From sequence record PQ464595.1: DNA of 64,000 nucleotides, one strand, 5' to 3'. The translations under genes and the position numbers were made by a program. Under the pieces are notes generated by a model. The model did not search any database. It was given only the letters and a program-made list of their open reading frames with translations, and was not told the DNA's origin. This document shows positions 1 through 64,000 of this stretch, in pieces (positions within the stretch are counted from its first letter, which is position 1; every line of letters begins with the position of its first letter).

Positions 1-413
1 TCTTCAGTTTCATAGTAACGGTACTTTTTATAGGTAACATGTTTTTTAGGTTCACCAATTAATAATGTTAACTGGTTTCTAACCATAGATGCCATAACCG
101 AACGAATAGAAGGATCAGTTTGTTCATCTAATGTTGAATTGAGAATTTCTGCATAATGAGCGTACTGTACTTTTCGTTGTTCATATTCAAGTTGTGATAA
201 TGAATCGTTTAACGCATCACCATAAATGTCACGAACTTCAATTTCTGTATCAGTAATTCCTAAACAATATCCTTCATTAGAACTAAGGCGTATAGTTCCA
301 TCTGGATCAATTTCGTATTGATACAAATCAAAAGATGTATTCAGCAATTCACCTAAACCAGAAAGTACTGCTATTGTAAATTCTTCATTATTAGTAACCG
401 TAGTTTCTTCCAT
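1..413 (-). CDS. hypothetical protein (runs off the window start)
   Basis: Manual translation: ATG at 413, open to position 1 (MEETTVTNNEEF...). Confidence 0.7.
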   Translation of the reverse strand, partial: MEETTVTNNEEFTIAVLSGLGELLNTSFDLYQYEIDPDGTIRLSSNEGYCLGITDTEIEVRDIYGDALNDSLSQLEYEQRKVQYAHYAEILNSTLDEQTDPSIRSVMASMVRNQLTLLIGEPKKHVTYKKYRYYETE

Positions 414-458
414 ATTGTACCTATAAAAATAGGGAGCAATTTGCTCCCTTCATAATCA

Positions 459-647
459 TTAATTAGATTGGTTTTGACTTGGGTCTACTGGAGCATCAGG
501 TTGAACAGCAGATTCGTCAGTACTTGGTGCGTCAATGCCATTAGGATCGGCAGGGATACCAACATCGAGAACTGAATTTTCAGGCTCTTTGTTGAGTGCG
601 GCAAATACTGATTTGATCCAAGACCAAATTTTACTTAATAGATTCAT
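459..647 (-). CDS. small hypothetical protein, acidic Pro-rich tail
   Basis: ORF track; GGAG SD upstream. Confidence 0.7.
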   Translation of the reverse strand: MNLLSKIWSWIKSVFAALNKEPENSVLDVGIPADPNGIDAPSTDESAVQPDAPVDPSQNQSN

Positions 648-723
648 GTAAGTACTCCTAAAATGAACAGAACTTTGTTCTGCTAATTATTTAATTCAAG
701 AGTACTTACACAGAAGGTAAATT

Positions 724-1302
724 TTATTTTCCAGTTGTAACAGTTGTAACAGGAGGCACTTGTTCCTTCTTCATATGTACATTAACTGCTGGAACACAGC
801 TTACGGATGTATCCCAAGTTACACTATTGGAAACCACGTAACAATTAGCATCCGGTTGTTCTACTTTTTTCATATAGTAAACATCTTTGCCCGAAGTACC
901 GATAATCTGAAGCTTACCAGCATTAGGAGCCAGTTGAGGTGAATCATCTTCTGATTCCTCTTGCTGAACTTCTGCTGGTTCAGGTTCTTCCGGTTTAGCT
1001 ACTGGAGTATTCTCAGAACTGGTGCTTTGAACTTCCTTTTGCTCAACAACCGGAGCTTCGTCTACTGAAGTACTAGTTGTAGTACTTGTCGTAGGTGACG
1101 CATCAGACTGTTTCTCCGTACCAGATGTGGTAGGAGTATTAACCGCTGGAGCTTTCGCTTGTTCAGGTGTTTTAGTCGGTTTATCAGCAGCAGGTGATGA
1201 TACCGGAACATCTGAAGGAAACGGTTCACAACCGGATAGCAGTACTGAAGTTGTTGCTACTACGAGTGTCATAACTATTGCTAAACGTTTCATTATATAC
1301 AT
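724..1302 (-). CDS. putative lipoprotein with Pro/Thr/Glu-rich linker
   Basis: Basic N-terminus, hydrophobic stretch, lipobox LSG-C. Confidence 0.7.
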   Translation of the reverse strand: MYIMKRLAIVMTLVVATTSVLLSGCEPFPSDVPVSSPAADKPTKTPEQAKAPAVNTPTTSGTEKQSDASPTTSTTTSTSVDEAPVVEQKEVQSTSSENTPVAKPEEPEPAEVQQEESEDDSPQLAPNAGKLQIIGTSGKDVYYMKKVEQPDANCYVVSNSVTWDTSVSCVPAVNVHMKKEQVPPVTTVTTGK

Positions 1303-1504
1303 ATACCCTGTTAGTGTTTGTAATCACCTGGTACTTCTTACATTTCACCTAAGTAGCGAGCTACAATATAGTAATCTGGAGTTTCTTCAGGTAAATCTTT
1401 ATTACATTCAGTTACAGCAGCATTGGCTTCTTCAATGGTATCAAAACCACGATGCCAAATTTCACCCCAACCACGTTCTGATTCAATATACTTAACGATG
1501 TGTT

Positions 1505-2401
1505 TCATACAATATCCTTCATAAAGTCAAACCATTTAAGATGTTTACTAAGAACACTTGTTCGTTGATCATCACTATCACGTTCAACCGCAGGTATTAT
1601 TTCTTCATCATAATTTCCGTCTTTAACTAATTCAATAAAAATTGAACCTTCATCATAACCAATGATAAGTTCTTGGTTATCATAATCGGATGGCAATTTT
1701 TTGTTCAGTTTATTTTTCATAAAACATGAAGATAAACTTAAAGCTTTTTTAAAATTTTCATATGATTTTTCACTTTTAAAATCATCACGATGAATTAATG
1801 ATTCATCGGCAACATTAAAATATCGCTGCTCAGCACCTGTTACTTTGTGTACAGGTTTATCCCAGCGACTGTACATAACTATTGTTAATTGTTTAATATC
1901 AACAACAGAGTCGTCATCTTCAAAGCTAAATCCCCACAATCCAGTGTACGGATTACGTTCAATTCGTGATACGGTATTGCATAGATTTCCACTTTTGAAT
2001 GGGTTTCCTGATTTTTTAATAACTAATGATCCTGACAAATTACAGTGTTCACGCCAAACTTGATAATCTTCTTGACGCATATATTCGCGACGATCTTCAG
2101 ATTTGGCAACAAACCATTTTGGAATGTCATATGAATTATAATTACGAATAACATCAGCGTAATATACTTCATCACAATCAAAAGTTGGAGTAATTAAAAT
2201 ATCAACTTCTGCTGGAATCTTATCAAGTTTCCCTTCATAATGCATCCAACGTGCTACTTCAGAACCTTCATGGAACACCTCACCGTTCTCTTTACCCATT
2301 TCATAATCTGTCGCAATGATTTCCAGCATTTTGCTGGTTAACATACGAGAAGAAGGGCTGATACAGATAAGAACAGAACGCATAGGCTTGATAGTTGGCA
2401 T
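1505..2401 (-). CDS. hypothetical protein
   Basis: 298-aa ORF on the coding strand; no family recognised. Confidence 0.75.
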   Translation of the reverse strand: MPTIKPMRSVLICISPSSRMLTSKMLEIIATDYEMGKENGEVFHEGSEVARWMHYEGKLDKIPAEVDILITPTFDCDEVYYADVIRNYNSYDIPKWFVAKSEDRREYMRQEDYQVWREHCNLSGSLVIKKSGNPFKSGNLCNTVSRIERNPYTGLWGFSFEDDDSVVDIKQLTIVMYSRWDKPVHKVTGAEQRYFNVADESLIHRDDFKSEKSYENFKKALSLSSCFMKNKLNKKLPSDYDNQELIIGYDEGSIFIELVKDGNYDEEIIPAVERDSDDQRTSVLSKHLKWFDFMKDIV

Positions 2402-2422
2402 GATATTCTCTCTTTATTAAAA

Positions 2423-2505
2423 GTTGAGTATAATAGGGGTTTCACCTACACTGACGACCAGCATTACCTGTTAAAATCGCTGCTCTATAATTAAGCTATA
2501 TACTC
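2423..2505 (-). ncRNA. tRNA-like RNA with 17-nt expanded anticodon loop and atypical T loop
   Basis: Acceptor GAGTATA/TATACTC, D arm GCTT..GAGC, stem GCGAT/GTCGT, T-like arm with TGAAAC loop. Confidence 0.6.
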
Positions 2506-2510
2506 TAAAT

Positions 2511-2598
2511 TGGTGGTACGGGTAGGATTCGAACCTACGTAGCCCTTTAGGACGCCTGATTTACAGTCAGGTGGTTTTAGCCACTCACCCACCATACC
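2511..2598 (-). tRNA. tRNA-Tyr(GTA)
   Basis: Full cloverleaf, loop CTGTAAA, long variable arm, CCA. Confidence 0.95.
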
Positions 2599-3284
2599 AG
2601 TTATATGATAGTACTACATCGTGTCAGTACTATCAAGTTTTTTCGTTAAAAGTCTGGATGTTCATCTTTCATTTAACGTACTCCACGTGGTTTACAGAAT
2701 AGCAGTACTCATGATCGTAATAAGAACTACCGAACGCACCTTTAAGAATTTGAATATTGTTCTTTAAACAATATTCTTCGAACACGCTAATGTTCGCAAA
2801 TACTTTAAACGGTACTTTATGAGAACTATCTTCATAGCGATGATAGTAATCAACTGCTACTACTTGAGTCGTCATGTTTACGCTCCGCTTCAGATTTTCG
2901 AATATGCTCTATCGCATCTTTAAACCGATTATACATGGCTGGATTGTTCAAGTCAAGCCCATTGTTAGCTGAGTTTTCACCCATACATGCGTGAATCCCT
3001 TCGCAGCCACAATGAGGGCATTTGCCAAGCTTTACCATATTCGTTTGCCGATTAGGAACGCACCTGAAATGATAGTCATCGCAATCGCAGTTACCCATGC
3101 CGCAAATTTTACCACACCTAATACAAAGAATCCAAAGGTCATTGCTGCTGGCCCGATTGTAAATAGCTGCCAAAGAGCAACAAGAACCGCACCGGTACAC
3201 AATGAACCGAAGAATACTTGTACTGTTGTTATGATAAATGCGACAATCGCAAAGAACACAACACCAATAGAATCTTTCATGATT

Positions 3285-4249
3285 TTACCTTATTTTAGTT
3301 TTCCTGAATCCTTGAACTCCTTCGAGTTTGTTGATCTCACGAACAACTTCTTCTACTGAGTCGAAGATTCGGGATTTATTACCACTGTACATCACTTCAC
3401 CATTTTTAGTGATACAGTATCCCCAGCCACCAGAACCATGTTCACGAGAAACCCCATAAGGACTCGGTGGTAATGCAGCTTCAGGGTTGACTACCTGGTT
3501 GAATAACCGTGCGGAAGTCTTTTTATTCATTACGTAAACAATACAAATGGTAATAAACGCAATGAGACAACAGAATAGCAATACTTGAATATCACTCATG
3601 ATATTAATCCAATGTTGTTACACGAACACGATCAAGTTTTTCATAAACATTCATCTGGTTTAAAGCGGATTTTAAATCCAGATAAACATCAAAAGCACCT
3701 TGAGTTCCGGCAATATTGATATACTTATCATTTTTCAAAATAGTATACCCGTATTGACCATTATTACTTTTAGCACGTTTTAGTGTATATGGGCTTTCTG
3801 GTAAATCAGATTCTGGATTATCATGAACCCGTACCGTTTTTATATAAATGTCTGCGGCAATTCGCTTCACATTAAAATAAGTGAGACAAGCAGCACAGAA
3901 CATAACGATTGCGGCAATTAATAGAGGATGCATATTACACCACCTTAGTATGTGTATAACCTTCCAACTGCTCTAGCTCATTCAGTGATGTTTGAGCTTC
4001 TTTCGCAGTACTGAAACGCCGATCCACATGCATTGTATTACCTTTATAGATGTAATACAGGTCTTTGTTTTGATATGTATTCCAGTATCGTGCGATACGA
4101 TACGGAGACTGTTTGAGTTCACCAGGTTTAGGTTCTTCTACTAAACGAACATAAAGAATACTGGCAATCCTAAGATAGCCAAAGTACGAAAGCATCGCAG
4201 CCAACAAAAGCATAGTAGATACGATAAGCAAAACAATATTAGTCGTCAT
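3285..4249 (-). CDS. three tandem paralogous membrane-anchored proteins (3935-4249, 3604-3933, 3285-3599)
   Basis: Each 104-109 aa, N-terminal TM helix, shared SPY motif and A..(S/E)(L/I)N..E.(L) tail. Confidence 0.75.
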
Positions 4250-4554
4250 ATTATGCTTTCCCGTTCAGTACTGAACAATACCACTGAAGTAATTCAAGGT
4301 ACGCTTGTTCTTCGTAATTACGTTCTTTGATAGAACGCATCGCTCGCATATCATCAATGATCCATTGTTCCGGTTTCATCTTCATCGTCCTCTATAGGTG
4401 AATCCAAATCAACTTCAACACCAGCAGTGAGTTCTTTAATGTGATTCCACATTTCAGTACTGACTGGTACGAGGTTTTCAGGATGTTCATCAATATCTTT
4501 GGATAAAAAATCCAAGAATTTTTCTTCGGTGCTTTTCATATGTACCTTAAAAGT

Positions 4555-4631
4555 TAGTACCCCGTCCGAGACTCGAACTCGGAACCTTCCGATTAAAAGT
4601 CGGATATTCTAACCAATTGAATTAACGAGGC
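4555..4631 (-). tRNA. tRNA-Lys(TTT)
   Basis: Cloverleaf, loop CTTTTAA; 3' end A-CTA. Confidence 0.95.
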
Positions 4632-5326
4632 ATTGAAAAGGCAATTACTTGCCTTTATTTTCGTCCAATTTCTTGAACATATCCAGAAGTTTATCTGCTT
4701 TTTCATCAACAGTACCTTCTAGATGGATAGTCTTAGCGTTTAGATTCAATAACGCAGCAACTTGTTCAGGATCAACATTATCGAATTCGTCAATAATGAT
4801 AACACCTTTAGGGTCGCCGTGAATTGTTCCACGTTGAATGAAATCATCATCAACATTCATTGACTGCTCAATGAAGTCTTCAAGACCTTTATTCTTTTGT
4901 GGTTCCATCTTTACCATCCTGAGTGAGTGTTTTAACTCGACTTGTTCCTAACTTCTTTCCGCAATCCTTACAGATGCGTTGATATTCAAGTACTGTAAGA
5001 TTCGGTTTATAATGAATTTTACAAACTTCCATACTGACATAATGCCCACAAAATAGCTGTTTGAAAAAGTTCATTATTAATTAAGGCTCAAGTATATCCA
5101 TAATTTCATCTGGATATTCATAGCTACATGCTACGATACCATTGATAACTTCACCATTTTCAGGATCAACTAAGTTACCATTGAATAATTGGAATTCTTC
5201 TTCTGGTTCAGAACCAGAAATATCTTTTACTTCATAACCTGCCATTCTAGCAAGTTGTTCGATTTGTTTACGATTGAGAATCATAACTTTCCTTATTAGG
5301 GGAACCGGAGTTCCCCACGTAGACGA

Positions 5327-5794
5327 TTATTCCGCGTCTTTAGATTCCTTTACAGGAGCATTCAGATGTTGATGAATGGCATCCTGTACGGACATACCTT
5401 GATAGCGACGCTTGCCTACATACACGTCATGGGTAACATAACTGGCTGGCTCACCAGTACTGGTTTCCCAATTCAACGGTGTTGGAACTAAACGTACACC
5501 ATTGGTAATGATGAAGTCCAGAATCGCAGCAGGGTTTAGCTGTTGGGAAGCAGTTGACATGTCAAAGATTTTCGCTTCGTAGATTTCAGTTTTCTCTACG
5601 CTTTTACAGTAACACTGGAAAGTAACTTCACCTTCAGCATTACGAGTCGTTGTAGTTTGTGCCGCCAGAATAGCAGAGACTTGTTCAGTCGCTTCTTTCT
5701 GAGAGGCCGAGAGAATCGTAACGGGCGTGTCTTCCACACGATTCTCAAGAGGCCACAGACTTACTAAGTTGATAGTACTTTTAATCTTGCTCAT
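5327..5794 (-). CDS. hypothetical protein
   Basis: 155-aa ORF downstream of the sigma70-like promoter at 5826-5855. Confidence 0.75.
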   Translation of the reverse strand: MSKIKSTINLVSLWPLENRVEDTPVTILSASQKEATEQVSAILAAQTTTTRNAEGEVTFQCYCKSVEKTEIYEAKIFDMSTASQQLNPAAILDFIITNGVRLVPTPLNWETSTGEPASYVTHDVYVGKRRYQGMSVQDAIHQHLNAPVKESKDAE

Positions 5795-5825
5795 TTCCGG
5801 TTTCCCATTCTGATTTAAGGATAAT

Positions 5826-5855
5826 AGTGTAACACACAGGCAAAGCCCTCGTCAA
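5826..5855 (-). promoter_or_regulatory. sigma70-like promoter
   Basis: TTGACG-N18-TACACT. Confidence 0.6.
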
Positions 5856-5863
5856 GTACTTTT

Positions 5864-5940
5864 TGGTGGGACGGGCGAGATTCGAACTCGCGACCACTAC
5901 ATTTTCAGTGTAGCACTCTGACCAACTGAGTTACCGACCC
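5864..5940 (-). tRNA. tRNA-Phe(GAA)
   Basis: Cloverleaf, loop CTGAAAA, CCA. Confidence 0.95.
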
Positions 5941-5977
5941 ATAGTAGCACAATTTTAAACGTTGTGCAACCGTTTTG

Positions 5978-6052
5978 TGTGGCTGGCGAGACTCGAACTC
6001 GCGTCATCTGCGTCACAAGCAGGAACGTTAACCAACTACGCTCACAACCACC
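5978..6052 (-). tRNA. tRNA-His(GTG)
   Basis: Cloverleaf, loop TTGTGAC, G-1 present; discriminator A, no encoded CCA. Confidence 0.85.
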
Positions 6053-6770
6053 ACTGACTTATTCGATTATTTCAGCATATGGCAAGAACGGATGTTCAGT
6101 ACCATCATCTAAATGATGTGCTTCTTTTTCAGTACTTCCCCAATCGTAAAGGAACATACCATCAACCCACATTGCTCGTTCAACAGTACCGAATACTTTA
6201 TACCAACGAGCTTGTTTCATTTGATGCTTAGGTATTACTCGGAAAGTAGTATCTTCAGCAATTGGTTCAAATACATCATGAACATTATCATCTTCTGGAT
6301 GCTTAATAGTCATGTTGTGTTCATCACCGTACCATTCAGTTTGTACGAAATGGAATTTGTATCCATCCCATACAGCTTCAGTAGTACTTCTAGATTTTCC
6401 GATATACTTTACACCAGGAACTAAATGACTTTTAGGAATCATTTCTTCTTAGCCTTATGCTTAGCGATATTGTTTTGAATATCGTTATAGTAAAGTACTT
6501 TACCACGTGGACCACCATCTTGATTATGACGTTTACGTGCTGAGCTAGTATGTTGATTACCAGCACCAAGTTTATCACACCAACGCATCATCTCACGACA
6601 TATCCATCCAATATCTGAACGGAGTTCACAAGCCATTTCATCACTGAATTTACCATTAACAAATAGTCTTGCATGCCATTGATTCTTAATCTTAGTTACT
6701 TTAATGTCTGTTTCTGATTCAGTACTTAAAAGCATTTGTCGATTACGTTTCATCTTGGTTCCTTAATATT

Positions 6771-6847
6771 TGTCTGCGTGAGAGGATTCGAACCTCTGAC
6801 CCGATGCATCCAAAGCACCCACTCTGACCAGGCTGAGCTACACACAG
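6771..6847 (-). tRNA. tRNA-Pro(TGG)
   Basis: Cloverleaf, loop TTTGGAT, C1-G72, A73. Confidence 0.95.
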
Positions 6848-6855
6848 AATTTGTT

Positions 6856-6931
6856 TGTCCTTGTTACAAGATTCGAACTTGTGACTTCCACCGTGTAAAG
6901 ATGGCACTCTAACCAACTGAGTTAAACAAGG
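6856..6931 (-). tRNA. tRNA-Val(TAC)
   Basis: Cloverleaf, loop TTTACAC. Confidence 0.93.
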
Positions 6932-6933
6932 TT

Positions 6934-7009
6934 TGTCCGTGTGGAAGGATTTGAACCTTCGACCCCTCCGCCCCAAACGGAGTACTCTACCAAACTGAGC
7001 CACACACGG
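6934..7009 (-). tRNA. tRNA-Pro(TGG), second copy
   Basis: Cloverleaf, loop TTTGGGG. Confidence 0.93.
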
Positions 7010-7026
7010 AATGTGTTACTAAGAAC

Positions 7027-7055
7027 ATTATACCACATTTTTTGATGCCGTTTCA
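7027..7055 (-). promoter_or_regulatory. TGAAACG-class promoter
   Basis: TGAAACG-N16-TATAAT, with TGG immediately before the -10; same spacing at 8 other sites. Confidence 0.75.
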
Positions 7056-7073
7056 TGTTCTTAGTGTGATTTT

Positions 7074-7508
7074 TTAAGCTGTTTCTTCAGCTTCTTCTTC
7101 AGTACCGTACAACTCATTAAGTTTAGCAAGGTACTTAATATAGCGGTGTTCTAAGAATCCCAAATCATATTGAGTACTAATCTGGAACATCCACTCTGGA
7201 GTAATATCATAATTGATATTGAACTCATATTCAGAACCCCAATTGGATTCCGTCAGGTTTTTCTTTTCTCTGTAATGGCGACCAACCCAAACACTCATAT
7301 GTTCTGGATGACAAGTCACAATAGTTCTTGAATCATCCTGGTGTACAGTAATAGCCAACTGGTCTATCATATTTGCTTCAATAGATAGTGTATTACCTTG
7401 AAATAGTACTGCTTTCTTGACGAACAAGAAGTCATATATAGTACTTCTGTCCAGTTCATTTACTTCAGTATAGACTTTAAATTTCTGTACTAATGTCTTT
7501 GCTGCCAT
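7074..7508 (-). CDS. hypothetical protein, EEWxFQxST paralog family
   Basis: C-terminal ITPEWMFQISTQ motif. Confidence 0.7.
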   Translation of the reverse strand: MAAKTLVQKFKVYTEVNELDRSTIYDFLFVKKAVLFQGNTLSIEANMIDQLAITVHQDDSRTIVTCHPEHMSVWVGRHYREKKNLTESNWGSEYEFNINYDITPEWMFQISTQYDLGFLEHRYIKYLAKLNELYGTEEEAEETA

Positions 7509-7538
7509 TTACTGCTCCAATAAAAAAGGAGAGCACCC

Positions 7539-7907
7539 TTATGGGAACTCTCCTATTAGAAATTCATAGATTTGTTTAAGTAGCATGATTTCATCGAATG
7601 TTAGATCGTAATAATCATGTACAGTACTTTGCTGAAAGAATGATTCTTCTGAATGTACTTTATCTATGTATCGGGGAGTTCCGTCGAAATACACATATAG
7701 TGTGTTAAAACAAAACCCCGTATCATGGATATAAGCGTACTTTCGGAAGTACTCATATGTGAAGTACGATGTACAGTACTCAATGCCTACTTTCTGACAT
7801 ATTTCAAGTACGTAATGTATCTTCGTCCATTGTTCGGAGGAAGGAAAATCTCTTTTATCAGGATAATCCTTCCAACTTTCATCATGCATTCTCTTTCTCG
7901 GTAGCAA
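7539..7907 (-). CDS. hypothetical protein, EEWxFQxST paralog family
   Basis: C-terminal SEESFFQQSTVH motif. Confidence 0.65.
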   Translation of the reverse strand: MLPRKRMHDESWKDYPDKRDFPSSEQWTKIHYVLEICQKVGIEYCTSYFTYEYFRKYAYIHDTGFCFNTLYVYFDGTPRYIDKVHSEESFFQQSTVHDYYDLTFDEIMLLKQIYEFLIGEFP

Positions 7908-8119
7908 TCATTTCTAAGTGCTTACGAATCCAACGCATGAAGAACGTGGCTTTGTCTTCATTTTTAAATTCTGCGTTACCAGTATCAGCTACGGGAACGG
8001 GGAACATAAAGCCACATTCAGTAGTATACCATAACTCATTTTCTTTATAATGGCTAAAATAGACTTTTTTGTCTTTAACCATAGATACCAATGTTTTCAT
8101 TTCGTTTAATCCTTAGATT

Positions 8120-8198
8120 TAGTGTTCATGGCAGGACTCGAACCTGCGACCCTTTGTTTCGTAGACAAATGCTCTAATTCCAACTGAGCTACACAAAC
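8120..8198 (-). tRNA. tRNA-Arg(ACG)
   Basis: Cloverleaf, loop CTACGAA; 3' A-CTA. Confidence 0.93.
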
Positions 8199-8215
8199 AT
8201 TTTATATTTAATTTA

Positions 8216-8440
8216 ATAGCCCTTCAGGGCTATTCGGTAAAGCGGTACTTTGTTATAGATCGTATCGTTAGACATTGGTTTCTATAACCATACCCATTTG
8301 CTTCTTATCGGTGTACTTTCGTACTCAACACCCTTTCGGGTCTGCCCGTCCTAGAACGGGGGCTTGACGTTTTACAGTACTGGACTAACCTTTTTAAAGG
8401 AAACGGAGGGCGATATTTCTATCCAAGTAACCCCTCTTTT
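8216..8440 (-). ncRNA. candidate multi-hairpin structured RNA (~220 nt)
   Basis: ORF-free; hairpins CCCGTT/GACGGG, ACCC-GAAA-GGGT, GTAC-GAAA-GTAC, GGTT/AACC, terminal AATAGCCC/GGGCTATT. Confidence 0.55.
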
Positions 8441-9106
8441 TTTTATTTATACAATTTCGGTTATTTCAATGTAATCGGAATGACTAATAGTACCCATTAC
8501 CTGATATTTCTTTCCATTGTACAAATAGACTTCATCCCAAAGATGAAGCGAAGAACCTGATGAAATCATTTCACCGTGTTCTTGTAACTCTTGATACGAT
8601 ACCATTTATTTAGTCTCAAAGGTATCAGTACTTTTCAGTACACAACTATGAGTCATCAAACCGAAATCGCCATATTGAGTTGTTACCTTATTACGGCACT
8701 CTTTCTCAATGAGATGGTTCAGTACTGCTTGATTGTCGGCTGTCAGTACTACAGTGTCTTCACGAGAAGATTCACCATCGTATGAATACCAAGTATGTTC
8801 AAAAATTAATACTGCTTTATGCATTCTTATTTCCACACATTAAACCTACACTTTGTTCTAAGCGTATGTCTTCTGCTAATTGTTCAGGTGTTCGTTGCCA
8901 GCGTTTTGCTTCTTCTGGATCATGTGAAAGGTCTGCTATAATCCTAGCTTCCGACCTTCGAGTATACTTACTCTTAGTAACCAGAAGAATATGTTTTTTA
9001 ATCATATGTTTAAACTTTGGCGTTTGACAATGTTCAGGCATAGTAGCCATTACAGTATCAAAGATACGCTTCTTAGCTTTCTTGTTCATATTGTACCTTT
9101 TTAATT

Positions 9107-9180
9107 TGCGGAACCAGCGGGAATCGAACCCGCCCCACTCCCGTGACAGGGGAGTATCCTAACCGATAAACGATGGCTCC
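9107..9180 (-). tRNA. tRNA-Asp(GTC)
   Basis: Cloverleaf, loop CTGTCAC, G73. Confidence 0.95.
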
Positions 9181-9397
9181 AACAGATATTATAACCTGTT
9201 CATGGCAATAATATCAAAATATGTTTCTGGCATTTTATGTAGTTCTTTTAAGATATTCTGAACTTCATAAATGTCATCTAACTCTTTATCAGTACTGATA
9301 ATATGTGAATCAGTTTCTTCAGTATGCCCTGAACCTTCTGAATCCCAGCTTACATGACGATAATAAGTGTACTGATAGCGTACAAAGTACTTGAACA

Positions 9398-9907
9398 TCA
9401 TTTCCCCTTAAACACGTCACGTGTTGCGTCGCGTTCGTCGTTTACTACGATGTGTGTCTTTGTAGCCATTACACCCTGAATATAACCTAACCAACGATGT
9501 TTCTTTGTTTCAGACATATCGGGGTTAGACAATTCAGTTAACATCCACGCTAAGTGACTATCAGTAAGTGCTTCATTTGAATTTTCAATTGGAGCACAAT
9601 TTAACAGGTCAAAGTAACGTTGACGCAATTCAGGATAAAAGTCACCATGAATTGGTTTACTTTCTTCCTTTACTTTTTTTAATACATCAATCGCAACCAG
9701 AACTGAATTGGAGTACAAAGAAGTATCTAAACTATCTAATGTACCATTCAAGTACTGTTCAATTACAAATTTAGCACCGCTATGAATCTGTAATTTATCA
9801 CGCTTCAGTAAGTCTATAATGCGTTCTTTATCTCGAATGAGTATATCGAACGCAATTCGTGCTTGAGAAATCTCCGATGAATTCATATTACCCGCCGAAG
9901 CGTTCAT
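9398..9907 (-). CDS. hypothetical protein
   Basis: 169-aa ORF on the coding strand. Confidence 0.7.
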   Translation of the reverse strand: MNASAGNMNSSEISQARIAFDILIRDKERIIDLLKRDKLQIHSGAKFVIEQYLNGTLDSLDTSLYSNSVLVAIDVLKKVKEESKPIHGDFYPELRQRYFDLLNCAPIENSNEALTDSHLAWMLTELSNPDMSETKKHRWLGYIQGVMATKTHIVVNDERDATRDVFKGK

Positions 9908-10168
9908 TCAGACGACGCATAACTTCGTCGATGAATTCTACTGCTTTTTCTGGTGGTAAATTTTCAGGCAGTGTCATACGAAACATACCTTCATCTTCAC
10001 CAGCATCAATCATCTTCTGAACGATTTCTTCAATTTGATTGGTGAAATCGTCAATTGATACAGGTTTAATACCAGCTTTCGCTTGTTCCATTTTCTGTAC
10101 TTCTTTGAAGTACGCGAAGTGCATAAACTCACGTGCCATATCAGTGTTCCTCAGTTGAGAATAAAGAC

Positions 10169-10229
10169 TAGAATCTATTTTCTGTTTTTTCGATAAAAGT
10201 GAATAGAGTGTGGTTGCTGTTAGATTCTA
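10169..10229 (-). ncRNA. CAGCAA module E1 (free hairpin)
   Basis: TAGAATCTA-ACAGCAA-(variable)-AAACAGAAAA-TAGATTCTA. Confidence 0.75.
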
Positions 10230-10235
10230 AAATTG

Positions 10236-10562
10236 TTATTTGGTCTTAAGTTCTGCTACTACAGCAGCAACTAAGTCCGGTGTAAAATCAATGCCGAAAA
10301 CTTCGGAATAATGTTTTACTGTACCTTCATAACCATGACGCTTGTCATTCAAGCGGTAACGCAATTCAAGAATCGCATTGTCAAAGTTAAACCAAGGATT
10401 GTTTTGACTCGCATGTAAGCGACCCCAATCAGTCAATGGTACGAAACCTTCATCAGCAGACTTACCCCGAAGAATATTATAGATAATATGCTCGTGTACA
10501 GTGTGCTCTTTCTCAAGTTTCCAGGTTGTTGTTACAGTAATGAATTGTTCTTTGGTCAACAT
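10236..10562 (-). CDS. hypothetical protein
   Basis: 108-aa ORF with SD. Confidence 0.7.
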   Translation of the reverse strand: MLTKEQFITVTTTWKLEKEHTVHEHIIYNILRGKSADEGFVPLTDWGRLHASQNNPWFNFDNAILELRYRLNDKRHGYEGTVKHYSEVFGIDFTPDLVAAVVAELKTK

Positions 10563-10682
10563 AGTATGTTCCTTTTGGATAGTAATTAATTTAGTGTTTT
10601 GTTCTGAATTAACTTTATCCGGTGGACCAGTACTGAATTTCTATAGCATCATAGGATTTACCTTTTTGTTTGTTTACTTAAT

Positions 10683-10758
10683 TAGAGCGAGTAATCGGAT
10701 TCGAACCGATGTGACCGACTTGGAAGGACAGCATATTAAGCCTCTATATGATACTCGC
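10683..10758 (-). tRNA. tRNA-Gly(TCC)
   Basis: Cloverleaf, loop CTTCCAA, U73; 3' CTA. Confidence 0.9.
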
Positions 10759-10761
10759 AGG

Positions 10762-10895
10762 TTGTACTGCCGCTCTCAGTACTGTACATACTTGTTCTTT
10801 ACGAACTGACCTGTACAGGTGCTACGCGGTTCCCGTCATATAATTTTACAAGCTGGGGGAATCATACAAGCTTGTTTCACACAGGAAGTGAATGA
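10762..10895 (-). ncRNA. candidate pseudoknotted RNA between tRNA-Gln and tRNA-Gly
   Basis: Hairpins TTCAC/GTGAA, ACAAGCT/AGCTTGT (loop TTCCC can pair with downstream GGGAA), TGTAC/GTACA, GTACTG/CAGTAC. Confidence 0.5.
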
Positions 10896-10906
10896 AATCT
10901 TTAAAT

Positions 10907-10982
10907 TAGCAGGCCCACAAGGACTCGAACCCTGAACGCGAGAATCAAAATCTCGTGTGTTAACCAATTACACCATGAGCCT
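10907..10982 (-). tRNA. tRNA-Gln(TTG)
   Basis: Cloverleaf, loop TTTTGAT, G73; 3' CTA. Confidence 0.92.
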
Positions 10983-10986
10983 AATC

Positions 10987-11030
10987 AAGAATCTATATAT
11001 TATTAACCGTGTTAATGCAGAAAGATTCTT
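10987..11030 (-). ncRNA. CAGCAA module E2 (minimal variant, CTGCAT)
   Basis: AAGAATCT-TTCTGCA-TTAAC ACG GTTAA-TAATATAT-AGATTCTT. Confidence 0.55.
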
Positions 11031-11079
11031 TGTTCTGTTCAGAATTTTTATTCATATCAAACCTGCCTGAACATCACTT

Positions 11080-11155
11080 TGCGGTCGTGCTTGGACTCGA
11101 ACCAAGATAAAAGAGTTAACAGCTCTCCGTAATTAAACCTTTATACGACACAACC
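11080..11155 (-). tRNA. tRNA-Asn(GTT)
   Basis: Cloverleaf, loop CTGTTAA, G73. Confidence 0.92.
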
Positions 11156-11174
11156 TTTTGTTTTTCTTACTTAT

Positions 11175-11203
11175 ATTATACCACATTATTTTGTGGCGTT
11201 TCA
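11175..11203 (-). promoter_or_regulatory. TGAAACG-class promoter
   Basis: TGAAACG-N16-TATAAT. Confidence 0.75.
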
Positions 11204-11212
11204 TCTTTTTTC

Positions 11213-11713
11213 TTAATTTTCTAAATTAAGTTCTTCATGAATTTCTCGATGACAGTTAGCACAGACTAACATACATTTATCTAATTCACTTTGAATCAGT
11301 TCCCATGAACGAGTAATACCTTCATCTGAAATACCAAAATCTTTTTGATTTGGGTCTTTATGATGGAAGTCTAACGCAGCTATTGATTTGTCATAACCAC
11401 ATCGTTCACATTTACCGCCAAGATATTCAACGGCTTTTATCTTTAATCGTTTACGATGTTCTGTAACTCCTTCAGAATTACATTTCATACATACACGCTT
11501 ACCGTCGGTTCTTTGTGAAAATTCAACATTGTGTTTTAAACATATTGAAGACTCACGTTGAATCATTATATGAGTTTTTAAACTCAAATCTTTGAAATAC
11601 TTCTTCATTGTAGTTGCTGATACATTACAAGTATTAGCAATCTGTTGAATAGTACTTCCACGTGAAATCATTTCCTGAACTACACGATTATCAATTTCAA
11701 GTTTTCTGCTCAT
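11213..11713 (-). CDS. HNH endonuclease (probable free-standing homing endonuclease) with N-terminal HTH
   Basis: CERCGY...LDFHH..P...C..VCANCHREIH motif. Confidence 0.9.
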   Translation of the reverse strand: MSRKLEIDNRVVQEMISRGSTIQQIANTCNVSATTMKKYFKDLSLKTHIMIQRESSICLKHNVEFSQRTDGKRVCMKCNSEGVTEHRKRLKIKAVEYLGGKCERCGYDKSIAALDFHHKDPNQKDFGISDEGITRSWELIQSELDKCMLVCANCHREIHEELNLEN

Positions 11714-11730
11714 AATTCACTTAAAAATAC

Positions 11731-11792
11731 TGGAATCCATTTTGATTTTTCAATTAACAGTTGATTTCATTTATGGTTGCTGCTGGATTCCA
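11731..11792 (-). ncRNA. CAGCAA module E3 (free hairpin)
   Basis: TGGAATCC-AGCAGCAACC...AAAAATCAAAAT-GGATTCCA. Confidence 0.75.
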
Positions 11793-11816
11793 AATCCGGT
11801 TTTGTTCAATTAAAGC

Positions 11817-11871
11817 TAGAATCTATTTTTGTTTTCTATATCCGAGAAGTTTTAATTGCTGGTAGATTCTA
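11817..11871 (-). ncRNA. CAGCAA module E4 (free hairpin)
   Basis: TAGAATCTA-CCAGCAA...AAAACAAAAA-TAGATTCTA. Confidence 0.75.
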
Positions 11872-11879
11872 AATGAGTA

Positions 11880-11987
11880 CAAATTGAGTTTACAGAAGTC
11901 CTTCCAAGGGACTAATACGTATTCTATTCTGACCTTAATAGGATAACATGCTATCCGTGTCACACCATAGTACGCCTGGTGAATTTG
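11880..11987 (-). ncRNA. candidate multi-way-junction RNA
   Basis: Closing CAAATT/AATTTG with hairpins CACCA/TGGTG, GGATA/TATCC, CTATT/AATAG, AGTCC/GGACT. Confidence 0.5.
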
Positions 11988-11995
11988 ATTAATAC

Positions 11996-12110
11996 TGGAA
12001 TTTATTTCGTTTTAGGCGGCTGCTCTCCCAACTGAGCTACAGTACTAGTACTGACAGGACTCGAACCTGCGACATGCTGCGTGATAGAAGTTAGTTGCTG
12101 TTAAATTCCA
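11996..12110 (-). ncRNA. CAGCAA module E5 carrying a circularly permuted tRNA domain
   Basis: Order: stem, ACAGCAA, anticodon 3' half, T arm (GCAGG TTCGAGT CCTGT), closed acceptor CAGTACT-AGTACTG, D arm (GCTC AGTTGGGA GAGC), stem. Confidence 0.8.
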
Positions 12111-12392
12111 AATTTTGTTTTAAAGATACGGATTATAGTTCGGATCACTAAAAATATTGTACTCTTTATGTTTACCATCCACAATAGTGTAGAAAGTAAA
12201 GTTCACAGAGTTATATGATTTACGGTCATTTTCTAAGTATATTGAAGTACTAGAACCGCCGATATTCACACGACTCACAACATAATAATGATCAGAATCT
12301 AACGCTAATGCGTTTATTCTATCACTTTCGTAACCAGCTTTAAGCTCAGTTACTTTAGCATATAAAATATCCATATCTTTCCTAATTAATAC

Positions 12393-12529
12393 AAGAATTC
12401 ATCGTTTATTGGATAGCCGTGTCTACCTATTTCACCATCACTATTCAGTACTGACATAGTTCGTAGGACTCGAACCTACACGCCATAAGGCCGCTATTTG
12501 GGTTAACATTTAGTTGCTGTTGAATTCTT
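12393..12529 (-). ncRNA. CAGCAA module E6 carrying a circularly permuted class-II (Leu-like) tRNA domain
   Basis: Variable arm, T arm GTAGG TTCGAGT CCTAC, acceptor closed by a TCAGTACTGA hairpin, D arm GTG AAATAGGTAGA CAC, GCTAT/ATAGC stem. Confidence 0.78.
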
Positions 12530-12541
12530 TAATTTACTACT

Positions 12542-12617
12542 TAGTGGGAATAGCTGGACTCGAACCAGCGGCGACTCGATTATCGGTCGAGCATTCTACC
12601 AACTGAATTATATTCCC
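12542..12617 (-). tRNA. tRNA-Ile(GAT)
   Basis: Cloverleaf; loop CCGATAA (C33 instead of U33); 3' CTA. Confidence 0.88.
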
Positions 12618-12870
12618 ATTTAATGCCTGTTACCAGGCATAATCACCAGTGCCGATGTAACATGCTTTGTTACAATGACCACTCATTGCGTCAAGTACAT
12701 CGTTCAGTTCTTCAAAGCGAGGATCTTTTTCATCCATTTCAAAGAACACATAAGTCAGTGCTTGGTACAAATCAATGTTATTTGGACGTTCGTTTGCGTC
12801 AACAAACTTACGAACCGCTTCGTGCATATTAGCACTATTCAGAATTTCATCTACGATGGTTTCCATAATA

Positions 12871-13329
12871 TCACCTAAAAGGATATGGTACAATGTTATG
12901 ATGTTCCCTAAGAAATTCTATGCTATGATTAACTTTCATCATATCTTCAAAGTACTTAACGAACTCGCGTAACCGTGTTACAAATTCGTAACTGAACGGA
13001 ACTTCTTTTAACGTACTTAACTGGAAGTGCCATTCCTCACTTATACTGTAAGGAAAACCATTGACTTTTAATATATCTTTATCGTCTTTATCCCAATAAT
13101 GTACGTTGAACCTGTTTGATAACAAGTCAACTACTATTGAAAGGGTGTTATCCTTTTCGTCCGACAAATAAAAATGAATTATCCCATCTCGTGAAGAATA
13201 ATGATCATTGTCATTAAAAACCACAGTATTAGATAATCCATCAATATTCGATCTACATCGTTCCGGTACATGTAATAACGAAAGGAAATATTCTTCTCCA
13301 ATTTCGTACAACACATTGTATTTGCTCAT
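12871..13329 (-). CDS. hypothetical protein, EEWxFQxST paralog family
   Basis: ISEEWHFQLSTL motif. Confidence 0.7.
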   Translation of the reverse strand: MSKYNVLYEIGEEYFLSLLHVPERCRSNIDGLSNTVVFNDNDHYSSRDGIIHFYLSDEKDNTLSIVVDLLSNRFNVHYWDKDDKDILKVNGFPYSISEEWHFQLSTLKEVPFSYEFVTRLREFVKYFEDMMKVNHSIEFLREHHNIVPYPFR

Positions 13330-13560
13330 TTAGAATGAATCCGGTTTTGCTACGCTCCGTACTGCCGACATGAAACCTTTTTGGAGGTCAGTCTTGGCAA
13401 TCGCCAGCCAACGTTTATCAATATCAGGATGATCTTCAAGTGCTTCGATCATATCTCCGACTTTAGCAGCTAAGTCCTTAATTGCGTTCATTGCATTAAT
13501 TTCTTGCTGATTAAGATCTCGATACCCTTTAATTTGTTTGTGTTGATTATCCATAATCAT
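13330..13560 (-). CDS. acb2: anti-CBASS cyclic-oligonucleotide sponge Acb2
   Basis: MDNQHKQIKGYRDL...RWLAIAKTDLQKGFM.AVR.VAKPDSF closely follows the Acb2 sequence as recalled. Confidence 0.92.
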   Translation of the reverse strand: MIMDNQHKQIKGYRDLNQQEINAMNAIKDLAAKVGDMIEALEDHPDIDKRWLAIAKTDLQKGFMSAVRSVAKPDSF

Positions 13561-13578
13561 TATCTCTCAATTAAATGC

Positions 13579-13636
13579 TGGAATCCACAAGGTCAAAGTA
13601 AAAGTTTGATTTTTGTGTGGTTGCTGGAGGATTCCA
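13579..13636 (-). ncRNA. CAGCAA module E7 (free hairpin)
   Basis: TGGAATCC-TCCAGCAACCACAC...GGATTCCA. Confidence 0.75.
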
Positions 13637-13878
13637 AATTCTTTATTCTACGTAGCCAATAAAGCCAACGTGTTCTTTAACAGTACTTTTCTTCTTAGTT
13701 TCTTCGTCATGAACTTCACGTTCAAAAACTACTGGTTCCAAAAGAACAACTGCTTTTTGTGCTCCGAAGATATTGCTAACTTGCTCGTCATTCAATTCTT
13801 CAGCACTAGTATGACGACGCAAAGCACCATCTACTTTGTAGTAGTAATCGTAAAACATTTTTTTCTTCCTTGTGTGAT

Positions 13879-13975
13879 TGGCGGTAAAGAGAGGATTTGA
13901 ACCTCCGAGGCTAGGGATTACCTAACCTGGCCGCTTTCCAGGCGACTGCATTAAGCCAAGCTCTGCCACTTTACC
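13879..13975 (-). tRNA. tRNA-Ser(GGA)
   Basis: Class II cloverleaf, loop CTGGAAA, G73, CCA. Confidence 0.95.
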
Positions 13976-14152
13976 TTTTAATATATTCCAAGTATTTATC
14001 ATTTAATACTTTATGTCTATAGCCACCCTTCTTTCTCAAGGACTTGATATAAAAGGTAGCTTTAGGATCTAATCCTTTGCTAATAAGATAATCTTTTTCA
14101 AATTCATCTTGTAGTTTAGACATGTATGACTCACTTGAGTAAATTAAAAAGC

Positions 14153-14212
14153 TAGAATCTATAATCTTTGTTTTCACCAATTGAATAAGAGTATGTTTGC
14201 TGTTAGATTCTA
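14153..14212 (-). ncRNA. CAGCAA module E8 (free hairpin)
   Basis: TAGAATCTA-ACAGCAA-ACATAC...AAAACAAAGATTA-TAGATTCTA. Confidence 0.75.
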
Positions 14213-14336
14213 TGCGAGAAAGGTTGGACTCGAACCAACGACCAGGCCATTAAAAGTGGATGAAGTATGGTTGCTGAGAAATTACATTACAGTAATTTTT
14301 GGGTTCTACCTGCTCTACCAACTGAGCTACTTTCTC
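14213..14336 (-). tRNA. tRNA-Lys(TTT) interrupted by a 49-nt CAGCAA insert (14260-14308) in the anticodon stem
   Basis: Deleting the insert gives the perfect arm GGCCA-CTTTTAA-TGGCC; acceptor, D and T arms are intact. Confidence 0.75.
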
Positions 14337-14344
14337 ATAAATTT

Positions 14345-14448
14345 TGGGGCAAGGAATGGAGTTGAACCATTTCCAGGATCAGTGGCATCTCCAGTGTTTT
14401 ATCACTCAGAAGACAATGCCCATTGGGTAATTAAGTTCCTCAAGCCTC
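14345..14448 (-). ncRNA. tRNA-like RNA: T arm plus acceptor-like stem and a long hairpin in place of the anticodon arm
   Basis: AATGG TTCAACT CCATT; GGCA/TGCC, TCTTC/GGAGA, AGTG ATAAAA CACT. Confidence 0.5.
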
Positions 14449-14524
14449 TACTAAGTTATAGTTCCCTATAGATGAATATAACGTTCGCTTTCTGCGGCCT
14501 CTAATGTGCCTATCCTTAATTACT

Positions 14525-14617
14525 TGGAGGAAGATGTGGGATTCGAACCCACGGAGGGCTATTAACCCCCGCCTGATTTCAAGTCAGGTACAATAAGCCA
14601 AACTCTGCCAATCTTCC
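14525..14617 (-). tRNA. tRNA-Ser(TGA)
   Basis: Class II cloverleaf, loop CTTGAAA, CCA; discriminator U. Confidence 0.93.
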
Positions 14618-14647
14618 AAAAAAGTACTTCACAGTACTTTGTACGCT

Positions 14648-14802
14648 GGATTCTCATTAATTGAGCAACTATCTAGCACGGCTCAATATAACTAATTACT
14701 ATCTCCCTAGTTACCAGGTGGACACGAAGGGAGTTTTACGTCCGAGTATCCAATCTCATTTATGATTGATTTTTAAGATTTTATGTGTTGCTGTCAGAAT
14801 CC
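14648..14802 (-). ncRNA. CAGCAA module E10 with a ~135-nt structured payload
   Basis: GGATTCT-GACAGCAA...AGAATCC; inner CTCCCT/AGGGAG, GGAC/GTCC (pseudoknot), ATTGAGC/GCTCAAT. Confidence 0.65.
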
Positions 14803-14831
14803 GAGTGCTAATTCGGTTTTAATTAAAAGAC

Positions 14832-14937
14832 AAGAATCGTTGTTTTCTGTCCCCACAACCAGTGGTAAATCGGAATTGAACCGAAGGTGTTTTTCGCCAA
14901 ATGAAATATAAAGAGTTATGTTTGCTGGACGATTCTT
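14832..14937 (-). ncRNA. CAGCAA module E11 with T arm and closed acceptor-like hairpin
   Basis: AAGAATCGT-CCAGCAA...TCGG TTCAATT CCGA...CCAC/GTGG...AAAACA-ACGATTCTT. Confidence 0.7.
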
Positions 14938-14938
14938 T

Positions 14939-15012
14939 TAGCGTTCCCAACGGGGTTCGAACCCGTGTTGCCTGAGTGAAAGTCAGGTATCCTACCGCTA
15001 GATGATGGGAAC
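14939..15012 (-). tRNA. tRNA-Glu(TTC)
   Basis: Cloverleaf, loop CTTTCAC, G73; 3' CTA. Confidence 0.95.
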
Positions 15013-15195
15013 AATTTTTATTCAGATTCTTTCAATGACCATTCTGTACTTTTATCGGTACTTTTGGTTACTTCAAAACCTAATTCGGACATTACTTCAG
15101 GAAGGTTATTGTTATCAATACCACTAAGGATATGACGAACGATTACCATGTTTTCTTCAGATGATGCCATTTTACTATCCTTTGTTGAAGGAACT

Positions 15196-15311
15196 GAAAT
15201 CTTTGTTTTTCTGGCCCCAAGCACAGCCTACATAGCAACGTGGCTGCTGCGGATTCGAACCGCACCGTTTTTTTCGCATAAAAAATATTGTTTTGTTTGC
15301 TGTAAGATTTC
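15196..15311 (-). ncRNA. CAGCAA module E12 with T arm, closed acceptor and mini D arm
   Basis: GAAATCTT-ACAGCAA...TGCGG TTCGAAT CCGCA-GCAGCC/GGCTGT-GC TTGGG GC-AAAAACA-AAGATTTC. Confidence 0.72.
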
Positions 15312-15328
15312 GTGTTGCTAATACTTTT

Positions 15329-15357
15329 ATTATACCACAAATATTTGATTCGTTTCA
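15329..15357 (-). promoter_or_regulatory. TGAAACG-class promoter
   Basis: TGAAACG-N16-TATAAT, directly upstream of E12. Confidence 0.75.
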
Positions 15358-15378
15358 AATATTTCTTAATTAAATTCA

Positions 15379-15500
15379 GGAATCTCGTTTTATCCAGCAC
15401 CAAGCTCCCACTATTTGAATAAGGCAGATGTTCGTGGGTGGGGAATTGAACCCCGTCGTTTTGTTTTCATCAAAAGGTTTAATTTTTGCTGTAAGATTCC
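15379..15500 (-). ncRNA. CAGCAA module E13 with T arm, closed acceptor and mini D arm
   Basis: GGAATCT-TACAGCAA...GGGG TTCAATT CCCC-CCCAC/GTGGG-AGC TTGGT GCT-AAAACG-AGATTCC. Confidence 0.72.
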
Positions 15501-15517
15501 GCTGCCTTATGTACTAC

Positions 15518-15546
15518 ATTATACCAGATTTTTTTGAGTCGTTTCA
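15518..15546 (-). promoter_or_regulatory. TGAAACG-class promoter
   Basis: TGAAACG-N16-TATAAT, directly upstream of E13. Confidence 0.75.
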
Positions 15547-15572
15547 AATTTTTCTGTATAATTTTCAGAAAC

Positions 15573-16259
15573 TTAATCACTTACATAAGTTTCTAATTTG
15601 TTCCTGAACTGTACACCATCTTGGCTGTACTGTTGTGTTAATTTCGGGTTTTGCGTGTTGTTCACATCGTTGATCATGATTGGTACAAAGGACACACGAA
15701 TGAACGTGCGTACCTGACCAGTACTAACCACAGGACGACGATGAAGAATGTACGGGTCTAAACAGTACACGACATTCTCTTTACAACGTTTTACTTCAGA
15801 CGTGATGTTCTGTTCCAGGAAATGGTTCACGTTATGTTTCAGTGGGTCAAAATCATCAGGAAACTTCACAGAAACATTGGTGTATTCTGTCGGAATACGA
15901 TTAGTCCAAATGTAGTTCTGTTCAGGAACGTGAGCGACCTTAGTACTGAAACCGTCAACATGCCATTCGTCATCAGTTACAGATTTAACAACACCGTGTC
16001 GTACAGTAATGTAGCAGTACTGCTTGTCACCGTCAACAGCATTTTTCTGATGATTAAGCGACTCTATCAATACTGGAGATAACCAACGGAGTTCATCTGG
16101 TATTAACAGATTCTCACCGTCAGCACATACACACATACGCAGAATGTATTGTTCATCGAAAGGACATACTACATCAACTTTCGATAACTCAATTGGTTCA
16201 ACATTGTTTTCAAATTCACTTACAGAAACATTACGCTTTGCTCGTTCAATGATACCCAT
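15573..16259 (-). CDS. putative 2OG-Fe(II) oxygenase-like protein
   Basis: WHVDG (HxD) ... ILHRRP (H) ... RTFIRVSF (R) spacing typical of the double-stranded beta-helix fold. Confidence 0.55.
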   Translation of the reverse strand: MGIIERAKRNVSVSEFENNVEPIELSKVDVVCPFDEQYILRMCVCADGENLLIPDELRWLSPVLIESLNHQKNAVDGDKQYCYITVRHGVVKSVTDDEWHVDGFSTKVAHVPEQNYIWTNRIPTEYTNVSVKFPDDFDPLKHNVNHFLEQNITSEVKRCKENVVYCLDPYILHRRPVVSTGQVRTFIRVSFVPIMINDVNNTQNPKLTQQYSQDGVQFRNKLETYVSD

Positions 16260-16295
16260 GATGTACCTCTCATTTAAAATAGGGCATTGCTGCCC

Positions 16296-16772
16296 TTAGT
16301 CCAGAACCACTTCTTCATCTGAGCTACGTTTAGTAGCCTGTTTCGGTGCGTCAGGAGATACCTGATTACCGGAAGTGCTGTCCAGTGATTTCTCAAGCTT
16401 GATAATACGCTTGAAGGTTTTAATGTCAGGTTTGTTACAAGCCCAATCTTTGCTATCATTCGCACCATAACGGTACAGATTGCCATAAGAGTAGTACTTG
16501 TTACCAACCCAAATTACACCTGCTCGTTGACCAGTTTCCTTATCGGTGAAGATAAGTTCCTTAGTTTCCCGGCGTACAGTCAGAAGACCAGCTTCGTACT
16601 TATCCATCAGAAGGTTCAACTTGATAGTTGCTTCTTCATTATAAGACAAAGATGACATTAAGAACTGAGCGGTTTTAAGACGTTCAGTACCCATAGATGA
16701 TGTAACAACCAACATCCACAGAATGAACAGTACTAAAGCTCCCAGCAAACCATACAATGCTATAGCAGCCAT
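16296..16772 (-). CDS. membrane-anchored hypothetical protein
   Basis: N-terminal TM helix. Confidence 0.7.
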   Translation of the reverse strand: MAAIALYGLLGALVLFILWMLVVTSSMGTERLKTAQFLMSSLSYNEEATIKLNLLMDKYEAGLLTVRRETKELIFTDKETGQRAGVIWVGNKYYSYGNLYRYGANDSKDWACNKPDIKTFKRIIKLEKSLDSTSGNQVSPDAPKQATKRSSDEEVVLD

Positions 16773-17396
16773 TTTTTCTCTCCAGTTAAGAGTTGATGAT
16801 TTCAGAAATAACCACTTCTTTCAAATCGTTGAAGTCCAACTGACGACCACGAATATCATAGATTAGGTTCGTTTGTAACTGACGCAACTTAGCGAGGTGC
16901 TTCGTTTCGTCTTTCGTTTTGTTCTCTTTCGAGTCCAGTTGATTGATTTCGGTGTTAACCATCATCAATTGACCTTTCAAGAGTTCAATACGTTTGTGTA
17001 GGTTTTTCAGTTCTGTAGCACTTTTCATGATACGTCTTCCCTATTACTTACTTAAAGATGCCGCTAACATCGTTAACGGCATAGGCTGGCAATTACTTGT
17101 GGTAACGTGCCTTTTGCTGAGCCTTACGGATTTCGTGAAGCTCAGTCTGTAACGACTTCTTCCAGTCCAGGAGATGTGCGTAGCAGATCTTTGGCTTATC
17201 GCTGTTAGCGAAAGGAGCCAGCAGTGCTTCTGCCTGAGCAATCTGGAACTGAATGTAGTTCACGTTGCGTTCTACTTCGCCAATATCAGTAATAGTGTTT
17301 TTAGCCATGTTTTGTAATGCCCTTTTCTTTATTCATAAGATAAGTACCTTCGACATGAAGTGTACCCGAAACGTTTTACATCCGTCGATGTGGTAC

Positions 17397-17425
17397 ATAG
17401 TACCGGAATCGTTAAGCCCTGTCAA
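17397..17425 (-). promoter_or_regulatory. sigma70-like promoter
   Basis: TTGACA-N17-TACTAT. Confidence 0.7.
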
Positions 17426-17443
17426 GGACTTTTTTTGAACTTT

Positions 17444-17944
17444 TTAATCTTGTAGACCGTAGTCCAGGATAACGAGTTCACCGTTGGCGTCTTCGCCCAT
17501 GTTCTCGAACCCTACGTCATACAGTATCTCAGAAATTTCGTCCTGAGTCAAGCCACTTTCTTTAAATTTTTTCGCAAAATTGTCGAATTTGACATTTTTG
17601 TGAATTTCGAGGAATTGTTCAAGGTTCTCTGGATAGTACTGAATAGCACATACCAGTTCGTTGATCAAATCTTCATATTCATCAGTAATGTTATCCATAA
17701 GGTTATATGGCTTAACACGTTCCATGATTATACGCTTTTCATTGCTGCTGTCAACCAGAATTTTACACAACGGTAGTTTAGCACCGTACTTAATGTAAGT
17801 TTCCAGTTCTACACGGCATTGTTCAACGCCCCACGAAGCCATTTCATTTTGGTCCTTCGCGATCTTGATTACCAGGTTATCATTGATTTCGTACACGGTA
17901 CGTGCCGCACCTTCATCAATGTACTTAAACGGAACATCACTCAT
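17444..17944 (-). CDS. protein-kinase-like fold protein
   Basis: GAARTVY, VIKIA (K), E helix, D...N (YDVGFENMG), DYG motifs. Confidence 0.6.
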   Translation of the reverse strand: MSDVPFKYIDEGAARTVYEINDNLVIKIAKDQNEMASWGVEQCRVELETYIKYGAKLPLCKILVDSSNEKRIIMERVKPYNLMDNITDEYEDLINELVCAIQYYPENLEQFLEIHKNVKFDNFAKKFKESGLTQDEISEILYDVGFENMGEDANGELVILDYGLQD

Positions 17945-17967
17945 TGGATTACCCTTTTAGCTCAATT

Positions 17968-17990
17968 AAAAAGGGGAACTAAGTTCCCCT
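17968..17990 (-). terminator. intrinsic terminator after the adhesin gene
   Basis: AGGGGAAC/GTTCCCCT hairpin followed by a U tract on the - strand. Confidence 0.75.
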
Positions 17991-18006
17991 GTTACGTATT
18001 ATGGTA

Positions 18007-20544
18007 TTACCACTCTACGCCTACACCAGCACCCCACAGTACTTCAGACTGAGTGTTAGTACTGACAGATACCTTAGTGGTGACACTTTCGCTTACACGA
18101 GCACTGAAGCCCACAGCTACTGCTTGTTCACCATCATAACCACCAATACCCGCACCTACAGATACGTTGCCGTTCTGAGTTACCTGTGGGATGTTTGCCA
18201 TCGCACCAGCACCAGCGATACCAGCACTTGCTACCTTACGATTATCACCAATACGTTTATCAATGTCTGAGAAACGGCGGTTCGTTTGGTTTTCGAAGTT
18301 AGATACACGCTTTTCAACAGAACCAATACGGTTAGTATTGCTGGTGATACGTTCATCGTGTTGTACTAACGTAGCATCGTTAGAATCGATCCGGCTGGAC
18401 AACTTAGCATCAGCAGATTTGCGTGACGCAGTTTCACTTGCCAGTTCTTTCTTACTCGCCTTAGTTGCGATAACCTTATCCTGATTGGAATCAGTTACAG
18501 CCTGGTCAGATTTGTTTTTGTCGATATTAGCTTTCAGGGCATTATCCGCATTGGCACGAGTACTAGACTCAGTATCAATGTTCGCCTGAAGGTTTTTATC
18601 GGCGTTCTGACGTGCCACGGTTTCACTTGCCAGTTCTTTCTTACTTGCCTTAGTTGCGATAACCTTATCCTGATCGGAATCGGTTACTGCTTGGTCGGCT
18701 TTGTTCTTGGCGATGTTTGCTTTCAGGGCAGTGTCACCAGCGATACGGTTATCAGTTTCAGCACTGAGAGCCTTATCTTGTGTAGCATCAGTTACAGCTT
18801 GATCCGCTTTGTTCTGATCAATATTGTTCTTCAACGCAGTATCGGCGGTAGCACGAGTTTGGGCTTCAGAATCAATATTGGATTGAAGTACTTTGTCAGC
18901 ATCTTTACGGGCTGCTACTTCTTTATTCAGATCAGCTTTGTCAGCTTTAGTTACAGCAAGACCAACAATCGCAGCATCCTGAACGGCATCGTGAACAGCT
19001 TGCTTAGCTTTATCAACAGCGTAGGTAGATTTATCTACTTTACTGTCAATTGCGGCATTTTGCTTCGCGTCGGTTTTTGCTTGGTCAGATTTGTTTTTGT
19101 CGATATTAGCCTGTAACTGTTTATCAGCATCAGAACGAGTCTTTGCTTCATCACTCAATGCTTTGTCTTGCTTAGCATCAGTTTTGGCTTGAGCCGCTTT
19201 GTTCTGATCGATATTGTTCTTCAACGCAGTATCAGCTTTTTGACGATCAGTTACTTCTTTACCAATCGCAGCGTTTTGTGCGTTATCAGTACTGGCCTGG
19301 TCTGATACTGCTTTATTGATCTTGTCATCCAGTGCTTTATCACCTTTGACACGATCCGCAGTTTCTTTGTTCAGATCGGACTTATCAGCTTTTGATACTT
19401 CAAGGCCAATAATCGCACCATCTTGTAATGCGTCATGGATACCTTGAACTGCCTTATCAACAGCATAGGTAGACTTGTCTACTTTACCATTGATCGCCTT
19501 ATCTTGTTTGGAATCAGTTACAGCTTGTCCCGCTTTGTTCTGATCAATATTGTTCTTCAACGCAGTATCGGCATTCTGACGATCAGTTACTTCTTTATCC
19601 AATGCTGATTGGTCAGCTTTACCAGCGATAGCGGTATCTTGCTCAGCGTTTTTGGCTTCTACACCATCTAAACGTTCAGCATTGTTAATACTGCGAGAAT
19701 CAGTTACTTCCAACTGTTTGTTGGTTTCACGAATAGCACCTTCAGTTGAATCGGCACGATGTTCCAGATCAGTAGCACGGTTATTGGCAGTTTGGGCTGC
19801 GTCTTGTACCGCATTGATATGTTCATCTTGACCTGAATCACGAGTGGCCTGGGTATCTTTGTCAACTTTGGTATTCAGGCTGGCATCAGTTTCAGCTTTA
19901 TTAGCATCAACTTTATTGTCAACATCAGTGATCTTCTTGCCATTATCAAGTACTTGTGGGATTAACCCATAAACAGTACTTAACGCATTGTTGGCAGTCG
20001 CACGACCTTCAACCGCAATATCAAACGCATGATCAGTTTTCACTGAAACATCATTTAACGCAGTTTTATCAGCTTTAGAGTCAATAGCTGTATCCTGGGC
20101 AGAGTCACGTGCGGCCTGAGTATCTTTGTTGACCAGGTTAGAGGTATCGGCATCTTTACCATCTGCCCCATCTTTACCCGGATCACCTTTATCGCCTTTG
20201 TCACCTTTATCACCCTTATCACCTTTGGTTGGTGAAGTATTGCCACCACCAGTACTGATAGAGTTATTAAAGTCGTCCAAGGACGAAGGAACATTACCAG
20301 TTTTTAACGAATCTAGCAAAGCTTTTGCTTCTTCTGCTGTACCATTGAAACGGTTGTTGAACGTGGAAATGAAACGTGCGTCGTTCCAATTTCCGTTTTC
20401 TTTGGCGTTCATCAAGTCCTGAACAGCCGGACCCCATTGATCGCCAGATGATTTCAACGATACGGCGGCGTTAGCCATATTAACCGTCATCACAGAAACC
20501 ATTAAGGCTACTGCCAGCATAATCTTTTTCATTTTGTCACCCAA
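18007..20544 (-). CDS. YadA-like trimeric autotransporter adhesin (signal peptide, collagen-like GXY repeats, repetitive coiled-coil stalk, C-terminal anchor)
   Basis: GDKGDKGDKGDKGDPGKDGADGKD; tandem stalk repeats; C-terminal GIAGAGAMA..PQ..GAGIGGY.GEQAVAVG...GAGVGVEW beta-barrel anchor. Confidence 0.9.
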   Translation of the reverse strand: MGDKMKKIMLAVALMVSVMTVNMANAAVSLKSSGDQWGPAVQDLMNAKENGNWNDARFISTFNNRFNGTAEEAKALLDSLKTGNVPSSLDDFNNSISTGGGNTSPTKGDKGDKGDKGDKGDPGKDGADGKDADTSNLVNKDTQAARDSAQDTAIDSKADKTALNDVSVKTDHAFDIAVEGRATANNALSTVYGLIPQVLDNGKKITDVDNKVDANKAETDASLNTKVDKDTQATRDSGQDEHINAVQDAAQTANNRATDLEHRADSTEGAIRETNKQLEVTDSRSINNAERLDGVEAKNAEQDTAIAGKADQSALDKEVTDRQNADTALKNNIDQNKAGQAVTDSKQDKAINGKVDKSTYAVDKAVQGIHDALQDGAIIGLEVSKADKSDLNKETADRVKGDKALDDKINKAVSDQASTDNAQNAAIGKEVTDRQKADTALKNNIDQNKAAQAKTDAKQDKALSDEAKTRSDADKQLQANIDKNKSDQAKTDAKQNAAIDSKVDKSTYAVDKAKQAVHDAVQDAAIVGLAVTKADKADLNKEVAARKDADKVLQSNIDSEAQTRATADTALKNNIDQNKADQAVTDATQDKALSAETDNRIAGDTALKANIAKNKADQAVTDSDQDKVIATKASKKELASETVARQNADKNLQANIDTESSTRANADNALKANIDKNKSDQAVTDSNQDKVIATKASKKELASETASRKSADAKLSSRIDSNDATLVQHDERITSNTNRIGSVEKRVSNFENQTNRRFSDIDKRIGDNRKVASAGIAGAGAMANIPQVTQNGNVSVGAGIGGYDGEQAVAVGFSARVSESVTTKVSVSTNTQSEVLWGAGVGVEW

Positions 20545-20597
20545 AAGGTAATTGAAGTTTGAACTACATTTAGGCCGACTCGCTGGCCTTGAACAAC

Positions 20598-20626
20598 ATA
20601 ATACAGTACTGAAACTATTCCGTCAA
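20598..20626 (-). promoter_or_regulatory. sigma70-like promoter of the adhesin gene
   Basis: TTGACG-N17-TATTAT. Confidence 0.65.
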
Positions 20627-20644
20627 GGACTTTTTAGAATTATT

Positions 20645-20731
20645 TGGTGGGGATAGTCGGACTCGAACCGACACGCCATTTCTGGCAAGGGATTTTGAAT
20701 CCCCCGCATCTACCAATTACACCATATCCCC
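20645..20731 (-). tRNA. tRNA-Leu(CAA)
   Basis: Class II cloverleaf, loop TTCAAAA, CCA. Confidence 0.95.
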
Positions 20732-20736
20732 AAATT

Positions 20737-20762
20737 AAAAAGCCCTTAAATAAGGGCTTTTT
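20737..20762. terminator. bidirectional terminator-like hairpin
   Basis: AAAAAGCCCTT/AAGGGCTTTTT. Confidence 0.65.
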
Positions 20763-21316
20763 ATTAAAACATTTTTAATTACACTGCCTGGATCTTAATG
20801 ATGTGAAGGCGATTTGCCTCAATCGGAATACCAGTGTGTTCAGTAACATACTCAGCCAGTTTAGGCAGAATGGCTTCTTCAGTCAGCGGGCCATTTGAGT
20901 AATGGTACAGATTAGCAGTGAACTTCTCTGCTGGTTCAGATACGAAGTTGTATTCAACGTAAACTGAATGAGTTCCAGAAGGGGCAGTACCTTCCGCTTC
21001 GGCAATGATCTCCTGAACCGTTTTGTACTTACGATTCGGAGCGATCCACACAATCACAGTGAGAGCACCAGCAAAGATTGCCAATGGAATCTGACCGAAC
21101 GCGAACAGAAGAATAGTTACAGCGACTAACAGTACTTCGAAGAAATGTTTCATGTTTTTGTCCTATTAATTAGGTATTCAATAAAGCATCCAGTGATGAA
21201 CACTCCGATGCCGACAAATGCGATTATAGCACTCTTGATGACTACTGTCAATAACGCAATGAGAATTACAATCGCGATTAGTATTTCGTAGAAGTATTTC
21301 ATACCTCAACCCCCAT

Positions 21317-21345
21317 ATGATAGCGGAGTTTTGGCATTATGTCAA
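21317..21345 (-). promoter_or_regulatory. sigma70-like promoter
   Basis: TTGACA-N17-TATCAT. Confidence 0.7.
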
Positions 21346-21365
21346 GCGTTCCCGCTGTTTTTTAC

Positions 21366-21995
21366 TTAGTAACCTGAGACATTGAACAGTGTACCGTTCT
21401 CGTCGAAGTACGTGACTTCATCAATACTACCAGACGCGGCAACTTGATGATCGCAGGTGTGATCACCCTGCCCTTCAAAACGAATTTCAGTACCTTCAAT
21501 GGTGAAGCGACATTGATAACCATTAACAACAATAGGAATCGCTGCTTCAGGAGCAATATTATCTTCACCGCTCGGTATTTCGTATTTAGTACCGTCACAT
21601 TCCAGGATCGTAACGTCTTCGTTCGCTTCAACAACTGTGCCGAACTTCATCTGACGCTCGATATAGTACTTGTGATGTACTTCATTAACGAAGTGTAACT
21701 TAGCACCCACAATTGGAATACCAGTATCTTCATTGATGTTAGTACTGTTCCAGTCTTCATCGTTCATGATGAATGGTGCTGGATGATAACTATCATCATC
21801 CATCCAATCCAGACCAGTACTGATACCTTCCATAATACGGTCAATCAGTTCTTCTTTGTTCTGAGATTCTGGAAGTGTAAAGCTGTATGTTTCGTTTGTG
21901 TATCCATCAGCATCACCATGCATGAATTCCAGTTTAACACGTAAGGTGTTTTTAGGATTAGATGACGGTACTGCTGGTGTGAGTTTAACTGCCAT
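21366..21995 (-). CDS. hypothetical protein (FMHGDAD family; paralog of 32360-32767)
   Basis: Shared KxxFMHGDADxY motif and VTYFD.NG C-terminus. Confidence 0.75.
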   Translation of the reverse strand: MAVKLTPAVPSSNPKNTLRVKLEFMHGDADGYTNETYSFTLPESQNKEELIDRIMEGISTGLDWMDDDSYHPAPFIMNDEDWNSTNINEDTGIPIVGAKLHFVNEVHHKYYIERQMKFGTVVEANEDVTILECDGTKYEIPSGEDNIAPEAAIPIVVNGYQCRFTIEGTEIRFEGQGDHTCDHQVAASGSIDEVTYFDENGTLFNVSGY

Positions 21996-22285
21996 TCGGG
22001 AGTACCTTCTTAACAGAGTTAATTATGGTTTCAACAGTGTCGCCAATTACTTTGTCCAGTTTAGACATTTCACCAGCTTCATAATGATACTTTGGTTTAC
22101 CATCTTTGCCAAGTACTGTGTAACGATCATACGCAGTCGGGTTAATCGACTTAGACGATTGTTCACGAGCAACAGCAGGGTCAACCATAGTTACACCAGT
22201 ATAGGTGTAATCTTTCAGTTCTTGTACTTTCTGTTTAAAGTACTTTTTCAGTTCTTCGACAATATACATAATATATCCTCAAGTA

Positions 22286-22404
22286 TGCGGTGAGTACAGG
22301 AATCGAACCTGTGACTTCGGCGTGAAAGGCAATTGTTTGATTGCTGTTAGATTCAGTACTGGAATCCATTTTTTTACGCTATTTTACCACTAAACTAACT
22401 CACC
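22286..22404 (-). tRNA. tRNA-Glu(TTC) interrupted by a 46-nt CAGCAA insert (22331-22376) at 29/30
   Basis: Deleting the insert gives GCGGC-CTTTCAC-GCCGA; acceptor GGTGAGT/ACTCACC, G73. Confidence 0.75.
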
Positions 22405-22410
22405 AGATTT

Positions 22411-22767
22411 TTAAGTGCGATTAGGACGTGAGTTTTTGATCAACTCAACACCCGCAGCAGTACAACGTTCAATTTGACCGTCATACAATTTCTCTACAAC
22501 GTCTTTATCAGAACTATGTAGATATATTTGTTTCAGTTTCGGGAAAGCATTACGCTTCAGACGGTGAGTTACCATCATCAGCAAATCAGCCCCCGTATGG
22601 GTACGATCACCCAGGAAGTTATCAAAGTGAAGTACTTCAATTTCTTCACTATTAGCGAAGATGAAGTTCTTTGCTTCCCACCACTCTTTCAGCCAAACAA
22701 TACCTTCTGATTGTTCAGCCGTTAAATGATTTTCAGGATTGCGAATATCGTCTACGTAAATTTTCAT
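22411..22767 (-). CDS. cyclic-phosphate-processing receiver (cREC)-like domain protein
   Basis: IYVDDIRNP...LHFDNFLG..TGADL...IYLHS pattern. Confidence 0.7.
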   Translation of the reverse strand: MKIYVDDIRNPENHLTAEQSEGIVWLKEWWEAKNFIFANSEEIEVLHFDNFLGDRTHTGADLLMMVTHRLKRNAFPKLKQIYLHSSDKDVVEKLYDGQIERCTAAGVELIKNSRPNRT

Positions 22768-23159
22768 TAGTAGTTATTCTCCTGACTATTGTTAATCAGT
22801 TCAACCCCAGCTTTAGCCAGTTCTTCCTTATAGTCTTCGATCATTTCTTCGACCATATCAGAATCAGAGGAATGAAGATAAATCTGTTTCAGATTTTTCC
22901 ATTCTTCTTTATCTCCCCACATACAATCACCAGCAACCATAAAGAACAAGTCTTTACCAGTTAGCGTTGGTTCATCCATGTAGTGATCGAAGTGAATCAC
23001 TTCCAGGGTGGCAGCATTTTCGATCAGGAAACGTTTTGCTTCCCACCATTCTTTGATCCAAACAATACCTTCGGCTTGTTCCGCATTCAGATAACGTGCT
23101 GGATCACGAATGTCGTCAATGTAAACTTTCGTGTTAGACATATTAACGCCCACCCTCAA
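22767..23159 (-). CDS. cyclic-phosphate-processing receiver (cREC)-like domain protein, tandem paralog
   Basis: VYIDDIRDP...IHFDHYM..TGKDL...IYLHS. Confidence 0.7.
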   Translation of the reverse strand: MRVGVNMSNTKVYIDDIRDPARYLNAEQAEGIVWIKEWWEAKRFLIENAATLEVIHFDHYMDEPTLTGKDLFFMVAGDCMWGDKEEWKNLKQIYLHSSDSDMVEEMIEDYKEELAKAGVELINNSQENNY

Positions 23160-23441
23160 CAGTTAAATGATGACCACCAGCAGTGGCAATGAAACGGTCA
23201 ACACCACAACCACGCGGATCAATTTCGGAAACTTTGAAATCAGCTTCACCGAGATCTACGTAAGTAGTAGTACCGAAAGTTCGGTCAACCCGTAATTCGT
23301 ATACGTGGTCTTCCTGAAGTTCCTGAACACCATTCGCTGGATGTGACTCTGGAACGATGTGACCGATAATGATACCGCCAGGCATAACCTGGATACGTGC
23401 TGTCATAGCCATTTCTGTACCCTCATTGATTAAGAGGTAGT

Positions 23442-23470
23442 ACTATATCATGCCACGTTAGGGCTGTCAA
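23442..23470 (-). promoter_or_regulatory. sigma70-like promoter upstream of the cREC/tRNA-Glu unit
   Basis: TTGACA-N17-TATAGT. Confidence 0.7.
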
Positions 23471-23627
23471 GGACGTTTTAACGGTTTAGGACGAATGCTA
23501 TCATTGTACAACCCACGGATGTACAAATATGTACTAAAACGACATACTCCGAGTTTGTACATTTCTTCAGTATCTTTCATGATACCATATAGTCTAGAAT
23601 TCAAACGTTTCATTCGGTTTCCTTAAT

Positions 23628-23707
23628 TAGTGCGAGGGGATGGACTTGAACCACCGACACGGAGTTACCCTAAGATAATCTTGCTCTACCATCTGAGCTA
23701 CCCTCGC
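23628..23707 (-). tRNA. tRNA-like gene with aberrant anticodon arm (anticodon not assignable)
   Basis: Perfect acceptor GCGAGGG/CCCTCGC, D and T arms; anticodon/variable region about 5 nt too long with irregular pairing (AGATTATCTTAGGGTAACTCCG). Confidence 0.6.
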
Positions 23708-24244
23708 GAAAAGTTATGAGTAATTCACATAACCTTCATATTTGATATTGATCGCTGGACGTAACCCGCCTTCAGGAATCATGAAGTAATCATAAAGCTC
23801 AGGTACAGATAACTGTAACTTATGCATCATACCTAAATCATTCCTGATAGTACTGGCATCATGAAGTTCAATACCTACATGAAAGTACGGGTCTAATTCA
23901 GACTTCAGTTGTTCAACCGCCGCTTCATCTGTAATACGACTTTGGTTACAGAAGCGAACTATTGTACGCCATCCTTCACCAGTTGCGGCGTATTCAAAGA
24001 ATAATACGCTTTGCATGTTATACCTCGACTTCTTCCAGACACTCCATTTCTTCTTCGCTGAAGAAACAGCTATCTGAAACAGGTTTGCCATTTTTGGCGA
24101 TGTAATAGAATTCATCATCTTTGATCAATTCTACACCAGTAGTATTCAGTTCTGGAAAGTACTTCAGAAGATCATCAGCACCGAATACTGTACTTTTAAA
24201 TAAGTCTAAGTTTTTAATCTTACACTTCATGGTATATCCTAATT

Positions 24245-24359
24245 TGTGGAGAGGGGTGGATTCGAACCACCGTACCGTTCTTATGAATGAAATTTATGGA
24301 TGCCGTAAGATTCCATCTGGAATCGCTTTTCGTGTCCTGGGCCGCTAGACGACCTCTCC
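24245..24359 (-). tRNA. tRNA-CAT-like gene interrupted by a 39-nt CAGCAA-family insert (24292-24330; core CGGCAT)
   Basis: Deleting the insert gives CGTTC-ATTCATAA-GAACG (8-nt loop); the insert has a GATTCC AGAT GGAATC stem. Confidence 0.6.
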
Positions 24360-24994
24360 AGTTTTAATTAGTCACTAATAGTGACTGTCATTGGTTTAAA
24401 TTCTGTATAACCATGTGATTTTAAAATCTTCACCATTTCATTATACAGTTTTTCTTCTTCATTGCTTGGATATGCTGGACGGTTAATACCTTCCAGTTCC
24501 ATACGTACAGAAGTGGGATCAGTTGAATTCTCATTACCCGCAAATAGGGTATCATAAGTCGTCCAATCCCCGTAACGCTCAATACAAATGAGTTTCACAC
24601 ATAGTCCTTAGTCATGTCATAGACCGCAGAGTTAATATCGGCGAACTTCACTTTCCACGGTGCGTAGTACTGCTGAAGAATTTGATCCTTCTTGAACAGT
24701 GATTCTAACGCAGTAATAGCGAATTTCGCATCTTCAAGAAACTTATCTTTAACTTTCTTGATGTACTCAGGTTTCATACCATCGAAGCCCATCTTATAGG
24801 CAACTTCTAATTCACGGTATGAAGCACCGAGATCACCCAATGGGTTTTTAACGTTCTCAGGGAAACAGAAGCGATAGACTTCTTCGCATGTTTCCTTGAG
24901 GCGTTCTTCCGCTTTCGCTTCTTTGCCGTACTTCTCGAAGAAGATTTCAGCAGGTGGATAAGTCTTTACATTCTTCATCCACGTTACGATTAAC

Positions 24995-25822
24995 TCATTC
25001 ATAGCATTTCTCCGCAAATCCAGGTACAGAAGCGATGTTTTCAACTTCTTGAGTCATGTCAAGAATTTCAGCACCACGAATCGGTGAAGTTACCGGAATA
25101 TTAGCCAAAGAATGAAGTACTGCCATCATTTCATGCCAAGATTCTTCTTTAGCGATGTAATAGGAATGACTCTGACGATAACGGTTAATATACTCGTTAC
25201 ACAACGCCATGAACTCACCTTTCCAGAACACCAGAATGGTAGCATCACCATACTTACGATCTTGATCTGTATCATCATAAACAATACGAAGTTCAAGTTC
25301 TTCAGGTTTCTTTTCTGGATAGCAGAACAGTTCGTGTAAGTTACACGTCAGTTCATAGTTATCATCAATGCCGTGATATTCTTCAAATGTTTCTTGGAGA
25401 ATATCAAGTTCAGCATCTCCCAGCTTAGGAGCTTTCAGTAAATCATCCCAAGTTGGCATAACCAATTCAATAGGACTGAATGCAGAAGTTTCAATGTAAC
25501 GGGTTTCTGGTAAGAAGTCTACCATTTCGTCATCACTGAATCCAGTACTGAGGAATGTATGCCATCCCTGTTCCTGAATGTGTTGAAACACTTCATGCTG
25601 AAGATCGTCACCCGCCGGATAAACAAATGTATTAGTATCAGAAAAGCTTACTAATACATCAGTTTTAGAATTCGGAAGAACAATCGGATGTACACATAAG
25701 AATTTTTTCTCTGCGATCATACGATTATAGAATTTAGAGTTCTGGCGACTTTTGCTGTAATACTCTTTGAATCCAGTGATGAACTTCTCAAGTACTGTCA
25801 TGATACAATCCTTAATAATCAA
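24995..25822 (-). CDS. hypothetical protein
   Basis: 275-aa ORF on the coding strand. Confidence 0.75.
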   Translation of the reverse strand: MIIKDCIMTVLEKFITGFKEYYSKSRQNSKFYNRMIAEKKFLCVHPIVLPNSKTDVLVSFSDTNTFVYPAGDDLQHEVFQHIQEQGWHTFLSTGFSDDEMVDFLPETRYIETSAFSPIELVMPTWDDLLKAPKLGDAELDILQETFEEYHGIDDNYELTCNLHELFCYPEKKPEELELRIVYDDTDQDRKYGDATILVFWKGEFMALCNEYINRYRQSHSYYIAKEESWHEMMAVLHSLANIPVTSPIRGAEILDMTQEVENIASVPGFAEKCYE

Positions 25823-26060
25823 CAGATTTTGCGAAAAGAATTCCCCAAATTACAAGAACGAGAACCCAAAGGAAACATAACCCACCAGCAGAAATGCTAT
25901 ACCACAAACGCTGGTCTTCAGACATATAGTACCAATGTCCAACTGGCTGATGAACAACAATTAAGATGGTTATGATTATTGCTGCCAAAAATGTAGCTAA
26001 CGCAGTAATTACAGCATGAATGGGTTTCATTTGTTTTTTCCTATTCAATTAAGATACAGT

Positions 26061-26089
26061 ACTGTACCACATAGGCTCAGTACTGTCAA
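26061..26089 (-). promoter_or_regulatory. sigma70-like promoter
   Basis: TTGACA-N17-TACAGT. Confidence 0.6.
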
Positions 26090-27709
26090 GCAGTTTTTAC
26101 TGGTCAAGTAATTCCAAATCATAGAGGTCTTTCGCTAATTCTGCGAAATCAGAATGATCATTAATTACATGAGTGAATACTAACTGTCCTTTCGGCGTTA
26201 CTCGCCAGCATTGCCCTGGGTGAGAAGTGAGATAACGATTTTCTTCTCCATCAGGCCATGACAGATTCATAGTACGTACAGAGTAGTCATCGTAGACAAA
26301 ATCCACAATAGTAATATCAGTACGGTTCTTCCAGTCGAATGAGAATGCTTGTGTTTCTTCCACCAGTAATTCAGTATTACTAGCAAAGCAAAGGCACAAC
26401 ATCTCATTTGTATCTTCTTCGTATGGGAAACGAATTTCCTGATTCTTTGAATAATCGATCCATGTCAGATGCTTAGCATCGAATGTAAAGATTTCGCAGT
26501 TTTCAGTTACGAGAGATACGGTTTTTAGTACTTTTGACATGATTAATCCTCTTGGGTAACAATTAAGGGCATCATGTGATGCCCTTCTTTAATAGAGGTT
26601 AGAAATCGTCGATGATGCGAAGACTATCAATATTTGGATTATCTGTGAAGATCTTTTCAAAGATGGCAGTGATCATTTCATTTTCGAAAGTCGTAGAGCG
26701 ACTAACTGAGCAATAACCCGAACCATCTTCACCGTACAACCCTTCTTCTTGACATGCGTCGCAGACCGTATTCCAGTCGAACCCCAGCAATTCACCAACA
26801 ACATTAATGTCGCTGTTATCAATGCTGTACGATGGTTCAATAATGAATGGTTCAGCCATTATTTCACCTTAACAGCAGTACGAGCCGCATCGTAGTACTT
26901 GTTGACTTTGTTGCGATACGCAATAGCCGCATCAAATTCAGTACTATCAACATCATCTTTCATCGAACGAACACCTTCGGCATCGTACTGATAAAAGTTA
27001 GAATTGATCTGTGCCAGTACTGAGGTACGATGGTTTTTCAAACGCTGAAGATTCATTTTCTTCAGTACTTCGTCTTCTACAATCTTCATGGTTTCACCAT
27101 ATTAATTTTACAATCGGTATTAACGATTTGAACCCATTCGCCATCATCGTTAATCATCGTAAGTTCTTTTTTGTCCTTAGACAAAGTATACTCTTTCGTG
27201 TAAACATAGTCGAAGCGACCGCAGTTCAGACGGAAGTACTTATATCCAGGTTTGATGGTGTAGGTAGTACCTACATCAGTAGGAGCAACTTCAGCAGTAG
27301 CAGTTTTATCTTCTGCCAGTACTGAAGCAGAGAGCACTGTTAACAGTGCTCCGAGGATGAATTTATTCAACTTCTTCATCGTCATCTTCCGCTTCTTCGG
27401 CTTCAGCCTTTTCGTGATTACGCTGTACTGCGAGTTTGAATTCTTCAGTCTCCAGTACTGCGTCATCGCCATATACCAGTTCCCACTGTCCAGCACCATA
27501 CGCTTCATCGTAGTTGCTGTGTTTCCAGTCAGAACCGATACCCATATCGTGCTTGCCCCAGCTTTCGTTGCTACTGAGATGACTGGCAACAACATCACCG
27601 TCTTCAGTAAGAGCCAGCATTTGAACGCCGAAAGCATGTGAAGCATAAGGTAATACAAAGATCTTTTTCATGATTTGTACCTTCAGTTTGTTGTAGCCAT
27701 TATATTAAT

Positions 27710-27800
27710 TGGTACGGGTGACGAGATTCGAACTCGTAGAACCATCAAAGGTTCGAGGGATTTTAAATCCCTTGTGTACTGCCAATACCACCACACCCGC
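27710..27800 (-). tRNA. tRNA-Leu(TAA)
   Basis: Class II cloverleaf, loop TTTAAAA, CCA. Confidence 0.95.
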
Positions 27801-27808
27801 ATTATACA

Positions 27809-28255
27809 TTAACCAGCGTCTAATTCAAGGTACTGGTTAGAATTTTCTTCGTGTAAATTGCTCATTTTATCCCAAAAGGTTAATGAACCAAGTACACCGC
27901 ATCCAGCTTCGAATGAACCATCAAAGCCTTTCGTAATAAGACGCTTATTCATTTCTGTATAAAGCATCTTACCATAGCCTTTTAGACGATGTTCTTCTTT
28001 GATGAACGCCTGAATATTTGTTCCCCAATAACGATGACCGAATTCATCGTTGTGGAACATTGCCCCAATATACTTACCGAAGTTACTCTTTAAAAGAATG
28101 AGTTCAGAAGTTTCTGCTACGTTAATATCATTAATAATATCACGGTAGCAAGTAATGATTGTCCACGATGGTGAGTGGTACAATTCGGAATCCAGTGCTA
28201 TCTGAGCTAATTCCGAAATAGGAAGGTCATCAGGCGTTATGATTTTCATTACCAA
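27809..28255 (-). CDS. GNAT-family acetyltransferase-like protein
   Basis: Motif A: FIKEEHRLKGYGKML. Confidence 0.65.
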   Translation of the reverse strand: MVMKIITPDDLPISELAQIALDSELYHSPSWTIITCYRDIINDINVAETSELILLKSNFGKYIGAMFHNDEFGHRYWGTNIQAFIKEEHRLKGYGKMLYTEMNKRLITKGFDGSFEAGCGVLGSLTFWDKMSNLHEENSNQYLELDAG

Positions 28256-29043
28256 AGTCCTGTGTGGTTCACCGAGAAGATACGAAGGAACGCATCAATC
28301 CAAACAATTGCGAAAGGTATAAACATACCAGTCGCAGACCAAAACTTTTTCACATTCCAGGATATTGCTGCTTTAATCGAATTACTCAGATGGTAAACCG
28401 AAAACAGTAATGCCCAAAGACATATCAATGCCAGAACTGGACTCATTTTTCGAGATCCTTAATGTTTTCAGTACTTGAAGTTTCCACACCGTCTAAGCGA
28501 TGATAGAATTCACCAAATACCTTACCGATAAGAAAAGTACTGATCATAATTATCGTCAGACCAATACTACCGATAGAACCACCAATAATCGCACCGTACA
28601 TCAAACTCGCAATGAAACCGATTATAACAGAGATGACCATTTGAATCAAGAAAGAAAGCTTCATGGTACGATTTCCCAATCATTTACTTCAGTTTCGCGA
28701 CGAGTCAGTTCAACAATCCAAACTTTACCATTCTGACAGTGATATGACATACCAGCTTTATTGATATAGATTTCAATATCTAATTCAACGAATGATGGAC
28801 GACGAATATAAAATCCGTTCTTAAATGAAGTTCTTAGTACTTTCTGAATTTCCGCTATAGTCATAGGTGTCTCACTTGTGGATGCGATATGTTTCATCGA
28901 TCATCTGCTGTGTAACAATACGACCGATACCTTCAGCGACTGCGTTAATCACAATCGCACTTACGATTACAAGAAGTAATCCGAACAAGATAAAACAAGC
29001 ATTGTCTTTTAAGTACTTAATCATATCTCGTTCCTCAATTAAA

Positions 29044-29380
29044 GCCGCATAGGGGATTCGAACCCCTTCAGATTATACGCGGAACCACCCCGCTCAGGTA
29101 TATCTACCCGTAATCCTATCACAATACCATTATTGATACTAGTACTTTCTTGTGCACCTTCCAGTACTTTCTCTCAGTGATTGATAAGGAGTCGAACCCT
29201 ACCACGGCATATTCTCAATTAATATATGGTTGGGGGTCGTGACCTTCTCAGAGTTACCTCTCCAGCCCCATCCCATTCTTGCCACGTCAAGATATGAGTA
29301 CTCTCATATTAGAGCTTATTTTACCACGATTAACTGGCTACATTCGAGGATAGCAATTCCCCTAGCTACTAATCAAGTAG
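29044..29380 (-). ncRNA. candidate large structured RNA(s) ending in tRNA T arms
   Basis: T arms TAGGG TTCGACT CCTTA and AGGGG TTCGAAT CCCCT; hairpins ATATGAG/CTCATAT, TCTTG/CAAGA, AGAG GTAA CTCT, GGTA/TACC, GCGG/CCGC; no ORF. Confidence 0.55.
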
Positions 29381-29731
29381 CGTGTATCTTAATTTACCAG
29401 CATTACGTAGTAGCCATCAACGTAATCAACATCATCATCCGATGGTGTATCTTCGTCGTCTTCGTCCATATGCTGATCGTATTCGTCTTCCTGGATAACG
29501 CGAATCCACGGAACCCCATCAACTTCAACGTCGATAGTATGATCCCAATTACCATTGAAGACATACTTTTCAATATCTTCAGCAATCGCATTTAAATGCG
29601 GAGAGAAGTCGAATTTATCTTTGAAGTGATCAACGAATGTTTGAGCCAGATCAATTGATTCTTCTGCGATAGTTTTGCCTTGATATGGCATCATGAAATT
29701 CTGATTCATGGTCAGTACTCCAGGTTTTAAA

Positions 29732-29821
29732 TGGTGATCCCGGCTGGATTCGAACCAGCGATGTGTCATTAACTGTATTCAATTATGAGTTGAGTGCCTT
29801 CGGCCTCTAGGCAACGGGACC
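29732..29821 (-). tRNA. tRNA with CAT anticodon (Met/Ile2) and a long variable arm
   Basis: Cloverleaf, loop CTCATAA, 18-nt variable region, A73, CCA. Confidence 0.85.
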
Positions 29822-30607
29822 AGTTTTAGGTTTCTCTTTACCGCAGTACTCACACTGTACTACTACGGTAGGTTCTCCACCTTCTTCACCAGTAATGAAC
29901 TCAGAAGGGATTGATTGTTTTTGGTAATTATGACCAGCACCGCTGGCTACGCATTCATCATACGGTTGAGACATTTTGTACCTCACTTATTACGACGCAA
30001 TAGCTTACGCAACATTAAAGTTGGCATAGCTGGTTTTTTCAATTCTTCTTGTACTTTGCTGAATGATTCTTCGGACAGTACTTTACGATTTCCAGTACTG
30101 TTACAAGGCATACATTCATATACCATACCGTCACCAGCATAGTGATAACCAGTACCTGAACAAGATTCACATTCTGACATAATGTAATCTCCCTTAAAAA
30201 TTTAAACCAATACTAAAGACATTACCCAATAGTATTTGTTGTTTTCATTAAGCACTGTGACGTTCGATAATACAGAGAACATCGGAGTTCCGTCCGTGTT
30301 ATGAACATTAACAGTACTTTGACCTTTAGTGAAAGGGCAAAACTTATCAATATGTTTAGGAAGAACACAACTGCGATCATATGTTCCAGCTTTTTTAACA
30401 TCAATGACATTATCATTGTCATCAAGTTCAGGAACATCATAAAGACTTGGACCGTGAACACGGTACATATCTTTATAGAAACCCTCAGTTACAAACTCAA
30501 ATACATCATAACCTTGAACTTCAACTTTCAGTGTTAAACGTTGAGTGTCAACTAACTCTTTCATTTCAACAGCATTCAGTACTATCATGATGTTCTCCAA
30601 TTAAAAA

Positions 30608-30718
30608 GGTGCTAAGAACAGGATTCGAACCTGTAAGGAAACCTCGCGGTACTTCCCACGTCCTATTGTCGCTTTCGCTATCGTCAGACGCTACGTTTAC
30701 CAATTCCGTCATCTCAGC
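30608..30718 (-). ncRNA. class-II tRNA scaffold with a 24-nt expanded anticodon loop
   Basis: GCTGAGA/TCTTAGC, Leu-like D arm, GCGTC/GACGT stem, loop contains GC-GAAA-GC, long variable hairpin, T arm. Confidence 0.7.
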
Positions 30719-30855
30719 GTGGCGGGGATATTCCGCACCCTACCATGCGTTGGAAGCCAAAGGGTGTTATCGGCTATATGCCCCATAATATGGTCGCCAA
30801 TATAAGGTAGTTTCATCTACGCACGACCCGACAGGTACTCGCCCTGTAACGCCGC
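30719..30855 (-). ncRNA. candidate pseudoknotted RNA between the suppressor tRNA and the tRNA scaffold
   Basis: CAGG/CCTG, GGTCG/CGACC, GTAG/CTAC, AGCC/GGCT with loop CACCCT pairing to downstream AGGGTG, GCGG/CCGC. Confidence 0.55.
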
Positions 30856-30881
30856 TTCGAATAAGCCTTTATACTAGCATT

Positions 30882-30956
30882 TGTGGCTCATACCAGATTC
30901 GAACTGGTGTGGACAGAGATTTAGAGTCTCCCGCTACGCCTCTCAGCTAATGAGCC
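30882..30956 (-). tRNA. amber suppressor tRNA (anticodon CTA)
   Basis: Cloverleaf GGCTCAT/ATGAGCC, arm GGAGA-CTCTAAA-TCTCT, A73. Confidence 0.9.
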
Positions 30957-30977
30957 ATTGATTCATTTGATACGTTT

Positions 30978-31006
30978 ATTATACCAGAGTTTTTTAAGTC
31001 GTTCCA
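30978..31006 (-). promoter_or_regulatory. TGAAACG-class promoter (TGGAACG variant) driving the suppressor tRNA
   Basis: TGGAACG-N16-TATAAT. Confidence 0.7.
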
Positions 31007-31461
31007 TCTTTTTCTCAAAAAATTTCACGACTTCAATCACTTAGGCGTCGCAATCGTCGTAAGTAAGAAAACGATTACGAAGTACGCAGAACAGATGTGT
31101 CCACACGTCACCGTCTTCGAGTTCAGCCGAACAGATGAATACACCTTCTTCTGTATCGCTTTTCCAAATACCTTCAGACATATAAGGTTTCTGAAACCAT
31201 GCCTGAACAGTACCATACATGTTTATGGATACTATTGGCATTCCAGAAGGAATATCCAATACACATCCGTTAACATTGACCTGTACTTTATTTGTGTTTC
31301 GACGAAGTTTCAAAATTACTTCCTCAAGAAGTTCACAAATACGACATTGCTATCTTTATTAATCATAGCCATAAGTCGTGCCTTTTGTTCATCACTCATT
31401 GGTGTGACATGACCACGTGTAGGTAAATCTTTCATTTCGTACCTCTCGTTGGTAGGAGTAC

Positions 31462-31490
31462 ATAATACGCTGTAACGCACTGGCTGTCAA
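31462..31490 (-). promoter_or_regulatory. sigma70-like promoter
   Basis: TTGACA-N17-TATTAT. Confidence 0.7.
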
Positions 31491-31667
31491 GGACTTTTTT
31501 TGTCTTTTTTCGCTGGTAACTCATGAACAGGCATGGTTGGCGTTTTAAGAACATCCTTCAAACGATCCAGGGGATTTTCTTTCTTAGGCTCTTTACTCAT
31601 AATGCCCTCCCTAATCAGTACAGCTATTATATCAAAGCCCCGCCCTAAACGCAAGGATTTCATGCAA

Positions 31668-31694
31668 TAAAAAACCCAGCGTTAAGCTGGGTTT
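31668..31694 (-). terminator. intrinsic terminator after tRNA-Arg
   Basis: AAACCCAGC/GCTGGGTTT hairpin plus U tract. Confidence 0.75.
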
Positions 31695-31700
31695 GTTGAG

Positions 31701-31772
31701 CCTCCAGTATAGGAATCGAACCTATATCAATAGCTTAGAAGGCTACTGCTCTATCCATTGAGCTAACCGGAG
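31701..31772 (-). tRNA. tRNA-Arg(TCT)
   Basis: Cloverleaf, loop CTTCTAA; no encoded CCA. Confidence 0.93.
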
Positions 31773-31795
31773 AAAAGTACTAATTACAGTACTAT

Positions 31796-32149
31796 TTATT
31801 CTTCGAGGGCAGATTCATCGAAAGGAGTATAAGTGATTTCAGCCTTTTGAGTCTTACCACCATAATAGTAATGGCAGGTTGAATCACCAGGTTCTTCACC
31901 ATGTACCTGTACTGTGAATAACACACCTTCGTACATAGCCGAAAGCTGTTTCATATGATCTGCGTAATCGTACCAGTATGTTTCATCAATACTGACAATT
32001 CCATCAGAGCCGCTTACAGAGAAAGATTCATTTGGTTCAAGTTTCTTCAGATCGTCGATGACAGATTTAATGTCAACACGACCACCAGTAATACCACGTG
32101 GAGCTTTGTGCAATTTAGCACGAATGTCAAAAGTCGATTGATAACCCAT
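31796..32149 (-). CDS. conserved phage hypothetical protein
   Basis: MGY...WY...M..LS..Y..VLF.V..HGEE pattern seen in phage proteins of unknown function. Confidence 0.7.
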   Translation of the reverse strand: MGYQSTFDIRAKLHKAPRGITGGRVDIKSVIDDLKKLEPNESFSVSGSDGIVSIDETYWYDYADHMKQLSAMYEGVLFTVQVHGEEPGDSTCHYYYGGKTQKAEITYTPFDESALEE

Positions 32150-32359
32150 GTTATGCCTCGGTAGTTTCTTCTTGTTCGTCGATAATATAATCTAAATCAG
32201 AATCTTCGCAATCCTGTACCCAGGAATCACGTTCTTCTTGTGTATCGAACACAAATACAAATCCACGATATGTGAATCCGAATTTCGATCCATAAGATGG
32301 ATTTAGATTATCGTTAATAGTAACTTTATTTGTAACCATGTTGCTTTCCTTAGCGTACA

Positions 32360-32767
32360 CTAATTAGTGTACTTAACTTTTACTTCGTGTTCGATACCAT
32401 TAGCATCGAAATAAGTTACTGTTACACCAGTTAATGATGACCAGCAACCTTCATTACAAGGCCAATTCAGACTGTCGAGTTCTTCGAAATCTTCAGGGGC
32501 TTCGTCATAATCATACATGTCGAAGAATATCCAGAAACCTTCAGCTTTATCGTAATTATCATAACCACCTTTACCGCGAGGATACAGGTTTTGACAATTT
32601 TTCAATACTTCAAGGAGCTTTTTAACGATTTCTGGATCTTCGTATACCGCTTCTTCAGTATCATAGAAATCAGCATCACCATGCATGAAATCCATTTTTA
32701 CCACATATTTGTTTTTATATGGTGCTGGAGGAACGATAGGGTTCAGTACTGTTAATTCAACATTCAT
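32360..32767 (-). CDS. hypothetical protein (FMHGDAD family)
   Basis: KMDFMHGDADFY motif. Confidence 0.75.
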   Translation of the reverse strand: MNVELTVLNPIVPPAPYKNKYVVKMDFMHGDADFYDTEEAVYEDPEIVKKLLEVLKNCQNLYPRGKGGYDNYDKAEGFWIFFDMYDYDEAPEDFEELDSLNWPCNEGCWSSLTGVTVTYFDANGIEHEVKVKYTN

Positions 32768-33260
32768 AATTTACTCACTCAGTGCATTAAACTTCTTCAT
32801 TAGTAATTCATAATCATCAATTACCGGATGAACTTTATTTTCTGGTGTAGCATAAGCCGAGAAGTCCAGAATAAAAGTACAACCAGTACAGTCACCGTAA
32901 CCACTAAAGGTAACTACCAAATGATCGTTTGGTCCATAATTCCCATTTTGGGCAATTGCTTTTGCCATAGAGAAAATATAACCCATATTACCCTTTTCAG
33001 TACTGAAAAGAACTTTATGAGCATCTTCACGGCAATTCTTTTCACCGATCTTACGATACAAATGTGCATCATAACGTTTAATGTACTCATGCTCAAACAA
33101 GTCATATGTTTGTTCAGGAGTGAAGTACTGTAACTGTAAAGTACAGAGATCGTGAAGACCGGAGTTTTCACCTTCATAGATAAACGTTTGGAATTTCAGA
33201 GTTGGTTCTTTCATAAGGATATTACCTTAAAAAAGCACTTCCGAAGAAGTGCTATTCTTT

Positions 33261-33827
33261 TTATTTAGGTAAAGAGTTTAAGTACCTCTTACCCGCCTGG
33301 ATAAGTTTCTTCTTCTTGATTTTAAAAGAAGTACTATCCTGTCCACCAAACATTGTACAGTTCGCAAGGATTTCAGCCCATGCAGTTATATACAGAGTAG
33401 GTGCTAAAGGATCAGTCCAGATGGTATCAAAGTCCTCGGACTTAGCCATGTGGAATGTCATATCTTTACGCATCAATTCTGAAATAACTGATTCTTCTGG
33501 AAATAGGTTCATCCATACATCAGCACTAACATTAGCGTGATCAGGGAAGTGAACTTTACCTTCATCATCAACAGTACGACACAATGGTTTACCACAATCA
33601 TGATATTCTTGATAACGCAGTACAATATCATCAGGCAGAATCTTATCTTTAATTTTGCCGTATACTTCAAGCAGTACAGGATCGCCCTATCCAGTGTCAA
33701 GTTCAGAGATCAGTACTTTATACTGTTCTTGAACCATCAGACCATGTGCGTGAACACTAAGCCCTTTCATCTGTTCAGTACTTTGCATTACATGAAGTAG
33801 TTCTTCGAAAGTGTTAGGATAAATCAT
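33261..33827 (-). CDS. HD-domain phosphohydrolase with an in-frame TAG at codon 47 (33687-33689)
   Basis: Manual translation from ATG 33827: ...SVHAHG...ELDTG*GDP...YHDCGKP...HFPDHA; the HD motifs lie on both sides of the stop in one frame. Confidence 0.8.
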
Positions 33828-34162
33828 TTAGCACCTCCGCGAAATAGTTGATATTTCTTAAAGATACTACGCTGTTCAGCAGTTACTGGAGCACTGGCAA
33901 AGGCAGTGAAGCCATAATCCCAATCAGGTTCATGGAACTGGACAAATCCAATACCAGAATCTTTGAGTTCATCAAATGCTTTTTGTAACTTATGTTTATT
34001 CTTACATGAAATAACGATAAGAGAACTAGTCTCAGTACTGTTATTTTCGAAGGCCAAGCCGCTTTCATAAGCTGCGTGGTTTGATTGTACCACAATCTGT
34101 TCTAACGGTAAGTCCGTGCGAACAAATACGTAGATCCAAGTTTTTTCATTCTAGTGAGCCAT
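33824..34162 (-). CDS. PTH2-like peptidyl-tRNA hydrolase with an in-frame TAG at codon 4 (34151-34153)
   Basis: GAGG SD, then ATG GCT CAC TAG AAT...WIYVFVRTDLPLEQIVVQSNHAA; the PTH2 N-terminal strand lies upstream of the GTG start used by the ORF track. Confidence 0.75.
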
Positions 34163-34401
34163 TTTTATTTCCTCTATTTTGGTTTACTTAATTAATTCCC
34201 AATGCCATAAATTCCCACGTATTGGCATGGTTTCACCAGCATCCAGATAGGTTTCCCCATCAAAAATTACTGGTTGTGAAAGTTCGAATCGTTCTTGGTT
34301 AGTTAACATATAACTACCCTCGATTTCTGTACCTAATGGGATTCGAGCACTATCAGAATATACGCATACAAATTTACCCATATATTTCTCCTTAATTAAA
34401 A

Positions 34402-34655
34402 GGCCGTTGATGGTGTGCTATTACGCCAAAGTCTCTAAGGGTCTATATTAGCATCTACTACAGAAGTCGCACCACACGCCCTTCTTATAATATCAGATAC
34501 ACGCCGCCCGTGTGTAACAAACTAATATAACTGTATCCGGTCTTTTCTTCCCCTGAGCTTATACGTTGGTACTAAGTGGTGTGTTTTCCCATACGGATCG
34601 CTCTCGACACTCATTATATGGTGGCTGCCTCTAAGCCAACATCCCAACAACGGTC
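34402..34655 (-). ncRNA. 23S rRNA GTPase-associated-centre (H42-H44) mimic with a 181-nt insert
   Basis: GGATGTTGGCTTAGAGGCAGCCACCATATAATGAGTG matches recalled E. coli 23S 1055-1091 at 31/37; GCGTAATAGCACAC matches 1091-1104 at 13/14; compensatory pair changes; self-closing stem CCGTT/AACGG. Confidence 0.85.
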
Positions 34656-35202
34656 AGTGTTTGTTACATATGAACCAGTTTGATTTCAACTAGTTCTACT
34701 TTGAAGTCAGGATTTTCATCTTCCCAATCTTCGCCGTATAGACGCACCATTTCATCACGTGCGTCACCTTTATATTTGAACATAGTAGTGAGGAACAGAT
34801 CCGTTGTACGTGAATCGTGTCCAGCCCAATACTTAGTACTGTATTCTTGATCTAATTTCATGCTTGTACCTTGTGCTTTTCATCCATCGCATCGAGGAAT
34901 TGAGCATGAGTATAATACTGCTTAAAATTGTTATACTCGTACTCAAAGTGTTCTTTGTAAATGGCCTTAACACGTTCATCAGTACTACTGATGTAGTTGT
35001 AAGCCGTTTGTATCAGGGCTTTGATCATGGAACTTTTGATATGGAAATAAATCAAATCCTGACCATGTTCACAAATGTACGTTTCAGTACGTTTCATTTC
35101 CTGAATTTTATTATCACGCAGGATGAACTGACGCCCATTCATTTCAAGAGCATTGCCAAGTTCAATCAATGTGTTTACACCGATTTCCATGATCTTCACC
35201 TT

Positions 35203-35904
35203 TTAGTAGCTATCGTAATTGTCAGGATGTAAGATTACAATCTCAATTACATCGTTAACATGATTTTCGTTCTCATAGAACACAATAACCTTACCATGAT
35301 TGACCGAATCAATCAAGTACCGCAAGATACCTTTTTTCGTATAAACCCGCTCAATCACACCAGTATCTTCAACTACGATACCGTCGATGGTAGTACTGAA
35401 TTGTACTTCATCAAGGTAATTGGGTTTATCTTTCAGGAAGTTTTTCAGTTCTTCCTGTTTACGCCAGGCAGATTCACGCTTTAAGCGTGAAGCATTACGT
35501 ACCATATATTCTACAGTACTGTAATCGAATTCTTCAACCGTAGTCAAAGTACCCTGACCGTATACATGAGTAATGCGAATGCCGAAGCGTGGCAACTCAA
35601 TGTGACTCGTCGGAAAGATAGCTGTTGGATCGTCATAATTAGAACGAGCCGTCTTGCGAGTGTAGTTCCAGAACAGATTAGACAATTCCGGCACTACTTC
35701 ACCTTCAAATGGTGGATGGAAGGTATAACTTCCATTCTCAAAAAATGTACGCAGATGTTCCAGTTCAACTAAGAACTGTTCTTCAGTGTATGCCTTTTCC
35801 TGTTCAGGAGTATAGCCATACAAAGAGGTAAAGAACTCTTCTGGAGACATTTTATCAATAGATTCCAAAGCGGCATCTAATGCTTTTTTCATTTTCTCGT
35901 TCAT
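35203..35904 (-). CDS. hypothetical protein
   Basis: 233-aa ORF; its C-terminal domain resembles that of 36221-36796. Confidence 0.7.
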   Translation of the reverse strand: MNEKMKKALDAALESIDKMSPEEFFTSLYGYTPEQEKAYTEEQFLVELEHLRTFFENGSYTFHPPFEGEVVPELSNLFWNYTRKTARSNYDDPTAIFPTSHIELPRFGIRITHVYGQGTLTTVEEFDYSTVEYMVRNASRLKRESAWRKQEELKNFLKDKPNYLDEVQFSTTIDGIVVEDTGVIERVYTKKGILRYLIDSVNHGKVIVFYENENHVNDVIEIVILHPDNYDSY

Positions 35905-36220
35905 TTGAATATCTCCATTAAGTCATTTACAATGGCTTCAATTTCTTCAGGAGTCTTGCGTTTAACATTAGGATCACGATATTTGAGCCTGAAGTTAGAA
36001 AACGCACGTTTACCTAAGTAACCAACACGCCACGTGAATACCACGTTCAGTACTAGATCTTTATGTTGCTGTACTGGAAAGTTAGTAATAGGGAATTCAA
36101 TTACATCAACGAATTCATGATGTTTAGCATCGTATAAACGAGCCTGGATTTCACCATCATCACGAATTTCATCAATCACCCCGTACCAGTCAGCATGAAT
36201 AGTTACTTTCTGTTTCATGG

Positions 36221-36796
36221 TTACATCCCGAATTCGTCTTCAGCACGTTCAACAACTTGAATAGAGTCATTGTGCCATGCTGGATTATTAATGAATACGT
36301 GGTATTCCCAATCCAGTGTGCCAGATTGTTTAATTCGGTACATAACAATACCTTCATCCATGTCTTTAATTTCGACACGATTGATTACACCATTCGCAGT
36401 GAATACAGTACCGTTATCATCAGTGGTAGTGAAAGATACAGTATCACCAAGACGTGGCTTATCTTCAAGGAAAGCCATTTCTTGCTGGAACTGAGTTAGT
36501 TCAGGGCGACATACTGATGTTTCACACGGCGTACCCAGGAAAGGTTTAAAGTTTTCCTCAACATGATTGATAGCATCAATCACGGATTCAACTACCACGT
36601 CTGGAGCATGACCGGACATTGCGAAACGAACATCACTAATCAGTGAGTTAATGAAACTGATCTTCGCGTTACACAGTACGAAACAGTACTGAGCACCTGA
36701 TTCCAACGATTCGTTAGAACGGTTACGAAGATTCATGACCTGCGTGAAAAGGTCATCTTCGGCTTTCTTTAAAAAGGCTAATTGTTCAGTATTCAT
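36221..36796 (-). CDS. hypothetical protein
   Basis: 191-aa ORF. Confidence 0.7.
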   Translation of the reverse strand: MNTEQLAFLKKAEDDLFTQVMNLRNRSNESLESGAQYCFVLCNAKISFINSLISDVRFAMSGHAPDVVVESVIDAINHVEENFKPFLGTPCETSVCRPELTQFQQEMAFLEDKPRLGDTVSFTTTDDNGTVFTANGVINRVEIKDMDEGIVMYRIKQSGTLDWEYHVFINNPAWHNDSIQVVERAEDEFGM

Positions 36797-36916
36797 TAAT
36801 AGTGCCTCACGGTTAGAACTTGATTTTGGTTTAGAGTTCCGATAACACCAGTACTTGAAATGTAATGGTATTGTACCATGTTATTCAGTACTTCTTTTCG
36901 CACAACATTCAGTACT

Positions 36917-37801
36917 TCACGAGTCTGACTGTTTAGATAGGTTAACATCGAATATCTCTCTTAATAGATGTTCAATTACTGGTACTGTCCAACCATTACC
37001 AAGCATTTTGTATGCTTGTGTGTTAGAGGACACTTTAAAGAAGTCATCAGGAACTCCCTGAAGACGACAACATTCTACCACGCTGAGCTTCCTGTAGTCA
37101 ACCCCATTTTTGCCATTTTCAATCAAAAATGCCTTTGAGATATTTGGATTAGAAAACACAAGCTGTCTACGGGATTTGTTAAAGTACTGATTACAATCAC
37201 CACCTTTGAAATAGTTCGCATCTATACAATAAGATTTCGATCTATCTGTATGTCCTGATTCTAAGATAGTACTTAAATCTGGAGATAACATTAATGCTGG
37301 TGGTACAATGTAGTTGTCAGTACTAACCCAATAGTAACGTTGTCTAAAATGGGCAGTATAATGTTGAGAGTTAATTAGATGTGGTGTTCTTCCAATAATA
37401 CCAGAACAGTATTCTTCGAAGTCCTTCTTCATCTTAACATTCTCGAACAAGTACTTCACATCTGGATTAACACTCTTGATGTGATTAAAAATATCAACCA
37501 TCGTATGGAATAGCATTCCACGAGGATCAGTTGTTCCACCTTGCTTACCAGCTACAGACCAAGCCTGGCAGGGGAATCCACCCATCAGTAAGTCTATTGA
37601 ACTCCAGTCAATATCCCATTCTTCCCATTTCGTAACATCGCCCAATTGAACAATGTCGGGGAAGTTCTCTTGACTTTCCGCAATTGCGTACTTATCAATC
37701 TCTGACGAGTAATATGTTTGTACTGGTACACCAGCATTCTGTAATGCCATGTACCCACAAGACATGCCGTTGAATAACGACAGTACTGTAATTGGTTCCA
37801 T
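36917..37801 (-). CDS. DNA (cytosine-5)-methyltransferase
   Basis: Motif I LSLFNG, motif IV GGFPCQ, motif VI ENV, motif X GNGW. Confidence 0.93.
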   Translation of the reverse strand: MEPITVLSLFNGMSCGYMALQNAGVPVQTYYSSEIDKYAIAESQENFPDIVQLGDVTKWEEWDIDWSSIDLLMGGFPCQAWSVAGKQGGTTDPRGMLFHTMVDIFNHIKSVNPDVKYLFENVKMKKDFEEYCSGIIGRTPHLINSQHYTAHFRQRYYWVSTDNYIVPPALMLSPDLSTILESGHTDRSKSYCIDANYFKGGDCNQYFNKSRRQLVFSNPNISKAFLIENGKNGVDYRKLSVVECCRLQGVPDDFFKVSSNTQAYKMLGNGWTVPVIEHLLREIFDVNLSKQSDS

Positions 37802-39139
37802 AGAAATCCTTTTCTATTAGATTATTCTTCGTTTTGTTCATCCATGTAAGCATCGTCGGGATCAATACCACCGTACCGTGCTTCGTACTCTTTAGCAACT
37901 ACTGATTCAGCACCAGGATTATGAGTACTGCGATCCAGAAGATTATATACTGAGGTTTTACCTTCCAGTACAAAATTAACGGATTCCAACATACGCTCAA
38001 GTTCAGCTTTCAGTTCGAGAATAGCTTCTCGTTCAGTTTCACCAGTTCCCATTGGTGCGATTTCACTAGTACTACCAACAGCATTAGGTTCATAATAAAC
38101 CTCAATGATACTGGCACTGAATTCAGTGTAATCATCCATTTCAGTTTTGGTTACTTCTACACGATTATTCCACATATTTGTACCTTATTTAAAGACAGTG
38201 AATTCATGCTGGTCTTCTGGCAGTTCATCAATAGTGATAACCTTCAAAAGACCACGTTTCATGTAAAGATTGAAAACGGGAAAGTAGTTCCCGAAAATTG
38301 TTTCCGGTTCAACATGAATTTCAGTGACAACGACTTGTTCTTCACCTTTACACAAACGTTTGAATAGCTGACGATGTATTTCAAGGGTTTTAAATTCATC
38401 AGTATCCAGTACTCGGCGTTTACGAACTACTTTAGTCATTTGAATCTCACATCTTACGAATTTGAATTGTGCTATAGAATAGCAGAGTATTACCGTTGCT
38501 GTCAACCTGTTTTACAGGGTTTTCGAACACTACGAGTGTTTTAGGCTCGTAGCTGGTAATCATGAATGTACGACCGTTACGGGTACTTACTAGAAAGACA
38601 GGTTTGTTCATTAGTATACATCGTCTGGATGCCCGTAAATCATAATGAGTTTACCAGCAGGGTTATACTCGCGAGTCACTACACCTTTACGGTCAGTACC
38701 ACGAGTCCATTTAATCATACTAACTTTAGTACCGTCAGCACAAGTGTAGAAAGTGTTATTCTCTGGATCAGTACTAGCAGTACATTGTTCATTCTTGACT
38801 TTAGCAAGAAGACTGATGTACTTAGGCTCGTTCTGACGAATAGGATCATGTAATGCTTTCTGTTCTTCTTCGTACTTCAGTTGTGGCTTAACCTGATAGA
38901 TGTACAAATTCAAACAAGTAAACAGAATCCAAAACACGAGAAAGCAATTAAGATTGGTGTTACTCATAGATTGTTTCATTTACTTTTCTCCAGAAATAAA
39001 AAAAGCTGCGTTAAGCAGCTTGAATTCTTAACACGACCATTATTACATAATAAGGGCTGTGTGTCAAGGAAAATGTGAAAGGCGTGTAAATTAGGATTTA
39101 ACCTAAAGGACTCCAAAAATAAAAGGACACTATTAAAAA

Positions 39140-39224
39140 TGGTGGGGATGGTCGGACTCGAACCGACACGGATTGCTCCGCCAGAACCTAAATCTGGTGC
39201 GTCTACCAATTTCGCCACATCCCC
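39140..39224 (-). tRNA. tRNA-Leu(TAG)
   Basis: Class II cloverleaf, loop TTTAGGT, CCA. Confidence 0.95.
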
Positions 39225-39243
39225 GTTCTGTTTATTTATCTAT

Positions 39244-39272
39244 ATTATAGCACAAAAAAGCGTTCCGTTTCA
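39244..39272 (-). promoter_or_regulatory. TGAAACG-class promoter
   Basis: TGAAACG-N16-TATAAT. Confidence 0.75.
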
Positions 39273-39275
39273 TCT

Positions 39276-39644
39276 TTATGCTAAAATATTTAAAATATTT
39301 TTCACCATCTGAATATGATCAAAGCTTATCAGTGGATCAATAGTACTTAACTGGAAATGCCATTCTTCTGAAATATCCAAATTATGAGTGACGATAATAC
39401 CGCCAATCATGTACTCTATGTTTTTATTTATGAAATCAACATCCAGTACTGGTTTATCATCTACCAGAAAACGATGTAAATCTTTATTTTTATTTGATGC
39501 TACCGTATGAATATAGGTAAACTCAGTTCCTTGATGGAAGTATGAATAAAGAGGGGTTTTCATCATCCCCTCTTTAACAGAGTCTGAGCATTCTAATACA
39601 CGTTCAATAACACTTTCAACTTCAAGTATATCCACTACCAGCAC
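39276..39644 (-). CDS. hypothetical protein, EEWxFQxST paralog family
   Basis: ISEEWHFQLSTI motif. Confidence 0.7.
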   Translation of the reverse strand: MLVVDILEVESVIERVLECSDSVKEGMMKTPLYSYFHQGTEFTYIHTVASNKNKDLHRFLVDDKPVLDVDFINKNIEYMIGGIIVTHNLDISEEWHFQLSTIDPLISFDHIQMVKNILNILA

Positions 39645-40063
39645 CGTAAACGTTTGACCGCCTTAATTTCATCCTTATTAGGATAGATGATTAACCCTGT
39701 TTGAGTTAAACCATCAAAGAAGTTAAAGCCGTAATCCTGAATGTCATGCACAAAGAAACCAGGATGATAATCGTGTGCGTCGATTTCTGCTTGTATCTTA
39801 GCTTTGACCGTATTCATATGGTCTTCATCTTTGATACGCAGAACAATCTTCCTGCGGCCTTCGGTCAACCAACCTTCAAAGTTTGCCACTGGCATGATCA
39901 GGTCTTCATTGTCCTCTGTACGACGACGCTCTTTGAACGTATTGTACTGACCCCATACCTGGTCTAAACCATGACCAACTTGTACTGCGAACTTACCTAA
40001 TGGCATGTTCAGGTCTTCACGAAGAAGAACATAGCACTTATACTGTAGTACTGGCTTTTCCAT
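39635..40063 (-). CDS. peptidyl-tRNA hydrolase, PTH2 family
   Basis: YVLLREDLNMPLGKFAVQVGHG...KIVLR...D.G...T.T.L.I.P. Confidence 0.88.
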   Translation of the reverse strand: MEKPVLQYKCYVLLREDLNMPLGKFAVQVGHGLDQVWGQYNTFKERRRTEDNEDLIMPVANFEGWLTEGRRKIVLRIKDEDHMNTVKAKIQAEIDAHDYHPGFFVHDIQDYGFNFFDGLTQTGLIIYPNKDEIKAVKRLRCW

Positions 40064-42051
40064 TTCTAATTCTCCGAGTAGCTTCTAAAATATTATCACA
40101 AAATTCAATGTGAGCGATTATAGCATCCATCGGGAGTTCCGTCAAGTCCTGTCGGGTCATTTCCATGAAATATCCTTCCTCAGTACAAATCTTCCTACAA
40201 CGGGTGAAGTTAATAATTCCATCCGGTGCTGAATGACTATAATGACCACTATAACGATTAGTATAATACATCGTTAGGGTATCATTCCGAGAATCATAAT
40301 TCATGTAAAACGTTCTACCCGTATGAGGCTTATAGATTACTTCTACAAGCCCTTCATCGTTACATTTAATCGTGTAGTTTTCAGAAACATGAGTAAATGT
40401 AAAATAACAATGATCAGCACGGTTGACAGTCTTATAGACAGTACTAGCTCGTTTTGCGACCCTGCCTAATATGTCGCTTATTGGGTTGGCTTTCCAACTC
40501 ATTCAAAATTCCTTCTAAGTAGTCAGAACCTTCTGAGTAATCATTACGTTCCAACCATTCTTTAAGGAATTTTACCGCAAAACTTTGATCTTCTGTAGAC
40601 ATAATCCGATTCCGTACAACACGCACAAAAAAGCGTACATAGTCCAGATAATCAGATGAAACAGAACCTTTTTCTTCACAAAATTCGATACACGACTGAA
40701 CATAATGCCTCGTTAGATCCATAGTTCGTTCAACTTCACTCGAACGTTCCCATGCGTTAATCCACACTTTATAACGTTCGAACCCCGCTTTAAAGATATA
40801 TTCCTCTGGTACGTAACCAGACCATACATCATTGATATAAACGCAGTACTCACTAACTGACGGATGCCAATGTACGTATGTAGTACTCCACATAACCTCT
40901 GGAAATTCATCAGCAAGATAATCAATGAAATCTTCATTCAGATTAGGATCTTTTCGTTCAAATTTATATCCACGTTGCCAGTTAGCGTTGTCTGTCATTT
41001 TATCAGGTCATCCATAAAAGAGCAATCATCTTTTTTCGGTGTTTCAACGATGACGATACCACCGTTATAATCTGGATGTTCTTCATTCCAGTATTCTTCT
41101 AACCAATCTTCATCTTCATAGCAGTTATGAACATCAAATTCAATATCAATGCCACGATCTGCCAGAATCTTATTAACTTGACTAAGAACGTATTCAGCAC
41201 TATCCCATACAGAACGTGCGTAATCCATTTCTTCATCAGTTACATTAAATGTTACCTTAGTACTCATTTAGTTTCACCTTTGTAATCTTCTTCTTCGTGC
41301 CATGAACAGCCGACTTCACAATCACCATCTACTAGTGACCATTGAATGCCATGAAGAATATTACCCTGTAATACATATGATTCACCCCAAGCTTCTTCTG
41401 AGCCAATATTAAGGCTTTCAATGAAACGCTCGAACGCAATTTCTAGATCAACCTGATCACCTTCAGGTAATGTCAAACAAATAGTTTTATTCATTTTCAT
41501 CCGTTGGATAGTTATAGAACCCGTAGCCACTAACTTCTTCATACAGTTGTCGCATAATACGACGATTTGCTTCTTGGCGGCGTTGATGTTCTTCAGTGGT
41601 TTCTAATTCAAATTTTCCATCACGCACAATCATACCACGTAAACCGTGACCATGATCATAACGCATACACATACTTTCAATCAAACGAGCATCTGGCTCT
41701 TTTGGTAAATTTGGTTTCATTACTTGTCCTTTATTCCGTTAAGTACTTCCATGAACTTCTCTACATCAGTACTTTCAAAGAATAAATGTTCCCATTGAGT
41801 CATTTTCTGAAAGTGCCAAGCTTCATCAGCAAGACGAGAGAAGTTAGGATATTTATAACGGCGTTTTGAACCCATCCAATCTTCAACTACAAGAAAGTCA
41901 CTACCAGGAAAATAACGAAAATTCCAGCACTTGTTGTACAAGAATGTTAAATCAATTTCAATCATCTGAACACCATCTTCTTTCTTACAGCGTTCAGTTA
42001 ATTCATATGCCAAGTTTTCTGAGCATTCGAAGTACTGTTCAATGAAATTCA

Positions 42052-42873
42052 TCATAAGGACAACATAGCCTCAACGATTGATGGAATATCACATTCGTAG
42101 AATCCAGCACAATTGATATTATTAACTTCCAGTACTTTATACCCTTCAGACGTTTCAGCAAAATCCATTACAAAGGCATCTGCTGGAACCCATTTTTTAC
42201 ATAGTTCTTCAGCTTTATCAACTATATACTTAGGTGCAGTTTGTGCAAGACGAACTTCACCATGTAATTTATAAAGTGACCAAGCTACGACTTCACCTTT
42301 TACAATAAAGAGACGATATTCAGAAATAATATCTTTACATGAAGAAACCATTATTTCAAAATCATCAGATACAGTTTCTTTAAATTGGTTAATAGCATAT
42401 TCAAAATTATCACGTTCAATAACAGTAGCTATCATCTTTTTAGTATCATGTACTGGACGAATAAAGACTTTATCAGTCCAGATAGGATTTAACCTTTCTG
42501 TAATATTGGATACAGTACCGAAAGATGCATCCCCATTAAGAAAATTAGGTCTTCCCCAATATGTAGTCATTTGTTCAAATATGTTGAAGTTTTCATTTAT
42601 AAATCCACCAGGAGTATAACCTTCTTCAACAAGTTGATTAGCTAATGCATAACTTCCAAATGACATAGTGGGTACTGATTTATCAAAGTACTTTTCATAT
42701 GAAGCATCAGTATAATCAGTAACATCTTCAGGAACAAATATATTCAAAAATGGAACTGGTTTAACTGAAGTGTGAGATATGTTATTCTGTACCATATATT
42801 CTTTCATGATACGAAAACCATCTTCATTGAAATACTTATCCATTATTAGAAAGTGCATGTATATCCTTAGCAA
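42052..42873 (-). CDS. ATP-grasp domain protein (DUF4343/R2K-like)
   Basis: VFIRP..D.K, EYR.F, FVMD, VLEVN.IN.AGFY. Confidence 0.85.
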   Translation of the reverse strand: MLRIYMHFLIMDKYFNEDGFRIMKEYMVQNNISHTSVKPVPFLNIFVPEDVTDYTDASYEKYFDKSVPTMSFGSYALANQLVEEGYTPGGFINENFNIFEQMTTYWGRPNFLNGDASFGTVSNITERLNPIWTDKVFIRPVHDTKKMIATVIERDNFEYAINQFKETVSDDFEIMVSSCKDIISEYRLFIVKGEVVAWSLYKLHGEVRLAQTAPKYIVDKAEELCKKWVPADAFVMDFAETSEGYKVLEVNNINCAGFYECDIPSIVEAMLSL

Positions 42874-43141
42874 TTAGCGTGAAAATAATCCAAGTACTCT
42901 CGTGGTATTTCAAAACCACCATCAACGAGCGTACCATGACGTTCAGAAGTTAGTTCAAGTACTAAAAATTCATCACCAACTTTGATACCATCACGTAACG
43001 CCCAGCCATATACTTCAAGAAATTCTGGATCAACTAATTTCAGTTTATCATATCCAGGTCGTAAATCAGACCATGTATAACACCATGTGAAGTTATTTGA
43101 TTCATTAACAGAATTAGAACTCATGTAGTACTCCAGAAATG

Positions 43142-43165
43142 AAAAAACCAGCAGGAAGCTGGTTT
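43142..43165 (-). terminator. intrinsic terminator
   Basis: AAACCAGC/GCTGGTTT hairpin plus U tract. Confidence 0.7.
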
Positions 43166-43172
43166 AGTTAAT

Positions 43173-43294
43173 TAGTCGGGAATTGTGGACTCGAACCACA
43201 TCTCACGGCTCCCTATGCAATTGTATTGGTTGCTGTGAAATTCCATTACAAGAATTTATGTTATACGGTGTGCTAACCCTTACACTAATTCCCG
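43173..43294 (-). tRNA. tRNA-Pro(AGG)-like gene interrupted by a 47-nt CAGCAA insert (43219-43265) at 29/30
   Basis: Deleting the insert gives CCGGC-ATAGGGA-GCCGT; C1-G72, A73 and G37 fit Pro identity. Confidence 0.7.
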
Positions 43295-43491
43295 ATAAGT
43301 ACCTTTCGGTACTATTTATTGTCATTCTGTTTCTTGGCTGACGAGCCTCAGAAATAATTCGAGGACAGCGTTTGCTGTGTCTGAGCTTTAATAACAGCGG
43401 ATTATAGTCTAGCTGTGACGACTCATGATAAAAATAAAACAAATGAAAAAAATCTGGAAAGATTTATTCACCTACAACACGCCTACAGGGA

Positions 43492-43833
43492 TTACCAGGA
43501 GGAATTCTTTTTATTGTAACCTTGACGGGTTACATATTGCATAAACAAGTCGAATGAACCGATTTCTTCTTCATCCCACTGACCTTCTAAACCATAACAT
43601 GAACAGTGACCACCGTGTACTTCGTAGTATGTATCGTTTAGATTATTATAGAAGAAAACAGTAGCTGAACCGGAGTAATCTTCGTACTCGTAAAATGCGT
43701 AAATGATTTGTTTATCGTTCAGTACTTCAATGTCAATACTAAACTGATCAGCAATATCTTGCTTACAGCTAAACAATTCATTGTAGATATTTGGAAAGAT
43801 TTCTAAAACTTTAATACGTTGGTCTTCAGTCAT
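43492..43833 (-). CDS. conserved phage hypothetical protein (likely start MTEDQ at 43833)
   Basis: YSG.A..FF...YYEVHGGHCSCYGLEGQW motif; the longer ORF call overlaps tRNA-Thr. Confidence 0.7.
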   Translation of the reverse strand: MTEDQRIKVLEIFPNIYNELFSCKQDIADQFSIDIEVLNDKQIIYAFYEYEDYSGSATVFFYNNLNDTYYEVHGGHCSCYGLEGQWDEEEIGSFDLFMQYVTRQGYNKKNSSW

Positions 43834-43853
43834 TTTATATCTCTTACAATAAT

Positions 43854-43929
43854 TAGTGCTCCAAGTAGGATTTGAACCCACGGCTTCCTCATTACAAGTG
43901 AGGCACTCTACCAACTGAGTTATTGGAGC
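43854..43929 (-). tRNA. tRNA-Thr(TGT)
   Basis: Cloverleaf, loop CTTGTAA; 3' CTA. Confidence 0.95.
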
Positions 43930-43976
43930 AGTGGTACATTTTTATTTATCAATATAAAAACGACCAAAAAGATTGT

Positions 43977-44226
43977 GTTGAAGAAGCGAAGCAACCAGGC
44001 AACCTGACAACCCAGCAACCTTACAATCAAGTTGAATGCCGTTTCCACAACCAAGCAAGTTATAATAACTGTTCAGTATAAACGGAGCAAACTCTTTAAT
44101 AGTAGATTACATAAATTGTAATTGACCATTCTTCATATGAGAAGATAAAAGCGTTGAAATTCATCAACGTGCTTCTTCAACAAGGGGAGTTAGAGAGAGT
44201 AAGTTAAGCGACTACACTCTAACTCC
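43977..44226 (-). ncRNA. candidate structured RNA with tandem 8-nt GGTTG(C/T) repeats
   Basis: 11-bp closing stem GTTGAAGAAGC/GCTTCTTCAAC, inner hairpins, five 8-nt-period repeats at 43991-44030, upstream 10-bp hairpin GGAGTTAGAG/CTCTAACTCC. Confidence 0.6.
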
Positions 44227-44234
44227 AATTTTGA

Positions 44235-44813
44235 TTAAAGAACCTGAAGTTCTTTAAACAGTACTGCGAACTTGTCATCAATTTCGATTTCAAGTTTGTT
44301 GTTGATGTAAGCGAGTTTGTCGCTCACACTTTCTTGTTCTTGCTTCAACTCGACATACAGGGTATTCAAGTTGTTGTGCATCACTTCAGAGATGCCACCT
44401 ACACGAGTGTAAGTACTGCGATACTCTGAAGAACTCTCATGCATATCCTGTACTTCACGTACAGTTTTAGCTAGGAGTTCGGCATCCGTGGTTTTCATTT
44501 TCTCACGGAACGAAGCCAGTACTTTCATCTGACCTTCAATAAGAACCTTACGGCTCAGAAGGGTATCAACGGAATTACCGTCGATTTCGGTTCCATTTGC
44601 TTTCTGTAAAGCGGCACGAATGACGTTAATCGCTTCGTGGACATTCAACGCAGTTTCCACTGCTTTGAAATTGCTGCTGTTAACAGCTACGATAGCTGCT
44701 TTTACTTCTTCAGGTGTTGCTGAATGGTGTACGTCTTTTTGTTCAAAACGCAAACCGGACTTTTGGCCTAAATCTTTAACCAGGCGATGTGCCTTACGCA
44801 ATGTCAATTTCAT
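44235..44813 (-). CDS. coiled-coil hypothetical protein
   Basis: 192-aa helical ORF with its own TGAAACG promoter. Confidence 0.75.
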   Translation of the reverse strand: MKLTLRKAHRLVKDLGQKSGLRFEQKDVHHSATPEEVKAAIVAVNSSNFKAVETALNVHEAINVIRAALQKANGTEIDGNSVDTLLSRKVLIEGQMKVLASFREKMKTTDAELLAKTVREVQDMHESSSEYRSTYTRVGGISEVMHNNLNTLYVELKQEQESVSDKLAYINNKLEIEIDDKFAVLFKELQVL

Positions 44814-44854
44814 ATTTGATTCTCCACAATTCGTTCAATTTCTTTCATGTCTAC

Positions 44855-44883
44855 ATTATACCACAAAATTTTGAACCGTTTCA
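44855..44883 (-). promoter_or_regulatory. TGAAACG-class promoter
   Basis: TGAAACG-N16-TATAAT. Confidence 0.75.
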
Positions 44884-45490
44884 AAATTCTTCACTTAATA
44901 GTGGACATTTTTCAACATCCACATTTGAACTTATTCTACCGCAGGACGAGCTTTTTCAACTTCGTCAAAGAATTCGTTATTCATTGCGATTAAGTCAGCG
45001 TACCAGAAAATACCAGTTTCACCAGGAGTGATAGGTAAATCATTTACAGCAGCGAACAATAGTTCAGCTTTAGTAATATCACAACGAGTCCAAGTACCAT
45101 TAGTAAAACCAGTTAGGATAGTAAACTCTCCACGGCAATCTTCAGCAAGTTTCTCAGTCAAATATACAGTATTAACCATGTCATCCTGATAGGATCGAAG
45201 CATGATATTAGTACTGTTAATGTAAGACATGAGATTGAAGTTCGCTTCAGTTGTTACTAAGAAACGTTCAAATCCTTCAGACTTATCTAGTTTGAAATCT
45301 AGAGTAAATCCAAGTTTTTGGACTACTTTCTCCATGAGATATAGTTCATAACCATGATAAATGGTTGGATCGCCATCACGAGCAAATACACGGATAGCTA
45401 AGTAATCGTCTTCAATTACAGTTTCGAAATTATCGTTATCAGCTAAAAACGCTTCAATGCGTTTGATAACATCTTGTACTTCTTGTAACA

Positions 45491-46072
45491 TTAAATTCCC
45501 TCTATATGTTTTAGTACTTCATCCCAGGTCGGAAATTCTTCTGAACCGAAATGAATGAATGTACCTTCAAATGATTCACAGTTCGCTTTATGCGGCCTGT
45601 CATCAATTAGTACATCACCACGCAGACAACCCTTGTCTGGTGTAATAATTGTTTTATCAAGTAACTCTGGAATATACTCATTAATCCAGTGTTTCTTCTC
45701 AGAATCAGCTAACAGATTATGAGTAGGAGTTTTCGTTGCTATCCAAACATCATGACCAGAAGCAATTAATGTACGAACTGCTTCTAGAGCACCTTGAATT
45801 GGGTCTAAACGAATATATGTACCAGGCATCAGTTTTACTGATTTAGGATTACGACCTTTGAGATTAGCCTCAAAGTCAGCAATCACTCCGTCCATATCTA
45901 CATAGATACGCAATGAACGTTTAGCACCTGATAGTACTGGTAATGGTTCTGGTGTAGTCTGACGTTGTGCGTGTGGATATTCATGTCCATTAGCACAAAT
46001 TGTTGGGCCGACAGGATTACGGGCAGCATTCACACCTTCAGCACCACATTTAGGGCAATAGCCGTATGGCAT
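45491..46072 (-). CDS. 5'(3')-deoxyribonucleotidase (HAD, NT5C-like) with an N-terminal Zn-ribbon
   Basis: IYVDMDGVIADF (DxD) ... DKG..RGDVLIDDRP; CPKC..C..GH N-terminus. Confidence 0.88.
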   Translation of the reverse strand: MPYGYCPKCGAEGVNAARNPVGPTICANGHEYPHAQRQTTPEPLPVLSGAKRSLRIYVDMDGVIADFEANLKGRNPKSVKLMPGTYIRLDPIQGALEAVRTLIASGHDVWIATKTPTHNLLADSEKKHWINEYIPELLDKTIITPDKGCLRGDVLIDDRPHKANCESFEGTFIHFGSEEFPTWDEVLKHIEGI

Positions 46073-46431
46073 AGTTAGTCCTCTTTTGGTTCTTCTGGAG
46101 GGGTTGGATTAAACATAGGTGGAATAGTACCGCGAGGTTTCTTTCCCTTATGTATGTCGTACCGTATCCAGTCATGCTCACGAATACATTTACTGAATTC
46201 GCCCATTTGGTACGTATTTAGTTGTATCAAATTGGCCTCTGGCATGATGAATATCTTACCACGATCCCAATCAGTACCACGATACGCACCAGTAATGTTA
46301 GTACTAGGACGTGGACCGGCTGTAATAAAGGTACAACTAGCAGGTATTACTACCTCTGTATCTAAGTCGTATCTTAATAATTGTTCAATTAATTCTTGTA
46401 CTGTCATTGTTATACCAATAAAAAAGACGCA

Positions 46432-46911
46432 TTAAGCGTCTTTTTCTAAAATTGTTTCATCCCAAATAAGAGCATGTTTGCTCCAGAACTCATTAGCTTC
46501 ATGAGCTTCTTCATATTCAAGATGTGGGTCATGTACTTCTTTTGTTGCTAAACCACCAACATAAGCAGTCAGCAACGTATAACCGTAGTTCTCACTATTA
46601 GGAGTACGTTTCATGATAACCGTAACAGTACTACATGGTTCTGGTTCACGGTTCTTAACGAAACGAGTTGGGTATTTCCTTCCAATGCGTTTAGCGTACT
46701 GGAATTCATCACCTTCACGTACTGTAACGCAAGTACTAACACCGATTTGTTTACCGAAGTCAATACATACTTTGATGAAACGTTCATCCTTAGAGTCGAT
46801 GCGATGAACCGCTTCTTCTAAGAGATCAATTACGTCAGCATGTACCTTCAAGTGGTACTTACTGTAGTAAACTTTATGACCATCGTTCGTTACCAGTTTC
46901 AATGGTTTCAT
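46432..46911 (-). CDS. conserved phage hypothetical protein
   Basis: 159-aa ORF with LLTAYVG...E..DP...FW..HAL pattern. Confidence 0.7.
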   Translation of the reverse strand: MKPLKLVTNDGHKVYYSKYHLKVHADVIDLLEEAVHRIDSKDERFIKVCIDFGKQIGVSTCVTVREGDEFQYAKRIGRKYPTRFVKNREPEPCSTVTVIMKRTPNSENYGYTLLTAYVGGLATKEVHDPHLEYEEAHEANEFWSKHALIWDETILEKDA

Positions 46912-46941
46912 AGAAAAAGCCCTTTCGATTAAGATAGGGCT

Positions 46942-46970
46942 ATTCTACACGCACGGTCATGGGATGTCAA
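46942..46970 (-). promoter_or_regulatory. sigma70-like promoter
   Basis: TTGACA-N17-TAGAAT. Confidence 0.72.
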
Positions 46971-46977
46971 ATTTATT

Positions 46978-47052
46978 TGGCGGGAGCACAAGGAATCGAA
47001 CCCTGATCTTGTGGTTTGGAGCCACACATAATCGCCGTTATACTATACTCCC
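46978..47052 (-). tRNA. tRNA-Trp(CCA)
   Basis: Cloverleaf, loop CTCCAAA, G73, CCA. Confidence 0.95.
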
Positions 47053-47084
47053 AAATGAGAGGTCTTTTGAACCTCTCTTATTTA

Positions 47085-48278
47085 TTACTTACCGTCGAAC
47101 ATGGTTTCAATCACGTCCGGTGACTCAGCTTTGCTGAACTTCACGTGTAGACGGTGTTCACCGAATTCACGGTTGATAACAATACTAGTACTGTTAACAA
47201 TGGTGTCAGACTTGCTGAACTCCAGGTTCACGAAGTACTGAATCTCTTTGATTGGTGTTTCAACTTCTTCACCATCAACATCGACTTCAGTTCCTTCTTC
47301 TTCGTCATCCCAATCCATGTCGTATACACGAGCATCAATTGCCTTCATCTCTTTCTCAAGAGTACCTTCATCTGCGAAGATGTAAGCACGAAGGGTATCG
47401 TACTTCGCCATGAATGAGAAGCTGGTCATACGATTCATTGCTTTATCGTCGAACTTCACTTCTTTACCATCAATGGTGAACTCAGATACTACGAAGGAGT
47501 TACCTTCACGAGCTTCTACTTCAACGTTCAGTTCACGGAAGGTTTCAGTGAAAGTCTGAGTTGGGTAGCGGTTCAGTTCTTCGATCAGACACTGGATCAT
47601 ATCGAAGCTGATAGTTTCTGCCACTTCCCACAGTGTTTCGAACTGAGGAATGTAGCTCTTGTTAACCAGCTTGTCGTTCAGCAGTTCAATCATAACCTGC
47701 TTAGCCAGTTTCTTGTACTCGAAGTGGTAGAAGATACGGCTTGGACGGTTACGAAGGAACTCGGAAACGTTGCGGTTGTTCGAGGTCAGGATGTACAACT
47801 TGTTGTAAGAACCAGTACCATCAAGCAGGGTCAGGATCGCTTCCTGATGCTCACGTTCTGCGTAAACCTTCTCGAATTCATCAAACAGAATCAGAGCTTT
47901 GTCTTCAATAGCTTTGATGAAGTTAATGAAACCACCATCAGTATAACAGTTCTGAATGATAATGGTTGGAATACCCATTTCAGCCAGAGCAAGACTTACA
48001 TCTTTAGCAAGCTGAGTTTTACCAGCACCTTTAGTACCGCTCAGAAGCACACCAGTATTCTTACCTTCACGTTCCAGGTAAGTGTTGATCACTTTGTTGT
48101 TACGTGAAGCCATTTCACCGTAAACTTTCGCAGGGCGAGTAAACGGAGTGGACTTCAGTAGGTAGTACTGCCCATTTTGTGGATTATATTCCACGGTATA
48201 AGTACCCGCAGGAATAGTTTCAATTTTGTTACCGAATTCACGAGCAATCGTGATAATATCACCGCTTTGATTGTACAT
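47085..48278 (-). CDS. AAA+ ATPase
   Basis: Walker A GTKGAGKT, Walker B LILFDEFEK, sensor TSN, RPSR. Confidence 0.9.
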   Translation of the reverse strand: MYNQSGDIITIAREFGNKIETIPAGTYTVEYNPQNGQYYLLKSTPFTRPAKVYGEMASRNNKVINTYLEREGKNTGVLLSGTKGAGKTQLAKDVSLALAEMGIPTIIIQNCYTDGGFINFIKAIEDKALILFDEFEKVYAEREHQEAILTLLDGTGSYNKLYILTSNNRNVSEFLRNRPSRIFYHFEYKKLAKQVMIELLNDKLVNKSYIPQFETLWEVAETISFDMIQCLIEELNRYPTQTFTETFRELNVEVEAREGNSFVVSEFTIDGKEVKFDDKAMNRMTSFSFMAKYDTLRAYIFADEGTLEKEMKAIDARVYDMDWDDEEEGTEVDVDGEEVETPIKEIQYFVNLEFSKSDTIVNSTSIVINREFGEHRLHVKFSKAESPDVIETMFDGK

Positions 48279-48354
48279 CTTAGTTCCTGTTCTATTGGCT
48301 TCTTTGTTACTTGTTACTTAAAAGAAAGCCCACATTACTGAGCTTTCGTAAATC

Positions 48355-49626
48355 TTATTTTGCTTTCAGATGAAGATCTAAAGTTTTATTCCAGATTAAG
48401 CTACGGAGGAATTTATTTTCCTCTTTCTCTAAATCATCTTTAGTGAATACTACTACATCGTTATCACCAATTAGGTTATTGATGTAAGTAATATGTTCTT
48501 CTAAATCATCTTCACCTTCGTACCATTCAGTTACACGTTCCACGATTTGCGGTACTGTTACTTCCTGCCATGAGGTGGAGAACTTTTGAGTTACAACATG
48601 TTCATCTTCTTCCCACGGAGCAGCCAACGCACCTACAGCAGCAGCAACTTTGTGTAAGAATACACTATCTGCCGCACGATCATGTACTTGACCAGAAATG
48701 ATGATTGGACGATACATAAGATTACGTTCTTGCATACGACTGTTGAAGTACATTGCTTCGAACTCAAGAGCACGAATAGCATTCAAATCCAGTTCAACAG
48801 AACGGTCAGGATTCTTTTCATTGAACCGTGTTACTGATTCTACTACTTCCCGATAGATGCTGCCAGTACTGTAAGCATATTGCATCTTATGTGAATCACG
48901 ATCCATCAGACGCATTTCAGCCATACGATTACAACGGTCATGCATCTGATCTTCGGTCATCACACCGCTTTTCAGATCTTCCTGATACATAGAATAGAAC
49001 TCTTTAGCAATAATAGCTTTTTCGACTTCTAAATCACGTGTCATTTCTTTCTGTAAAGAAATTTGGAAATTGCGATTTTCATAAGGATGGAAATCACTAT
49101 CATACCCAACACCTTCAGGATAACCAATATATACTTCGTGGTCTTCTTCCAGAATCAGTTGATATACACTTTCGTGAATAGCCATGATACCGAGATACGG
49201 AGTATTGTAGTTACCATAACCCTGAAGCCAGAAACATTCACGATGATGCATGTCAAATACTAACGGCCAGGTAAGGTCAGCAGCAGGAATATCAAGGAAA
49301 TCTTCTTCCCATCCATTATACTCCTTACCTTCTTCGCGAGTTTGCATCAGATAGTTTTGACGCAGTTTCATCATAATGAAACGAGCTTCAATACTTGATT
49401 CGTCAACTGTATAGTCGTCGTAATCAGCGTACTTAGCTTTCAGTGGGAATCCACCGATTACCTGAAAATCATCCCAAGGATAACACTGACAGCCATGAGC
49501 TAAGCCAGTTTTCTTTACGTCTTTTTCAACATAAAGCTTATTTGATGCTAAAAGAAAAAGGCGAACTTCATCGCCTTCAAGAATTGGCGTATTAGAAACC
49601 GCACAAGTGGTATTGAACGAACCCAT
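48355..49626 (-). CDS. conserved jumbo-phage hypothetical protein
   Basis: 423-aa ORF beginning MGSFNTTCAVS.TPI..GD.V. Confidence 0.75.
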   Translation of the reverse strand: MGSFNTTCAVSNTPILEGDEVRLFLLASNKLYVEKDVKKTGLAHGCQCYPWDDFQVIGGFPLKAKYADYDDYTVDESSIEARFIMMKLRQNYLMQTREEGKEYNGWEEDFLDIPAADLTWPLVFDMHHRECFWLQGYGNYNTPYLGIMAIHESVYQLILEEDHEVYIGYPEGVGYDSDFHPYENRNFQISLQKEMTRDLEVEKAIIAKEFYSMYQEDLKSGVMTEDQMHDRCNRMAEMRLMDRDSHKMQYAYSTGSIYREVVESVTRFNEKNPDRSVELDLNAIRALEFEAMYFNSRMQERNLMYRPIIISGQVHDRAADSVFLHKVAAAVGALAAPWEEDEHVVTQKFSTSWQEVTVPQIVERVTEWYEGEDDLEEHITYINNLIGDNDVVVFTKDDLEKEENKFLRSLIWNKTLDLHLKAK

Positions 49627-49631
49627 TAAAG

Positions 49632-50450
49632 TTAACCTTCATAGTAGGCTTGAACAGTACTAAACAACTTCATGGTATCCATGTGGTAAAGTCCAGAACA
49701 GTTCCAGCAATTATATTCAACAATCTTAATGCCATTTGGAGTTTCAGCCAAATCCATAGTATAGAACTGAGCAGGAATATACAGTTTAGCGTATTCATGT
49801 GAAGCAGCTAATACTTGTTCGGGAATTTCAGAACTATAGATAGTACTGTTATTCCGGCGATACTGCGAACCGCTAATAGGTTCACCATTCTGACAGATGA
49901 AACGATATTCAGCGTCAATCTGAACAACATCGTTTATCAGTACTGTTTCTTCCTGATAATTCTCACGATGGAAGTTCGATTCGATGAAGTATTTCAGTAC
50001 TTCACCAGCTTCCATAACTCCAGCAGTAAATGCTTTCAGGTCGGAGCTTGGTTTTACAAATTTATCAACCCCAAAGGATGCGAACAAATCACGGTCATCT
50101 TTGAGATTCAAAAACTCAGGTGTTCCGTTCAACAATGGTAATCCTAAAGTTGAATAAAACGCCTGATCGAAATTACGAATGTCATAAGACAAGCCTTGAC
50201 GCATTTTGGCAATCAGTTCAGGTGGCAGATTATCAGAAGTACCTGACTCCAGGATTTCTACCATCTTAGTACCGCCACGCATGATGAATGTATCATTCAC
50301 ATCCAAATCATCTAAGCCAGTAATAGTCTTAGTGAAAGGAATAACACCGAATGGTACAATCTCATAGCCTAACTTCTGGAGAGGAATGAATTCATCTTCA
50401 AGAGCTTGGTACATACGAGCAGTATCTTGTACTAACCATTTAATAGCCAT
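49632..50450 (-). CDS. ATP-grasp domain protein (DUF4343/R2K-like), paralog of 42052-42873
   Basis: FVKPSSDLK.F, EYRF, YTMD, IVEYN..NCSGLY. Confidence 0.85.
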   Translation of the reverse strand: MAIKWLVQDTARMYQALEDEFIPLQKLGYEIVPFGVIPFTKTITGLDDLDVNDTFIMRGGTKMVEILESGTSDNLPPELIAKMRQGLSYDIRNFDQAFYSTLGLPLLNGTPEFLNLKDDRDLFASFGVDKFVKPSSDLKAFTAGVMEAGEVLKYFIESNFHRENYQEETVLINDVVQIDAEYRFICQNGEPISGSQYRRNNSTIYSSEIPEQVLAASHEYAKLYIPAQFYTMDLAETPNGIKIVEYNCWNCSGLYHMDTMKLFSTVQAYYEG

Positions 50451-50791
50451 AAATGCCTCAATTAGCCGTTACAGAAGAAAACACCAATAGAATTTTCTTT
50501 ATAATCTTCTGGAAGATGCTTTTTAATTACTGCGATGTAATCAATGATTTCTTCATCTGGATCACCCTCAGTTGGGTCTTCCAAAAACAGAGTTCCAGAC
50601 AAATGGAATACAGCAGTGAAATCACCATCCATATAATCATACATGTTTTCCATTTCCATACAGTGATGTGATAGATCTTGTAACTGATCTTCTGATAAGC
50701 CAAGGTCATCAGCATCAATTTTAAATGGAGCAGGTTGTTTCCAAGGTGTTACATTAGCAATTGTCATTTTGATTTTCTCACATGTTAAATG

Positions 50792-50880
50792 TGCGGAAGG
50801 TGTGGGATTCGAACCCACAAGCCGATTCTCACCGACCGAAGGATTAGCAATCCTCTCCAATACCGTTATGGGAACCTTCC
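50792..50880 (-). tRNA. tRNA-Ser(GCT)
   Basis: Class II cloverleaf, loop TTGCTAA, G73. Confidence 0.95.
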
Positions 50881-50889
50881 AATACTTAC

Positions 50890-50918
50890 ATTATAGCACA
50901 ACTTTTTTTATCGTTTCA
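50890..50918 (-). promoter_or_regulatory. TGAAACG-class promoter
   Basis: TGAAACG-N16-TATAAT. Confidence 0.75.
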
Positions 50919-51626
50919 TCTTTTTTCAAGATTTTTAACAATTCGTTGTGCAAGTTATAGAGAACAAACACATTCTCACGAGTGAGACGGTATTTCTCCA
51001 GGTGTTCGTCAGTAATATCATCCATAGATGGAAATAGTACTAAACAGTCTTCATCACTTAGGCGAGTATTATCGAAGAATTGAACAAACCCTTCTGGATC
51101 ATTGTCAGTGAAGATAACATTGGTAAGCTCATAACCATGAAGGTCAAAGAACTGAACATGATAGTTATACTGATTGATAGACACAGATGCTACCAAATCT
51201 TCACCTAACCGCATAGTACTGTTAAAGCACATATATGGTTCATGAACAACAGATGGATATTCATAAAATTCGTCAAATGTACGCTTAGCGTCATTAGCAT
51301 CGAATGCTACCAGTTGATTGTACTTGTTCATTGTAGACTCCGATAATGACTTAAGATTGCGTTAACATCATCTTTGGTAATACCAAAGACTTCATCTTTA
51401 TCACCTTCAAGGAAGACATGATAATCAATGGATGCGATGGTTTCACGATTAAAAGGAATACCATGATGTGGATTAACTAAGTTCATATTGAACTGTACTT
51501 TATCCAGCTTCATGTATGTAGGGGTCACTTTTACTTCATAATCTGTAGTACTAATGACCAGTACGTTATTAATACCGTCATAGCGTTCATAACGGTCAGT
51601 GCCTAATAGGGATTCAAAGGTTGAAC

Positions 51627-52010
51627 TTAACATGGTTTCTCTCCTGTACATAAGTTTTTGAAAACATCTTTAACGAATTCAATATCAGAGTACCGCAAAG
51701 AGCCAAAATCATGAATAGTACTTAATTGAAAGAACCATTCTTCAGTGATATTGGTATCAAGCATCTTCCTAGCTACTGTATCATCTCTGAGCCAGAAACG
51801 CAAGCCAGATTCAGACATTTTTAACGAAAAATCAGCCCCGCTCAATGAGGCGTAAGATAATATTGGCATTAAAATGCCGTTATTAATATTGAGAATCTTA
51901 TTTTCACCATCGAGGGTTATTTCAGATGAAAATAGTCCAACATCAGGTTTAACTATAATATCAGAGTGCGTCGAAACGCACTCATTGTTTTCAAGGTATT
52001 TAGATAGCAT
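51627..52010 (-). CDS. hypothetical protein, EEWxFQxST paralog family
   Basis: ITEEWFFQLSTIH motif. Confidence 0.7.
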   Translation of the reverse strand: MLSKYLENNECVSTHSDIIVKPDVGLFSSEITLDGENKILNINNGILMPILSYASLSGADFSLKMSESGLRFWLRDDTVARKMLDTNITEEWFFQLSTIHDFGSLRYSDIEFVKDVFKNLCTGEKPC

Positions 52011-52543
52011 TACAGTACTTCGTATTCTGTCCAGTTGCGTTGTTCTTTCGCAGCAGCTTTTTGTTCTGGAGTACGGGTATCTTCAAGACGACTTACAGCA
52101 TCTTTCAGTACTTCCACGTCTACCATAGTTTCCATATAATGCATATGGTCAGTATAGCCGAACATGTACTTAATTCCAGTCCAAACACGCTTATACCACG
52201 CCTGGCGAATCTCCATACAAAGATTGATATTACACATTCCTAAATGCTTATCATCGTGTTCATCACCAGTATTGTACTGACCAATATGAATGGAATGTTC
52301 ACGAACATCTCCGCAATGACAACGGACGATGATTACTTTGCTTTCAGAACTCATAAAGTTCTCCTTAGTTATTTTACCGACATTATCGGTTTGTACTGCT
52401 GTTAACTCAGCTTAGTGTACAAACCGTATATCGGGATAGAACTAATAATCATTATTGACCTCCATCACAATTACATAAATGCCTTGGGCCTAAACAATAA
52501 GGACACCAACCATACGGTGCTTCTTCATTGATTTTATAGATAA

Positions 52544-53196
52544 TCATAGCAGAGGCATCAAAATGTCACCAATCAAATCTGGAAGATTGGTATAATCACT
52601 GAAACGATATTTATCGTTCAATGTAATACGCTGAAGATTATGTTCATCAAGAACAATATCAACTACCAGGTTTTGGTGATCAACATTCATTTGGCACATG
52701 GCTGAACGAATGGCTGACATAAACAATTCCTGACCAACTTCAAAGTAATGAAATTCGTCAGTACTGCCATGTTCCTGTACAATCTTGTCAGCGATTTTAA
52801 GAATAGCACCATCATTGAAAGCGATTGGACAGTTCGGATTATACTTGACATGAATCATTAGAATAATTCCATCAGCATTTTAGTACTGTAGTCTGGATAG
52901 TCAAAGCGACCTTCAAGACCATAGTCTAGGTTATAAGTTTCTTCCACCAGCACAGTTGTTTTTCCTTCCTCACCATTAATAATAGAAGGAACTACAAACA
53001 CGATACGGGAAGCATCAATTTGGTTCTGTTTCAACGCATAGCGAAATGCGGTCATCATGAATTCGCTACCAACAGTAATGTCAAAACGTTCAGTTTTAAC
53101 CATTTTGTCAGCATATGCCATTGATGATTTATCAGGAAGAACCATGCCCATAGTATCATCGTAACGAACTATGAAGTCAAATTGTTCGAGATTCAT
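52544..53196 (-). CDS. two tandem paralogous small proteins (52858-53196, 52544-52858)
   Basis: Shared VG(Q/S)E(L/F).M.A.R motif and similar C-termini. Confidence 0.65.
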
Positions 53197-53894
53197 AATA
53201 ACCTCTTAACAGTACTGCGGTGGAGGTGGTAAATCACCAAGGCGATCCGCCCAATAATGATATACAAAAATGAATGTACCCTCAGAGTTTACTTTGTAAA
53301 CACTATGGTAATTCGGATGCCCGATACGGACATAACCTGATTTATGATCACGTTTAGCAAACATATCTGCCATAACACGTGTCGGGAACAGGTTATAGAA
53401 GCGGCGACGTTTGTCAGCTTCATGTTTATTCTGGAACAGTTTGTTAAACAGAAGACCAGTTTTGTATTGGGCTTCAGTAATCTGTTCAGCACGATTGCGG
53501 CGGCAATCCATGTTGAATACCCAGCTATTGTTCTCTTCAAATAAAGAGATAGCTTCATCCAGTAGATCTTCGTCGGACATTGAGTATTCTTCTAATGCGA
53601 AGTACTCCCAAAAATCCCAACCATGACCGGATGCATCAGTTTCATTAACACGAAAGAATTTCATTTTTAATCCTTCAGGAATCCGATGATTCCACATACT
53701 AATTGAACAGCGACGAGTACTCCACCGATTACATTACCGTAAAATCCACCAATAGTATACATCAATGGCATTTGAAGCAATGGCATGAACATACCAACTA
53801 AACTGAACCCGTTAGAACTAACACGGTCACGAAGCTGTTCATTGATGAATTTCCAATATAACCCATACATAGGATACTCCCTCTCGATTAATAT

Positions 53895-53914
53895 GTCCAG
53901 TACTAGTACTGGAC
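53895..53914. repeat. perfect 20-bp palindrome GTCCAGTACTAGTACTGGAC (terminator-like)
   Basis: Intergenic, followed by a T tract on the + strand; contains two AGTACT. Confidence 0.7.
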
Positions 53915-54160
53915 TTTTTTGTTACAGCTCAACCAGAGTTTCAGTCCAGTGAGTACCTTCCAGGTCGAACGTACCAACTTCGTACATATCGTCACCGTTA
54001 GGATCTTCCCACCAGTCGAATTCAACGTCTGGATGTGGTAGACCTTCGAATCCGATAGTTTTACCGGATTTATCAGTCGCGATGAAGTTGATGTTCTCAG
54101 GAACATGGACTTCAGTACCGTGATAATTTACGGCTTTCATTTTTAGTAGTTCAATTGCTT

Positions 54161-54967
54161 TCATACATTACCCTTACGCCATTGATACCAACCATACACC
54201 GAGTTCATCCAGAATGTTACCCACATTGCCAGTACTGCGAAGCCCTGGTTCTGATGATGCATAACTGCGATGACCCACATAATTACTGCTACCGTGTTTA
54301 CCAGAATCCAGATAAGCCACTGTTCAGCGTAACGCATAACCATCAATGTAGTTGCTACGATACTCAGAATAGCTGTCGCTGAATCTAAACCAGGTGTTGC
54401 CCCTTCAAGGTAACGTAAGAACAAAGCATATGCGGCAATCGCAATACCAGTACCGACGAACAGAAGGACACGCTGTTTAGTACTCATTACCTTACGGATA
54501 ACGTCAGTATTCTCTACCTTGCTATTACGAATCCAGTAGTAATAACCGGACACTTGCATCGGGAGGAACAACAGAGCATACGTAATTGTTTCACCGTACA
54601 GTTTATACTTATACGAGATAAGAATGTATAGACCAGTACCGACGAATCCCCAAACATAAGAGCTAATCTTACCTTTAGCGACCAGAATCGCACCGACAAT
54701 ACTCGTGAATGAACAGATGAATTCAATCCATCCACCACCCATGATAACTGATGTTGCCAGAATAATGGAAGGAGCGATAAGCACCCACGCATATTCTTTG
54801 GCTGACCAGCCTTGGAAATCCGTTACGCAAGTACTGAATACCTGCGAGAATTTCAGATCAGTTTTCGCAATACGGAGTACATAGAAACCGCATACGAAGA
54901 ACAGGAATGCTGCGTAGCTCCACAGTAAGTGTGGAGAGAGATTAAGACTCGTCACCAGTGTGTTCAT
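54161..54967 (-). CDS. pnuC: nicotinamide riboside transporter PnuC
   Basis: Multi-TM protein with GYYYW, P..DS, W..W..VN and YQW motifs; adjacent to NadR; start reassigned to ATG 54967. Confidence 0.9.
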   Translation of the reverse strand: MNTLVTSLNLSPHLLWSYAAFLFFVCGFYVLRIAKTDLKFSQVFSTCVTDFQGWSAKEYAWVLIAPSIILATSVIMGGGWIEFICSFTSIVGAILVAKGKISSYVWGFVGTGLYILISYKYKLYGETITYALLFLPMQVSGYYYWIRNSKVENTDVIRKVMSTKQRVLLFVGTGIAIAAYALFLRYLEGATPGLDSATAILSIVATTLMVMRYAEQWLIWILVNTVAVIMWVIAVMHHQNQGFAVLAMWVTFWMNSVYGWYQWRKGNV

Positions 54968-56018
54968 TGGTTGTTCCTTGAAGTAAGTTTTGAACCATTT
55001 GTACTGCTGTTTTAAAACGTTCGTCATAGTCCGACCCACTAATGAGGTGGTACTTGACACCATGTGCTTTACAGAGGAACTTCAACAGATCATGCGTTGT
55101 ACTGCGACGTTCTGGTGAATCGTTCAGCCTAAGTGGATCATACACCCACGGCACGTCTATGTCAAGCATAATTACGAGATCATAGTCTTCCGCGTGTGCC
55201 ATCTGGCTCAGTACTGTGCTGGTTTTACCCATACATTCCGCTGCGAACAGAGTAATCAGATTGTTAGTATCGCTGAACATCACTTTGTTAGCGGTCTTAG
55301 CAACCTTGTGTTCTTTTACTTTATGCTCCATTGCGACGTACTCATAATCTTCGATATTCATCATATCTTCAGACCAATGGTATTCATCTTCGCAAATGGT
55401 GCGACCAACTTCTTCCACGTACTGAGTACTGAAATGGTTGGCGAGGTTAATGGTTAAAGTACTTTTACCAGTACTCTCAACCCCAATGATACAAACCTTC
55501 TTCACGAAGTGTTTGTGTGCCGCTGGTGCTAACTTATCCCAATGTTCATATGGGTTAGCACGTACACGTGTCGCACTAATATCCACGAATTCACGTGGAG
55601 GATCAATTAGCACGTGTTCAGCTTCAGGCCAGTACTTTTGGAAGTACTCGCTGTATTCGGTTTCTGAACTGAATACTTTATCCATGTCTGGTGATTCACG
55701 ACTTCCAGTACTATGAAAGATTTCATTACGTACTAGGTTAGTGAAATCTTCACTACCATCTGGATAGGACTGAATCGGAGATTCATCTACGCACAACACA
55801 CGAATTTTAGACATGTGCTTGAAAGTATCTTTCAGCCACATCATGCGGTTGCGTTTAGTCATGACCTTTTGTAATTCAGGCGTCAATGTATTCTGGAATT
55901 TTTGATCCCAGCACATTACTACAAATAGTTCATCAACTAATGTAGCTGCTTTCTGAATTGCCGCGATATGTCCAGTCGTTAATGGGGCGAACTTACCAAA
56001 GAATAAGCCACGTGACAT
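54942..56018 (-). CDS. nadR: NadR-like NMN adenylyltransferase / ribosylnicotinamide kinase
   Basis: FFGKFAPLTTGH, ISAT.VR, Walker A GVESTGKST, DTN; start reassigned to ATG 56018. Confidence 0.92.
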   Translation of the reverse strand: MSRGLFFGKFAPLTTGHIAAIQKAATLVDELFVVMCWDQKFQNTLTPELQKVMTKRNRMMWLKDTFKHMSKIRVLCVDESPIQSYPDGSEDFTNLVRNEIFHSTGSRESPDMDKVFSSETEYSEYFQKYWPEAEHVLIDPPREFVDISATRVRANPYEHWDKLAPAAHKHFVKKVCIIGVESTGKSTLTINLANHFSTQYVEEVGRTICEDEYHWSEDMMNIEDYEYVAMEHKVKEHKVAKTANKVMFSDTNNLITLFAAECMGKTSTVLSQMAHAEDYDLVIMLDIDVPWVYDPLRLNDSPERRSTTHDLLKFLCKAHGVKYHLISGSDYDERFKTAVQMVQNLLQGTTNEHTGDES

Positions 56019-56272
56019 GTTATTTCCCCAATACTGAAGTTTGAACGTAGACTTTATGCTGACTACGTTTCTGTAGTGTTGCTTTGAATTCTTCGCAAGC
56101 TTTATCAGCTTTAGCTTTGTCAAAGTATACACCAATTACACCATCTACGTCATGGTGAGAACTGCTGATACGCATAACACAATATACCGGAATATCAATA
56201 TTCGATACATCAGCGTTAGCCAACAGTTTATTCAGTTCTAACAGCAGGTTAGGAGCACTCATAGTATTCTCC

Positions 56273-56578
56273 TTACTGGCATTCGTAAACTTGCGAAACG
56301 CGAGTTACGGACTTTTTGGTAGGGTTGATGGTTGAACCCTGATACCAACGGGATTCAGAACTCAGAACATTCCCAACATGGGCTTCCGTTTGAGGAATAA
56401 CCGCATCAAAGCAGGTTTCGCCCATGCTGTCTTTCATATGCTTCCAGATACTCAGAGAGAAGCGTTCAAGTTTATTACAAACCTGAACACGGCAAAGTGG
56501 TTCCTGCTTCATTTCAGCATGAGCAGAGGTTGACAGTACTGCGAGTGCTACCAAACAAACCATCATTACTTTTTTCAT
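56273..56578 (-). CDS. small secreted Cys-containing protein
   Basis: Signal peptide (AHA cleavage), 4 Cys in the mature part. Confidence 0.65.
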   Translation of the reverse strand: MKKVMMVCLVALAVLSTSAHAEMKQEPLCRVQVCNKLERFSLSIWKHMKDSMGETCFDAVIPQTEAHVGNVLSSESRWYQGSTINPTKKSVTRVSQVYECQ

Positions 56579-56611
56579 TTTTGTTACCCGTCTTCATTAA
56601 ATTAGGCAATC

Positions 56612-56640
56612 ATTATCGCTGATTGCCGTCTGTAAGTCAA
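56612..56640 (-). promoter_or_regulatory. sigma70-like promoter
   Basis: TTGACT-N17-GATAAT. Confidence 0.6.
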
Positions 56641-57095
56641 GGACTTTTTAGTTAATTTCGAAATCCTGTACATCACCGTAGGCACGGTAAATGTCAGCCA
56701 ACTCGTTACGAGTCATGTTTGGAAATTGAACCTGAAGAACAGTCAATGCTTCTTCTTCTGAACCGTTGAAACCTTTACGGTCTAAACCACGAATCGCACG
56801 TTGTACGCATTCGAGCGGTTCATCAAAGTTGAAACTCTCGTTTTCTGGAGTTGACATAATTCACCTCGGAATGTATAGGAACTCATAAAACTGAACAGTA
56901 CAATCCTCATAGAGCGGATTATCTTTCAAAATCTGATCTATGATTTGTGCGTGTGAATTACACTGCCAGGCTTTTGATGGCTTATAGCGTAGTACTGAAC
57001 CTTCGTGAATAATCCAGTACCGCTTCATGTACACTATACTACCTTCGCTCGGTACTGTCAACGAATCCAGAGGATATTTTTCAAATAATTCCTCG

Positions 57096-57800
57096 TTAAA
57101 TGCCACGCTGTTCAGCCTCGAACTCTTTACCACGTTTCAGGTATTCATTTGCCTTAGTTACGGCTTCGTACAATGTACGACCGAAGAAGGTGTGATGCCA
57201 AATTCCGTCTTCATCCATACCTTGATATGGTGCTTCACGATGACGAATGCTCCAACGTACACGAGCATTATATGCGTCAGTCATACGCTTGTCATCAGTG
57301 TTGTACTGTACTAACCATTCTTCATTGATAGCCATTACTTCATCAATGGAACAACCAAAGTACTTGAATACTTTATCACCATCAGAAATAGCAGGTTCAT
57401 TTTCATCTTTGGTTTCGAATCCTAGTACTTCAGATACTACAGCATCTTCTAGGTCATAACCACTTACGATCCATTTTTCACCATCCCATACGTATGCGTA
57501 TTCTTCATCGTAACGAACTTTATCACGAATCTGCATCTCAGTACCTTCTTCACCACGATCACGACCGTAGTATACAGTATATCCTGGCACTGGATCATCA
57601 AAGGTATGACCTTCTGGTTTATCACATGATTCATATACTGAACTCATGTCACCATTGGATACCAGCTTTTCAGCAAGTTCCTGGGAGTTATAATTCAGTA
57701 CTAAAGTTTTACCAACACCTTCAGGATAACCATCCCAATGAGTATAAACAGTTTGGTATACATCACCAACTTTAACATTGATATTACTACGAGTACCCAT
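57096..57800 (-). CDS. conserved phage hypothetical protein (HWDGY family)
   Basis: MGTRS...YTHWDGYP.GVG..L motif. Confidence 0.75.
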   Translation of the reverse strand: MGTRSNINVKVGDVYQTVYTHWDGYPEGVGKTLVLNYNSQELAEKLVSNGDMSSVYESCDKPEGHTFDDPVPGYTVYYGRDRGEEGTEMQIRDKVRYDEEYAYVWDGEKWIVSGYDLEDAVVSEVLGFETKDENEPAISDGDKVFKYFGCSIDEVMAINEEWLVQYNTDDKRMTDAYNARVRWSIRHREAPYQGMDEDGIWHHTFFGRTLYEAVTKANEYLKRGKEFEAEQRGI

Positions 57801-58818
57801 TTGTTACTTCCTTATAGTTTAGAGAGATAATCAGTTATCTCTTCTTGATATTTTTTGACAGTTTCTTTTAGATCATTATATGCGGCAGTTACAGATTCTT
57901 TACTGTAACCCTGTAAGTTTGAATCATCATTAATTGTAATATAAAGATGACTAAACATATATGAAGTTTGTTCGTTATATACAGAATATTCCATCATTAC
58001 AGTTCCGTCTTCATTAGAAAACCTAATAAAGTTATTACTATGCTTATAGGTCATAGACCAATTAGGCTTCAATGAATTTAGTTCATCTAAAATATTTGTA
58101 ATGAGTTCATCCATTTGGCCTGTATTTTCAACGAATTCGTAACATTCACAGTACTTACAACCTACTGGAGCCATATCTTCATATGAATCAAAATGACGAT
58201 GATACTGATGGCCACATTGACATTCACGTTCATCACCAAAGTTCGGATTATATGATTGTACTTCAATGATACGAGTTATATAAGGTTCATTGCTCATTAT
58301 TGTTCTTCTTCCTTCTGAGCTTTACCCCAATCAAACCCACGCTTGAATTGCTGGTGGAGTTTATCTTCTTTCATTGCTTCAGCACCGCCAATACCAGAAA
58401 TAAATGATAAATGTGGATTATCATATTCTTCATTTTCATAACCACTACGTTTACCTTCGTAAAACGCATTAAGTTCATCTTCACTAAACATTATTAATCT
58501 CCATCATTAGGGTGGAAGAAAAAGTCTTCATCAGCCCTGTCTTTTCCTACGATTGCTTTATGCATCTCGTATTCTTCTAATCGTGCTTCTTCTGCTTCTT
58601 CAGCAGCATAACGTTCTTCTTCTTCGTTCTGAAGCATTTCTTCAATTTCTTCTAAACGATCATTCATTGTTTGTAATTGATCATACAAAGCATCGTAAAA
58701 TCGACGTTCAGTTTTAGACAAATTATCAGGATGAAAATCTTCCTCATACATTTTGTCAATAATATCTTGCATGTCCTTTGAAGTATTCTCAAACATACAA
58801 TATTCCATATTCGGCATA

Positions 58819-59748
58819 TCAGTTATTCCAGTCGTAAAGTCTTTCAGCTAAAGATACAATCCCTTCGGAATTGGTAAGCTTCTGTACCCATTCTTCAGGA
58901 ATAGATTTAATACCATAGAAAGCTCCAGCCAACTGACCAGTAATAGCAGCTACAGTATCTGCGTCATCTCCTAAATTAGCAGCTAACAGTACTGCCTCTT
59001 GGAATGACGATGTTTTTGCGAAGCACCATAAAGCAGCTTCTAATGAGTCAATGACGTATCCAGTACTCTTAATTTCAGAACGTTCTTTCCAGAGATAGTT
59101 TTCAATATCAATGGTACTCTTTACTACATCATTAGTGATACCAAACTTTTCTGGTTCACGAATTTCAAGAATATCAAGTTTATCTGAACCATGAATAGCA
59201 CGGTTAATCATAATAGAAAAAGCAATACATGATTGTACTGGTACTTCATTGGCATGAGTTGTCGTTGAACTCAATGCGGCATAACGAATCAGATCAACGA
59301 AAGCGTCTGAATACATTTCAGGAGTATTATAGAAAATTGGAATAGGAGCTAAACGCATTAGACTTCCATTACCCGCATCCATGAAATGTGTGTTATGTTC
59401 TAAAGTTTTATTCTGTAGGAATCCACGAATAGCAATACGTGTAGTTGCTCCAATATCGAAACATACTCCAGTACTACTCATATATCCATAATTCATCCAG
59501 TTAGCATAACGTGTTAACTGGTCTTCAGAATCAAAACCATAACGAGCTAACAGACTAGTACCTAAGCATAACGCCATACTGGTATCATCAGTCCATTCGC
59601 CAGGTTGTAAATCAAATGGCCCACCACCAACCATATCAGTGATGTGTTCATAGGTATCACGCTCATGGAATTCCAGTACTGTACCTAATGCGTCACCAAC
59701 TGCTAATCCTACTAGAGCACCAATAGCTCTTTCTCGGTTGTCACTCAT
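58819..59748 (-). CDS. ADP-ribosylglycohydrolase (DraG/ARH family)
   Basis: GLAVGDALG, WTDDT, GNGSLMR, TH, GDDADT motifs. Confidence 0.93.
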   Translation of the reverse strand: MSDNRERAIGALVGLAVGDALGTVLEFHERDTYEHITDMVGGGPFDLQPGEWTDDTSMALCLGTSLLARYGFDSEDQLTRYANWMNYGYMSSTGVCFDIGATTRIAIRGFLQNKTLEHNTHFMDAGNGSLMRLAPIPIFYNTPEMYSDAFVDLIRYAALSSTTTHANEVPVQSCIAFSIMINRAIHGSDKLDILEIREPEKFGITNDVVKSTIDIENYLWKERSEIKSTGYVIDSLEAALWCFAKTSSFQEAVLLAANLGDDADTVAAITGQLAGAFYGIKSIPEEWVQKLTNSEGIVSLAERLYDWNN

Positions 59749-59756
59749 AATATTCC

Positions 59757-60227
59757 TTAGTGAAACTTAACCGCACCATTATTGGATGCGAGTTCAAACA
59801 TTGTTTTCCATTCGTAGTACTTTGTGAGATTATATCCTTCCAGATGTAAACAAGCATGTTCTTCAAAATCAGTGAAGTCCTTAGCCAGTTTAGTACTACA
59901 CATAGTACCGATTACTCCTTCACAATCAGAGTAATTAATCAGTTCATAGAATGGATAATAACCATTTTCATCAAGAGGTAAACGAGTGGCTAACTGACGT
60001 AAAGTACTACGCCATGAATTATATCCACCATAGGAACCTGCCCTCATATGATTACTGTCATCATAACTGTACAAATATGAGGCATCAACATCTATATGTT
60101 GATAGCAATCTTGATCGTTGTGAATATAGAAATATGTCCAGCCATGATCATATGCTTCATCTACATCCATATTTTCGCGTTGTGTTTCTTTCTTGAGATT
60201 ACTGTACGCGGTAATATCTAAACCCAT
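59757..60227 (-). CDS. conserved phage hypothetical protein (MGLD family)
   Basis: MGLDI...LINYSDCEG. Confidence 0.72.
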   Translation of the reverse strand: MGLDITAYSNLKKETQRENMDVDEAYDHGWTYFYIHNDQDCYQHIDVDASYLYSYDDSNHMRAGSYGGYNSWRSTLRQLATRLPLDENGYYPFYELINYSDCEGVIGTMCSTKLAKDFTDFEEHACLHLEGYNLTKYYEWKTMFELASNNGAVKFH

Positions 60228-60269
60228 TTGAAAATTTACCTTATGTGATTTGCCATTCTTCGAATGTCA

Positions 60270-60640
60270 AAGAATTATCGTCAGTACTCACTCTCGTTCG
60301 TACTAGACTCAATTCTATTTCTAAATTAAACATTATTCACTGACGAGATTTGGGGAGGACATTTTCATCCCCCCACAGGGGAATGAAGACGTAAAAAAAG
60401 TACACGTGTAGGTGTACTGAATTGTCTGACGATGATAGTCGTCGGAATCTATCGAATAGTGAATTTCTCTGAATTTTAGATACAACTTCTCTGTACTAGA
60501 ATTAGAGAGCGAAAGCGGGTTGCTCGGTTTCTCTCATATCACTGTCATATGCAACGGTCGGAGTTTTATACATTGCTCCACTCAGTACTGATCTATTCGA
60601 CCAAACCTGTACTGTGCCATAAATGGCTCCCTTAGCGTAT
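60270..60640 (+). ncRNA. candidate large structured non-coding element
   Basis: ORF-free; TCGTCAGT/ACTGACGA, TTCAT-CCCC/GGGG-ATGAA, AGTACAC/GTGTACT, CTGACGA/TCGTCGG, GAGAG/CTCTC; G-U pairs favour the + strand. Confidence 0.45.
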
Positions 60641-60893
60641 TGGTAAGTGACCTTATATGTCTATCTAGGAAGTGTCTTATATGCTTATCACACTTCTTTA
60701 TACAGCCGCATTGCCGTGATTCATAGTCTTATATCGTGTTGGATTGACTGCTATTACTCTAACGGGTTTCTTTTGCTGTTCGTACTGATTGAACTACTCA
60801 ACTATCCAATTACGTTTTCATCGGATCAGGGTTCACTCGTCAAGGACTATCCTTGTCAATCAGAGTTGTATCTAAAAATATTGTTGTACCATC

Positions 60894-60922
60894 ATTATAC
60901 CAGATAAAAACGGCACGATCCA
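60894..60922 (-). promoter_or_regulatory. TGAAACG-class promoter (TGGATCG variant)
   Basis: TGGATCG-N16-TATAAT with TGG before the -10. Confidence 0.55.
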
Positions 60923-60934
60923 AAAATCTCAATT

Positions 60935-60963
60935 AAAAAAATACCAGCACAAGGCTGGTATTT
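60935..60963 (-). terminator. intrinsic terminator
   Basis: AAATACCAGC/GCTGGTATTT hairpin plus U tract. Confidence 0.8.
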
Positions 60964-60970
60964 GTGGTTC

Positions 60971-63151
60971 TTATAGGTCGGTTTTCTCAATGAGCATAAC
61001 GTGACCATTTACAGGTACTTCATAGAATGCGAAGTTTGGTACATGTTCAATGTAATAGTAATAATCATCTAATTCATAATTAGAACGAATTTCATCAGTT
61101 ACTAAAGATAGTGGAATGAAGAAATCACCTTTTCCATCATTTATAATTACTTTTACTAATGAATAGCTGTTGTTGTTTTCAACATCTAGTTTTACACCTT
61201 TCTTTACACCGGAAATACGGGTTTCAGTACGTTCCTTACGGGAAGCATGAGCCGTCAAATCTTCCCAATCAATGATTAGGTTAACTTCGTCTTTTAGTGC
61301 GTTGAAATCTTGTTCCATATCAAGTAGAGCTTTGCGAATCTTAGCAGTACTTTCGCGTACAAAGGTATTGTGCTTCTGAACACGATTCAAGAACTCTTGA
61401 ACAACGTCACGGTCTAGTACTTGATTCAGTTCAGATACGAACTTAGCAGTAATAGCAGGTTGTTCTGGTTTTTCAATCCAACCAGTGTCAAGACTGTTCA
61501 TCATATCGTGGAACTTCTGAATCTTCTCAATAGGAGTATTTGAACCTTCCATGTACTTGATTAGTACTGTAGTCGGTGTGAACAAATCCCATCCAACGAT
61601 ATTGTGAGAAGCAGCATATTCATCAAATGAACCGAAGCTGATTAGAGCTACTTTAAGTTCAATGGTTTCAATTACTGTATCACCAATACTGAATTGAGCA
61701 AGTTCTTCTTCAGATAGTTCTTCATGCCCTTCAGCATCTGGTGCTGTAGCAGTATATGTGTTGTTGTCTGATACTTCGAAATCAACATCAGCTAGACGGA
61801 TCTTAGAACCACCTAAAATAGTTGCTTCACCATCAACTTTCATAACATCTAGTAGTTTTTGCATTTCAGCAATATCACGTTCACGTCCTGTCAACAGTGA
61901 CAAAGTACGTTCTGGTAGTTTGTATGGTTTATCATTAGCAATAGCATCTAAATCTGAAATCAGATTAGCTATGTCTTGAGATGTGCGATCAGTTGGTTGA
62001 CCATCAATGAACTTTAGCCAATCTTCATGACCTGGGTGACGTGGACTACCTGGATGTGTAGGTTCTGACGCACCTTGCACAACAGGGATTTCAGTACCTT
62101 CAAGATCCATACGTAGTGCTTCATCCATAGTTAGGTTCTCACCTAGTACTTCACGAACTGAAATCATTAGTTCTTTTAGAATGTCTTGTTCAGTACGATC
62201 AGATTTCTGAAGTTCAGTTAGGCTTTCTTGAAGATCGAAATCAAATACAAATTCAGCAAGATTCTGATCTTCGATATTATATGTTTCCATAACTGCTTTG
62301 ATAGCTTCTAGGTATTCACCTTCACTAATCTTAATGTTATCAACTAAGAAAACATCATCAGACATGAATCGTGCTACCTCGGCTTCTAGTTCTTCAAATG
62401 CCTGAACAATATCCGCATAGTTTTCATCAGAAAATGCATCAAGTATATTACGCATTTCTTGTACTTCTTTTTCATGACGTGCCGCAGCATCAATTTTAGC
62501 ATTTTTCTCTGCGTCGATAGTCAGTTCACGTACTGCTTTCAGATTATCACGAATTTCCTGAATTTGTTCTTCAGTTAGTTCATCATCTGGTATGATAGTT
62601 TCAGGTTCTTCTGAACGAGAAGTTTGTAGCAGACGGACAGTACCGGTAGCTTGATTATAAGTACTGTAATCAATAACAACGTTACATTGTTTCTCAATGA
62701 GTACTAGACCATTTTCAGTACTGATAGATACTAGACCATCGTAAGTACTAAGTTGACCTAGTTTGAATTCTTTAGTTAAAAGATAATCAATTTGTGGGTC
62801 ACGGTCAAAGATGATTGCCATTGCTGCTAGTGGTTCATCAGATTTTTGTTCAGCAAATGCTTCCTGTACTGAACCTTCAGTGTAAGAAGAATTTTCCTTA
62901 ACAATATCTTCAACGACATTAATTAGGCTGAATTCTTTACCATCAACTTCTAGTTCAAACGTTACTAGACCTTTGGTTGGAATAACTTCAATGTACATGA
63001 TAGCATGTTTTGGAGTTACCGAGTAACGAACGATACTAACATTACCGATAGCTGACTGTAGCTTGTCCTTTAGGACTTGAACAGACGTAATGCCTTCGAT
63101 GTTAACTAGTACTTGAATGACGGATTTAGTATTAATCATATAACACTCCAT
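60971..63151 (-). CDS. large acidic hypothetical protein, possibly late/virion-associated
   Basis: 726 aa, Glu/Asp-rich, coiled-coil segments; TATAAATA 23 nt upstream. Confidence 0.75.
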   Translation of the reverse strand: MECYMINTKSVIQVLVNIEGITSVQVLKDKLQSAIGNVSIVRYSVTPKHAIMYIEVIPTKGLVTFELEVDGKEFSLINVVEDIVKENSSYTEGSVQEAFAEQKSDEPLAAMAIIFDRDPQIDYLLTKEFKLGQLSTYDGLVSISTENGLVLIEKQCNVVIDYSTYNQATGTVRLLQTSRSEEPETIIPDDELTEEQIQEIRDNLKAVRELTIDAEKNAKIDAAARHEKEVQEMRNILDAFSDENYADIVQAFEELEAEVARFMSDDVFLVDNIKISEGEYLEAIKAVMETYNIEDQNLAEFVFDFDLQESLTELQKSDRTEQDILKELMISVREVLGENLTMDEALRMDLEGTEIPVVQGASEPTHPGSPRHPGHEDWLKFIDGQPTDRTSQDIANLISDLDAIANDKPYKLPERTLSLLTGRERDIAEMQKLLDVMKVDGEATILGGSKIRLADVDFEVSDNNTYTATAPDAEGHEELSEEELAQFSIGDTVIETIELKVALISFGSFDEYAASHNIVGWDLFTPTTVLIKYMEGSNTPIEKIQKFHDMMNSLDTGWIEKPEQPAITAKFVSELNQVLDRDVVQEFLNRVQKHNTFVRESTAKIRKALLDMEQDFNALKDEVNLIIDWEDLTAHASRKERTETRISGVKKGVKLDVENNNSYSLVKVIINDGKGDFFIPLSLVTDEIRSNYELDDYYYYIEHVPNFAFYEVPVNGHVMLIEKTDL

Positions 63152-63173
63152 GTTGTATAAAAAAAGGTAGAAC

Positions 63174-63181
63174 TATTTATA
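63174..63181 (-). promoter_or_regulatory. T4-type late promoter motif TATAAATA
   Basis: Exact TATAAATA in the intergenic gap upstream of the 726-aa gene. Confidence 0.55.
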
Positions 63182-63199
63182 AAATTGATCATTCTTTGA

Positions 63200-63712
63200 T
63201 CAGTTCGATTCTTTGAGGACAGTTCTAATATCCTCGTAACTTGCACTGAGCCAGTCGAATCCTTCTGGCATTATAACTCTACCATGATACTCATAGTAAT
63301 GAACAAATGGTAAAGTACTTTCTTGTAATAATTTGGCTATAGCTGGATTATGAGCAATCTTAGTTACTAACATATTCTCCATGATTTCTAAATCTTCATG
63401 AGATAATCCGAGAACGTCCAGCCTGTCGTCTCTATATTTACGTCCAGCTTTTTTGGCTTCGAAACCATGTAGTTCTCTGAGATCGTCATGTTGTTGACCT
63501 GTAAGATACCAGTACCAGAACCCTTCAGCACTGGTAAAGTACCCATAAGGTTCATAGACGAATGGAGAACGGGCGAAGTTTGATAGTAGTCTGCCTAATT
63601 CAGTTCTGGCTTGACTATAGATGTTGATGTGCGTTACGCCATCTTCTTCGGGGTCGTAAATGGGGGTTATATCGAATTCAAACATTTTACTTCCATGTGA
63701 AAAACCCCTCAC
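63200..63712 (-). CDS. NADAR-like protein
   Basis: LGRLLSNF...F.SAEG.W...AK..GR...K pattern as in phage NADAR (T4 gp30.3-like) proteins. Confidence 0.6.
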   Translation of the reverse strand: MRGFSHGSKMFEFDITPIYDPEEDGVTHINIYSQARTELGRLLSNFARSPFVYEPYGYFTSAEGFWYWYLTGQQHDDLRELHGFEAKKAGRKYRDDRLDVLGLSHEDLEIMENMLVTKIAHNPAIAKLLQESTLPFVHYYEYHGRVIMPEGFDWLSASYEDIRTVLKESN

Positions 63713-63729
63713 TAGGAGGGGTTCAGGTA

Positions 63730-63966
63730 TTAATATGGGTCTGAGTTGTGGGTATCATCACCTGGATTGCCACGAGTACGGTTAATGTCAATATAGACAC
63801 CAGCAGCGTTCTTGGCCTGACACTGATCCATCCACCACGAGTACTGCGTTTGAGCATTCGTGATCATACCTTGCGTGGAGCAAGAACCCATTTTGTACAG
63901 TTTAACTGAACATAACAGTGTAGCGATAATAACTGCTGCCAGCATAGTTTTTAGGAAGCGTTTCAT
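63730..63966 (-). CDS. small membrane-anchored hypothetical protein
   Basis: N-terminal hydrophobic helix. Confidence 0.65.
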   Translation of the reverse strand: MKRFLKTMLAAVIIATLLCSVKLYKMGSCSTQGMITNAQTQYSWWMDQCQAKNAAGVYIDINRTRGNPGDDTHNSDPY

Positions 63967-64000
63967 GTTATCACCGATAACGAGAACCCAATCATCCTTT

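Follow-up and report, generated by a model that had tools for sequence, protein, structure and literature searches.

RNAs of the CsrB/RsmZ type carry multiple GGA motifs in hairpin loops and titrate a protein, their partner CsrA. Triplet arrays of another kind are bound by ring proteins: the trp leader recognised by TRAP contains 11 G/UAG triplets with spacers of 2-3 nt, and HutP sites are made up of 3+3 UAG. In type III toxin-antitoxin systems (ToxI type), RNA repeats of approximately 36 nt (34-45) are located upstream of the gene coding for an endoribonuclease toxin. The tRNA gene cluster of phage T4 also gives rise to stable small RNAs of unknown function, which are presumably processed from shared transcripts. 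Finally, the Y RNAs of bacteria and phages are molecules of 80-130 nt whose 5' and 3' ends form a long stem that closes a loop (PMC4201824).

The window analysed here, that is, the whole stretch of 64,000 nucleotides, comes from the 366-kb genome of Erwinia phage Kaldavass (PQ464595.1, 100% identity), a jumbo phage whose relatives are XbC2, CBB, GAP32, BF, the pEa_SNUABM phages and Yersinia phage fHe-Yen9-04. The minus strand carries the 26 tRNA genes detected by ARAGORN in the window as well as the annotated genes around the element described below. Among the ARAGORN predictions there are a tRNA with a four-base anticodon (uuag) at 23630-23707 (-) and a tRNA with the amber-reading anticodon CUA at 30883-30956 (-). 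The element fills the gap of about 300 nt between an ORF of 192 aa (44235-44813, minus strand; phrog_25230, PHROG 1e-93) and the gene of tRNA-Thr(UGU) (43857-43929, minus strand; ARAGORN and Rfam), which is the next gene on the 3' side in the members of Mimasvirus and Eneladusvirus. It is a structured RNA with a length of about 220-245 nt that is encoded on the minus strand and selected as an RNA fold, and it sits in a region full of module RNAs.

Each of the systems mentioned above shares some features with this RNA. Like CsrB/RsmZ, it is a stable non-coding RNA with many copies of a short motif, which could hold several protein copies. However, the phage motif is UUG, it lies on one unpaired strand in strict 8-nt phase instead of GGA in loops, no gene for CsrA was found in the phage genome and titration is putative. 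The likeness to the TRAP and HutP sites is that, in a single strand, copies of a trinucleotide that never changes are separated by spacers whose sequence varies but whose length is fixed, as is expected when identical subunits each read one triplet. On the other hand, the period of the phage array is 8 (not approximately 5-7) and its five units are inside a stem beside a structured core; in place of at least nine (G/U)AG, or 3+3 UAG, with spacers of 2-4 nt and a ring protein, there are five UUG with 5-nt spacers and no TrpBP match. Neither TRAP (TrpBP) nor Hfq, CsrA or a TROVE-domain protein was detected in the phage with Pfam models. As in the case of ToxI, a repeat-containing RNA gene adjoins a protein gene in one operon, but the period is 8 nt, the RNA is located downstream of the ORF and the protein matches no defence-system model (no PADLOC match).

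The RNA resembles the T4 small RNAs in being a stable phage-encoded RNA among tRNA genes, although there is no similarity to them and the covariance model built for the new RNA finds nothing significant in the T4 genome. With the Y RNAs it has in common that its 5' and 3' ends form a long stem around a large structured loop. In contrast, its length is about 220 nt, neither ARAGORN nor the Rfam tRNA model reveals a tRNA-like domain in 43964-44226, and there is no match to the Y_RNA/YrlA families or to any other family in Rfam. A Y RNA or YrlA would also have a stem with a Ro60 site and a Ro60 (TROVE) gene in the same genome, but the Pfam model TROVE found nothing in the whole Kaldavass record, whereas the control genomes did match.

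Fold of the RNA and its presence in RNA-labelled libraries

On the minus strand the parts of the element follow one another, from 5' to 3', in the order P0, 5' strand of P1, P2-P4, core, array, 3' strand of P1, CACAAUCUUUUUGG and P8. The hairpin P0 (44186-44226) starts 8 nt past the stop codon of the ORF, its loop contains UCGCUUAAC, and it is seen in most relatives with variable sequence. An extra hairpin of about 45 nt (CCAGCUAAAGUAAAAAGCUGG...), absent in Kaldavass, is located between the stop codon and P0 in XbC2 (L002:1103-1153) and in a metagenome relative (L020:2080-2130). P1 is the closing stem of 11 bp, in which GUUGAAGAAGC (44181-44171) pairs with GCUUCUUCAAC (43987-43977). It is followed by the hairpins P2-P4 (44099-44169; individually about 44152-44169, 44130-44145 and 44106-44122), whose length and sequence differ between clades.

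The conserved core (44029-44094), a near-invariant part of about 70 nt, begins with P5 (GAGUU/AACUU, with AACUY on the 3' side) and the junction UGCU. Next comes P6 (CCGUU/AACGG), whose pairs CCGU/ACGG are replaced by CCAU/AUGG in at least two lineages and by CUGC/GCAG in one. After P6 there are a variable linker, the hairpin P7, whose closing A-U and G-C pairs are fixed, and the unpaired, near-invariant stretch CUUGCUUGGUUGUGG (44045-44059). The core holds 2-3 UUG in addition to those of the array, which is located at 43989-44028. The tail (C)ACAAUCUUUUUGG (43964-43976) has a conserved U-tract and, judging from the ends of the contigs described below, contains the likely 3' end. Between the RNA and tRNA-Thr there is a conserved A/U-rich hairpin, P8 (43933-43965), with covarying pairs, which is kept even when tRNA-Thr does not follow, as in Munch and Kae01. 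P8 is not covered by contigs from the RNA-labelled libraries; it may belong to the primary transcript or mark a site of processing.

The 250-nt stretch folds much better than its shuffles on both strands (z -5.3 and -5.9). Covariation was assessed for a structure of four helices (P1, P5, P6 and P7) on an alignment to which isolates, IMG/VR and metagenome contigs contributed 22 distinct homologues. With MAFFT, 93.2% of the cells are paired, compensatory changes are seen in 14 pairs and the score for covariation is 0.32, compared with 0.04-0.09 for slid partners; none of 500 shuffles reached the observed values. The model-fitted alignment gives 95.7% of paired cells and 16 compensatory pairs, and over both alignments the covariation is 0.32-0.38 against 0.04-0.10 in the slid controls. 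Compensatory changes affect 9 of the 11 pairs of P1, where 97-99.6% of the cells are paired (99.6% on the model-fitted alignment), and P6 and P7 also covary. Moreover, the G-U pairs of P1, P5 and the downstream hairpin are possible on the minus strand only.

Contigs assembled from four RNA-labelled public libraries, which belong to four different studies, cover 43967-44221 and stop there. Their spans are 43967-44210 (244 nt, 100% identical), 44071-44221, 44022-44212 and, in one run, 43970-44075 plus 44046-44208. The contigs start at 44208-44221, in or near the loop of P0, and in three of the four runs they reach down to 43967-43975; in two of the runs there is no contig at all for the flanking ORFs. 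This pattern is what would be expected from a discrete, abundant and stable RNA of about 240 nt, bearing in mind that assembled contigs cannot prove strand, ends or abundance and that one library may contain DNA. The RNA is apparently stable. As for its 3' end, an intrinsic terminator would be a G+C-rich hairpin with a U-run immediately behind it; the terminator scan flags the small P2 hairpin only, whereas a U5 tract is located 7 nt past P1 and the contigs end in it. The structured RNA with a multivalent repeat array that had been proposed in the preliminary description agrees with both the covariation and the contigs. The 8-nt repeat period and the 11-bp closing stem, also described there, were recovered by Tandem Repeats Finder and by the fold, respectively.

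No RNA gene is annotated at the element in any of the phage records examined, and some of them put short ORFs over it. The GenBank record places a 29-aa hypothetical protein inside the RNA on the opposite strand, at 44033-44122 (+), which is probably a false gene call because the RNA covaries at the same place; a similar call exists beside the copy in Munch. A coding function of the element itself is disfavoured by the period of 8, by indels that are not multiples of three and by the covariation of the helices. Two further candidates were discarded. A mimic of a host RNA such as rRNA has no blastn match in all the complete E. coli genomes, although mimicry of short structures is still conceivable, and a shared promoter or initiator motif finds no basis in the counts (UCGCUUAA occurs 2 times in the window against 1.8 expected, and ATAAAAATGTA is not repeated). 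At the gathering thresholds of Rfam 15, tRNAs alone pass in the window and the element matches no family; at relaxed thresholds the best matches are at chance level (SNORD61, E 0.76) and SAM-SAH is on the wrong strand. A description of the RNA was not found in the literature searched. Taken as a whole, the element is almost certainly a real, stable RNA gene that represents a new family.

The co-encoded protein and the distribution of the pair

The RNA is the 3' part of a short operon on the minus strand, made up of a sigma-70-type promoter, the 192-aa ORF and the RNA. The promoter (44884-44855; TTGAAA, 18 nt, TGnTATAAT) agrees with the consensus in 11 of 12 positions and has an extended -10; the promoter-bearing gene of the preliminary description is this ORF. 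In 8 relatives the promoter and the Shine-Dalgarno sequence are near-invariant, and they are preceded by a hairpin that ends the previous gene; therefore ORF and RNA constitute a transcription unit of their own, of host type. On the other side of the locus, an HNH endonuclease gene is inserted just 3' of tRNA-Thr in XbC2 (L002) and GAP32 (L004), but not in Kaldavass, CBB or BF, and looks like a mobile insertion.

The identity of the non-coding stretch is approximately 79-84% in GAP32, CBB and BF, falling to about 73% in Yen9-04. In Munch-type phages of Salmonella and Klebsiella its central part is about 75% identical, and the flanking protein there is 51-70% identical. The covariance model, R1, comprises P1, the P5/P6/P7 core with CUUGC...UUGU and the phased UUG array, directly 3' of an ORF similar to phrog_25230. 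It recovers 22 distinct members at 147-232 bits and two remote members with E of about 1e-4, with a single copy per genome in Kaldavass and Munch. RNA and ORF are carried by the same 23 GenBank phages, and every phage with either of them has both. In RaK2, 121Q and K64-1 neither the model nor the ORF search gave any match, and the model also found nothing in KVP40 and T4. Pattern scans of IMG/VR returned clade members, chance matches and two unrelated microsatellites, and no relatives outside the clade. These microsatellites, in giant-virus bins (L026:2870-2930 and L028:9840-9920), consist of 9-11 units of TTGCTTTG / TTGCTTGG and match the array pattern by chance.

The adjacency of both genes extends beyond the isolates. 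In 8 of 8 metagenome contigs picked through the protein, the RNA is directly downstream though the flanking genes differ, Munch-type contexts included. In two further contigs, L068 and L069, the protein is 32% and 29% identical, respectively, and the RNA still lies right behind the ORF (model E 1.4e-4 and 2.3e-4). The RNA of L069 has a P1 of 13 bp whose sequence is unrelated (GGAUUAACUAUCA/UGAUAGUUAAUCC), GGUU/AACC as P5, CCCC/GGGG as P6 and five UUG with an exact period of 8, and in L068 the UUG follow one another in steps of 7, 8, 7 and 8. In L070, with a protein of about 21% identity, six UUG in steps of 8, 8, 7, 8 and 7, undetected by the model, are located ahead of a tRNA cluster. The ORF homologue of L070 is found between a gene for a PTH2-type peptidyl-tRNA hydrolase and this tRNA cluster (L070:414-779 and 2150-2480), a context that reinforces the link of the protein family to tRNA regions.

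The protein family is wider than the RNA family. It includes 48 close representatives and, according to the profile search, at least 177 remote representative clusters, all of them full-length and with about 185-205 aa; the distant homologues have been sampled sparsely. Single-protein scans for loci of remote homologues found nothing. Among 47 viral loci of the remote subfamily, a chain of at least four UUG in steps of 7-9 nt is located downstream of the ORF in 2 only, and therefore the protein does not strictly need an RNA with a UUG array. In the remote-subfamily loci that were read, tRNA genes or other structured RNA come after the ORF. Within the remote P0081 subfamily, L072 and L096 contain, 0-380 nt past the ORF, a different non-coding stretch that looks conserved, shares ...GACAGGGTAGACA... 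and CTAGACACTTTAT... and is followed by a tRNA; it could represent a second RNA that accompanies this protein family. Throughout the contexts read, the protein adjoins tRNA or other small-RNA genes, and the RNA is found beside the protein only.

The model of the 192-aa protein obtained with AlphaFold2 is all-helical (pLDDT 90.8). Nothing informative came from Foldseek against PDB, VIA-align wide, a PDB sequence profile, Pfam, PADLOC or the ESM Atlas, and the best structural matches were a protein of unknown function and generic helical hairpins. The pI is about 5.4-6.9 and the N-terminus is invariant and basic (M-K-x-x-L-R-K-A-H-R-x-V-K). In the annotation of the Kae01 record the homologue appears as identified by LC-MS/MS, and the corresponding paper reports that LC-MS/MS was run on concentrated phage lysate (PMC11218385).

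The phased UUG array and its possible partners

Tandem Repeats Finder detects a period-8 array at 43991-44020, and the five units of the minus strand (44028-43989) are GAUUGUAA GGUUGCUG GGUUGUCA GGUUGCCU GGUUGCUU, with the consensus K-R-U-U-G-Y-W-U. UUG is invariant in 90 of 90 units, whereas positions 1, 2 and 6-8 vary, and 18 of 21 distinct sequences keep the exact register of the five UUG without indels. Consensus folds leave the array unpaired. It is under selection as a phased single strand, and the combination of an invariant trinucleotide with free spacers of fixed length, unpaired and beside a structured core, is the signature of repeated recognition by protein; it is not that of an antisense seed or of a terminator.

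The array would thus plausibly serve as a multivalent platform for protein binding, a reading that is preferred tentatively. A protein docking platform is likelier than a base-pairing sponge because the RNA is always directly behind the same protein gene. The co-encoded 192-aa protein is the sole candidate backed by comparative data, a host protein being the alternative, and its role as partner is possible but considered with more caution than the platform itself. The preliminary description had already suggested that the upstream product could bind the repeats: the strict co-occurrence and the adjacency maintained down to 29-32% identity speak for this suggestion, while the protein has no recognisable RNA-binding fold and its pI is near 6. 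Besides, co-occurrence within one phage clade may partly reflect inherited gene order.

According to the mechanism that could be proposed on these grounds, the RNA would be freed by processing or by termination near the U-tract. Its phased array would then dock several protein copies, or repeating surfaces of one elongated protein, one UUG each, in a process nucleated by the core and P1. The likeliest partner would be the co-encoded helical protein, and the pair would constitute a ribonucleoprotein made from the start of infection, probably with a role in phage small-RNA/tRNA metabolism or in host take-over. In the main variant of this proposal, a host RNA-binding protein would be titrated instead.

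A different possibility is that the RNA acts in trans as an antisense regulator, its G/U-rich single strand (the array plus CUUGCUUGGUUGU of the core) pairing with mRNAs of the host or the phage that contain C/A-rich stretches. A precedent is the enterobacterial sRNA GcvB, whose G/U-rich seed pairs in this way, and the region considered here is likewise single-stranded, G/U-rich and invariant, in an RNA that appears to be stable and depends on a host-type promoter. Nevertheless, neither strict phasing at 8 nt nor a fixed number of units is expected of a seed. No target has come to light: CAA, the triplet complementary to UUG, repeated four times with a period of 8 gives 2 overlapping matches in the 64-kb window against 0.05 expected, and the sole array of this kind is the complement of the element itself. 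There is also no match in E. coli genomes, and at the 3' end the U-tract comes only 7 nt after P1, which is atypical of an Hfq-type terminator. An antisense role is thus unlikely.

The preliminary description had pointed to the CAGCAA modules of the phage. The repeat junction GGUUGCUG (44013-44020) is indeed the exact complement of CAGCAACC, a sequence present in 8 copies in the window where 1.2 would be expected. The five copies on the minus strand (10212, 11775, 13619, 14269 and 43228) are all in 'GAAUCnnn-CAGCAA' modules, and two of them are inside tRNA-like genes with inserts. One of these genes, at 43173-43294 (-), has an insert of 47 nt with GGAAUUUCA-CAGCAACC and lies under an annotated CDS (43203-43442, 'hypothetical protein') that is probably spurious. 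Starting from this complementarity, it can be imagined that the GUUGC/UUGCU units form a base-pairing hub or sponge, gathering or sequestering several module RNAs and tRNA-like RNAs with inserts through their CAGCAA(CC) loops.

Several data agree with such pairing. The predicted duplexes between array and modules in Kaldavass have a mean of -12.6 kcal/mol (best, -18.4), far better than random 14-mers (-7.1 kcal/mol), and they are moderately above random in GAP32, BF and Yen9-04. The insert sequence with CAGCAACC of the neighbouring tRNA-like gene is kept in BF, pEa12 and Yen9-04. Modules and RNA are found together in the 6 genomes tested, none of which carries the RNA without modules, the case that would have spoken against a relationship. 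RaK2, 121Q and K64-1, which are devoid of the RNA, show few scattered matches to the module pattern. The loose CAGCAA pattern was uninformative in KVP40, where its matches are scattered on both strands.

However, comparison between phages does not sustain the 8-nt match. In the array UUG alone is invariant, and at the unit position that would have to pair with the first C of CAGCAA, a G is present in only 6 of 90 units. In the modules CAGCAA is fixed and the next two bases vary: by pattern matching, 'CC' follows in 4 of 15 modules of Kaldavass, 1 of 14 in GAP32, 1 of 11 in BF, 2 of 13 in Yen9-04, 0 of 4 in Munch and 0 of 6 in Kae01, and even a single C directly after CAGCAA is missing in the 10 modules of the last two phages. 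Munch and Kae01 retain the full array despite predicted duplexes that are ordinary, with none of the modules of Munch in the top 10%. Because of the variation of 'CC' and of the unit position, together with the results of the duplexes, the complementarity has to be regarded as peculiar to the Kaldavass lineage. What is conserved amounts to a pairing potential of 3-5 bp, which would not be stable unless a protein assisted, and covariation cannot show array-module pairing because both motifs are invariant. Base pairing is rather improbable, and the idea is retained at this low level mainly in a protein-assisted variant.

A purely cis-acting element, which would serve the mRNA of the ORF and the tRNA after it as a 3'-UTR stabiliser, a terminator or a platform for processing and would have no function as a free RNA, would fit the position between ORF and tRNA, the U-tract after P1 and the flanking P0 and P8. 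Yet a near-invariant core of about 70 nt and a phased array exceed the needs of a terminator or stabiliser, the element is kept where no tRNA directly follows, as in Kae01, and in two runs the contigs cover the element without the ORF. For these reasons, an exclusively cis-acting role has a low probability. An assembly hub in which, together with the 192-aa protein, each of the five UUG(C) units would dock the CAGCAA loop of one module or tRNA-like RNA to give a multi-RNA particle is quite doubtful; if true, it would be a phage-made RNA organiser without known counterpart. Finally, phased protein-binding sites at DNA level (iterons, an origin or an R-loop zone), suggested by the strand asymmetry of the array (C/A-rich vs G/T-rich), are very improbable given that compensatory changes and strand-specific G-U pairs in four helices indicate selection on an RNA fold, that a period of 8 bp mismatches the DNA helical repeat and that the stretch is present in RNA-labelled libraries.

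Implications for the small-RNA regions of jumbo phages

The group of jumbo phages to which GAP32, CBB, BF and Munch belong has extensive regions of tRNA and small-RNA genes with an unexplained logic. The results described here add to these regions a well-supported, unannotated RNA family with an unusual, strictly phased motif array, and they remove an attractive but unsupported link between this RNA and the CAGCAA modules, which leaves a cleaner view of the module family. The RNA is tied, in a single operon driven by a host-type promoter and in phages whose hosts are laboratory enterobacteria, to a protein family with at least 177 representative clusters in metagenomes. If both form a ribonucleoprotein, the pair would provide a tractable entry into the role of the small-RNA regions.
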